DNA from: Candidatus Hermodarchaeota archaeon
Lineage (GTDB): Archaea; Asgardarchaeota; Thorarchaeia; Thorarchaeales; Thorarchaeaceae
Length of the DNA stretch: 33,638 nt
Direction: 5' to 3'
Assembly: GCA_048885865.1 (NCBI GenBank)
Contig: JBHLLF010000025.1
Location: forward strand, 4,179-37,816
Within the stretch, counting starts at the first letter, position 1. The number at the start of each line of letters is the position of its first letter. Below, one piece after another: positions 1-33,638 of the stretch. The notes under the pieces are model-generated. The model was not told the DNA's origin. It made no database searches and saw nothing but the letters and a program-made list of their open reading frames with translations. The translations under genes and the position numbers were made by a program.

Positions 1-57
1 AGCAAGCTCTATAACGAGTTCACTACTCAAACGCTGATTACAGACTTCACAGAATGA
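1..57 (+). CDS. Possible 3' end of an upstream gene (partial, SKLYNEFTTQTLITDFTE*)
   Basis: Frame 1 is open from the window edge to TGA at 55-57, on the same strand as the next gene. Too short to identify. Confidence 0.25.
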   Translation, partial: SKLYNEFTTQTLITDFTE

Positions 58-118
58 GGCATCTTTTCGGGCAATTTAAGAGATGAGCGGACTGCCTAGC
101 TACTAGAGGAAAGATGTC

Positions 119-1645
119 TTGATGTATGAGCGGCTATGCAACCTATGCGCTCGAATTCCCCCTTTTTCCTCATTGGGTGCGCGGAGAGAGGATCGAGAGC
201 TTGCAAAAGCAGTCAAATTCCTTGAAACAAGGATGCAAGTGAATACACAAGGTGTCTTCGCAGCTTCCTATTTTGCTTCAACATTAGTACTTGTCATTTC
301 ACTCATGGTATTCATTCTGCTTGACGCAAGTATATTGATAGCTTTACCAATATCCGCTATCGTTTCTGCAATAACCTACTATGCTGTAGTGTCCCATCCT
401 GTATCAACCATGAACAGCTATAAGCTCAGCCTATCCGAAGAAGCGGACCTCGTCTTCGAGCAATTCATCCTTGTCTTTCAAACCGGAGGCACAATCTTTG
501 ATGCAATAGAGATGGTAGCTTCATCTGAACACCCCTTCTTGTCAAAGGTCTTTCAGAACATTATGGTGCAGATTCAAGGCGGCACGCCTCCAGAAACGTG
601 CCTGATGGAATTTGCCAAAAATCAGCCCTCTGATGATTTGAGGAGATACATAATGGGCATTCTCTCAGCTCTTGAGAAGAAGACTGAACTCCTTGACCTC
701 CTCTCAGGAGAGTCTTTTGAAGCCGATATGACACTACGCCAAAAGAATCTGGAGCTTGAGAGCCGTCTTTTAGTTGTAGCAGCACTTGCCACCTACATCC
801 CAATAATGCTCACTCTAGCAATTTCACTCGCGGGACATGCCACCAATCTCATTGTCCTTTTGTTGGCACCAATCCTCATAGGACTCAATTCGCTATTGAA
901 AACAAGATTCTCAAGTCAGTTCTCTGCGTACTTCGACAGGCCCAATCGCGAGAATGTGTTATTCCTTCATCAAAGCCATATAGTCGCAGAATATGATGAA
1001 TTCCTAAACTTCCTCATGCTGCTGTCAGAACGTCTGAGGTCCGGCGACACTCTGGAGGTGGCTATCCAGTCTGTCCGCGAAGATGTAGCAGTGGAGATTC
1101 AGAAGCTTATTGATCCGGTCATTACGGCCATAACTTGGGGAGGGAAAAGCATAGAGGAAGCCATGGCCGACGCAGCTAAGATGGCATTGGGTCAGCGGGT
1201 GGCAAATATGATCAAGATGATAACGGTGATGTGTGAGTCTTCTGCTACTGATGCTGGAGACCGGCTGTCAAGGATTGCTGCTCGCCTTGTAAAGCGGTCT
1301 GCAGTGGCAAAAGAGCGCGAGTCAATTATCGCGGCTCAGCGACTCAAGGTGTATCTATTGAGTATCACCAGTTCACTTGTCTTGGGTCTGCTCTCCGCGC
1401 TTTCCCCATTCTTATTCATTGGATCTTTGCTTACTGAGGGACCTACTTGGAGCGCTGGTGATTTGTCTTTACTGAGCATCCTGCCTCTATTCGTCACCTT
1501 ACTTGTCACGACAATATCCACAGGTTATCAAAACACAAGTATGGTTGGAGGTAGGCGTCCAATCTTAATGGGCGCCGTTTGCGGACTTCTATTCTGGGCA
1601 GCTTTCATGCTTTCATCTGCCATTCTAGGGATAGAAATTGTGTGA
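119..1645 (+). CDS. Type II secretion system F family / FlaJ-TadC-like pilus platform membrane protein (two T2SSF repeats)
   Basis: Two cytoplasmic helical repeats, each followed by TM hairpins: 'QTGGTIFDAIEMVA..LSKVFQNIMVQIQGGTPPETCL' and 'RSGDTLEVAIQSV..GGKSIEEAMADAA'. Confidence 0.75.
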   Translation: MMYERLCNLCARIPPFSSLGARREDRELAKAVKFLETRMQVNTQGVFAASYFASTLVLVISLMVFILLDASILIALPISAIVSAITYYAVVSHPVSTMNSYKLSLSEEADLVFEQFILVFQTGGTIFDAIEMVASSEHPFLSKVFQNIMVQIQGGTPPETCLMEFAKNQPSDDLRRYIMGILSALEKKTELLDLLSGESFEADMTLRQKNLELESRLLVVAALATYIPIMLTLAISLAGHATNLIVLLLAPILIGLNSLLKTRFSSQFSAYFDRPNRENVLFLHQSHIVAEYDEFLNFLMLLSERLRSGDTLEVAIQSVREDVAVEIQKLIDPVITAITWGGKSIEEAMADAAKMALGQRVANMIKMITVMCESSATDAGDRLSRIAARLVKRSAVAKERESIIAAQRLKVYLLSITSSLVLGLLSALSPFLFIGSLLTEGPTWSAGDLSLLSILPLFVTLLVTTISTGYQNTSMVGGRRPILMGAVCGLLFWAAFMLSSAILGIEIV

Positions 1646-1702
1646 CATAGGTTTTTTAGACGCGATGGTGAAGTTCGTCTCAGTAAGCAAGAGGTGTAAA
1701 CC

Positions 1703-2356
1703 ATGCTTCAATTCGAGATTTTCGACCTCACCCTAGCTGAAATTGTTGCCTACTTCCAGAATGATGTTGTTATTGCCTGGGTGCTGATTGGCTCTGGTGC
1801 TCTCGCTGCAGCATGGCTGCTTGAGAATATTACAGATCCTATTCCACTTCTCGGAACCATATTCGACGGGTTAGTGGCTATCAGTACCTATCTTGGCTTT
1901 TTTGTAGGCATTCTGGATATGTGTGTAGGCTATGTTGTGTGGGCTGCGAATCCAGACGCAGTGATTGTAGCCGGGCTTCTCGTCCTCATTGGTTTCGCAT
2001 TGAGTATGAGACTGCTCTCAAAGTTTCCTATCGCACTTCTTCTGTCCTTAGGCCTAGCTTTGTTCGGCACATTTACGCTCTATGGAATTCTCACTCCTTA
2101 TGCAGATGCCCCCGTCATAGGTGAATACGTCACGCAAATCATATCTTTGAAATGGATGGCAGTTATTGCCTTCATTATCTTCGCTGTGGTGTATCTTCTA
2201 AGCGGACTTCTGATCAAGTTGATTCAACTAATCGGAAAGGTATTTGCAGCAACTCCAGTCATTGTATTGATTGGACTCGGAGCACTAGCCGTAGGTATCA
2301 TCATATTCTTCAGTCCGACATTAGTTGGACTAGGAGTTCCTTGGCCAGCGCCATAA
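1703..2356 (+). CDS. Hypothetical polytopic membrane protein
   Basis: 217 aa, almost entirely hydrophobic; GAGGTG RBS before the ATG. Confidence 0.8.
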   Translation: MLQFEIFDLTLAEIVAYFQNDVVIAWVLIGSGALAAAWLLENITDPIPLLGTIFDGLVAISTYLGFFVGILDMCVGYVVWAANPDAVIVAGLLVLIGFALSMRLLSKFPIALLLSLGLALFGTFTLYGILTPYADAPVIGEYVTQIISLKWMAVIAFIIFAVVYLLSGLLIKLIQLIGKVFAATPVIVLIGLGALAVGIIIFFSPTLVGLGVPWPAP

Positions 2357-2362
2357 TCGCTT

Positions 2363-2394
2363 GAGGGGAGATGTTCCCCTCCTCCCATCTTTTT
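2363..2394 (+). terminator. Hairpin plus T-tract after 1703..2356
   Basis: GAGGGGA-gatgt-TCCCCTC stem (2363-2381), then TTTTT at 2390-2394, between convergent genes. Confidence 0.5.
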
Positions 2395-2407
2395 CCTCTG
2401 GAATAAC

Positions 2408-2668
2408 TCACATTGTCCGAGGACGTCTTATCTCTCGAATATACAGGAACTTGATTGAGAGGTCTGAATAAAACTTGGCGGCATTGTCGATGCTCTTCTT
2501 CGCCTCAGTGATTCCGGAATACCAGTCTGAAACATAGAATCCTTTCTCACCAAGGTCACCTGAAGCTAGTCGCGTGAATCCGTCTGGCAACTCAAAACCC
2601 ACAGGCACAAACATTGCTACTCTAAATTCACTGTTATTGGTTTCAAGCCAAAGTTCACAATACGACAT
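2408..2668 (-). CDS. Small hypothetical protein
   Basis: 86-aa ATG-started ORF filling the gap between genes, with globular composition. Confidence 0.7.
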   Translation of the reverse strand: MSYCELWLETNNSEFRVAMFVPVGFELPDGFTRLASGDLGEKGFYVSDWYSGITEAKKSIDNAAKFYSDLSIKFLYIREIRRPRTM

Positions 2669-2860
2669 TCATTCACAACTCTGCTCAAGGTTCCCTAACA
2701 AGAAGATTAAGGTTTGCCTGTGTAGATATGCAGCAAAAGGTGTGTCCCAAAGGGTTCAAATAGAAGAAGTCATGTGAAACTAACAAGTCTCAGTAGAATC
2801 AAATACAATCTATGATAGATGAATGTGTCACAGGGCAGACGACACGGAGGATAGGTCAAG

Positions 2861-3505
2861 TTGGCGCTCAGGTTCGAACAATCAACACTCATGAAAGAGA
2901 AAGCTGCAATCGAGAAAAAGGATGAATCTAGCCGCACAAAGCAAGAAAAGGAGAGGCTCCAGGAAATTAATGAATTGCTCAAGAAGAAAATCATTAGTGT
3001 GACCATGAGTCAAGCGCTGGTGAATCGAATTGATGAGCTTGTTCATGAAACTGTTGGTAGGTCTCGGGCTCAGCTCATCGAAGATGCAGTACGATGGTTC
3101 TTGGACTATTCCGTACATAGATGGACTGACCTCGGCCTTTATGTAACTGGTTCTAGGGTAGTGTTGGAATCCGAAACCATGAACTCATTCTTCTTCTCAA
3201 AGCTGACTCCCTCCGATCAGTATGAGCTTGGAATAACATCAGGTAGCCAATCAGCAATCGGGGATGTTATCACACTATATCATGGAACCGATCCATCAGA
3301 TAAGGATAGTCGAGGCCTTATTCTTACACTGCTTCAGAATTTTGGGTGGGGCTTTCTGAAAATGCAAAGCGATGACCTTCTTGTCATAACAAGCCCCTTC
3401 TATCCAGCTCCATTCATACAAGGCTATCTTGAAGCGCTGCTAAAGGTCAAGCTAGAACTGGTTGACACTGCAGGGAAAGATACCGTTGCCCTTCGATTCA
3501 AATAA
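2861..3505 (+). CDS. Ribbon-helix-helix (CopG/NikR-like) regulator with C-terminal V4R-like domain
   Basis: RHH 'ISVTMSQALVNRIDELV..GRSRAQLIEDAVRWFL'; V4R-like 'YELG..LQNFGWG..PFIQGYLEALL'. The start may be the ATG at 2891. Confidence 0.7.
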   Translation: MALRFEQSTLMKEKAAIEKKDESSRTKQEKERLQEINELLKKKIISVTMSQALVNRIDELVHETVGRSRAQLIEDAVRWFLDYSVHRWTDLGLYVTGSRVVLESETMNSFFFSKLTPSDQYELGITSGSQSAIGDVITLYHGTDPSDKDSRGLILTLLQNFGWGFLKMQSDDLLVITSPFYPAPFIQGYLEALLKVKLELVDTAGKDTVALRFK

Positions 3506-3528
3506 CTCGAGTCCTGCAAATCAGCAGT

Positions 3529-3954
3529 CTACCATTCTTCACCAAGTTCAAGTATCTCGAACTCTGCATCATATAGTCCTGGAATGCTCTCTATGGTGCT
3601 TCTAATAGTTGGCTCCTTCTGCCTGATTTCATCTGCTGCAAAATATACCTCATAGACACATCGATTCTCCTCGAAGCAGAATCCTGTAGTGAACAGCACC
3701 TTGAGGTCATGAGCCTTAAACAGCTGAGTCATAGTTTGCATGAGGGCAGGATTGACCTTCTCGACCTCGAGCCTGACACGTGCCCCACCTTCCTTCATCA
3801 TCGGAATGAGTCTTATCTCACCCGACCTTTCAAAATAGATTACCATTGCAGCTTTCATGTCACCAAGTTCTGGATTATTGAAGAAGTCCTCTGGAAGGGT
3901 AATCGCCCGCTTCTTCTTGACATCTGCAATCATACCTTTCGTTAGCCCGGCCAC
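3529..3954 (-). CDS. AbrB/SpoVT-like DNA-binding domain plus ACT-like domain protein
   Basis: N-terminal 'ADVKKKRAITLPEDF..GEIRLIPM' swapped-hairpin pattern; C-terminal ferredoxin-like ACT pattern containing 'TTGFCFEENRCVYEVYF'. Confidence 0.6.
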   Translation of the reverse strand: MAGLTKGMIADVKKKRAITLPEDFFNNPELGDMKAAMVIYFERSGEIRLIPMMKEGGARVRLEVEKVNPALMQTMTQLFKAHDLKVLFTTGFCFEENRCVYEVYFAADEIRQKEPTIRSTIESIPGLYDAEFEILELGEEW

Positions 3955-4103
3955 GCCAATCGCCTCTGCCTATTAACTGGTTGAATGCACTGGTGTATTT
4001 GAGTCTTCGTCTTGCTTATACCCATGTAGATAATGAATTCAGAAAGCCATAAATTAGGAGTTGAGGCTGCTGCATTACCAATTTAATAGGAGACCTACGA
4101 ATT

Positions 4104-4226
4104 ATGGGAAAGGAAGGAGAATTATACGTCTGTGACATCTGTCAGCAGGTAGTGCGCGTAGTGAAATACGGCGCTGGAACCCTGGTTTGCTGTGGTCAAC
4201 CGATGAGGCTGTTTGAGGACGACTAG
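4104..4226 (+). CDS. Stand-alone desulforedoxin-like Fe(Cys)4 protein (40 aa; not in ORF track)
   Basis: Translated by hand: MGKEGELYVCDICQQVVRVVKYGAGTLVCCGQPMRLFEDD*. It has the YxCxxC...GxGxLVCCG.xM desulforedoxin motif and an AGGAG RBS at 4088-4092. Confidence 0.9.
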   Translation: MGKEGELYVCDICQQVVRVVKYGAGTLVCCGQPMRLFEDD

Positions 4227-4275
4227 AAGGAAGGCTGACCTGCGAATATTCTCATGCAGAAGAGTGCTGCTTGAT

Positions 4276-4286
4276 AATCTTTATAT
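4276..4286 (+). promoter_or_regulatory. Putative TATA box of the first RPB5-like gene
   Basis: AATCTTTATAT about 47 nt upstream of ATG 4333; the identical 11-mer precedes the second copy. Confidence 0.5.
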
Positions 4287-4332
4287 GATAAGCTGAATCG
4301 GCGACTGCTAGACCTTCTTTGGATGTGTTTCT

Positions 4333-4887
4333 ATGATAGAGTTCCCAAGCAATGTGATAAAGACTAGGAACCTCCTCACCCTTCGAGCTTTTGAGGTTGA
4401 GGAATTGCTCGAATATGAGAATCGTTTTGAGATGCATCCGATTAAGAAATTAGAAGATGGGACAATCAAGTCCGTTGTCTGGATTCTGAAAGAGCCTCGC
4501 GTCGTAGGGATTGCGCTTATCAAAGATTTGGTCAAGAAGATGGAAGAGGTTCAAGCGCTTGAGGGCATCTTGGTAGGCGGTTCTAGATTCACACCAGCCG
4601 CAAAGAAGCATGCCAGGGACATGAGGGTGGAACTTGTCGTGGGTAACTATGCATCATTTGATCTGTTCTCACATGAACTCGTTCCTCCGCATAGCATTGC
4701 TGATGAAGATGAAGTGTCTCTAGTCCTAGAGTATTATGGCATAACCCGCGACCAAATTCCTCGAATCCTAAGAAACGACCCAGCTGTGAAAGTACTAGGA
4801 GCCAAACCTGGGCAAGTAGTCAGAATTGAACGAGATAGTGATACTGCTGGAGGAGTCTATTATTACAGACTAGTAGTCACCTCCTAG
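4333..4887 (+). CDS. rpo5: RNA polymerase subunit Rpo5/RPB5 homolog with N-terminal jaw (restriction-endonuclease-like) domain, copy 1
   Basis: C-terminal assembly domain 'HELVPPH..QIPRILRNDPAVKVLGAKPGQVVRIERDSDTAG..YYRLV'. The ~105-aa N-terminal domain has 'EPRVVGIALIKDLVKKM..GILVGGSRFTPAAK'. Confidence 0.9.
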   Translation: MIEFPSNVIKTRNLLTLRAFEVEELLEYENRFEMHPIKKLEDGTIKSVVWILKEPRVVGIALIKDLVKKMEEVQALEGILVGGSRFTPAAKKHARDMRVELVVGNYASFDLFSHELVPPHSIADEDEVSLVLEYYGITRDQIPRILRNDPAVKVLGAKPGQVVRIERDSDTAGGVYYYRLVVTS

Positions 4888-4938
4888 AATCAAATCTTCT
4901 TTCAAATACTGCTTCATTTGCAAAAATCCCTAGTTGGG

Positions 4939-4949
4939 AATCTTTATAT
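4939..4949 (+). promoter_or_regulatory. Putative TATA box of the second RPB5-like gene
   Basis: AATCTTTATAT about 41 nt upstream of GTG 4990, identical to 4276-4286. Confidence 0.5.
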
Positions 4950-4989
4950 CTCGCGCCTAGGATTGCGTTGTAATTTAGGGTGTTTTCTC

Positions 4990-5550
4990 GTGGTTGAATT
5001 CCCGACTTTAGTCATGAAGACCAGAGGTCTCCTTACTCTTAGAGGCTACCTTGTAGAAGAATTGCTGGAATACGAGGACCGGTATGTGATGCATCCTACA
5101 AGGGAGTCTGAAGACGTCACTGTCAAATCAGTAGTATGGATTTTCAAGGTGCCAAAAGTGGTAGGAGTGGCTGTTGTTAGGGAACTAGTGAAGGCGATGG
5201 AGGAGGCTCAAGCACAGGAGGGTATGCTTGTGGGGGGCTCTAGAGTCACTCCAGCATCAAAGAAGCTCGCTCGCGAAATGCGTGTGGAGCTTGTGGAGGG
5301 AGGCTATTCATCATTTGACCTCTTTGGCCACAGTCTTGTTCCGAAACATGTGGTTGCAGATGAGGAAGAGGTTCAACTTGTTCTTGACCACTACGGCATC
5401 AGAAGATCACAGCTGCCTCGAATCTATCGGACTGATGCCGCCGTCAAGGTACTGGGTGCAAAAACAGGCCAGGTGATTCGAATCCAACGTGAGAGTGATA
5501 CTGCAGGGCTCTCCTATTACTATCGTCTGATTGTTGACCCAGGGCGATGA
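4990..5550 (+). CDS. rpo5: RNA polymerase subunit Rpo5/RPB5 homolog with N-terminal jaw domain, copy 2
   Basis: Start revised from 4918 to GTG 4990 because MVEFPTLV aligns with MIEFPSNV of copy 1. Ungapped alignment to copy 1 gives about 124/184 identities by hand count. Motifs 'LRGYLV', 'HSLVPKH', 'QLPRI', 'SDTAG..YYRL'. Confidence 0.9.
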   Translation: MVEFPTLVMKTRGLLTLRGYLVEELLEYEDRYVMHPTRESEDVTVKSVVWIFKVPKVVGVAVVRELVKAMEEAQAQEGMLVGGSRVTPASKKLAREMRVELVEGGYSSFDLFGHSLVPKHVVADEEEVQLVLDHYGIRRSQLPRIYRTDAAVKVLGAKTGQVIRIQRESDTAGLSYYYRLIVDPGR

Positions 5551-5552
5551 GA

Positions 5553-6353
5553 TTAGAAAGATACTACGCCCAATGCCATTCCAGCAAAGACCATGACTAC
5601 GCATGTAATGAGGGGCAAGAGTATATTATCCGTCCCTTTTGGGCTTATGGCTTCCACAATGGTTGCAGTGCACGCACCTATCAGCGCTAGCAGAATCATT
5701 TGGATCCACAAGATATTGCCACCACTTACAAAGACACCATAGTTCACGATGCCAAAGAACCAGAATGCCAATAGCGCGCCCAGAAAACCAAAGACAAACA
5801 CTGCTACGCACCCCTGCAGGCTACGTTTTGACCCGAAGATGATTCGAGTCGAATTCGTTCCATATCGCATGCCTATGGGTGCTCCCATCCCGTCTCCAAA
5901 CATCATGATATGAATTGCAGCTGCTGCGATGAAATAGAGATTGTCATAACCAGTGAATGTGAAGGACGCAGTTAGGATGGTTATCGACACGGCATACCAC
6001 AGAGGGCCACGCACACTGCCATGTTCGAGGTCCTCTGGCCTCGCCATTGCTTCAAAAAACTTGCTGAATCGTTCGTGATTAGCAAGAGCTAGCATGACTA
6101 CGAAAGTGAGAGCAACAAGTGTAGCTACCCAGGGATGTGGGTAGTAAGGGACAGTCCATATTGCAATCCCAGCAAATATATGAACGATTCTTCTTGTCAC
6201 CTCTGACCCAAGATTCCTTTTCTTTCTAGCAATGTCGGCTATTGTTAGAATCATCGTCGCGTAGGCGATAGCTATGAAGTAGACAAGGATATCACTAAGG
6301 TCAATGGAGAAAACCACTTGCATGTCTGTTCCGCTCTTGTACAATCCGTACAA
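5553..6353 (-). CDS. Polyprenol/dolichol/phytol kinase-like membrane protein (CTP-dependent, cytidylyltransferase family)
   Basis: Motifs 'TRRIVHI', 'GPLWYA', 'FGDGMGAPIGMRYG', 'KRSLQG', 'VEAISPKGTDNILLP'. The true start may be ATG 6323. Confidence 0.8.
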   Translation of the reverse strand: MYGLYKSGTDMQVVFSIDLSDILVYFIAIAYATMILTIADIARKKRNLGSEVTRRIVHIFAGIAIWTVPYYPHPWVATLVALTFVVMLALANHERFSKFFEAMARPEDLEHGSVRGPLWYAVSITILTASFTFTGYDNLYFIAAAAIHIMMFGDGMGAPIGMRYGTNSTRIIFGSKRSLQGCVAVFVFGFLGALLAFWFFGIVNYGVFVSGGNILWIQMILLALIGACTATIVEAISPKGTDNILLPLITCVVMVFAGMALGVVSF

Positions 6354-6414
6354 ACTCTCAGGATATATCTATCGGCAAGTATCTTCAATAAAGTCACTTG
6401 CCTGCATAAGATCT

Positions 6415-6451
6415 AAAAAAGGAAAAATCGAAGGCGGATTCGGCCGCCTTC
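6415..6451 (-). terminator. GC hairpin plus T-tract after 6467..6889
   Basis: GAAGGCGG-attcgg-CCGCCTTC 8-bp stem (6430-6451), followed on the minus strand by TTTTTCCTTTTTT. Confidence 0.65.
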
Positions 6452-6466
6452 CAATTTTGATTGGAG

Positions 6467-6889
6467 CTATGCGTAATAGCAATGTACCATGACGCTTGAT
6501 ATATTCAGGTCTTTCGCTGCTGATACTTCACACCATACTCTGACCATTACCGATTCCCAGACACTGGCATCAACAGCTGGAAAGTTCCGTGTTCTCAACT
6601 CACTATTGACAATCGGCTGGTCATCGGTGAACAGTTGTTCATTCCTGTCATATGCTACTCCATAGACAATGTATTTCTTTACACTGTTTGCTGGATCCGC
6701 ATCGAACACACCCACTTTTACTCCATCAATATGTAGTTTCAAGTTGCCCTTTGTTGCCGGGAGGGGTACTCTGAACATCAGTTGGAAATCTGTGTCGTCA
6801 ACATTGTCAAAATACGGACCGGCCATCTGAACGCTGTTCGCAGGCTTCGATAATTCATATACTGCTGGAATCCACGCTTCATCGACCAT
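6467..6889 (-). CDS. Hypothetical protein, probably all-beta
   Basis: 140 aa with alternating beta-strand patterns; has its own AT-rich upstream region and terminator. Confidence 0.8.
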   Translation of the reverse strand: MVDEAWIPAVYELSKPANSVQMAGPYFDNVDDTDFQLMFRVPLPATKGNLKLHIDGVKVGVFDADPANSVKKYIVYGVAYDRNEQLFTDDQPIVNSELRTRNFPAVDASVWESVMVRVWCEVSAAKDLNISSVMVHCYYA

Positions 6890-7008
6890 GGTTATTCACA
6901 TTTTGCTTTTTATACCATATTGATTTAAAGAAAAGGTGGATGTCTTGTGAACGCACTCTGAATATAGAAACCGCATTAGTACAAGATGACAATTCATCAA
7001 AATACTAC

Positions 7009-7815
7009 CTATTCTTCAACAGGTTTGGACTGAACTCCAGTTTCCTCCTCTAAGCTGGCGATTGCCTTAATTACAATCTCTGTTAGCTCTGCATCATTTG
7101 TGCCTCTTGCAGAAACCCAGACTCTGAGGACATCTGTTGTTCCATATCTTCTTGGCAATGATTTGATATAGACTCCAGGCATCTTCTTCATTGCTCTATC
7201 AATATAGGGGGCAAAAACGGACTCATCTTTGAGTCCAAATTCAACTATCTTCTCAACATAAATTTCAGTTACTCTTTCTGTCACCCATGGCCGCACAGAA
7301 TTCTCAAAGATGTACTTCAGTTCCGCAGGCACTCCAGGCAGACAAAATATCGTTGTATCACTGATTTCAAGCATAACTCCAGGTGCTCCGCCTACTGAAT
7401 TATCCAGCGGGATCGCTCCTTCCGGTATCCGTGCCATTTTCTTCCGAGGTTCAGAAATGTCTGAGTTTGCAACGATTCCCTTTTCGCTCAGCATTTTGTA
7501 TTGCCTCTCAACAATTGACAGGGCATCCTTATCCTCAACCAGAGGCAGACCAAGATGTTCTCCGATGGCTTCTAAGGTCATATCATCATGCGTCGGGCCG
7601 AGGCCACCAGATGTGATAACCAATTGGCAATTCCCACCCAAAAAATCAAGCGCAGCACCAATCTCCTCCTTGATATCTCGAACGCCAACTAAACGGTGGA
7701 TCTCCGCAGAAAGCGCGGTGAGACGAATTCCCATCCAGTTTGCATTGGTATCAAGTACCAGTCCATCAAGAACTTCGTTTCCAATTGTGATAATCCCTGC
7801 CTTCACTAGCACCAC
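7009..7815 (-). CDS. cinA: CinA N-terminal / molybdopterin-binding-domain protein (COG1058-type, probable ADP-ribose/FAD pyrophosphatase; no PncC domain)
   Basis: Motifs 'IITIGNEVLDGLVLDTNA', 'TSGGLGPTHDDMT', 'GGAPG', 'LPGVPAEL'. Confidence 0.85.
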   Translation of the reverse strand: MVLVKAGIITIGNEVLDGLVLDTNANWMGIRLTALSAEIHRLVGVRDIKEEIGAALDFLGGNCQLVITSGGLGPTHDDMTLEAIGEHLGLPLVEDKDALSIVERQYKMLSEKGIVANSDISEPRKKMARIPEGAIPLDNSVGGAPGVMLEISDTTIFCLPGVPAELKYIFENSVRPWVTERVTEIYVEKIVEFGLKDESVFAPYIDRAMKKMPGVYIKSLPRRYGTTDVLRVWVSARGTNDAELTEIVIKAIASLEEETGVQSKPVEE

Positions 7816-8475
7816 CTATATTGAATTATCAGCCAATTCAAGTTCAGTTTCCAATTCCTTAGCGAAATATTCGAGCGTCGCAAATCTCTTCTTCGCCAGT
7901 TCCTTCCCTAGCTCAGTGTTCATACTCCCAACAATCCTTTCCGCAAGCTTCAGAAACTCATTAACAGCGGCCGAAACCTCATCTAGCAAGAATCCTGGAT
8001 TTATCTTGATACCATTTACCATGAAGTGAATCAGTCCAATCGCTCCCAGTTTCACAATCTTATCAGCGTCCCAGAGCACTTGTGCCTCAAGGGGTTGAAT
8101 GGGTTTTTCAAGTGTTAGTCCTACATGCTTGCGAATCGTATCACACACTCTATCAATCACTTCTAGACTGACAGACTTGGCAAGAAGAATCTCCCTTGCT
8201 CTTTCGGCTCCCGTATCACCGTGCTTTTGAACCCCGCCCATTCCAGGCTTCGCTATATCATGAAGCCATGCTGCGAGAGTGACGATTTCTTCATCAGCTC
8301 CTACATGCCTAGCTATTTCCTTTGCTATGTCTACAACATACTTCACGTGGTCAAACCTATAGTTGTAAAGAGCCACGTTGTTATTCGTTTGAGCTGAAAG
8401 CCATTCCTCAATAGCGGCCTTCTCAGAGCTTTCTCTCACTATCTCTTCTAGCTCTGCCTCAAGTCCTTTTTTCAT
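7816..8475 (-). CDS. HD-domain metal-dependent phosphohydrolase
   Basis: Motifs 'RFDHVKYV', 'AAWLHDIAK', 'HGDTGA', 'IRKH', 'LWDADKI'; abuts the cinA-like gene. Confidence 0.9.
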   Translation of the reverse strand: MKKGLEAELEEIVRESSEKAAIEEWLSAQTNNNVALYNYRFDHVKYVVDIAKEIARHVGADEEIVTLAAWLHDIAKPGMGGVQKHGDTGAERAREILLAKSVSLEVIDRVCDTIRKHVGLTLEKPIQPLEAQVLWDADKIVKLGAIGLIHFMVNGIKINPGFLLDEVSAAVNEFLKLAERIVGSMNTELGKELAKKRFATLEYFAKELETELELADNSI

Positions 8476-8590
8476 TTGAATCCGTTATCTTGGAGGAATT
8501 GTGAGACTTATGAATTGTATCACGGTGGCTTCACATATTTGAAACAACTTTGCTGTCAGCAAATGACAAATCTAAGGCAAATCTGAAATT

Positions 8591-9814
8591 CTACTCTTCC
8601 AGCAGTTCAATAATTTTCAGGAAAAGCGTCATCAGATACCCGGTCGCTGATCTATTTCTTTCCATATTCCGATATATTTCGAGACCTTCTTTAGTGAACC
8701 AATACTCTGGATCAGGTCTTTTGGGTCTGACAACTTCAAGATGTTCTGATACAAAGTAAGGGATAGATGATCCTCCCCACCCCTTCTTATCCCATCTAAG
8801 CCCCGTTTCCCAAATCACCGGCGGGAATCCTAGGTCCGCCATGTACATTCGGATAATTCTCTTGTTGTAATTGCTTTTATGGCTGAATGTTCCCGCCAAA
8901 TCTAGGAAAGACTGCTTCATGAATGGAAAATCGACCTCTGTGTTATTGGCATGGGCACACCTTGCTGCAATGAAGGAATCATAGGAAACATTAGCTGCTC
9001 CCCAATTCTGTATTAAATCCCAAAGGCTGTTGGATTTTACTTTTTCATACAATTGAGAGAACTCAAATTTGCTATTATTGACTAACTCATTTGGCTCCCT
9101 TGATACCATGCTTACGAACCAAGCGAACTCAGTACCTAGCATCTTAGAAGCAAGGATATACGGTTCGTATTTCAGAAATCTCTGAATGAACGGGACAATC
9201 TTCAGTGGAGTTCTCATATAGTATACCTTGTGAAACCTATGCCCCCCGAAAAAAGAGTCCACCCCATCAGCAGTCACTGAAACATCTACTTCCTCCCTTG
9301 CGATAACATCGAAAGCTGTGTAAAACATCGTAGTTGAATAGCTGATTGACGCTGTATTCTTCAAGGCTTCTATTAAATATGGAAGCTGCGCCTTTACACT
9401 GCTATCGATGACTCGAAGTGGAACACCCACAAATTTGGCAGAATTTCTTGCCCCTTCAAGCTCCATTCCTTCAGGGAATGTTGGACCCCAATCTGAGTGA
9501 TATGCTATTACCTTGGCATCTGGAAATTCTCTTTTCACCAAAAATAAACAGAGCGCTGAATCGATCCCACCTGAAAGCAGAACCCCGATTTTCTCCGCTG
9601 AATATTGGTCCAATGTTGCATGGATTTCATGAGTGAAGACTCCATCAATTGTCTCAAAATCATAGTCATTGAATGCGGTTTGACCCTTCCATCTCAATTC
9701 AAATGGCAAGTTTGGAGAATTGTGGGGATATACATGATCGGGAAAAGGGTACCCCTGGAATCTTTCACCATTTGTCCTGAAAATAATCTCCAGCGCATTT
9801 CTGTCAATTTCCAC
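8591..9814 (-). CDS. Asparagine synthase-like (PP-loop) amidoligase lacking the Ntn glutaminase domain
   Basis: Motifs 'IGVLLSGGIDSAL', 'TADGVDSFFGGH', 'EVDFPFM', 'KRIIR', 'DKKGWG'. Only ~75 aa precede the PP-loop and there is no N-terminal Cys2. Confidence 0.75.
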   Translation of the reverse strand: MEIDRNALEIIFRTNGERFQGYPFPDHVYPHNSPNLPFELRWKGQTAFNDYDFETIDGVFTHEIHATLDQYSAEKIGVLLSGGIDSALCLFLVKREFPDAKVIAYHSDWGPTFPEGMELEGARNSAKFVGVPLRVIDSSVKAQLPYLIEALKNTASISYSTTMFYTAFDVIAREEVDVSVTADGVDSFFGGHRFHKVYYMRTPLKIVPFIQRFLKYEPYILASKMLGTEFAWFVSMVSREPNELVNNSKFEFSQLYEKVKSNSLWDLIQNWGAANVSYDSFIAARCAHANNTEVDFPFMKQSFLDLAGTFSHKSNYNKRIIRMYMADLGFPPVIWETGLRWDKKGWGGSSIPYFVSEHLEVVRPKRPDPEYWFTKEGLEIYRNMERNRSATGYLMTLFLKIIELLEE

Positions 9815-9899
9815 AGTCTTGCCTTCCTCGATTGATATCTATTCCTAGATTCCATAAAACAGCTTCTGAAGGAATGATTGAAACAAATAGACACCTCAT

Positions 9900-10853
9900 C
9901 TATTTCTGGTAGATTCCTTTTCGTATTATCTCAAAGACTCCGATCATGTACTCCTCAGTTAATTTCCCGTCATCAATTCTGTCCGCACCAATACTAACGA
10001 TTGTTGCTCTATCTTTCATTGGCACCACATTCAGAATTCTCATAATCATCCTTTTGAAACTGTAGAATCTCTGCAATTCTTCATCTTCACAATGCCAGGT
10101 GCCTTCAATGTACTTGTGAAGATACCCTCGCAAAAAGTGCTGGGGATGTGTTCTCTGAATTGCAAGAAACAACGAGTAGATAATCGCATGAAGCGGATTC
10201 CATCCTAGGTAATACATGCGAGATCCATAGTCATATAATCCGCTAGGTGCATACATATGAGTAGGCCGCGTGGTCCATATGAGTAGGTCTTTTGGAATCA
10301 GAAGCTTGTAGCCCATTCTTAAAGCAATTACATTCCAGAGAGAATCTGGATCAAGGTCCCAATATTTCCCTTTGGTTTCCCTAACAACCTCCCATCTCAC
10401 AATCTTTCCAGCACCCATAGGGGTATCGCTACCCACTTCCCCTCGAATTCTACCTGCCATGGCACCAATTTGTGGAAACTCCTGTAGAATTCTGACACCT
10501 ATCTCTGTATAATATTTGGGAAATCTGGAATCTCCACCTGTTAGAAGCAAGAAATCGAATCTATCCGAGTCCACCCATTCGTTGTTCAAAATATCGAGTT
10601 TCCGGAACGCTCTTCCTTTTAGGTTCTGGTCTGGCTTTGCCTTTGGTGGCATTGAGAACAGCATGTATGGAATATTAGACTGCTCAAGGTTCTTCTCGAA
10701 AATTCTCGTTGAGTCATCTGTACTGCCATCGTCAATGATTAGCCAGAAATCTGGGGGGTAAGATTGAGCAGCCAAGTTCCTTACTAATCCAGGAATATTC
10801 TTAGCTTCATTGTAGTATTCAGTAACAGCCAATATCTTTACCATGACAAGCAT
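9900..10853 (-). CDS. Glycosyltransferase family 2 (atypical DxD motif)
   Basis: 'YYNEAKNI', 'IIDDGSTDDS'; 'TGGDSRFP' at the position of the DxD motif. Confidence 0.85.
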   Translation of the reverse strand: MLVMVKILAVTEYYNEAKNIPGLVRNLAAQSYPPDFWLIIDDGSTDDSTRIFEKNLEQSNIPYMLFSMPPKAKPDQNLKGRAFRKLDILNNEWVDSDRFDFLLLTGGDSRFPKYYTEIGVRILQEFPQIGAMAGRIRGEVGSDTPMGAGKIVRWEVVRETKGKYWDLDPDSLWNVIALRMGYKLLIPKDLLIWTTRPTHMYAPSGLYDYGSRMYYLGWNPLHAIIYSLFLAIQRTHPQHFLRGYLHKYIEGTWHCEDEELQRFYSFKRMIMRILNVVPMKDRATIVSIGADRIDDGKLTEEYMIGVFEIIRKGIYQK

Positions 10854-11005
10854 TCCGTATCCAGTTAATCAGTTACAGCTAAACCCTTGATTCGGGAAGC
10901 CCATCAATCTTGTATTTATATTCATAGCGTTTCGTTTCTGAGTTTCCCTTAGTCCTTTCAACAGATGCGACCTGGGTTCGATGTGATGCTGCGTATTTTA
11001 TTCCC

Positions 11006-11812
11006 CTAGAATATCTCTCTCATGAATGCCAGCAATCGTTTCTCAAGCAGGTTCCCATAATAGTCCTGAATATCATCATCTTCAGACCTCCATGTGCCCC
11101 TTATCCATTCCGACCAGTACCCGCGCAAGTATTGAGCGTCAAACTGCAGGATTCCCTTTAAAATTACGTAGGACAATGCTACTCCTGCGTAGTATGCTAA
11201 TCTTCCAGCACGGTACCTACCCCTCTTTGATGGCAGATGGGATGGAGGCGATTTCACTTTCATTTCGTCCAGGACCCTAATATCATAACCGAGTTTCAAT
11301 GCCTTGACATTGAGGAATGAATCAATGGAGATGTCCCAGTATTTGTCTATGTATTGAATGACTTCCGACCTGACGACCTTCCCTGTGAACATCGGAAATG
11401 TCCTTCTTGGAGCCCCAGCAACTTGACCTGCAACGACACCTATTTTCGGGTTCCTCTCCAAATAGTCTATCATACGTTCGAAATAGTATCTTGGAAATCT
11501 TGTATCGACATCAGCTGTAGCGACGTAGGACACCTGCGTGGATAATTCTTTAATCAGAGGCTGAGCTTTGGTCCAAGCCCTGCCCAATGTGTCTAGGTTT
11601 CCTTTCTGTTTCTTACCCATTTGCACAATCTCATAGCGCAGACCTTGTTTCTTGGCGGCTTCAATCGCAACATCCTCACTATTATCAATGGAACCATCAT
11701 CAACAAATATGAAAACCATAGGTTTCACCGTTTGCTGCGCGATATTATCAATCAACAAGGGGAGCTGTTCTTGTTCGTTATAGAATTTAGTCATGATGAG
11801 ATATTCAGCCAA
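11006..11812 (-). CDS. Glycosyltransferase family 2
   Basis: 'FYNEQEQL', 'FVDDGSIDNS', 'ADVDTRFP'; paralog of 9900..10853. Confidence 0.9.
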   Translation of the reverse strand: MAEYLIMTKFYNEQEQLPLLIDNIAQQTVKPMVFIFVDDGSIDNSEDVAIEAAKKQGLRYEIVQMGKKQKGNLDTLGRAWTKAQPLIKELSTQVSYVATADVDTRFPRYYFERMIDYLERNPKIGVVAGQVAGAPRRTFPMFTGKVVRSEVIQYIDKYWDISIDSFLNVKALKLGYDIRVLDEMKVKSPPSHLPSKRGRYRAGRLAYYAGVALSYVILKGILQFDAQYLRGYWSEWIRGTWRSEDDDIQDYYGNLLEKRLLAFMREIF

Positions 11813-11966
11813 AGATATGACCCCGAATTTTCATGTCAAGAGCCTGAATCATCACAGTCAAGCGCTCGGTATTGTAGTTTGCTAAAAACATTCCGATAGA
11901 TTTTGAGAATGAAATCCTGGATAAGAGTTAAAACAACGACATTATTGGCTGAGCTAGGTTTTTGAA

Positions 11967-13274
11967 TTGACAAAAGGCAGAATATCAGTTGTCGGTCTTG
12001 GATATGTGGGTCTCCCCGTTGCTGCCAAATTTGCTGAAGCTGGGTTCTCAGTTGTAGGAATAGATGTACTTCCAGAACGCGTGAGCCTCATAAACGCTGG
12101 CCAATCTCCCATTGAGGGAGAAGAACCGGGTCTTCAAGCTCTGATTGAGCGCGTCGTGGCATCAGGTTCACTTAGAGCCTCGACAGATTACACTTCAATC
12201 AAAGATTCCGACTATGTCCTTATTGTTGTTCAAACTCCTTTCGATCTGAGAAGAAGAGAGCCCTTCTACGAAGCGCTTCGATCAGCAACAGCAAGTGTTG
12301 GCAAGAATCTAGCCGAAGGGACTCTCGTAGTTGTAGAATCGACAGTGGCTCCTGGAACAGTTGATACCATTGTAAAGCCAATTCTGGAAGAGCATTCCGG
12401 ATTAGAATGTGGCAAAGACTTCATGCTCGCCGTTGCACCTGAAAGAGTAATGCCTGGAAAATTACTCTATAACTTGGCTAATTTGGATCGAGTCATAGGC
12501 GGTGAAACTGAAGAATCTACAATGAAGGCAATCGAGTTGTACAAGCATATTGGGAGCGGAAAACTCTTTCCTACAACTAGTCTAACCGCTGAAGTTGTAA
12601 AGACAACTGAAAACGCCTATCGTGATGTTCAGATTGCTTTTGCAAATGAAATTGCCCTGCTATGTGAGAATATTGGCGTAGACGTTCATGAAGTTCGGGA
12701 GCTAGTCAATAAATCACCAAACAGAGATATGCACATTCCTGGTGCTGGAGTTGGTGGGCATTGCATACCCAAAGACTCCTGGTTGCTCCTTTTTGGCTCA
12801 AGAGGGAAATATGAACCCAAGCTCATTTCGATAGCTAGAGAAATCAATGATGGAATGCCCCGACATATGAGTGAGCTATGTGAGGTAGCACTTAGTCGTG
12901 CGGGAAGAAGACCTTACGGCAGTATAATCACCATTCTCGGATTTGCCTATCTGGAGAATTCCGCAGATACAAGGAATTCGCCTGCGTATCTTTTGATCAA
13001 ATCACTAGAAACATTAGGCGCAATTCCAGTTGTGCATGATCCCTATGTTAAAGAGGCAAATGATATCCAAATATTGCAGGATATTGAAAAAGCAGCAGAA
13101 GGATCTGATTGTATTGTCGTCGTTACAGCACATGATGAATATAGGGAACTGAATCTCAAACGGTTGAAGTCCTTGATGCGCACTCCTATCATCGTTGATG
13201 GTCGTAACGTGGTGAGTAGGCAAGAGGCTATAGACAATGGGTTTTCATACCTTGGCCTTGGGCGCGGAAAATAG
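11967..13274 (+). CDS. wecC: UDP-N-acetylhexosamine 6-dehydrogenase (WecC/WbpA family)
   Basis: 'VVGLGYVGLP', 'VQTP', 'ESTVAPGT', 'PERVMPG', 'KTTENAYRDVQIAFANE', catalytic 'GVGGHCIPKD', 'DTRNSP'. Confidence 0.85.
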   Translation: MTKGRISVVGLGYVGLPVAAKFAEAGFSVVGIDVLPERVSLINAGQSPIEGEEPGLQALIERVVASGSLRASTDYTSIKDSDYVLIVVQTPFDLRRREPFYEALRSATASVGKNLAEGTLVVVESTVAPGTVDTIVKPILEEHSGLECGKDFMLAVAPERVMPGKLLYNLANLDRVIGGETEESTMKAIELYKHIGSGKLFPTTSLTAEVVKTTENAYRDVQIAFANEIALLCENIGVDVHEVRELVNKSPNRDMHIPGAGVGGHCIPKDSWLLLFGSRGKYEPKLISIAREINDGMPRHMSELCEVALSRAGRRPYGSIITILGFAYLENSADTRNSPAYLLIKSLETLGAIPVVHDPYVKEANDIQILQDIEKAAEGSDCIVVVTAHDEYRELNLKRLKSLMRTPIIVDGRNVVSRQEAIDNGFSYLGLGRGK

Positions 13275-13384
13275 ATTGGCGGTCTATCTGTTGAGAAACT
13301 TAACTGGGCGAATCATTAGAATTAGCTGCGAATTAACCCCAGAAGAAATGAATCATTCAAGAGTAAGATAGTTTCAGGTTTTCA

Positions 13385-13561
13385 TATTTCACACCCGAGC
13401 ATATGAAAGATGACATGCCGAAGGAACCGGATCCCGAATACTGGTTCACTCCAGCTGGATGTAACATTTACAGGAATACATACTGCACTAAATCCTCCAT
13501 CGACTAACTAATGACGCTCTTAATGAAAATCTTGGAACCAAATGAAGAGTGGCATCAGTAA
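13385..13561 (+). pseudogene. Decayed C-terminal fragment of a paralog of the AsnB-like gene 8591..9814
   Basis: YFTPEHMKDDMPKEPDPEYWFTPAGCNIYRNTYCTKSSID*LMTLLMKILEPNEE aligns without gaps to YFVSEHLEVVRPKRPDPEYWFTKEGLEIYRNMERNRSATGYLMTLFLKIIELLEE (29/55 identical by hand count). In-frame TAA at 13505-13507. Confidence 0.85.
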
Positions 13562-13562
13562 G

Positions 13563-14069
13563 CTAATCGCCATCGACAATTTTGGAAAAGCCGTGATCTC
13601 TAATGAAATCATTCCTGAGCTGAATTCCCCTATCGATATCCTGATTTCTTTCTGGTTTGAGATTCTGAAGCTCCGCATAATATTCTCGCGTTTCTCGGAC
13701 AGTTTTCGTATCAAGCTCAAAGTGTTCAGCTAGCTGCTCTGAAACATCCAGCAGCGCAGAGTAAATTGGAAACCAGAATATCTTTTCTTTAGGAGATGGA
13801 ACATATTGGAAAGGATTCCGTTCTAGTGTTACCTCTTGTGAGGGTGCCCACATCACCAATACTCTGTCATAGATATAACCAAGAATCAGAAAGATGATGA
13901 GAATAATCCCCGCAAACACGAAGGGGCCAGTTTGCTGCATATCTGAAACCCAAGGAACATACTCGTAGTAAGCAACAGCTAACAGCAGGATGCCATAGAA
14001 TAACGACCATATCCCTCTAATCTGAACAATGCGCCATTGCTGTTTCATAATCCATTTCTTTAGTCCCAT
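13563..14069 (-). CDS. Hypothetical membrane protein, one copy of a ~165-aa 2-TM domain
   Basis: 'KKWIMKQQWRIVQIR', two TMs, 'GYIYDRVLVMW..ERNPFQY'. Confidence 0.85.
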   Translation of the reverse strand: MGLKKWIMKQQWRIVQIRGIWSLFYGILLLAVAYYEYVPWVSDMQQTGPFVFAGIILIIFLILGYIYDRVLVMWAPSQEVTLERNPFQYVPSPKEKIFWFPIYSALLDVSEQLAEHFELDTKTVRETREYYAELQNLKPERNQDIDRGIQLRNDFIRDHGFSKIVDGD

Positions 14070-14072
14070 TTC

Positions 14073-15092
14073 CTATTCCTCCTGAAAGAGTGAACCTAAC
14101 TTTGCACGCATCTTTACTGCGCTATCCAAGTCTTTGCTCGTGGTAGTTCGAATCTTCGTATATTCATCGAAGTACAGTATAATCTTCTCCAATTCCTCTG
14201 TGTCCAAACCGAGTTTGATTAGAGTTTCATGGAAAACCCGGAGTAGAGTGTAAAAGAAGGGTATAGTGAATGCCACTAGTGCTGGCTGAAGTATGTAGGT
14301 GTAAGGATTTCTCTCTACCCTCACAGCTAGGTCAGCAGACCAGATTCTGAGTTTCTTATCATACACCCATCCAACAAAAACCAAGAAGATCAAAAGCGGA
14401 AGTGAGATTGCGAAGAATGCCAAAAATATAGCATTCTCACTAGCCGCATCTGGAAAGATCACAAACACATATAGAGCACCAAAAACCAAAGTGTCTTGAA
14501 CTAATCCTGTGAGACTCTGAATCCATGTTAGCCTCAGAATCTGAGTTTCCCATCCCAGTTTGATTCTCGAAGAGATGGATATTGCTTGACTAGTGTCATA
14601 CTCTGTCCTTGAGAATGGATGCTCATCGAGAAACTCCTTTCCCATCTCGATAGATCTGTTGATGTCTGTCTTATTTGGGCGTAACGAGAAGTACTCTTGA
14701 AGATATGTTGCGAGTTGGTCAATTGAAACTCCATCAATCTCAAATTTGTCTGCCAGGCTTTTGATTGTTTGAACAATGGCATACAGAACAGGATATTCAA
14801 AGATATCCGTCCTTATCATAGGAATGTGATAGTACGCATGCCTTTCATAATTAGCCTGAATCTTCTGACTCCACATTCTCAATCTTATATCGTATATCCA
14901 GCCCAGGCTTAAGAACGCTAAAAAGAGCATCATGCCCAGAAGGAGTGCTCCAATAACCCCCATATCTCTGAGGACAGGAACGAAATCTAGGTAGAGCTTG
15001 CCTATTACCAGCATGCTGAGTCCAAGACTTGTTAGAATCCGAATCTGACTGACTCGCCAATACTGTTTCATAATCCACTTCTTTACTGACAA
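14073..15092 (-). CDS. Hypothetical membrane protein, two tandem copies of the same ~165-aa domain
   Basis: 'KKWIMKQYWRVSQIR..GWIYDIRLRMW..ERHAYY' and 'GWVYDKKLRIW..ERNPYTY'. Confidence 0.85.
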   Translation of the reverse strand: MSVKKWIMKQYWRVSQIRILTSLGLSMLVIGKLYLDFVPVLRDMGVIGALLLGMMLFLAFLSLGWIYDIRLRMWSQKIQANYERHAYYHIPMIRTDIFEYPVLYAIVQTIKSLADKFEIDGVSIDQLATYLQEYFSLRPNKTDINRSIEMGKEFLDEHPFSRTEYDTSQAISISSRIKLGWETQILRLTWIQSLTGLVQDTLVFGALYVFVIFPDAASENAIFLAFFAISLPLLIFLVFVGWVYDKKLRIWSADLAVRVERNPYTYILQPALVAFTIPFFYTLLRVFHETLIKLGLDTEELEKIILYFDEYTKIRTTTSKDLDSAVKMRAKLGSLFQEE

Positions 15093-15216
15093 GTCTTTGG
15101 CACTCCTCGGGCTTTTTAGCAGCTGGTTTTGAAAATGGTAATAACTGTTGTTAAGGTTGAATGATTGAACAAAACATTCCTCAATGACCGCAAAATATCG
15201 GCTGCATAAATGACTC

Positions 15217-16668
15217 TCAGAGCTCCTTCAGATATAGAATCTCGCCCGGACGGGAATAGCCTTTCTTCATGAAGCCAAGGGATTCGAAAAGCCGCTTTGA
15301 TCGTTTATTCTCCTTTATAACACGTGCAAGGGCTTTTTCATATCCTCTCTTTCTTAACCACGCGACAACGAGCTTGACAGATTGTTTGCCGATTGATTTT
15401 CCCCACTGAGACTTATTTCCAACAAAAAGGCCAATCTCGGGAGAATCACCATTCAGATCCACACAATTTATGCTGCCCACTGGGATTCGCACGCCGTGTT
15501 CATTTAGCAGGATGATCCAATCAACTCTATCGTTTCTTGATGACCACCACTCAAGATGCTCGTCCCAAATCAATGCTTCATTTTGATTGTAGAAATACTG
15601 ATAGACTGAAGGATCTGAACGCCAATCCATTATCATTTTTAAATCGTTGTCAGTGACTTGGCGCAATGAGATTGCTGCATCATCATGAACATGAAAAATA
15701 GCCTCCAGAACTTCTTCTCTACCTTTGCCAATTTGCATATTAGCTACAATTTCGGTATTAGGATCGAGATGATATCCTAATTCTGACAGACCAAAGAATT
15801 TAGGGTCTGAACCAATCTTTCTGAAGAGGTCACTGTAAACTCGCTTCTGTAATTCATTCTGATACATGACCACGACATGAGACCTCTCTGTCAAAGATTC
15901 AAACATTGTGAGTCCTGGAGATGTAATAACCAGGTCTGCCTTGTGAATGAGTTCAAATAGATTAGCCAGATTCCTATGAATCAGAACATTCAATCTCCTT
16001 TCACTCGTCCTGAGAATCTGATTCAGCTCATCATCGTATTCGAAATGCGGACCTAAGACAACGTCAATTTCTATTGGGTTCTCATCCCTCGCGATGTGTT
16101 GCAGGATTCGATCCAATGCAAAGGTTGTCTTGTTTGAAGGATCACTTCCACCAAACGCAAGGAGAAGTCTTCTAGCTTGATCTGGACTTCTTTTTGTAGT
16201 GCTTTCTGGCCATCGGAATAATCTATTGAGAACGAGATATCTTGGACCTAACATAAACATTGTTTGATTTTGATCATCGAGGAATTTTCTATTTGTGAAG
16301 TCTTTGGTTATTAGAGCATTAATCACAATGTCCGCGTGTCTATTCGCTTGAGTTTCGTTGTCAAAAATGACGATTTTCGCTTTTGATGACTGTTTGATTT
16401 TTCGCGCTAGCATTGGATCAACATCAAGACAATCAAATACGACACTGTCTGGTCCAAAATTCATTAGTTTCTGAATGAGTTTCTCAGGCGTAGTATATCT
16501 CCCGACATTGAAACCACACTCTTCGATTTTGCGTATCGTGACTTCCTCACTTCTTGAAAAGAATCGTATATCGATTCCTTTACCGAGATCGCCAGCAAGT
16601 GTCAATGTCCGGAATACATGACCCATCCCGAAGTCTTTTCCGCCCTCGGTGATGAATGCGATTCTCAT
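15217..16668 (-). CDS. pseG: Fused PseG (UDP-sugar hydrolase) and PseH-type GNAT N-acetyltransferase
   Basis: PseG motifs 'GMGHVFRTLTLA', 'LGPRY', 'FGGSDP', 'ADLVIT'; C-terminal GNAT 'LRQVTDNDLKMIMDWRSDP..EHLEWW..WGKSIG..NKRSKRLFESLGF'. Start chosen at MRIAF (16668); the ORF track starts at 16710. Confidence 0.85.
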   Translation of the reverse strand: MRIAFITEGGKDFGMGHVFRTLTLAGDLGKGIDIRFFSRSEEVTIRKIEECGFNVGRYTTPEKLIQKLMNFGPDSVVFDCLDVDPMLARKIKQSSKAKIVIFDNETQANRHADIVINALITKDFTNRKFLDDQNQTMFMLGPRYLVLNRLFRWPESTTKRSPDQARRLLLAFGGSDPSNKTTFALDRILQHIARDENPIEIDVVLGPHFEYDDELNQILRTSERRLNVLIHRNLANLFELIHKADLVITSPGLTMFESLTERSHVVVMYQNELQKRVYSDLFRKIGSDPKFFGLSELGYHLDPNTEIVANMQIGKGREEVLEAIFHVHDDAAISLRQVTDNDLKMIMDWRSDPSVYQYFYNQNEALIWDEHLEWWSSRNDRVDWIILLNEHGVRIPVGSINCVDLNGDSPEIGLFVGNKSQWGKSIGKQSVKLVVAWLRKRGYEKALARVIKENKRSKRLFESLGFMKKGYSRPGEILYLKEL

Positions 16669-16691
16669 CCTACAACCTTCCAGTTTTTCCT

Positions 16692-17741
16692 TCAGTCGAT
16701 CAAATCCCAATCAAGGGGTGTGCCTTTCTTGAGGTCACTCCTTGCTTTCTTTCCGAGAACCTCTCTTAGATGCCTAGGATGAAGTCCATAAGCTGGTCGA
16801 ATTGATCTCACATTTTCTGATGTCAGTGTGCCTCCCTTTTCGATATCCTGTACCACAAACAAGGAGCGAGCGAACTCTCTGCTTTTCTTTGTTTTTTCTG
16901 ATAGTGAATATTCAACCTTTCCAAGTGCCTCCTCCACTTCTCTTATTGCAGTAACCATGCCAGCGAATTCTTCAGGCTCTAAAGAAAAAGCTGAGTCTGG
17001 ACCGCCTAGTTCCCGGCTCGTGGTTATGTGCTTTTCAACTAAGCATGCTCCAAGAGACACTGCTGCAATTGGTACCGATATCCCCAGCGTATGATCTGAT
17101 AGTCCTACCAACGTGTTGAATTTTGAGGCCAAGTCTGGCATGGTAAGAAGATTCACTTCATTCAATGGTGTTGGATATGCTGATGTACACTTTAATAGAA
17201 TGATGTCGTCATTTCCAGCATTTCTACATGCTTGGATTGCTTCCTCTATATCACTAAATTCTGCAATTCCAGTAGACATCACCATTGGTTTCTTTTTTGA
17301 TGCCATATACCCAATTAGTTGGATATCAGTGATTTCGAATGATGCTAATTTGTAAGCGGGCACATTGATTTTCTCCAGGAAATCAACAGCGGTTTCATCA
17401 AACGGGGATGAAAAGCAAATCATTCCCAAGTCTTCAGCATGTTTCTTCAAATTTGGTTGCCATTCCCAAGGAGTATACGCTTCTTCGTACAACTGATAAA
17501 GTGTTCTTCCATCCCATATTGTGTCTTGTTTAATTTGGAAATACTCGTTATCACAGTCGAGAGTTATTGTATCAGGTGTATAGGTTTGCATTTTGACAGC
17601 GTCTGCTCCAGCATCCCTAGCAGCATCTATAGTCTTGACTGCCAAATCATAATCCTGCAAATGGTTGGCAGAAATCTCAGCCACAACAAAGACCGGTTTG
17701 TTTTCCCCGACTTCTCTGTTTCCAATCTTAATGGTTTTCAT
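16692..17741 (-). CDS. pseI: Pseudaminic acid synthase
   Basis: 'VAEISANH', 'KMQTYTPDTITLD', 'AYTPWEW', 'YKLASFEITD', 'LKCTSAYP', 'GLSDHTLG', 'EKH', 'DSAFS', C-terminal SAF domain. Start at MKTIKIG with a GGTGA RBS. Confidence 0.9.
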   Translation of the reverse strand: MKTIKIGNREVGENKPVFVVAEISANHLQDYDLAVKTIDAARDAGADAVKMQTYTPDTITLDCDNEYFQIKQDTIWDGRTLYQLYEEAYTPWEWQPNLKKHAEDLGMICFSSPFDETAVDFLEKINVPAYKLASFEITDIQLIGYMASKKKPMVMSTGIAEFSDIEEAIQACRNAGNDDIILLKCTSAYPTPLNEVNLLTMPDLASKFNTLVGLSDHTLGISVPIAAVSLGACLVEKHITTSRELGGPDSAFSLEPEEFAGMVTAIREVEEALGKVEYSLSEKTKKSREFARSLFVVQDIEKGGTLTSENVRSIRPAYGLHPRHLREVLGKKARSDLKKGTPLDWDLID

Positions 17742-17787
17742 CAATTCACCCTTTTTTATGCTGAAGTATTCACGCTGAATTAGCATG

Positions 17788-17795
17788 TTTAAAAA
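17788..17795. promoter_or_regulatory. Candidate shared TATA element between divergent pseI and pseF
   Basis: TTTAAAAA (TTTTTAAA on the other strand) about 47 and 49 nt from the two start codons. Confidence 0.4.
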
Positions 17796-17843
17796 GAGGT
17801 TGTTAATGCCTACTTATCACACTTACTCCGCGATGTCATTCAA

Positions 17844-18614
17844 ATGAAGACAAAAATAGTCGCTGTTATTCAGGCAAGAATGGGATCTTCTCGATTTCCT
17901 GGAAAATCGATGGAGAAGATTGGACACTGGCCACTTGTGGAGCTTGTGTTAAAACGAGTACAACGATCTAGGGTTGATGTGGTTGTGCTTGCAACATCTA
18001 CGAGCCCGTTAGATGATGTTCTCGCAGAATACGTTGATAGCTTAGGATTTCCAGTTTTCAGAGGGTCTGAGGAGGATGTCCTCTCTCGATTTCATCAAGC
18101 CGCAGAGAAATATGACCCGGAAACTGTTGTACGAATAACAGGTGACTGCCCATTGATATCCCCCACTCTAATTGATTATGCGATAGATGTCTTTGAAGAG
18201 CACAATGTAGACTATCTTTCTCTTGCTATTGGAGATGAGAAACCTGCTGCATATCCACGTGGATTCGATGTTGAGGTCGCTAGATTCGCATCTCTTACTG
18301 AAGCAGTTACTAATGCAACCAAAGAATACGAGCGTGAACATGTTATGCCTTATCTTTACACACATCCAGACTCATACTCCGTTCACTATATTGAACCCAC
18401 ACCTGAGTACTCTAGGCCAAGCTATCGTCTCTGCGTTGATTCGAAGCTTGACTTTGATTTAATTCTGAAGCTCCATGATTTCTTTGGAGATCGACTGATT
18501 GATGCAGATTCACTTGATATAATCCACTACTTGGACAGCAATCCCGAGGTAGCAGCAATAAATGCCTCAGTCAAACAGAAGCACTTCAAAGATACTGCCT
18601 CAAAAACAGGATAA
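17844..18614 (+). CDS. SpsF/PseF-type nonulosonate cytidylyltransferase
   Basis: 'IQARMGSSRFPGK', 'FRGSEEDVLSRF', 'VRITGDCP', 'YPRGFDVE', 'EREHV', 'RLCVD'. Confidence 0.85.
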   Translation: MKTKIVAVIQARMGSSRFPGKSMEKIGHWPLVELVLKRVQRSRVDVVVLATSTSPLDDVLAEYVDSLGFPVFRGSEEDVLSRFHQAAEKYDPETVVRITGDCPLISPTLIDYAIDVFEEHNVDYLSLAIGDEKPAAYPRGFDVEVARFASLTEAVTNATKEYEREHVMPYLYTHPDSYSVHYIEPTPEYSRPSYRLCVDSKLDFDLILKLHDFFGDRLIDADSLDIIHYLDSNPEVAAINASVKQKHFKDTASKTG

Positions 18615-18634
18615 TAAGATTCAAAACTGGAACG

Positions 18635-19720
18635 TTGTTTTTGGTGAGAGAATGTAGCAATCTGACGTTAGAGCGTGATTTGATTTTGAAAAAACTAGAG
18701 GATGAGATTTGGAATTGTATTCAAGGCAATGTTGTCTTGATAACAGGTGGTACTGGCTACCTAGGGAAATCACTTGCAGCTAGATTTCTGAAATATGAGC
18801 CACAGTCCATACGAATCTTCAGCAGGGATGAAGTGAAACATTTTCGATTCAATAATCTTTTCGAAAATAATCCCAAATTTCGCAACCTAATTGGTGACGT
18901 GCGGGACTATGACAGAATATTCAGAGCAGCAGAGGATGTTGATATTCTCATCCATGCAGCGGCTTTGAAACGAATTGATATCCTCGAATACAATGTTACT
19001 GAATCGATTAAGACCAATATAATAGGCTCTATGAATGTAGCAAATGCTGCACTTAGACGCGCGGTGAAACGCGCATTGTTTGTGTCAACCGACAAGGCAT
19101 GTTCTCCTCTGAATTCGTACGGTGCCTGTAAACTACTCGGAGAGAGAATATTCACAGAGATGAATTATAGCAAGGGCAGATCACAAACCATATTGAGTTC
19201 AGTACGATATGGCAATGTCCTTGCCAGTACCGGATCCATAATTCCCTTCTTCAAGCAGAAAATTGAGAGCGGTGAACCAATCCCTCTAACTCATCCAGAT
19301 ATGACACGGTTCATCATTTCTGCAGAACAGGCTGTTGATTTAGTCCTGAAAGCATTGGTGTTCAGTGTTGGGGGTGAAGTTATCATTCCGAATATTCCTT
19401 CAACCAAGACGGTGGATTTGATTGAAGCACTGAAGACAGTCTTGAATGCTGATAATGAGATTGAGGAAGTAGGAATCAGACCTGGAGAGAAGATACATGA
19501 GGTCTTGATCAATGAGTTTGAGATTCCATTTACCTACAAATATGAAGATATCTTTACAATAGCCTCTCTTATTGAGAGATATCATTCAATTGAAACGCCA
19601 ATATATCAGAAGAAGGGTACAAAGCTAGATAGTTCGAAAATGAAAGAGTACTCATCGAAAGACCATCTTCTATCACAAGGCAAACTCATCGATTATCTCA
19701 AGAGCCTTGATCTTCTATAG
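18635..19720 (+). CDS. pseB: UDP-GlcNAc 4,6-dehydratase (inverting), PseB/FlaA1 family
   Basis: 'ITGGTG', 'FSRDEVK', 'IGDVRD', 'HAAALK', 'STDKACSP', 'YGACKL', 'VRYGNV', 'MTRF', 'GIRPGEKIHE'. The exact start is uncertain. Confidence 0.8.
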   Translation: MFLVRECSNLTLERDLILKKLEDEIWNCIQGNVVLITGGTGYLGKSLAARFLKYEPQSIRIFSRDEVKHFRFNNLFENNPKFRNLIGDVRDYDRIFRAAEDVDILIHAAALKRIDILEYNVTESIKTNIIGSMNVANAALRRAVKRALFVSTDKACSPLNSYGACKLLGERIFTEMNYSKGRSQTILSSVRYGNVLASTGSIIPFFKQKIESGEPIPLTHPDMTRFIISAEQAVDLVLKALVFSVGGEVIIPNIPSTKTVDLIEALKTVLNADNEIEEVGIRPGEKIHEVLINEFEIPFTYKYEDIFTIASLIERYHSIETPIYQKKGTKLDSSKMKEYSSKDHLLSQGKLIDYLKSLDLL

Positions 19721-19748
19721 CGACACGATTCAATCCTGGGGTGGTTGA

Positions 19749-20885
19749 TTGAAAATACCTTATGGAAAACAATGGATCACTGATGATGACTACGAGAAGG
19801 TTCGCGAAGTTCTTGAATCGCCTTTTCTAACAACCGGTCCATTCGTAAAAGAGTTCGAAAAGGAATTTGCAGAATACGTAGGTGCGAAATATGCCGTAGC
19901 AGTATCAAATGGTACTGCAGCCCTTCATTTAGCAGCTCAGGCCCTTGACGTTTCACAAGGATCTGAAGTAATAACAACTCCGATGTCCTTTGCTGCTACG
20001 GCGAATTGCATCTTATATAATTCTGGCACGCCTGTTTTCTCAGATATAACTGAGCGTGGATTGATTGACCCTACTCTGCTATCTCAAAAACTTACCGAAA
20101 GAACAACTGGAATTATACCCGTCCACTACATGGGACTTCCAACTGATTTGGAGGCTCTATCCAGAATTGCCAAGGAGAATGATCTGTTCATCATTGAAGA
20201 TGCATGTCATGCCTTAGGAGCGAAGTACGACGGTCACCTCATTGGTGGCTGTAAGCATTCAGACCTTTCGGTATTTAGCTTTCATCCTGTCAAACATATC
20301 ACTACGGGTGAGGGTGGTATGATTACGACAAACAATGAAGAATTGTATGCAAAATTACGGATCCTTAGAACTCACGGCATTACAAAAGACCAATCTGCAT
20401 TCAAGACAAGCCATGACGAACCGTGGTATCAGGAGATGCAGTATCTAGGATTCAACTATCGATTGACGGATATTCAAGCTGCACTAGGTCTGAGTCAATT
20501 AGCACGAATTGATAAAATAGTGGCGAGAAGAAGAGAGATTGCATCGGAATACATGGACTTCTTTGATACACTCTCAGAACATGTAGTAACCATCCCAGAA
20601 ACGGAAAAGGAGTATAATTCCTACCACCTATATGTCGTGAAAATAAAGAATCCCCAAAAACGAAGAAGCTTCTTTGATTATCTAAGGGAGAAGGGGATTT
20701 ACTGTCAGGTTCACTATATACCAATATACTGGCATCCCTACTACAGGCAGAATGGGTTTGAAAATGTAGAACTGCCTAATGCTGAGAGATTCTACAAGCA
20801 AATCATATCATTGCCAATGTACCCTACTCTCACCTATGAGGAATTGGAGTTTGTCAAAGCCTCTGTGAAATCATTCTTCACCTAA
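19749..20885 (+). CDS. pseC: PLP-dependent UDP-4-keto-6-deoxy-HexNAc aminotransferase
   Basis: 'IPYGKQWI', 'SNGTAALH', 'EDACHALG', 'FSFHPVKHITTGEGG', 'LGFNYRLTDIQAALG', 'QVHYIP'. Confidence 0.88.
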   Translation: MKIPYGKQWITDDDYEKVREVLESPFLTTGPFVKEFEKEFAEYVGAKYAVAVSNGTAALHLAAQALDVSQGSEVITTPMSFAATANCILYNSGTPVFSDITERGLIDPTLLSQKLTERTTGIIPVHYMGLPTDLEALSRIAKENDLFIIEDACHALGAKYDGHLIGGCKHSDLSVFSFHPVKHITTGEGGMITTNNEELYAKLRILRTHGITKDQSAFKTSHDEPWYQEMQYLGFNYRLTDIQAALGLSQLARIDKIVARRREIASEYMDFFDTLSEHVVTIPETEKEYNSYHLYVVKIKNPQKRRSFFDYLREKGIYCQVHYIPIYWHPYYRQNGFENVELPNAERFYKQIISLPMYPTLTYEELEFVKASVKSFFT

Positions 20886-22324
20886 CCTGAGTCAATGAAA
20901 TCTTTTAGGAAGGTCTTGATATTCTCCAGAGCATTCACCTTGAAGTAATAATCTACGTCATGGCGTTTGGGTTTTTTATTCTGTTTAATGAACCCAACTA
21001 ACTCTTCTGGAGTTGACACTTTTGTTGCAAGTCCCCGTTCGAGGAGTGAGGTCATGATTTCGATGCAAGGGGCATCAACCAAATATGACTGCAAACCAAA
21101 AACAAGCCCTTCATAGATAGCTGTCGAACAAACGCCAATTTGAATTGAGCAATCTGGGAATAGACCATGCAGTCTTTCCCCTGGATTATCAACGACTTTG
21201 ACATCACTGGCAGCTAATTCTGGATATTGCTCCCTCCAACCAACGCACTCTCTAGGATGAAGTTTGTATAGTATGGTATACTCCTTACCAAGTTCCTTGT
21301 TCAAAGCAACTGCAAATCTTGAGAGAATGTTTCCGATGATTCCTTGGGAAATGAAAAGTATCTGCCTTCTTTCGGAAACCTCTGCTATCTCACTTCTCCT
21401 CTTATCCAGATATGGGAAACCAACACTTACAATGTGCCCATCATCTACAGGGAATTCCACACCCGATTTCCAGTGATCACCCCATACTAAAAGGTAATCC
21501 GGGAACATTTCCTTTAATCGAAACTCTCCAGCGAATGCGTACCCAAGGTGCTGAGGATGAATGACCCCGTGCTGGAGTTCTACACAGGGCACTCCCTGAA
21601 TCTTGCAGGCTTCTATGATGTCCTCTCTGCCATAAGCCTGAACCATAACAACAACCTTGGGCTGAATTTTCCCAAGCATCTTTACATAGTACGGTAATCT
21701 CACAGCTCGTTCTTCAAGTATTCTTTTTGTAAGTGATTTGATGTTCATGGCAAACTCAAATCTTTTCAGAATCTCTCGATGAATCTTTTCTAAAACCTCA
21801 GCTTCAGACTCTGTGAGTACAACATTAACGATACCCAGTCTTCTCTTTAGAAATGACATGAATTCAAAGTAATCAAAATAGCGCAGACCTGCAGTCTTTG
21901 CTGGTGAATAATGTTGGTCATTGAAATGCGTTTCAACAGCTACTGAACTTGATCCTAGATTCTCTATGATTGGGTCTGAGTAAATATCCCACCATAGACC
22001 ATCCTCTTCAAGAAACCTCCTTGATGTACAGATAAACAGAATATCGGCTTTCGGAGCTATTAGAGGATTCCTGCCAAATCGAAAAGCTGAAAGCAGCAAT
22101 CTCTTCAATCTTGCGAACTTTGATTTGAATGGTGTCCTATGCACCGCTCCTGCACTAGCCCGTCTTATAATTGCTGCAAATACTTGGAATCTGATTCGTT
22201 CCCAGAACTTGACTCCACCTGCTTTTGCGGAGAACAAGTCGAGCTCCTCTTCCATCTTGAGGAAATTTATGAAATCATTCTCCAAGCTCATTTCTGCCTC
22301 TCCAAAGGTCTTGCATTCGGTCAC
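20882..22324 (-). CDS. Putative GT-B fold glycosyltransferase (candidate nonulosonate transferase)
   Basis: 'VELQHG', 'PDYLLVWGDHW', 'VGFPY', 'ILFISQ', 'YKLHPRE', 'STAIYEG'; adjacent to the pse genes. Confidence 0.55.
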   Translation of the reverse strand: MTECKTFGEAEMSLENDFINFLKMEEELDLFSAKAGGVKFWERIRFQVFAAIIRRASAGAVHRTPFKSKFARLKRLLLSAFRFGRNPLIAPKADILFICTSRRFLEEDGLWWDIYSDPIIENLGSSSVAVETHFNDQHYSPAKTAGLRYFDYFEFMSFLKRRLGIVNVVLTESEAEVLEKIHREILKRFEFAMNIKSLTKRILEERAVRLPYYVKMLGKIQPKVVVMVQAYGREDIIEACKIQGVPCVELQHGVIHPQHLGYAFAGEFRLKEMFPDYLLVWGDHWKSGVEFPVDDGHIVSVGFPYLDKRRSEIAEVSERRQILFISQGIIGNILSRFAVALNKELGKEYTILYKLHPRECVGWREQYPELAASDVKVVDNPGERLHGLFPDCSIQIGVCSTAIYEGLVFGLQSYLVDAPCIEIMTSLLERGLATKVSTPEELVGFIKQNKKPKRHDVDYYFKVNALENIKTFLKDFIDSG

Positions 22325-23382
22325 ACAGCTTGTAATCTTGTCTCAATATTATGTGTCACAACACTAATCTCACTCTCATGATATCCCAGCTTGTCTATCC
22401 ATTTACGTAAGGGCTCAAACTGATCCCGCTCCTCCTCCTTAAACATACGGTCCTTACCAAACTCGCCTGCTAGATTTCCAGAGGAATCGAACCATGGTGG
22501 ATTGAAATTCTGGAATCTCTCTGGAATTAGTTTGATATTCACATATTTCTTAGCTTGTGTGAAATGGAGAAGGCTTCTTGTGATCTCCCTTGGATCAGCA
22601 ACTAATCCCTCATAGCGGACTATCCTGACACGTTCACTGCCGAATTCATTGAACGCATCTTCAAGAGCTTTGAATTCTTCTGAGATTTGCCAACAGATAC
22701 GATATACAAGTGGTTTGTTTCTGACACCCTCCCAGCCTCTTGGAGGGACTCCCCATGTACCATATTTCTTGAGATTCCTTATATCTTGTGGGAATCTTGG
22801 CGGTCGTACTCTTCTTAGGTATGAATTCGCCACAGCTCTCGGGTCTCTTATTGTGAAGATATATCTTGCATCGGGAAAAACATGGTCTATAATTGAGATG
22901 AAGCTCAAGAAAGCGGGCGCCTTGTCTAATATTCTGAATTTCACTCCTCCCCGAGTGAACCCTTGCCTTATTCCCCGATATTCGAGCCTAACGAGATCTG
23001 CAATCCTAGATAGGTCTGCGGGCTTGTAGGGTTTGCTATCGATATCCTCCCTAGACCTATGAACTCCTGACTTGAACCATAGGAAAGCTCCTTCCACTGG
23101 AATCTGCTTGATACTTCTCGTTAGCTGATAGTTATCCTTGCCCCAGTTTCCGTGTCCATAGAGACCTTTGTTTCTTCTCGTGCGTCTTACAGGAGTGGTA
23201 AAATCGGAAGATAGTGCAAGCAAATCATAGAGCAGATAGGATCCTGTCCGCATAAGACCCGAGATGAACACAGGGCTCTCTAATGCTATTTTGGAATGCA
23301 ATAGTCGATTAGGCAGTCGTTTCTTGAACCTGTCATATGTCTCTTCAAGGAATCTTATTGCATTCATTGGCATTTTGGACAC
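22321..23382 (-). CDS. PAPS-dependent sulfotransferase
   Basis: 5'-PSB 'PVFISGLMRTGS', 'LDKAP', 3'-PB 'IRDPRAVANS', 'VRYEGLVADP'. Confidence 0.85.
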   Translation of the reverse strand: MSKMPMNAIRFLEETYDRFKKRLPNRLLHSKIALESPVFISGLMRTGSYLLYDLLALSSDFTTPVRRTRRNKGLYGHGNWGKDNYQLTRSIKQIPVEGAFLWFKSGVHRSREDIDSKPYKPADLSRIADLVRLEYRGIRQGFTRGGVKFRILDKAPAFLSFISIIDHVFPDARYIFTIRDPRAVANSYLRRVRPPRFPQDIRNLKKYGTWGVPPRGWEGVRNKPLVYRICWQISEEFKALEDAFNEFGSERVRIVRYEGLVADPREITRSLLHFTQAKKYVNIKLIPERFQNFNPPWFDSSGNLAGEFGKDRMFKEEERDQFEPLRKWIDKLGYHESEISVVTHNIETRLQAV

Positions 23383-23453
23383 CCAGATGCTACCAGAGGT
23401 CTGAGGTGGGAGCTTTGTCGTTTATAAATATAGTATTGCCTGCTTGACGCATT

Positions 23454-25022
23454 TCAAATGAGTCCAGCTTTTTGAGCGAATTTCCTATAGCCTTTCATAA
23501 GCAGCTTAACGATGTTGCGTCTCAAGTTGAACCTAATCCATTTCTCATCAGTTGGTTCCTTGAAGAACCTCCCGAAGTTGGCTGCGTATTCATCCTCTGA
23601 TTGGTATGTCATTAGATGCCTAACAGCTCCCGGCGAGAATACAAGCTCGACATCAGGGTTCTCACCCCTAATGGGATGCACCTGTATCTTGCTTTTTCCA
23701 GTTACCTCTACATGGAACCGACTACCCTCTATCTCATAGTCAATAACCGCTCCTGCTTTTAACCCCTCAAAGATCTTTGGATGGTTTGAAAGATAGGACA
23801 TGAATTGACTCTTGAGCGGATGGTCTTCCGCAGATAGCATATGAGCACCTGTTTCAGCATTTAGTAGAAATGTAGTGAGCTCAAGAATCTGAAGTTTACT
23901 GCCAATCGATCTTGCACCATCCCTAAGGCCTCTGAAGCAAAACGGACATGCTGTAATGAGAATGTCAGAATTGGTGTCCTCCGCTTCTCTAACGCGATCA
24001 GCAGCAATTCTTTCAGCCAACTTCCCATGAGAGCTCTTCACTCCGCCTCCCGCCCCACAGCAACGCGCGTATCTTTTGTTCGTGAGCATCTCGACAAGTT
24101 CTACATTACCGACTGATTCAATGACTCGGCGAGGAGCCTCATAGACCTCCGAATGCCGACCCAGATGACAAGGATCGTGATAGGTCACTCGGAGCTTGTC
24201 TGCAAACCCAAAGGATACCTTTCCTTCTCTCACAAGTTGGTCTAGGAATTCCGTTATGTGAAGTACTTGAAAATCGTAGTCATGACCTGCTTGAGGAATG
24301 TCTATCTTCCAAGTCCTGAAGCAACCCGCACAAGCAGTTACAACTACCTTTGCACCAGTGTTCTTTACAGCATCTATGTTATGCTTGGTTAGATTTGCAA
24401 ACATGCTCTTCCTCCCCAGTCTTAGAAGGACTGAACTACAGCACCTTTCATCTTGAAGTATTGTATAGTCGATGTTCATCTTGTCAAGCAGCTGCACAGT
24501 TGACACCGCAATCTCCTTCTCACGTACTGAACTCGTACAGCCCACAAAGAAGACAACCTCTGCGGTCTCCGGAAACTGGCGTTCGCCAAAAGCTAGATGG
24601 CGCATTGCATGGTCCTCTTTGTATGGATTGTAATGGCTTATAATCGAGTTTTCAATATCGATGTGCTTCTCGAATCCGTACCCTGCTTCAACAAGGTCAT
24701 TTCGTAATGCTTCACTCATCTCAGGGAGTCTTATCCCCTCTGCAGTCGCCGTGCAGGTTTCCTGGCAGTTTCTGCAAGTTGTGCATGAGTACGCCCAGCT
24801 TACTAGATCCTCATCCACATCAAGCTTCCCAGCCAAAAGGTCATTCATAATCATAATTCGGCCTCTTGAGGTGTAGGCTTCAAATCCAAGGACATTCTTT
24901 ACCGCACAAGGATGAAACACATCTCGACCTGACGCAATGGTCTTGTCAGCAAGAGAACAATCGCCACATCTTGCACACAAGAATAGGTCCTCTGCGTATT
25001 TCTCCAGATTCCTGTACTCCAT
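23454..25022 (-). CDS. Fe-S oxidoreductase (GlcF/HdrD-like; 2x[4Fe-4S] plus two CCG domains) with C-terminal SCP2-like domain
   Basis: 'CARCGDC', 'CTTCRNCQETC', 'FVGC..ERCC..TACAGC', 'YHDPCHL..CCGAGGG..TACPFC'; extra ~125-aa C-terminal region with 'VIDYEIEG..FHVEV..PDVELVFS'. Confidence 0.85.
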   Translation of the reverse strand: MEYRNLEKYAEDLFLCARCGDCSLADKTIASGRDVFHPCAVKNVLGFEAYTSRGRIMIMNDLLAGKLDVDEDLVSWAYSCTTCRNCQETCTATAEGIRLPEMSEALRNDLVEAGYGFEKHIDIENSIISHYNPYKEDHAMRHLAFGERQFPETAEVVFFVGCTSSVREKEIAVSTVQLLDKMNIDYTILQDERCCSSVLLRLGRKSMFANLTKHNIDAVKNTGAKVVVTACAGCFRTWKIDIPQAGHDYDFQVLHITEFLDQLVREGKVSFGFADKLRVTYHDPCHLGRHSEVYEAPRRVIESVGNVELVEMLTNKRYARCCGAGGGVKSSHGKLAERIAADRVREAEDTNSDILITACPFCFRGLRDGARSIGSKLQILELTTFLLNAETGAHMLSAEDHPLKSQFMSYLSNHPKIFEGLKAGAVIDYEIEGSRFHVEVTGKSKIQVHPIRGENPDVELVFSPGAVRHLMTYQSEDEYAANFGRFFKEPTDEKWIRFNLRRNIVKLLMKGYRKFAQKAGLI

Positions 25023-26465
25023 CTATTGGTTCCCTCCTGTGAACACAGCGGGAGCCAGGATATTTTCTGGGTCTAGGGCCTTCTTTATCTTCCAGTAGGT
25101 TTCAAGGAATGTCTTGTCGGTCCTCTTGTGAGCTCTGCTCTCCCATAGAATGCCCTGCCAGTAAGGGCAGCCTCCGGTTTCAATGATTGTATCAAGCATC
25201 TCATTCCATATCTTGGTCGCTAAATCCATCTTTTCCCTATTTGGTGGGAAGAGCGTGATCCATCCAGTGGCATATGCTCTATCAGCGCCCAGGCAGCTAG
25301 CAATCCATTTGATTCCGTTCTTCAGCATCTTATGTTTGTCAAATATGGCCCAGAGCTTCTTCATGAGAAATGGAATTGTGGTTATCGGTCTTAGATGACA
25401 AGTATTCAACCAAAATCCGTTATTGTAGAGCGGTTGAACAAGATTGAATAGCTCAGTCCAGTGCATTTGTGATGCAAAGTTCCCTAGGTCTTTCCCTCCG
25501 TTCTCAAAAGCTATCTCTCTCACAATCTCCATCTTACGCTGAGCTAGCTGTTCGTCTGTCTCTTGAACTATCGATGCAAACATAGCATGAATCTCGGGGT
25601 GACTGTCTAGGAATCCGGGAAAGAACGTGTCAGTAGACTGTCTATCCGCTAGGAGATTGAGTTCCTCTGTTAAGCCTCGTTTCTGAACTTCCAGGAAGGC
25701 GGCTGTTGCCTCTTCGAGCGTCTTGAATCCAAAGTCTCCATATGTAATGTGCTCTGCTTTGGGGTAAATCTTGAGGGTGACCTTCGTCTTGATTCCGAGG
25801 GTGCCATGATCACCAAGGAATATTCCAGTCAAGTCGTTGTATGTTGAATACCTTCCGAAGAGTTCCGCTCCTTCATTCCAGCCCGTTCCGGTCTTGATAA
25901 CCTCACCACTTGCTAGCACGACCTCCAGAGAAACCACCCCTTCAGTTGAAGGACCATACTTCGATGCAGCATAGCCAATGCTGTTTATGCTCGTGGACCC
26001 GCCTACAGTCCCCACATTTCCACCATATGGACCTCGGAATCCGAGTTTGTAGCCCTTCTCATCAAGACGATGTATGAGTTCCGCCCATCTCTGGCCAGCT
26101 TCAACAGTGACTGTCATGACATCCTCATTAATCCTGATTATTTTGTCCATCTTTACCATGTCAAGCATAACTGCTCCTGGAACCCTCGGAAGGCAAGCAC
26201 CGCATATCCCGTTCCTTCCGCCTGCAGGTACGAGTGGTGTGTTGGACTTTCTACATAGATTCACAATGGCCTGTATCTCTTCAACACTCTCAGGCATCAC
26301 CACAATACCCGGTCTTTCTGCTGTGATATGGCAAGCGTCCTGACTGTAGGATGAGATGATGATCGGATTGTCATTGACTCTGGCTTCGCCAACTATGCCC
26401 TTGATCTCATTATATAGTGGATGATTGCCGGCAGGCTCTATAATTGTCAAAGGAGGTTCCCTCAA
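25023..26465 (-). CDS. FAD-binding oxidoreductase (VAO/PCMH/GlcD superfamily)
   Basis: 'VVMPESVEEIQ', 'PAGGRNG', 'VTVEAG', 'TVGG', 'LEVVLASGEV', 'GTLGIKT', 'IKKALDPENILAP'; abuts the Fe-S gene. Confidence 0.88.
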   Translation of the reverse strand: MREPPLTIIEPAGNHPLYNEIKGIVGEARVNDNPIIISSYSQDACHITAERPGIVVMPESVEEIQAIVNLCRKSNTPLVPAGGRNGICGACLPRVPGAVMLDMVKMDKIIRINEDVMTVTVEAGQRWAELIHRLDEKGYKLGFRGPYGGNVGTVGGSTSINSIGYAASKYGPSTEGVVSLEVVLASGEVIKTGTGWNEGAELFGRYSTYNDLTGIFLGDHGTLGIKTKVTLKIYPKAEHITYGDFGFKTLEEATAAFLEVQKRGLTEELNLLADRQSTDTFFPGFLDSHPEIHAMFASIVQETDEQLAQRKMEIVREIAFENGGKDLGNFASQMHWTELFNLVQPLYNNGFWLNTCHLRPITTIPFLMKKLWAIFDKHKMLKNGIKWIASCLGADRAYATGWITLFPPNREKMDLATKIWNEMLDTIIETGGCPYWQGILWESRAHKRTDKTFLETYWKIKKALDPENILAPAVFTGGNQ

Positions 26466-26576
26466 TGCAATCTGAAAGTAATCCGCTATAAGTAGTCAAC
26501 GTCAGTATTAGTTGGGCCAGTCATCGAGAACTCTTTATCTAGCAATGCAAGAAACACAGAAGTGTGTGAGACAGTG

Positions 26577-27059
26577 ATGAAGAGATTAGCTGTTGTCTTG
26601 GGCCGCGGTGGTCATACAGCACAGACATTCGCCCTTGTGGATCTTCTAGGCACACGATTCAGCTATGTCTACCTGATTGGCATTCTCGATCGTCTAACAC
26701 CAAAGAAGATCAGGATTGAAGGAAGGGTTCTACCTGTCTTTGCACCAAGACTGCTTCCTCAGGATTCTCGGACCATGTCAGTGATACGTACAGTATTCAC
26801 ATTGCTTTTGTCAATCATCTATTTAGTATTATATAGGCCTGTGGCTGTGGTTAGCTGTGGGACCGGACTCACAGTTCCCATCTTCTATGCAGCCCGCCTC
26901 CTTGGTGTTAGGACAGTCTTTATTGAGAGCATGTCTAGAGTGGAGTCGCTCTCCATAACTGGAAGATTGCTGCTAGGAAAAACAGACCTCTTTCTGGTTC
27001 AATGGCCCGGCCTTGCTGAAATCGTCCCGAATGCAATATATGGAGGGCAACTGCTTTGA
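26577..27059 (+). CDS. alg14: ALG14-like UDP-GlcNAc transferase subunit (Alg14/CpsF/PssD family)
   Basis: 'VVLGRGGHT', 'RP..VVSCGTGLTVP', 'VFIESMSRVESLSITGRLL..DLFLVQWP'. Start chosen at ATG 26577. Confidence 0.85.
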   Translation: MKRLAVVLGRGGHTAQTFALVDLLGTRFSYVYLIGILDRLTPKKIRIEGRVLPVFAPRLLPQDSRTMSVIRTVFTLLLSIIYLVLYRPVAVVSCGTGLTVPIFYAARLLGVRTVFIESMSRVESLSITGRLLLGKTDLFLVQWPGLAEIVPNAIYGGQLL

Positions 27060-27514
27060 TTTTCCTGACAGTTGGAACAGCAATGTTCGACCCGCTCGTT
27101 AAGGTGATAGACAGACTCGTCGGAGAGGATATCATCAAAGAGCCTGTTGTGGCTCAAATCGGTCGTGGACAATATGAGCCAAAAAATATGCGATATTTCC
27201 GATTCATCAAATCACTCAATAAGGCATATGATGCCGCGGACATTATTATCAGCACAGGCGGCGCAGGCACAACCATTGAATGCGTAAGCAGAGGGAAGAA
27301 ACTGGTTGTTGTTGAGAATACTACTCTGATGGAGGGCCATCAAGCGCAATTAATCAGAGAGATGGCAAAGCGCGGACACCTAATCTGGTGTCGTGATCCT
27401 GATTCTTTGGAGGATTGCATTGAACAGGCACGAAATAAAACATTCACACCATTCATTTCGGATGAACCCAGGGCTCATGAATTCATCTTGAAGCTCATTG
27501 GCGAATCCAAATAA
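27056..27514 (+). CDS. alg13: ALG13-like UDP-GlcNAc transferase subunit (GT28 C-terminal / Alg13/CpsG/PssE family)
   Basis: 'IFLTVGTAMFDPL', 'QIG', 'ADIIISTGGAGT', 'VVENTTLMEGHQAQL'; 4-nt overlap with the alg14-like gene. Confidence 0.85.
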   Translation: MIFLTVGTAMFDPLVKVIDRLVGEDIIKEPVVAQIGRGQYEPKNMRYFRFIKSLNKAYDAADIIISTGGAGTTIECVSRGKKLVVVENTTLMEGHQAQLIREMAKRGHLIWCRDPDSLEDCIEQARNKTFTPFISDEPRAHEFILKLIGESK

Positions 27515-27516
27515 TA

Positions 27517-27541
27517 TTCCGTTGTTTGGCGCCAAACGGAA
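27517..27541. repeat. Inverted repeat containing the perfect 14-bp palindrome GTTTGGCGCCAAAC
   Basis: Palindrome at 27524-27537 flanked by TTCC...GGAA, just after the alg13 stop. Confidence 0.6.
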
Positions 27542-27743
27542 AGCAGTTATTCTAGCCTCGTTGTTGGGAAGAGTCCGATTTCATACCCAGATTGGTATGG
27601 ACGTATTGCACCAGCTACACGCTGCTATTGCCTGGATTTGATGTTCTCTTTATATTGAAAACCATAACCTTATTTCCATCGGAAACGAAGGTCAGTTGAT
27701 ACTGATTCCTCAGACAACACGAAAAACACCGAGATGAGACATC

Positions 27744-28502
27744 TTGAGCACGACAACAAAGAAGAAAAAGAAGAAGCCGGACCTGCTGAGACCCACTGGC
27801 GTGGGGCTATCAGTTAAGCTCTACAAATACGAAGGGACCAAGAGTAATGCTGCCCAAATCGCAACTGCGCTAAAGAAGGTGAAGTATGCACCAGAAAGCA
27901 ATAAACATGCTGGAGCCGGATTTGCCAAAGTGAGGGCTACCGGGAAGACTGTAGAGGGCGAGATTATTGCGGGATTCAAGGTGCCTGTTCTAACTTACGG
28001 TACTGGCGGCAGATTGGAACCAGTGCATTACATCAGTGTGAGCAAAGCGCAAGTGCTTGTCAAGACTGGAAAGGGCACTGTTGAAGTAAGAGGTTCAGCG
28101 CGTATCGCAAAGAAGTTCCAAATGCTAATGGAGGAACATACAGGTGCTAGGCTCACGCCCCTGAATCTCACTTCCGAAGCAGTGAAGGAGGTATACGGCG
28201 CTGCCACCGATATCGCATCTGTCATGCTATCCGGTGTCGAGAGAGGCAATCTCACACAAGCAGAGTTCCGCGGAATCTCGATAAAGAATGAAGCTGAGAT
28301 AGGTCTCTATACACGCAAATATAGAGGAGAGATCTCGCGCTTCCGCGGCACGTTTCCATACCCTAGCGGCGCTCAGCATACGACGACCGTCAATGCTGAC
28401 CTTGGTTCGTTGATGATCTATCGCAGCGGCGAAGGCATCGCAGAAAAGGACCTGAATTGGATTGTAGGATTGATGGAGGATGCCGCTCTAAACCAAGACT
28501 AA
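27744..28502 (+). CDS. Hypothetical basic protein
   Basis: 252-aa ORF with an N-terminal KKKKKK tract and an alpha/beta pattern. Confidence 0.8.
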   Translation: MSTTTKKKKKKPDLLRPTGVGLSVKLYKYEGTKSNAAQIATALKKVKYAPESNKHAGAGFAKVRATGKTVEGEIIAGFKVPVLTYGTGGRLEPVHYISVSKAQVLVKTGKGTVEVRGSARIAKKFQMLMEEHTGARLTPLNLTSEAVKEVYGAATDIASVMLSGVERGNLTQAEFRGISIKNEAEIGLYTRKYRGEISRFRGTFPYPSGAQHTTTVNADLGSLMIYRSGEGIAEKDLNWIVGLMEDAALNQD

Positions 28503-28562
28503 TCTTGTTGAGCCAGAACAGCCCTCCTAATCCTTGCTTACCCCCTCGGGAGCTAGCTTTAG

Positions 28563-28859
28563 CTACAACCATTCATCTGTATCTCTCTTAGCTCCGATGA
28601 TAGTCCGCGTGTTGTCAAGATAGAATCGTGTCTTATCTCGGAACTTAGGCCAGAATTCAAAGAAACGTTCGGGTTTCTCGACTTCTAGGAGAAGAAATCC
28701 ATTCCAATCGCTTCCCCATGCATGTCGATAATCTCCCAAGATTTTGATATCGCTAGGCCAATCATCCTTTGAAAAGACAGTCCAGAATTTCCTCGCCTTC
28801 TTTGCTTTTTCTTCGTCCATGAGTTGGAATCGGTAGAATACAATGAACGCATATGTCAT
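28563..28859 (-). CDS. Small protein, possibly ferredoxin-like dimeric alpha/beta barrel
   Basis: 'IKILGDY..WGSDWNGFLLLEVE' pattern typical of this fold; family uncertain. Confidence 0.6.
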   Translation of the reverse strand: MTYAFIVFYRFQLMDEEKAKKARKFWTVFSKDDWPSDIKILGDYRHAWGSDWNGFLLLEVEKPERFFEFWPKFRDKTRFYLDNTRTIIGAKRDTDEWL

Positions 28860-28929
28860 TTCAGTCCCCGAAAATCACATGCGTTCGGTGAATTAAAAAG
28901 ATTGAGCACCGGCAAGAAATTGGTGAGTC

Positions 28930-29661
28930 ATGTCTTCTAGAGAGCCTGACATTGCACGACGTGAATTCAAGCATGGGAAAGTTGCTTATGGCTTTCAATG
29001 GAATAAGACTCATCATGAACGCTTGGGAAAGCATGAGGGGGATCTAGCTTCTTTATGGGCTCATATGACAAATATCACATCTGGCAAGGTTCCGTCTGAG
29101 CCATTCTCTGACCCATTTTATGCGAGGGCTTCCTCTCTGAAGTTACCAATGATGAATGCTGCCAGGAGGGCAGCTATGAAGAACCGCTTGTTTAGAACAG
29201 GATCTGTAAAACGTTTCATGGATAGTGACCTCATTAGCAAGCTAAGAGAATACCATCGTTCAACCAACAATCTAAGTTACAACGCTGACCATGGAATAGT
29301 GAGAGAGTTCCTATACAATGATCCTAAAACTATCGCAATTGAAATCCCCGTGTGGTCTGAACGATATCGTCTGTCAGGGCATGTAGATCTCCTCAGATTC
29401 GTGGAAGATACTGTTGAGGTGTGCGATTACAAACCAGGGCCTATGCATTCTGCTAGCAATCGATTCTTGGAATCAATACCACAAATCGCGGCCTATGGTG
29501 AAATGATGGCACATCATCTTGCGGGCACTCTGAGAAGCGCGTTTGATGCACCCCTACTCCCCAAAATCCGCTGCTGTATCTTTGACACTCATGCATGCTG
29601 GGAGTTTGGTGCCGAGATGTTTGTGACCCTGATGGAATCGGGAAAGATATCTGGCTTCTAA
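28930..29661 (+). CDS. PD-(D/E)XK nuclease (RecB-like)
   Basis: 'IAIEIPV', 'SGHVDLL', 'VCDYKP', 'QIAAYG' RecB-family motif series. Confidence 0.8.
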   Translation: MSSREPDIARREFKHGKVAYGFQWNKTHHERLGKHEGDLASLWAHMTNITSGKVPSEPFSDPFYARASSLKLPMMNAARRAAMKNRLFRTGSVKRFMDSDLISKLREYHRSTNNLSYNADHGIVREFLYNDPKTIAIEIPVWSERYRLSGHVDLLRFVEDTVEVCDYKPGPMHSASNRFLESIPQIAAYGEMMAHHLAGTLRSAFDAPLLPKIRCCIFDTHACWEFGAEMFVTLMESGKISGF

Positions 29662-30494
29662 TTCTGCCCGTTCTTGACAACTGTCATAGTCACATTTTCT
29701 TCAATACTGAGCAATCCAGTGTCTGCATTCCGAGTTTTTAGTAGAATTGTAGGCCTCTGTGATACAAGTCCTTCTCGAACCCGTGAAAAGTAATTCTCGC
29801 TGAGTATGCCGAATCTACCAAGTGCGGGGTCAACCGGAACCCATCCTCGTTTCTCTAGGAAAATTTCGCACCATGCATGCGGTTCCGGCTTGGGTTTTTC
29901 TTTGAAGAAGTGGCCAATGACCCTTCTAGAGGGAATCTTGACCGCTCTTGTTAATGCAATGAATAGGTCTGCATGTTCATCACAATCCCCCTCCTTTTCC
30001 ACCGCAGCTCTTGCCGCTCCTATTCGTTCATCCAGGTGAGTCTTTAGCTTCACACGCTCTCGTACCACTTGAAAAGCCAGCCTTCCATATGAAAGATCTC
30101 CGTCACTCTTTTCTGCTATACCCTGAGACAACGTTTGAATGATTGGATTATCCAATTCCCAGTATTTTTGCATAGAGCTGTACATACCTATTGTCTGTTT
30201 CCTGATGGATTCTGGAATTGACTGTTGCTCGATTAGCCAATCTCTAGCCGTGGTATCAATTCGCAGAATCACGGTAGGGGAGAAAGCTTCACCGGGACTA
30301 ATCTCTGGAACCTTCATGACTGCAACAATATTCTTCTCAGCTCTCTCCATCACCCTGGCTGGAGGAAAGACATCAATCATTTCAACAAACTGATTGTCCA
30401 TGTCTGTAAAAAGATGCCAAATTAGCCGTCCATTACGAATCTTAGATTTTCCGCGATTTAGTACATCGGCTTGCATCTCAATACGTAGTCTCAC
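29658..30494 (-). CDS. Transglutaminase-like cysteine enzyme
   Basis: Catalytic triad motifs 'GDCDEHA..R..IPSRRVIG', 'HAWCE', 'GWVPVDP'. Confidence 0.88.
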   Translation of the reverse strand: MRLRIEMQADVLNRGKSKIRNGRLIWHLFTDMDNQFVEMIDVFPPARVMERAEKNIVAVMKVPEISPGEAFSPTVILRIDTTARDWLIEQQSIPESIRKQTIGMYSSMQKYWELDNPIIQTLSQGIAEKSDGDLSYGRLAFQVVRERVKLKTHLDERIGAARAAVEKEGDCDEHADLFIALTRAVKIPSRRVIGHFFKEKPKPEPHAWCEIFLEKRGWVPVDPALGRFGILSENYFSRVREGLVSQRPTILLKTRNADTGLLSIEENVTMTVVKNGQN

Positions 30495-30605
30495 TACCCA
30501 GCCTCACTCAATTCCAACAAGTCGTTCCTACTGCGAATAGATTTATGTGTTGTCTGCTACTCCAGACCTATTGCCTCAATGTTGATAGGTTAGTGAGGTT
30601 CGCTT

Positions 30606-32063
30606 ATGAGCAAAGATCCTAAGGACTCCCCCGAACGAATGGGAGTAGTCGACGAATTACTTGAGGAACTTGGTGTTGATGAAAGTCTGAAAAAAGATCT
30701 CATCGATTCAGGACGAATGCAGACTGATGTCTTCATGGTAGAGTCTGCAGAGCAAGTTCGCCGGCGGTTGGAGATAGAACGGAGTGCTGAAAGGCTCAGA
30801 GATAGTCTTGTCCTACTAGAACGCAACATGATGAATGTTGATGCTACCGTTGACAGGGTCGAACGTGACCTCGTACCGGTTGTACTCTCTTTCTTGGTTG
30901 GACTAAAGGGGAACCTTGTGAATCTTAGGACGACAATTATTAGTCGGAGCAAGCGAAGAGCTAAGACAAACCTGCAGGCTGCTTATGTTGATACCGAGGT
31001 CAAATCCATCGTTGAAGAAGAGTTCGAGAAAGTTGAGGAAACACTCACTACCGGAATGTCAGCTCCAATAATGGAGAAGGTGAAAGACATCACAGATGGC
31101 CTCAAGGGCTCTATGAAGACTACATTTGAAGAAATGACCACCCTAAAGACGAGCGTGGATGGTTTCACTCAGCGTGCAACAACAGAGCTTGAGTTTCTTT
31201 CCAAGGAGCTCTTGATGAAGCCGAAGGAAATCACTTCTGTTGAACTCACCAGCAAAGTTAAGGAGCTCGAAAGACAAGTAGAGGAGCTCACACGTGATTT
31301 GGGCGTCGCTGAGGAGCGCCTGAAGAATAGGGAAGAAGAGATTGCTAGAGTTCAAAGTGATTACATTGAATCCAAAGCCAAGGAGGATTTACTTGAAGAA
31401 ACCATTGCGAAGATGAAGGCGGCTCCTCAGGTTGATGCAGATGTTCTAGTTGACCTTCGACAAAAGGTGAAGTCTCTAGAAACCGAACGTGATCTTCTAA
31501 CAAAGAGAGTGGGAGAGGAAGAGAGTCGTGCTGCCACTGCGGAAACGGCGTCAGCTGAAAACCGATCAATGGTTTCAAAGAAGGAAATTGAGATTGGTGA
31601 CTTGAAAGCTCAAGTAGCTGGACTTCAGAGTCAAATCGATTCTACTAGGGAACAACTGCTTGAAGTTGACGATCTTCGAGCGCGCCTTCGATCATATGAG
31701 TCGGGAGACAAGATGCGAGAGCTTGAACGCTTGCATAGTGAATATGATCGAATCAATGCTACATTTGAAAGAATGAAGAAGGACCACGATAAGACCCTTG
31801 CACGCCTACGGTATACAGAGCTGCGCTTGGAGGGATATCTCGGGCTTATGGAAGCAACTGACAAGACAAAAGGCTTCCTAATGATTGAGGAGAATAAAGA
31901 GATGTCCGTGAAGGCGATAGCCAATTCATTGGGCGTGTCCCAACCTATAGTCAGGAAATGGGCTGAGGATTACCAGAAACTCGGTATTGCACAGATTAAG
32001 GGTGACGGAGAAACAATTGTCCTAGACAAGATGCTGATAGTGCTGGAAGAGGATGAGGGGTAG
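30606..32063 (+). CDS. Long coiled-coil protein with C-terminal winged HTH
   Basis: Heptad-rich E/K/L/R region over most of its length; C-terminal 'MSVKAIANSLGVSQPIVRKWAEDYQKLGIAQI'. No Walker A motif. Confidence 0.75.
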   Translation: MSKDPKDSPERMGVVDELLEELGVDESLKKDLIDSGRMQTDVFMVESAEQVRRRLEIERSAERLRDSLVLLERNMMNVDATVDRVERDLVPVVLSFLVGLKGNLVNLRTTIISRSKRRAKTNLQAAYVDTEVKSIVEEEFEKVEETLTTGMSAPIMEKVKDITDGLKGSMKTTFEEMTTLKTSVDGFTQRATTELEFLSKELLMKPKEITSVELTSKVKELERQVEELTRDLGVAEERLKNREEEIARVQSDYIESKAKEDLLEETIAKMKAAPQVDADVLVDLRQKVKSLETERDLLTKRVGEEESRAATAETASAENRSMVSKKEIEIGDLKAQVAGLQSQIDSTREQLLEVDDLRARLRSYESGDKMRELERLHSEYDRINATFERMKKDHDKTLARLRYTELRLEGYLGLMEATDKTKGFLMIEENKEMSVKAIANSLGVSQPIVRKWAEDYQKLGIAQIKGDGETIVLDKMLIVLEEDEG

Positions 32064-32067
32064 TAGT

Positions 32068-32523
32068 CTAGGCTTTCTGCACCTTTCTGAAGAATTGGAC
32101 TACCTCTAAGAGTCCGTCTATCTGCAACACAGTCTCGTAGAGCTTCTCAATCCATTCTGAGCTTTTCAAACTAGTCATATATTGCTTCATAGCGGGTCTC
32201 AAGACATCCTGCACGAAAGCCCTTCTCAGACATTCGAGGGCCTCGACCAGCTCAGAGCCTAGTTGACCAGACCTAAGAGCGTTTTTTACAGCAAGATACT
32301 GCTCTCTACATTTTTTCGATATGACGTGCTTTTTTCTAGGTTCTTCCAGAGCTTGCCTTGCTAGAGAGAAATACTGGTCTGTGGCTTTGTTGAAGTCAGT
32401 GACTGCTAGATACTTGGTTTCTGAACACTGGTTAAGGAATGGCCTAGTCCTGTGGGTAACTGAGCCAAACAGGCCGCTGAGTGTTTCGAGCTCCCTGGGT
32501 GTCTTCAACAGGAAAACCATCAA
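32068..32523 (-). CDS. Hypothetical helical protein
   Basis: 151-aa ORF convergent with the coiled-coil gene. Confidence 0.65.
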   Translation of the reverse strand: MMVFLLKTPRELETLSGLFGSVTHRTRPFLNQCSETKYLAVTDFNKATDQYFSLARQALEEPRKKHVISKKCREQYLAVKNALRSGQLGSELVEALECLRRAFVQDVLRPAMKQYMTSLKSSEWIEKLYETVLQIDGLLEVVQFFRKVQKA

Positions 32524-32615
32524 CCAATGGGTCTGAAATCATTTTAATCTTGACACCCCCCTTATTCTCACACACCATAAGACGAATAAGAATCAACGGA
32601 AACGATACCTTGATT

Positions 32616-33638
32616 ATGAAAGAAGCAGTGCTCTATTCCAGCCTGAAGGAAGGAGTCAGATGTGACCTATGCGCAAGAAGGTGTGTCATACGTGAGGGTG
32701 AAACTGGTTTCTGTAGAGTAAGAAGCTTGAAGGAATCCAAGCTATACACATCTGTGTATGGGCTAATTGATGGAATGGCAGCTGATCCAATCGAGAAGAA
32801 ACCATTGTTTCACTTTGCACCTGGCTCTAGAACATTCTCTATTAGCACCTCTTCGTGTAACTTCAGATGTCAATTCTGTTTGAACTATCATTCCTCCCAC
32901 CGTGATAGTCCAGTAGGTCGCCAAATGAGTCCTGAAGCAATTGTGAACCAAGCTGAACAGACAGAATGTGCTGGAATGACATACACATATACTGAGCCTA
33001 CTATCTTCATGGAGCTTGCATATGATACTGCAAGGATAGCAAACTCGAAAGGAATGTTCAACACATTTGTCACAAATGGCTACATGACAGTAGAGGCAGT
33101 AGACTACATCGCACCGTATCTTGATGCCGCATCTGTTAATCTCAAAGGAAGTGCCAACAAAGCGTTCATGCAGCAGTACATGGACGTCCCTAGGCCTGAG
33201 CCCATTTTCAATTCAATGATTCGCATGAAGGAGAGAGGTATCTTTATAGAAATCACAAATCTGATTATTCCCGAAATTGGCGATCATGAAAATGACACAA
33301 AAGCCTTAGCAGAGTGGGTTGTGGATAATCTTGGTCCTAGGACTCCACTTCACATAATTGCATTTTCTCCCACATTCAAGATTACGAACCTTCCCCGAAC
33401 TCCAGCAAGAATGCTGGAGAAGCACATCAAGATAGCAAGAGACGCCGGACTGACATTTGTTTATTCTGGAAACATAGGCGGACATGACTACGAGAATACA
33501 TACTGTCCGGAATGCGGCTACAGGGCGATAGAGCGCTACGGAGTATATTTGAAAAAGAACCATCTGAACAAACAAGGTAACTGCCCAAATTGCAATGCAG
33601 ATCTGAATATTCAGGGAGTGCAATGGATGGGCGAGGGC
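32616..33638 (+). CDS. amrS: AmmeMemoRadiSam-system radical SAM enzyme (runs off the window; not in ORF track)
   Basis: Hand translation: MKEAVLY..VRCDLCARRC..GFCRVR..DPIEKKPLFHFAPG..CNFRCQFC..TYTEPT..VTNGY..ENTYCPECG..CPNC. No stop codon before 33638. Confidence 0.88.
   Translation, partial: MKEAVLYSSLKEGVRCDLCARRCVIREGETGFCRVRSLKESKLYTSVYGLIDGMAADPIEKKPLFHFAPGSRTFSISTSSCNFRCQFCLNYHSSHRDSPVGRQMSPEAIVNQAEQTECAGMTYTYTEPTIFMELAYDTARIANSKGMFNTFVTNGYMTVEAVDYIAPYLDAASVNLKGSANKAFMQQYMDVPRPEPIFNSMIRMKERGIFIEITNLIIPEIGDHENDTKALAEWVVDNLGPRTPLHIIAFSPTFKITNLPRTPARMLEKHIKIARDAGLTFVYSGNIGGHDYENTYCPECGYRAIERYGVYLKKNHLNKQGNCPNCNADLNIQGVQWMGEG

Follow-up and report, generated by a model that had tools for sequence, protein, structure and literature searches.

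Two adjacent genes for the same RNA polymerase subunit in an Asgard archaeon raise the question of whether the cell builds more than one form of its polymerase or carries the second gene for some other reason. Archaea are taught as having one RNA polymerase, the composition of which is fixed. The locus lies in a stretch of 33,638 nucleotides (the window) from a Candidatus Hermodarchaeota archaeon of the Thor-group, represented by a 3.58-Mb MAG that is 87% complete; the window belongs to its contig C25, and the closest database proteins are labelled Thorarchaeota. The first gene, rpo5a (copy a), occupies positions 4333 to 4887 of the forward strand, starts with ATG and encodes an RPB5-type subunit 5 of 184 aa, composed of an N-terminal 'jaw' domain (about aa 1-105; 4333-4647) and a C-terminal assembly domain (aa 106-184; 4648-4884). 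The second, rpo5b (copy b), runs on the same strand from 4990 to 5550, starts with GTG and encodes a protein of 186 aa with the same two domains (N domain, 4990-5304; C domain, 5305-5547). Both open reading frames are intact and are placed head to tail on a single contig with 102 nt between them. BLASTP aligns the products with 123 of 182 residues identical (68%), zero gaps and an E value of 4e-87, which agrees with the hand count of 124/184 (about 67%) in the preliminary description of the locus.

Each gene is preceded by putative signals of its own for transcription and translation. Upstream of rpo5a, a BRE/TATA-like box, TTGATAATCTTTATAT (4271-4286, forward strand), ends 47 nt 5′ of the ATG, and a Shine-Dalgarno-like GGATG (4321-4325, forward strand) lies about 8 nt before the start, where most orthologs have GGGTG. 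The box of rpo5b, TTGGGAATCTTTATAT (4934-4949, forward strand), ends 41 nt 5′ of the GTG. The start of rpo5b was placed at GTG 4990 because the N-termini of the orthologs all align there and because a Shine-Dalgarno-like GGGTG (4978-4982, forward strand) stands 7 nt 5′ of this codon; in the upstream alignment nearly all copy-b orthologs have GGGTG or GGTG at that site. A longer TTG frame from 4918, present in a mechanical list of open reading frames, was rejected as the rpo5b gene since the conserved promoter box falls within it. In copy-a orthologs the box has the consensus TTGACAAT(G/C)TTTATAT at an equal distance from the start in all genera examined; the copy-b box is kept upstream of the copy-b orthologs within the genus, and its family-wide form is TTGACAAT(G/C)TTTATA(T/A). 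The core of this element, the 11-mer AATCTTTATAT, has exactly two exact occurrences in the window, at 4276-4286 and 4939-4949. This count alone is not significant, as 38 of 100 shuffles gave two or more matches with at most one mismatch, and the 11-mer draws its weight from standing 41-47 nt ahead of either start codon and from its conservation at the orthologous loci of 16 genera. On these grounds the proposal that the same TATA-like 11-mer precedes each copy holds, and so, with the caution proper to promoter-like elements, does its corollary that each copy would be transcribed separately.

Each gene product is an RPB5-type subunit of full length. The Pfam profile Rpb5_C (PF01191) scores 89.3 bits with rpo5a and 90.1 bits with rpo5b (cut-off 23.5), and the NCBIfam RpoH equivalog (NF007129) 93.4 and 92.2 bits, respectively (cut-off 83); the description of the two genes as genuine subunit-5 paralogs is borne out. 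The resemblance extends beyond the C-terminal domain. A phmmer search of PDB chains aligns residues 41-181 of copy a with residues 65-208 of mammalian RPB5 (9eh1_E), well into the N module. A profile made from 43 long forms ranks mammalian RPB5 at the top (121 bits, E 3e-34; query 40-181 against chain 63-208/209), above the short archaeal Rpo5 chains. Arabidopsis NRPB5A aligns over query 28-182, and for mammals, plants and fission yeast alike the alignment starts at query 28-40, inside the N module of RPB5 (E 3e-34 to 4e-30). The AF2 model of copy a has a mean pLDDT of 88.5, and 30 of its 33 best Foldseek matches are eukaryotic RPB5 chains, the remaining three being a pair of RPB5 homologs from ASFV and a human Pol III chain that carries no label. 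For matches with TMq 0.73-0.81 the alignment covers most of both proteins, whereas archaeal Rpo5 covers just the last 75 residues or so.

The N domain, of about 105 residues, gives no match to Pfam Rpb5_N (PF03871) at E up to 0.1, and none was found at the locus in a six-frame search of the genome. It scores weakly on two families of restriction-endonuclease fold, Mrr_cat and NA-iREase1; with Mrr_cat (PF04471; cut-off 21) copy b, at 30.4 bits, lies above the cut-off and copy a, at 20.6 bits, below it. The β2/β3 region (residues 37-58) holds no invariant D, E or K among the 43 sequences, and nuclease activity of these domains appears unlikely. The N module of RPB5 has a PD-(D/E)XK fold and has been listed as eukaryote-only (PMC3424549); it has also been described as confined to eukaryotes (PMC1802627; PMC3906176). 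Neither a long-form or duplicated Rpo5 in Asgard archaea nor a duplicated core-associated polymerase subunit in any archaeon was found described in the full texts that could be searched. A survey of Rpb5_C in 251 genomes of the phylum gave exactly one match in almost every genome; long forms are common, short forms occur in several families, and both together are almost never met. Hence, the long form is the Rpo5 of the cell.

The genomic setting departs from that of the archaeal subunit elsewhere. The cluster of non-Asgard archaea starts with rpoH, in the order rpoH-rpoB-rpoA (PMC10833476). Here no rpoB or rpoA gene is present in the window, as had been noticed from the sequence, and the core operon, rpoB-rpoA'-rpoA''-L30e-nusA, resides on another contig (C23), where the 660 nt upstream of it are free of genes and contain no rpoH. 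Among the Asgard genomes checked, a short-form Rpo5 gene adjoins rpoB in three, and a long-form gene lies about 600 kb from rpoB in two. The genome has one match to rpoB and one to rpoA'', and rpo5a and rpo5b are its sole Rpb5_C matches in a six-frame Pfam search. The preliminary description had envisaged two or three subunit-5 variants and a possible short rpoH in the rpo operon. Two variants there are; the third finds no gene, since no short rpoH was detected in the six-frame search, by tblastn with each domain (E up to 10) or among the open reading frames upstream of rpoB.

The pair is not specific to a strain, a point that the preliminary description had left to be seen. In this genus (g1) both copies are present in every genome with a fully assembled locus, one of them a single-contig genome. 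The 71 family genomes surveyed cover 16 genera, five of which (g1, g3, g5, g9 and g23) have tandem pairs and the others one gene. All the pairs occupy one syntenic locus, common to the 16 genera, in which rpo5 is accompanied by an RHH regulator, a conserved gene of 141 aa, a membrane protein and a MoCF/CinA-like gene. The two lineages can be told apart by their start codons and by two diagnostic amino-acid positions family-wide, 19 and 113. In 26 pairs the upstream gene starts with ATG in 24 and with GTG in two, and the downstream gene with TTG or GTG in all 26. At position 19 copy b keeps the glycine of the 'RGY' motif, which is usually replaced in copy a; position 113 is glycine in 24 of the 26 downstream copies and in one of the 26 upstream copies, where another residue mostly stands. 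Sister genera retain an a-type only or a b-type only gene, and the one-copy state, found in many genera and in some species of g5, leaves no remnant of a second gene in the single-copy loci (E up to 1).

These data suggest, as the most likely history, that the gene was duplicated in tandem once, long ago, in an ancestor of the Thorarchaeia family. That the locus instead underwent several tandem duplications, independently in different genera, is a doubtful alternative that concerns history only and still keeps appreciable weight. In an AU test of three trees neither scenario was rejected, with p 0.36 for a single old duplication and p 0.24 for independent duplications in which the a and b copies of each genus are sisters; a constraint uniting the a and b copies of g1, tried on quick trees that were suboptimal since constrained trees scored higher, was not rejected either, and the lack of pseudogene remnants at single-copy loci would likewise suit repeated duplication. 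However, the independent-duplication tree lies 21.6 lnL units below the best tree and 13 below the single-duplication tree. Moreover, the best maximum-likelihood tree unites all b copies and the single genes with TTG/GTG start in one clade, and the start codons and the distribution of Gly113 between upstream and downstream genes in five genera also count against separate duplications. The single old duplication thus fits best, although it is statistically unproven.

Neither copy is decaying. Pairwise NG86 omega values are 0.076 for copy a and 0.068 for copy b in g1, 0.083 and 0.066 in g5, and about 0.13 for each in g3; over the two copies and their domains dN/dS spans 0.06-0.13, the C domain being the more constrained half in both, so that the relaxed selection against which the preliminary description had cautioned is not observed in either copy. 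Between the paralogs dS has reached saturation, and protein identity has fallen to 60-68%. Taking the locus as a whole, we propose, as the reading that is probably correct, that rpo5a and rpo5b are functional Rpo5 (RpoH/RPB5) paralogs from an old duplication, incorporated in a mutually exclusive manner, which would give two isoforms of a single polymerase with a modest division of labour. It is unlikely, by comparison, that the duplication is neutral or a matter of dosage only, both copies doing an identical job and the second being kept by drift or for subunit supply. Such an origin would be in line with the sufficiency of one lineage alone in 11 of the 16 genera and in several g5 species, with the fact that net charge and pI, calculated per domain, show no consistent shift between the a and b lineages, and with the finding of only two diagnostic residues family-wide. 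Yet small stoichiometric subunits, if duplicated neutrally, normally lose the second gene quickly, whereas here saturated dS goes together with omega below 0.13 (or near it, in g3) for both copies in several genera, and the a and b lineages have kept distinct types of start codon and distinct promoters.

Would both products reach the polymerase? Five residues of yeast Rpb5, H147, P151, D182, R200 and R212, are quasi-invariant and contact Rpb1, and their mutants are lethal or conditional (Zaros et al., PMC1802627). At a constant offset of 33 their equivalents are H114, P118, D149, R167 and R179, all present in both copies; in the 43-sequence alignment four of them are invariant and P118 nearly so. 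From this conservation both copies have an intact polymerase-binding surface. In a complex model, copy b docks on Rpo1'' (residues 56-451) through residues 113-118, 143-151 and 165-182, and the model scores 0.70, whereas the best of three controls scores 0.00; the mark of the model was attained by 58 of 80 solved complexes and by two of 110 mismatched pairs. The runs share at least 77% of contacts and the pLDDT of the partner is at least 82. Since RNA polymerase complexes have already been solved, this result may mirror likeness to known structures instead of giving independent evidence. The preliminary description had reported that copy b alters conserved residues of the C domain. The changes E115S (HELVP to HSLVP) and P150A (DP to DA) are real, but they belong to one subclade of the genus and not to the copy-b lineage, position 115 also varies elsewhere, and the five contact residues are kept. 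It had also noted that copy b better preserves the RGY motif, and this is so: R18 is invariant, copy b has LRGY, and copy a has LRAF here and LR(S/A/D)(Y/F) in most genera. The DRGY motif is invariant in eukaryotic RPB5, where it belongs to helix α1 and where R26 is essential in yeast (PMC1802627); R18 would correspond to R26 by likeness of the motif.

These differences could be taken to mean that one copy is a free factor and not a polymerase subunit, for instance one that competes for jaw-binding factors or acts as their decoy, or one with a role in assembly or regulation. In eukaryotes several factors dock on the RPB5 jaw, among them TFIIB and the RAP30 subunit of TFIIF (PMC13257274), copy a is devoid of the RGY glycine in most genera, and the residues altered in copy b of the subclade, 115 and 150, lie beside contact residues. 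We nevertheless consider a free factor very improbable: the Rpb1-contact residues are complete in both copies, selection is strongest on the C domain of both, either lineage serves as the only Rpo5 of single-copy genera, and the predicted complex puts copy b on the canonical interface of Rpo1'', subject to the likeness to solved complexes stated above. That the pair is an artefact of assembly or binning, from two collapsed strains or a chimeric contig, can practically be dismissed despite the estimated contamination of 5.3% of the MAG, as the copies are no more than 68% identical and follow one another on a single contig with a spacing of 102 nt, and the same layout recurs in dozens of independent assemblies, including the single-contig genome G004 of the same genus.

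We therefore return to two isoforms of one polymerase, likely differing in the lower jaw, for which the sequence data would be accommodated by the following model. In both proteins a jaw domain of inactivated PD-(D/E)XK fold would precede the C-terminal assembly domain, and each gene would have a BRE/TATA promoter for transcription and a Shine-Dalgarno-like site for translation that it does not share with the other. The polymerase would offer a single Rpo5 site, located on Rpo1''/Rpo1' where the DNA cleft ends downstream, which is the position of the jaw in Pol II (PMC1802627); with a single site, a and b would be incorporated in a mutually exclusive manner. A cell expressing both would thus contain two isoforms of its one RNA polymerase, different in the lower jaw only, at a ratio that the two promoters and the strengths of the start codons would determine. 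Since sister genera manage with either lineage by itself, full competence is probable for both forms; this distribution argues for substantial interchangeability, and each copy is probably sufficient alone. Keeping both is also dispensable, because many genera and some g5 species have lost one copy without detectable remnant. On the other hand, that strong purifying selection has kept both for so long suggests that the work is modestly divided between them, according to conditions or to partner factors, and speaks less for two different enzymes. Evidence for functional divergence is thin, because there are just two diagnostic positions family-wide and no physico-chemical difference; the want of a consistent distinction of this kind between a and b makes any specialisation likely to be subtle (condition, partner) or regulatory (promoters, start codons).

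A bolder version of the two-isoform model would have two stable holoenzyme variants whose jaws favour different TFBs, of which the genome encodes about seven to eight paralogs, or different contexts of promoter or downstream DNA. This would amount to an archaeal, pre-eukaryotic division of labour by swapping a 'common' subunit, in a lineage that apparently invented the RPB5 jaw, and we regard it as rather improbable. As a separate observation, genera with two copies have somewhat more matches to TFIIB repeats (genus medians 10-13 vs 7-14), with a Mann-Whitney p of 0.045 when phylogeny is ignored and of 0.12 within g5; a link between Rpo5 copy number and TFB number is a lead only.

Among known systems, eukaryotic RPB5/RPABC1 (POLR2E, yeast ABC27), shared by Pol I, II and III (1dzf, 5xog_E, 8uhd_E, 7vba_E), has the same two-domain architecture, aligns in sequence through both domains and has in common with the pair the five Rpb1-contact residues and, by likeness of the motif, the arginine of DRGY. 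It differs in the size of the N module, 142 aa in yeast against about 105 aa here, where PF03871 is silent; and the genes described here are archaeal, two in tandem per genome, and would serve a single polymerase. The canonical archaeal Rpo5/RpoH (about 75-85 aa; 8cro_H, 4qiw_H, 2waq_H) is orthologous to the C-terminal domain of the pair, with 53-55% identity to the Thermococcales subunit in the fold alignment. Unlike the pair, it is described as being without an N-terminal domain (PMC1802627; PMC3906176), and its gene heads rpoH-rpoB-rpoA (PMC10833476), whereas the pair is unlinked from rpoB.

Duplication of RPB5-family genes is known from eukaryotes. Trypanosomatids have polymerase-specific RPB5 paralogs, RPB5 and RPB5z. 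Plants likewise have more than one RPB5-family gene per genome (NRPB5A and NRPE5 of Pol V; 7eu0_E, 8hyj_E), which could likewise yield polymerases that differ in subunit composition, and their chains were recovered as homologs of the pair over both domains. However, the plant paralogs are each tied to a catalytic core of their own, that of Pol II, IV or V, while one rpoB and one rpoA'' are found here. The parallel to the Pol V-specific paralogs drawn in the preliminary description is consequently loose, because with one catalytic core there are no separate polymerases and isoforms would share that core. Multiple TFB and TBP paralogs of archaea also diversify transcription with one polymerase, but they are dissociable initiation factors, whereas here a core-associated subunit has been duplicated.

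An Asgard family thus possesses an RPB5 jaw and has long kept two diverged versions of the subunit that bears it. If the copies are redundant, the locus is just an old gene duplication of modest interest. If both are incorporated, they would constitute natural polymerase isoforms that share one catalytic core, in an organism closely related to the ancestor of eukaryotes, and the two small genes would provide a tractable system for the function of the jaw and for subunit paralogy before the split of Pol I, II and III.

The linkage between rpo5 and rpoB was compared in six Asgard genomes and differed with the form of the subunit. The genes for short Rpo5 (frames of about 80-125 amino acids) are located immediately upstream of rpoB in G026, G032 and G036, whereas the genes for long Rpo5, bearing the eukaryote-type N-terminal jaw, are not linked to rpoB in G030, G113 or the genome under study, G000. 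The distance from the long-form gene to rpoB is about 600 kb in two closed or near-closed genomes. Across the phylum, the short and long forms are almost never found in the same Asgard genome.

Two small genes precede rpo5a, the first gene of the tandem pair. The more distant one (window positions 3529-3954, minus strand) encodes a 141-amino acid product with no Pfam or NCBIfam match; it is 70-100% conserved across most of the family, close to rpo5 and in the reverse orientation to it, and is also present, with 35% identity, in an order-level relative. Its language-model neighbours, with scores below 0.9, give as a lead an AbrB/MazE-like regulator with an ACT domain. Between this gene and rpo5a there is a 40-amino acid desulforedoxin-like open reading frame (4104-4226, plus strand; Desulfoferrod_N, 52 bits), with no counterpart detected beyond its nearest relatives in the same genus.

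Other components of the transcription machinery of G000 also present particular features. Rpo1'', the 451-amino acid product of rpoA'', begins with about 55 extra residues, lysine-rich and of low complexity (L005:12757-12920, contig G000:C23), an extension common to genus g1, that of G000, and to G020 of genus g5 in the same family; in most other genera Rpo1'' lacks it, starting near residue 55. The sole Rpb6 match of G000 (G000:C32:15378-15464) is placed inside a 260-amino acid open frame, which fits the long forms of Rpo6 described for Thorarchaeota (PMC13257274). A single TBP is accompanied by about 7-8 TFB (archaeal TFIIB) paralogs, two being tandem pairs on contigs C23 and C55 (TFB and TBP genes: contigs C4, C23, C24, C55, C18, C12; C79). 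Matches to the TFIIB repeat tend to be more numerous in the genera with the tandem rpo5 pair, a weak trend, uncorrected for phylogeny.

Two Rpo5 matches per genome were also observed in genomes other than those with the tandem pair. G257, from another Asgard family, contains two dispersed long-form genes about 104 kb apart (G257:C1:150104-150322 and G257:C1:254160-254378), which may have arisen by an independent duplication, and G238, from family f9, where Rpo5 forms are mostly short, has two Rpo5 matches. Some relatives are far longer, the query matching them in several stretches: P0141 (481 amino acids, three matched stretches), P0163, P0173, P0161 and the product of a 465-amino acid frame (G039:C63:11510-11713). 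Such multi-stretch matches are consistent with multiplied jaw-like domains.

Follow-up and report, generated by a model that had tools for sequence, protein, structure and literature searches.

Tandem two-domain RNA polymerase subunit 5 genes in a Thorarchaeota genome carry an apparent homologue of the eukaryotic RPB5 jaw

The tandem genes described here probably code for subunit 5 of this archaeon's RNA polymerase, as a two-domain protein with a single origin shared with eukaryotic RPB5. They lie on the plus strand of the window (the whole 33,638-nucleotide stretch of DNA analysed) as two open reading frames, 4333-4887 (184 aa) and 4990-5550 (186 aa from a GTG codon), with 102 nt between them. 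The first-pass annotation of this DNA had described two reading frames of about 185 aa that end in an Rpo5/RPB5 C-terminal domain, and both were found as described, with Rpb5_C covering residues 110-181 in each. Its larger claim, that an archaeon has a two-domain Rpo5 resembling RPB5, finds support in a profile built from the N-domain alone, in structure, in a tree, in the conservation of residues that are critical in yeast and in the absence of any other Rpo5 type among the genes found in this genome. Its wording of the N-domain as a eukaryote-like jaw stands with qualifications: homology to the eukaryotic jaw is supported, but similarity is nearer to Mrr nucleases and a separate archaeal fusion is not rejected. 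The features of the locus are:

4280..4287, plus strand: TATA-box-like element TTTATATG, about 53 nt upstream of copy 1 (positional motif; function inferred)
4333..4887, plus strand: long Rpo5, copy 1, 184 aa (open reading frame; Pfam and NCBIfam; dN/dS about 0.06-0.16 against close orthologues)
4333..4650, plus strand: copy 1 N-domain, residues 1-106, apparent dead Mrr-like fold and RPB5 jaw homologue (model, N-domain-only profile, catalytic columns)
4660..4875, plus strand: copy 1 Rpb5_C assembly domain, residues 110-181 (PF01191, E=1.4e-25)
4943..4950, plus strand: TATA-box-like element TTTATATC, about 47 nt upstream of copy 2 (positional motif; function inferred)
4990..5550, plus strand: long Rpo5, copy 2, 186 aa from GTG 4990 (open reading frame; Pfam Rpb5_C 8e-26, Mrr_cat 4.6e-7; dN/dS about 0.02-0.09)
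4990..5307, plus strand: copy 2 N-domain, residues 1-106, apparent dead Mrr-like jaw homologue (V33, W50 and F52 at the catalytic columns)
5317..5532, plus strand: copy 2 Rpb5_C assembly domain, residues 110-181 (PF01191)

The two copies are 67% identical as proteins and 64% identical as DNA (66% for the N-domains), and their nearest relatives, at up to 93% identity, come from records mostly labelled Candidatus Thorarchaeota. A start of copy 2 at TTG 4918, which would give 210 aa, was rejected; GTG 4990 is the better start because its register matches that of copy 1 and because the TATA box at 4943 would fall within the longer reading. An assembly artefact was also rejected, with the copies only 64% identical in DNA and the pair seen in 35 other loci, as was pseudogene status for either copy. 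The neighbourhood of the pair is conserved and unrelated to transcription. Specifically, a block covering window positions 119-3954 and 5553-8475 was found in 43-60 of 66 Thorarchaeota loci, and it holds genes for a T2SSF-domain membrane protein (119-1645), an unknown 217-aa ORF, a ribbon-helix-helix protein (2861-3505), an unknown 141-aa ORF, a 266-aa membrane protein without a Pfam match, a molybdopterin-binding-domain (CinA-like) protein and an HD protein. A stand-alone 40-aa desulfoferrodoxin N-terminal metal-binding domain (PF06397, E 5e-14) is encoded just 5' of copy 1 (4104-4226, plus strand). A 140-aa ORF at 6467-6889 on the minus strand, which has no Pfam or NCBIfam match and is absent from all 66 related loci, is a lineage-specific insert in this otherwise conserved block.

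The C-domain of both copies is, on sequence grounds, a canonical RpoH. Its PF01191 scores are 89-90 bits (E 1.4e-25 and 8e-26) against a cut-off of 23.5, the cut-off of 83 for the NCBIfam RpoH equivalog PRK09570 is exceeded in both copies (93.4 in copy 1, 92.2 in copy 2), and identity to solved archaeal subunits (8cro_H, 2pmz_H) is 40-55%. In yeast Rpb5 the critical residues of the C-terminal module are H147, P151, D182, R200 and R212 (PMC1802627); at a constant offset of 33 these correspond to H114, P118, D149, R167 and R179, which are present in both copies. In the yeast system even human Rpb5 is limited by the segment corresponding to yeast residues 120-146 (PMC1802627). The whole assembly (3.58 Mb, 87% complete) contains exactly two Rpb5_C matches, copies 1 and 2. 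A short rpoH was not found anywhere in this 87% complete assembly, nor was one found when sought ahead of rpoB in the rpoB-rpoA1-rpoA2 run on a separate contig. Thus the long pair, which lies outside the rpoB-rpoA operon, is the only Rpo5 type found in this Thorarchaeota genome; since the assembly is 87% complete a short gene could still be missing, though its usual site is empty.

Docking on Rpo1, which the first-pass annotation had proposed as a check, was predicted for the C-terminal part of the protein. A co-fold of copy 1 with the genome's own Rpo1'' and the Rpo1' tail scored 0.79, as compared with 0.00 for the best of three controls, with at least 91% contact agreement between runs and a partner pLDDT of at least 81; the mark used for such co-folds is reached by 58 of 80 solved complexes and by two of 110 mismatched pairs. 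The confident interface with Rpo1 comprises residues 105-182, that is the linker and Rpb5_C, while residues 1-104 make no confident contact in this co-fold, from which DNA and most of Rpo1' were left out and in which residues outside the interface are merely uncertain. Complexes of this kind have already been solved, so the result amounts to likeness only and does not demonstrate binding. The C-domain and linker are therefore predicted to dock on Rpo1 as in all Rpo5/RPB5 proteins, a prediction that may be recall of the solved complexes, and incorporation of the long Rpo5 into the polymerase as a stoichiometric subunit remains an inference. The full-length model leaves the relative placement of the two domains unresolved (pTM 0.57; linker residues 106-117 below pLDDT 50). 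As a separate observation on the partner, the first ~55 residues of Rpo1'' (rpoA2, L035:14757-14930, G000:C23) are rich in Lys, Ala and Thr and are not covered by matches from other genomes.

The identity of the N-domain is less direct. Pfam matches residues 1-106 to Mrr_cat and NA-iREase1 (Mrr_cat in copy 2 scoring 30.4 against a cut-off of 21, E 4.6e-7), whereas neither of the two Rpo5 proteins is matched by Rpb5_N (PF03871, cut-off 27), which reaches no more than 14-17 bits in some proteins of other Asgard genomes and gives just one chance match, containing stops, across this genome. The comparison of these two families that the first-pass annotation had suggested thus came out for Mrr_cat. 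Folded alone, the N-domain gives a confident restriction-endonuclease fold (pLDDT 91.8, pTM 0.83). The superposition on RPB5 that had also been suggested succeeds end to end, with residues 1-106 falling on residues 5-135 of human RPB5 (7vba_E) at Z 10.3 (rmsd 3.2 A, 101 aligned, 21% identity), but nucleases are equally close, the top structural matches being EndoMS/NucS (Z 11.2, rmsd 2.8 A, 97 aligned, 13%) and AF1548 (Z 10.9, 12%). With Z values tied within about 1, the fold by itself does not decide between RPB5 and nuclease. Identity to the nucleases of similar Z is 12-14%, as against the 21% to human RPB5.

When a profile of the N-domain only, built from 37 diverse Asgard proteins, was searched against the PDB, all 11 matches with E<0.001 were eukaryotic RPB5 and none was a nuclease (human RPB5 1.6e-9, Arabidopsis 1.7e-8, yeast 6.8e-5; next match E=0.23). 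The same profile searched against 1.84 billion proteins retrieved archaeal long Rpo5 first, and then Mrr and eukaryotic or virus-like RPB5 interleaved. In profile-profile alignment (hhalign) the scores were 126 for Asgard-Mrr, 94 for Asgard-virus-like, 70 for Asgard-eukaryote, 61 for eukaryote-Mrr and 60 for virus-like-Mrr. Note that the Mrr sequences had been selected as those matching the Asgard profile best, so that the value of 126 is inflated, and that the eukaryotic and virus-like jaw profiles both score higher against Asgard than against Mrr. By raw similarity the Asgard N-domain would accordingly be ranked as an intermediate that is nearer to Mrr than to RPB5-N.

The first-pass annotation had seen no PD-(D/E)xK catalytic residues in the N-domain, and alignment to 24 Mrr nucleases confirms this. 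The catalytic Asp (24/24 nucleases) aligns to E33 in copy 1 and V33 in copy 2, and the QxK motif (Q in 23/24, K in 24/24) aligns to W50-I-L52 in copy 1 and W50-I-F52 in copy 2. Among Thorarchaeota-group copies the Asp column is mostly Val or Ala, and the QxK position reads W-x-hydrophobic in 105 of 106, with W50 itself also in 105 of 106. The motifs on which the annotation had based its RPB5 diagnosis fared less well. These motifs do occur, but the order given was a composite, as RGYLV is found in copy 2 (RAFEV in copy 1) and HELVP in copy 1 (HSLVP in copy 2); moreover R-x-Y, VG and T-x-x-A are not diagnostic alone because they are also common in active Mrr nucleases. A better RPB5 marker is R18, the Arg of the DRGY motif at the end of helix 1, which is equivalent to yeast R26, a residue where charge inversion (R26E) is lethal (PMC1802627). 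It is present in 106/106 Thorarchaeota-group copies (LRAF in copy 1, LRGY in copy 2), 23/23 Asgard, 10/10 Bathyarchaeia-like, 6/6 eukaryotic and 10/10 virus-like rows, and in 12/24 Mrr rows. The eukaryotic helical insert of ~20 columns between RGY and the first core strand is a gap in all archaeal rows shown, and many virus-like sequences also lack it. The net charge of the N-domains is near neutral (+1 and -1), so any DNA contact by this domain would be local. Taken at the level of sequence and predicted fold, the N-domain is an Mrr/NucS-type fold without catalytic residues that is homologous to RPB5-N; it is not a member of PF03871 as defined, and an RPB5-N-like function is inferred.

The long Rpo5 is not peculiar to this genome. 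The N-domain is found in 89/121 Asgard genomes, almost all-or-none per family, and was not found in the genomes of seven Asgard families (0/4, 0/1, 0/15, 0/1, 0/3, 0/4 and 0/2). At the level of loci it is fused to Rpb5_C in 21 of 28 Asgard families, with short Rpo5 in six and one case unclear; judging from genome sizes, the short-form families presumably include the Odin, Loki and Atabeya groups. The long form is thus common across Asgard archaea, and it is also present in Bathyarchaeia (its spread outside Asgard was not counted), with database labels that include Hodarchaeales (MHA2499950.1), Heimdallarchaeota (MCG3217569.1), Helarchaeota (MHA1310242.1) and Bathyarchaeia (MFA5869380.1). Placement of rpoH directly upstream of rpoB is the general archaeal arrangement. 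Short Rpo5 genes lie directly before rpoB in 12/12 loci from 6/6 families, while long Rpo5 genes do so in 0/54 loci from 21 families and in 0/66 further Thorarchaeota-group loci, counts in which some loci stop at contig edges and kin are not independent. That form tracks gene order suggests that the long gene arose outside the operon and then replaced the short one, although repeated loss of the jaw is still possible. A split or free N-domain beside short Rpo5 genes was considered and rejected, as none was seen in the loci or genomes searched.

Several unusual relatives were observed during this survey. Families f14 and f26 (L102:1447-2841, L106, L110, L114-L116) have an Rpo5 of ~440-500 aa with two to three tandem dead nuclease domains before Rpb5_C, and the domain copy adjacent to Rpb5_C is the sole source of Pfam Rpb5_N scores, which are weak (14-17 bits). 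Bathyarchaeota proteins of ~196-250 aa (P0227, P0197, P0210 and relatives; L141), annotated 'restriction endonuclease' (MDH5376011.1), carry the dead N-domain with a different C-terminal part and no Rpb5_C, and group in the tree with Bathyarchaeia-like long Rpo5. Family f21 has, besides its long Rpo5, a second stand-alone N-domain ORF (111-123 aa open frame; G061:C32:9926-10222, G044:C54:1070-1366, G053:C117:4995-5291). The short 'subunit H' records P0315 (OGD57471.1, 81 aa) and P0410 (MFQ6074875.1, 91 aa) cluster with long forms of 182-191 aa; in these records the start codon may have been placed too far downstream, so that the jaw domain would be missing from the annotated protein. At L130:1484-2221 (family f11), Rpb5_C ends a 246-aa open frame that has no N-domain profile match and no adjoining rpoB; this protein could be either a long form that has diverged or another kind of fusion. 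Finally, in some long Rpo5 proteins (L112 and L119 in f5; L103-L105 in f17, f20 and f23) the C-terminus is extended by as much as ~90 aa, or Rpb5_C contains an insertion close to its end.

In an N-domain tree (77 rows, 110 columns) the 24 Mrr nucleases fall on one side (99/88; 99% of bootstrap trees) and the archaeal, eukaryotic and virus-like jaws fall opposite. The first-pass annotation had held that its reading would be refuted if the N-domain grouped with active Mrr nucleases, and with the nucleases forming their own side of the tree this is not the case. The eukaryote/virus group (100/100, no archaeon inside) is placed among Asgard rows at 80/92, and when a full-length tree is rooted on Bathyarchaeia-like rows this group again falls within Asgard (80/87). 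Given this level of support, and given that an AU test does not reject archaeal N-domain monophyly apart from the eukaryotic ones (p 0.49), a single fusion is the simplest reading and is not proven. Note that eukaryotic sampling in these trees is thin (5-10 sequences) and that 'viral' rows are labelled from sequence reading alone. The unrejected monophyly leaves room for a convergent fusion, in which archaeal Rpo5 captured a dead Mrr domain independently and the two jaws share a fold but not a fusion event. The raw similarity being higher to Mrr than to RPB5-N fits such an event, and related dead domains without Rpb5_C in Bathyarchaeota and one Asgard family indicate that the module is mobile. 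Convergence is nonetheless improbable in our judgement, as it must contend with a tree that has Mrr on one side and all Rpo5/RPB5 N-domains on the other, with the same partner domain, order and short linker in archaea and eukaryotes, with an invariant R18 common to archaeal and eukaryotic jaws, and with a eukaryotic jaw whose best match is Asgard rather than Mrr. Entry of the long gene into archaea from a proto-eukaryote or giant virus, with displacement of the operon's rpoH, is very improbable: archaeal N-domains fall between Mrr and the eukaryote/virus group, they keep more ancestral nuclease features (Asp in 10/23 Asgard rows, 0/6 eukaryotic), archaeal forms are deeply diverse (17-33% identity between families), and no archaeon falls inside the eukaryotic and virus-like branch. 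What such a transfer would explain is that long copies are always outside the rpoH-rpoB arrangement, as expected of a horizontally acquired replacement, and that many virus-like RPB5s are also without the eukaryotic insert.

A further alternative concerns history only and is compatible with jaw homology. If the two-domain form were ancestral to Asgard and TACK archaea, short Asgard forms would have arisen by repeated jaw loss, which would account for short forms appearing in at least three places of the full-length tree and for long forms occurring in both Asgard and Bathyarchaeia. However, all 12 short loci (six families) are directly upstream of rpoB, so under this scenario the gene would also have had to return to the operon several times, and short C-domains as one clade are not rejected (the quick free tree is 10.9 lnL worse than the constrained one, p 0.68); we regard repeated loss as unlikely without dismissing it. 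We give hardly any credence to the remaining possibility, that the N-domain is an active or regulatory nuclease with at least one copy working outside the polymerase. The Mrr_cat score above the Pfam cut-off in copy 2 and the Glu at the catalytic Asp column in copy 1 would suit a nuclease, but the altered QxK and Asp columns described above do not, and all Rpo1-binding residues are kept in both copies.

The pair itself is present in 36 loci, with a spacing of 71-135 nt and paralogues that are 58-74% identical; many Thorarchaeota carry one copy, and outside the Thorarchaeota family 0/251 genomes have more than one match. In the ten genomes of the window's own group first and second copies fall into clades of their own (support 99 and 98, respectively), which places the duplication before that group; this is a quick tree in which deeper relations are unresolved. 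A TATA-like motif at -38..-62 is found before 35/36 first copies (3/36 and 1/36 in two control windows) and 25/36 second copies (1/36 and 3/36 in control windows). In comparisons with close orthologues dN is far below dS in both copies (dN/dS 0.02-0.16), showing both to be under purifying selection, and 14 positions are fixed differently between copy 1 and copy 2 in ten close genomes. It would go further to propose both that archaea made the jaw out of an inactive Mrr nuclease and that the Thorarchaeota paralogues are swapped into a single RNA polymerase to give two functionally different forms, a joint proposal that we consider doubtful. Support for the two-form half is only indirect, resting on the age of the duplication, the purifying selection on both copies, the TATA box that each of them has and the 14 fixed differences; no functional difference has been demonstrated, and dosage or redundancy would explain these observations as well.

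Compared with eukaryotic RPB5/RPABC1 (POLR2E; PF03871 + PF01191; PDB 1dzf, 7vba_E), the long Rpo5 has the same two domains in the same order (N-domain Z 9.9-10.3), keeps the equivalents of yeast R26, H147, P151, D182, R200 and R212, and is ~33% identical over residues 41-181, but it is ~25 aa shorter, without the helical insert after RGY, and is missed by Pfam Rpb5_N. Thorarchaeota have two paralogues for one polymerase whereas eukaryotes have one RPB5 in three. Canonical archaeal Rpo5/RpoH differs from the long form, which has 106 extra N-terminal residues, lies outside the rpoB-rpoA operon and is duplicated; the N-terminal jaw residues have been described as absent from archaeal Rpo5 (PMC2675907). 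Mrr-type endonucleases (PF04471), NucS/EndoMS, AF1548 and NA-iREase1 (PF22722) share the fold (Z 10-11) and clear profile similarity, and the N-domain differs from them in lacking the catalytic Asp and QxK, in its fusion to Rpb5_C and in its separate place in the tree. NCLDV RPB5 (ASFV 8q3b_E) also has the two-domain layout and gives the best full-length structural match (Z 11.2, rmsd 8.2 A, 169 aligned); as noted for the virus-like rows, many such sequences lack the eukaryotic insert, and they group with eukaryotic RPB5 and not with archaea.

We consider it likely that the jaw of eukaryotic RPB5 originated in archaea, from an Mrr nuclease that had lost its activity. In the history that we infer, an rpoH copy outside the rpo operon would have been joined to such an inactive Mrr-type nuclease, and the resulting long gene would then have taken the place of the short operon gene in most lineages of Asgard and in some Bathyarchaeia. 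The long form would have passed to eukaryotes, which added the helical insert of ~20 residues, and within Thorarchaeota a later tandem duplication would have produced the pair, with both members retained under separate promoters. In Sulfolobus the space next to the clamp head is open or occupied by Rpo13, and in eukaryotes it is occupied by the Rpb5 jaw (PMC2675907), which there binds downstream DNA (PMC2675907, PMC1802627). By inference the archaeal N-domain may fill this site, and contact with downstream DNA in the cleft is likewise inferred.

The jaw has been called eukaryote-specific in the literature (PMC1802627, PMC2675907). We found no report of a long archaeal Rpo5 in the accessible parts of the literature, including those of a 2026 survey of archaeal polymerase subunits (PMC13257274), a 2018 review (PMC7289017), the supplements of PMC10307638 and bioRxiv 2024.07.03.601958; subscription journals and supplements were mostly outside the scope of this search, and an earlier mention in one of these is possible. 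The sequences are already public under the plain name 'subunit H', and the long form may have gone unnoticed because of this name, because Pfam labels its N-domain Mrr_cat and because the presumed Loki and Odin families are short-form. Rpb8, the other supposed eukaryote-only polymerase feature, has since turned up in archaea. With a homologue of the jaw in most families of Asgard and in some Bathyarchaeia, the last such feature would disappear, its source would be identified as a dead Mrr-type nuclease, and living intermediates would be at hand. The jaw's original job becomes directly testable by domain swaps in yeast or in a reconstituted archaeal polymerase. Two swapped paralogues in Thorarchaeota, if true, would be a subunit-level parallel to the diversification of eukaryotic polymerases. 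The jaw part of eukaryotic polymerases probably arose in archaea.
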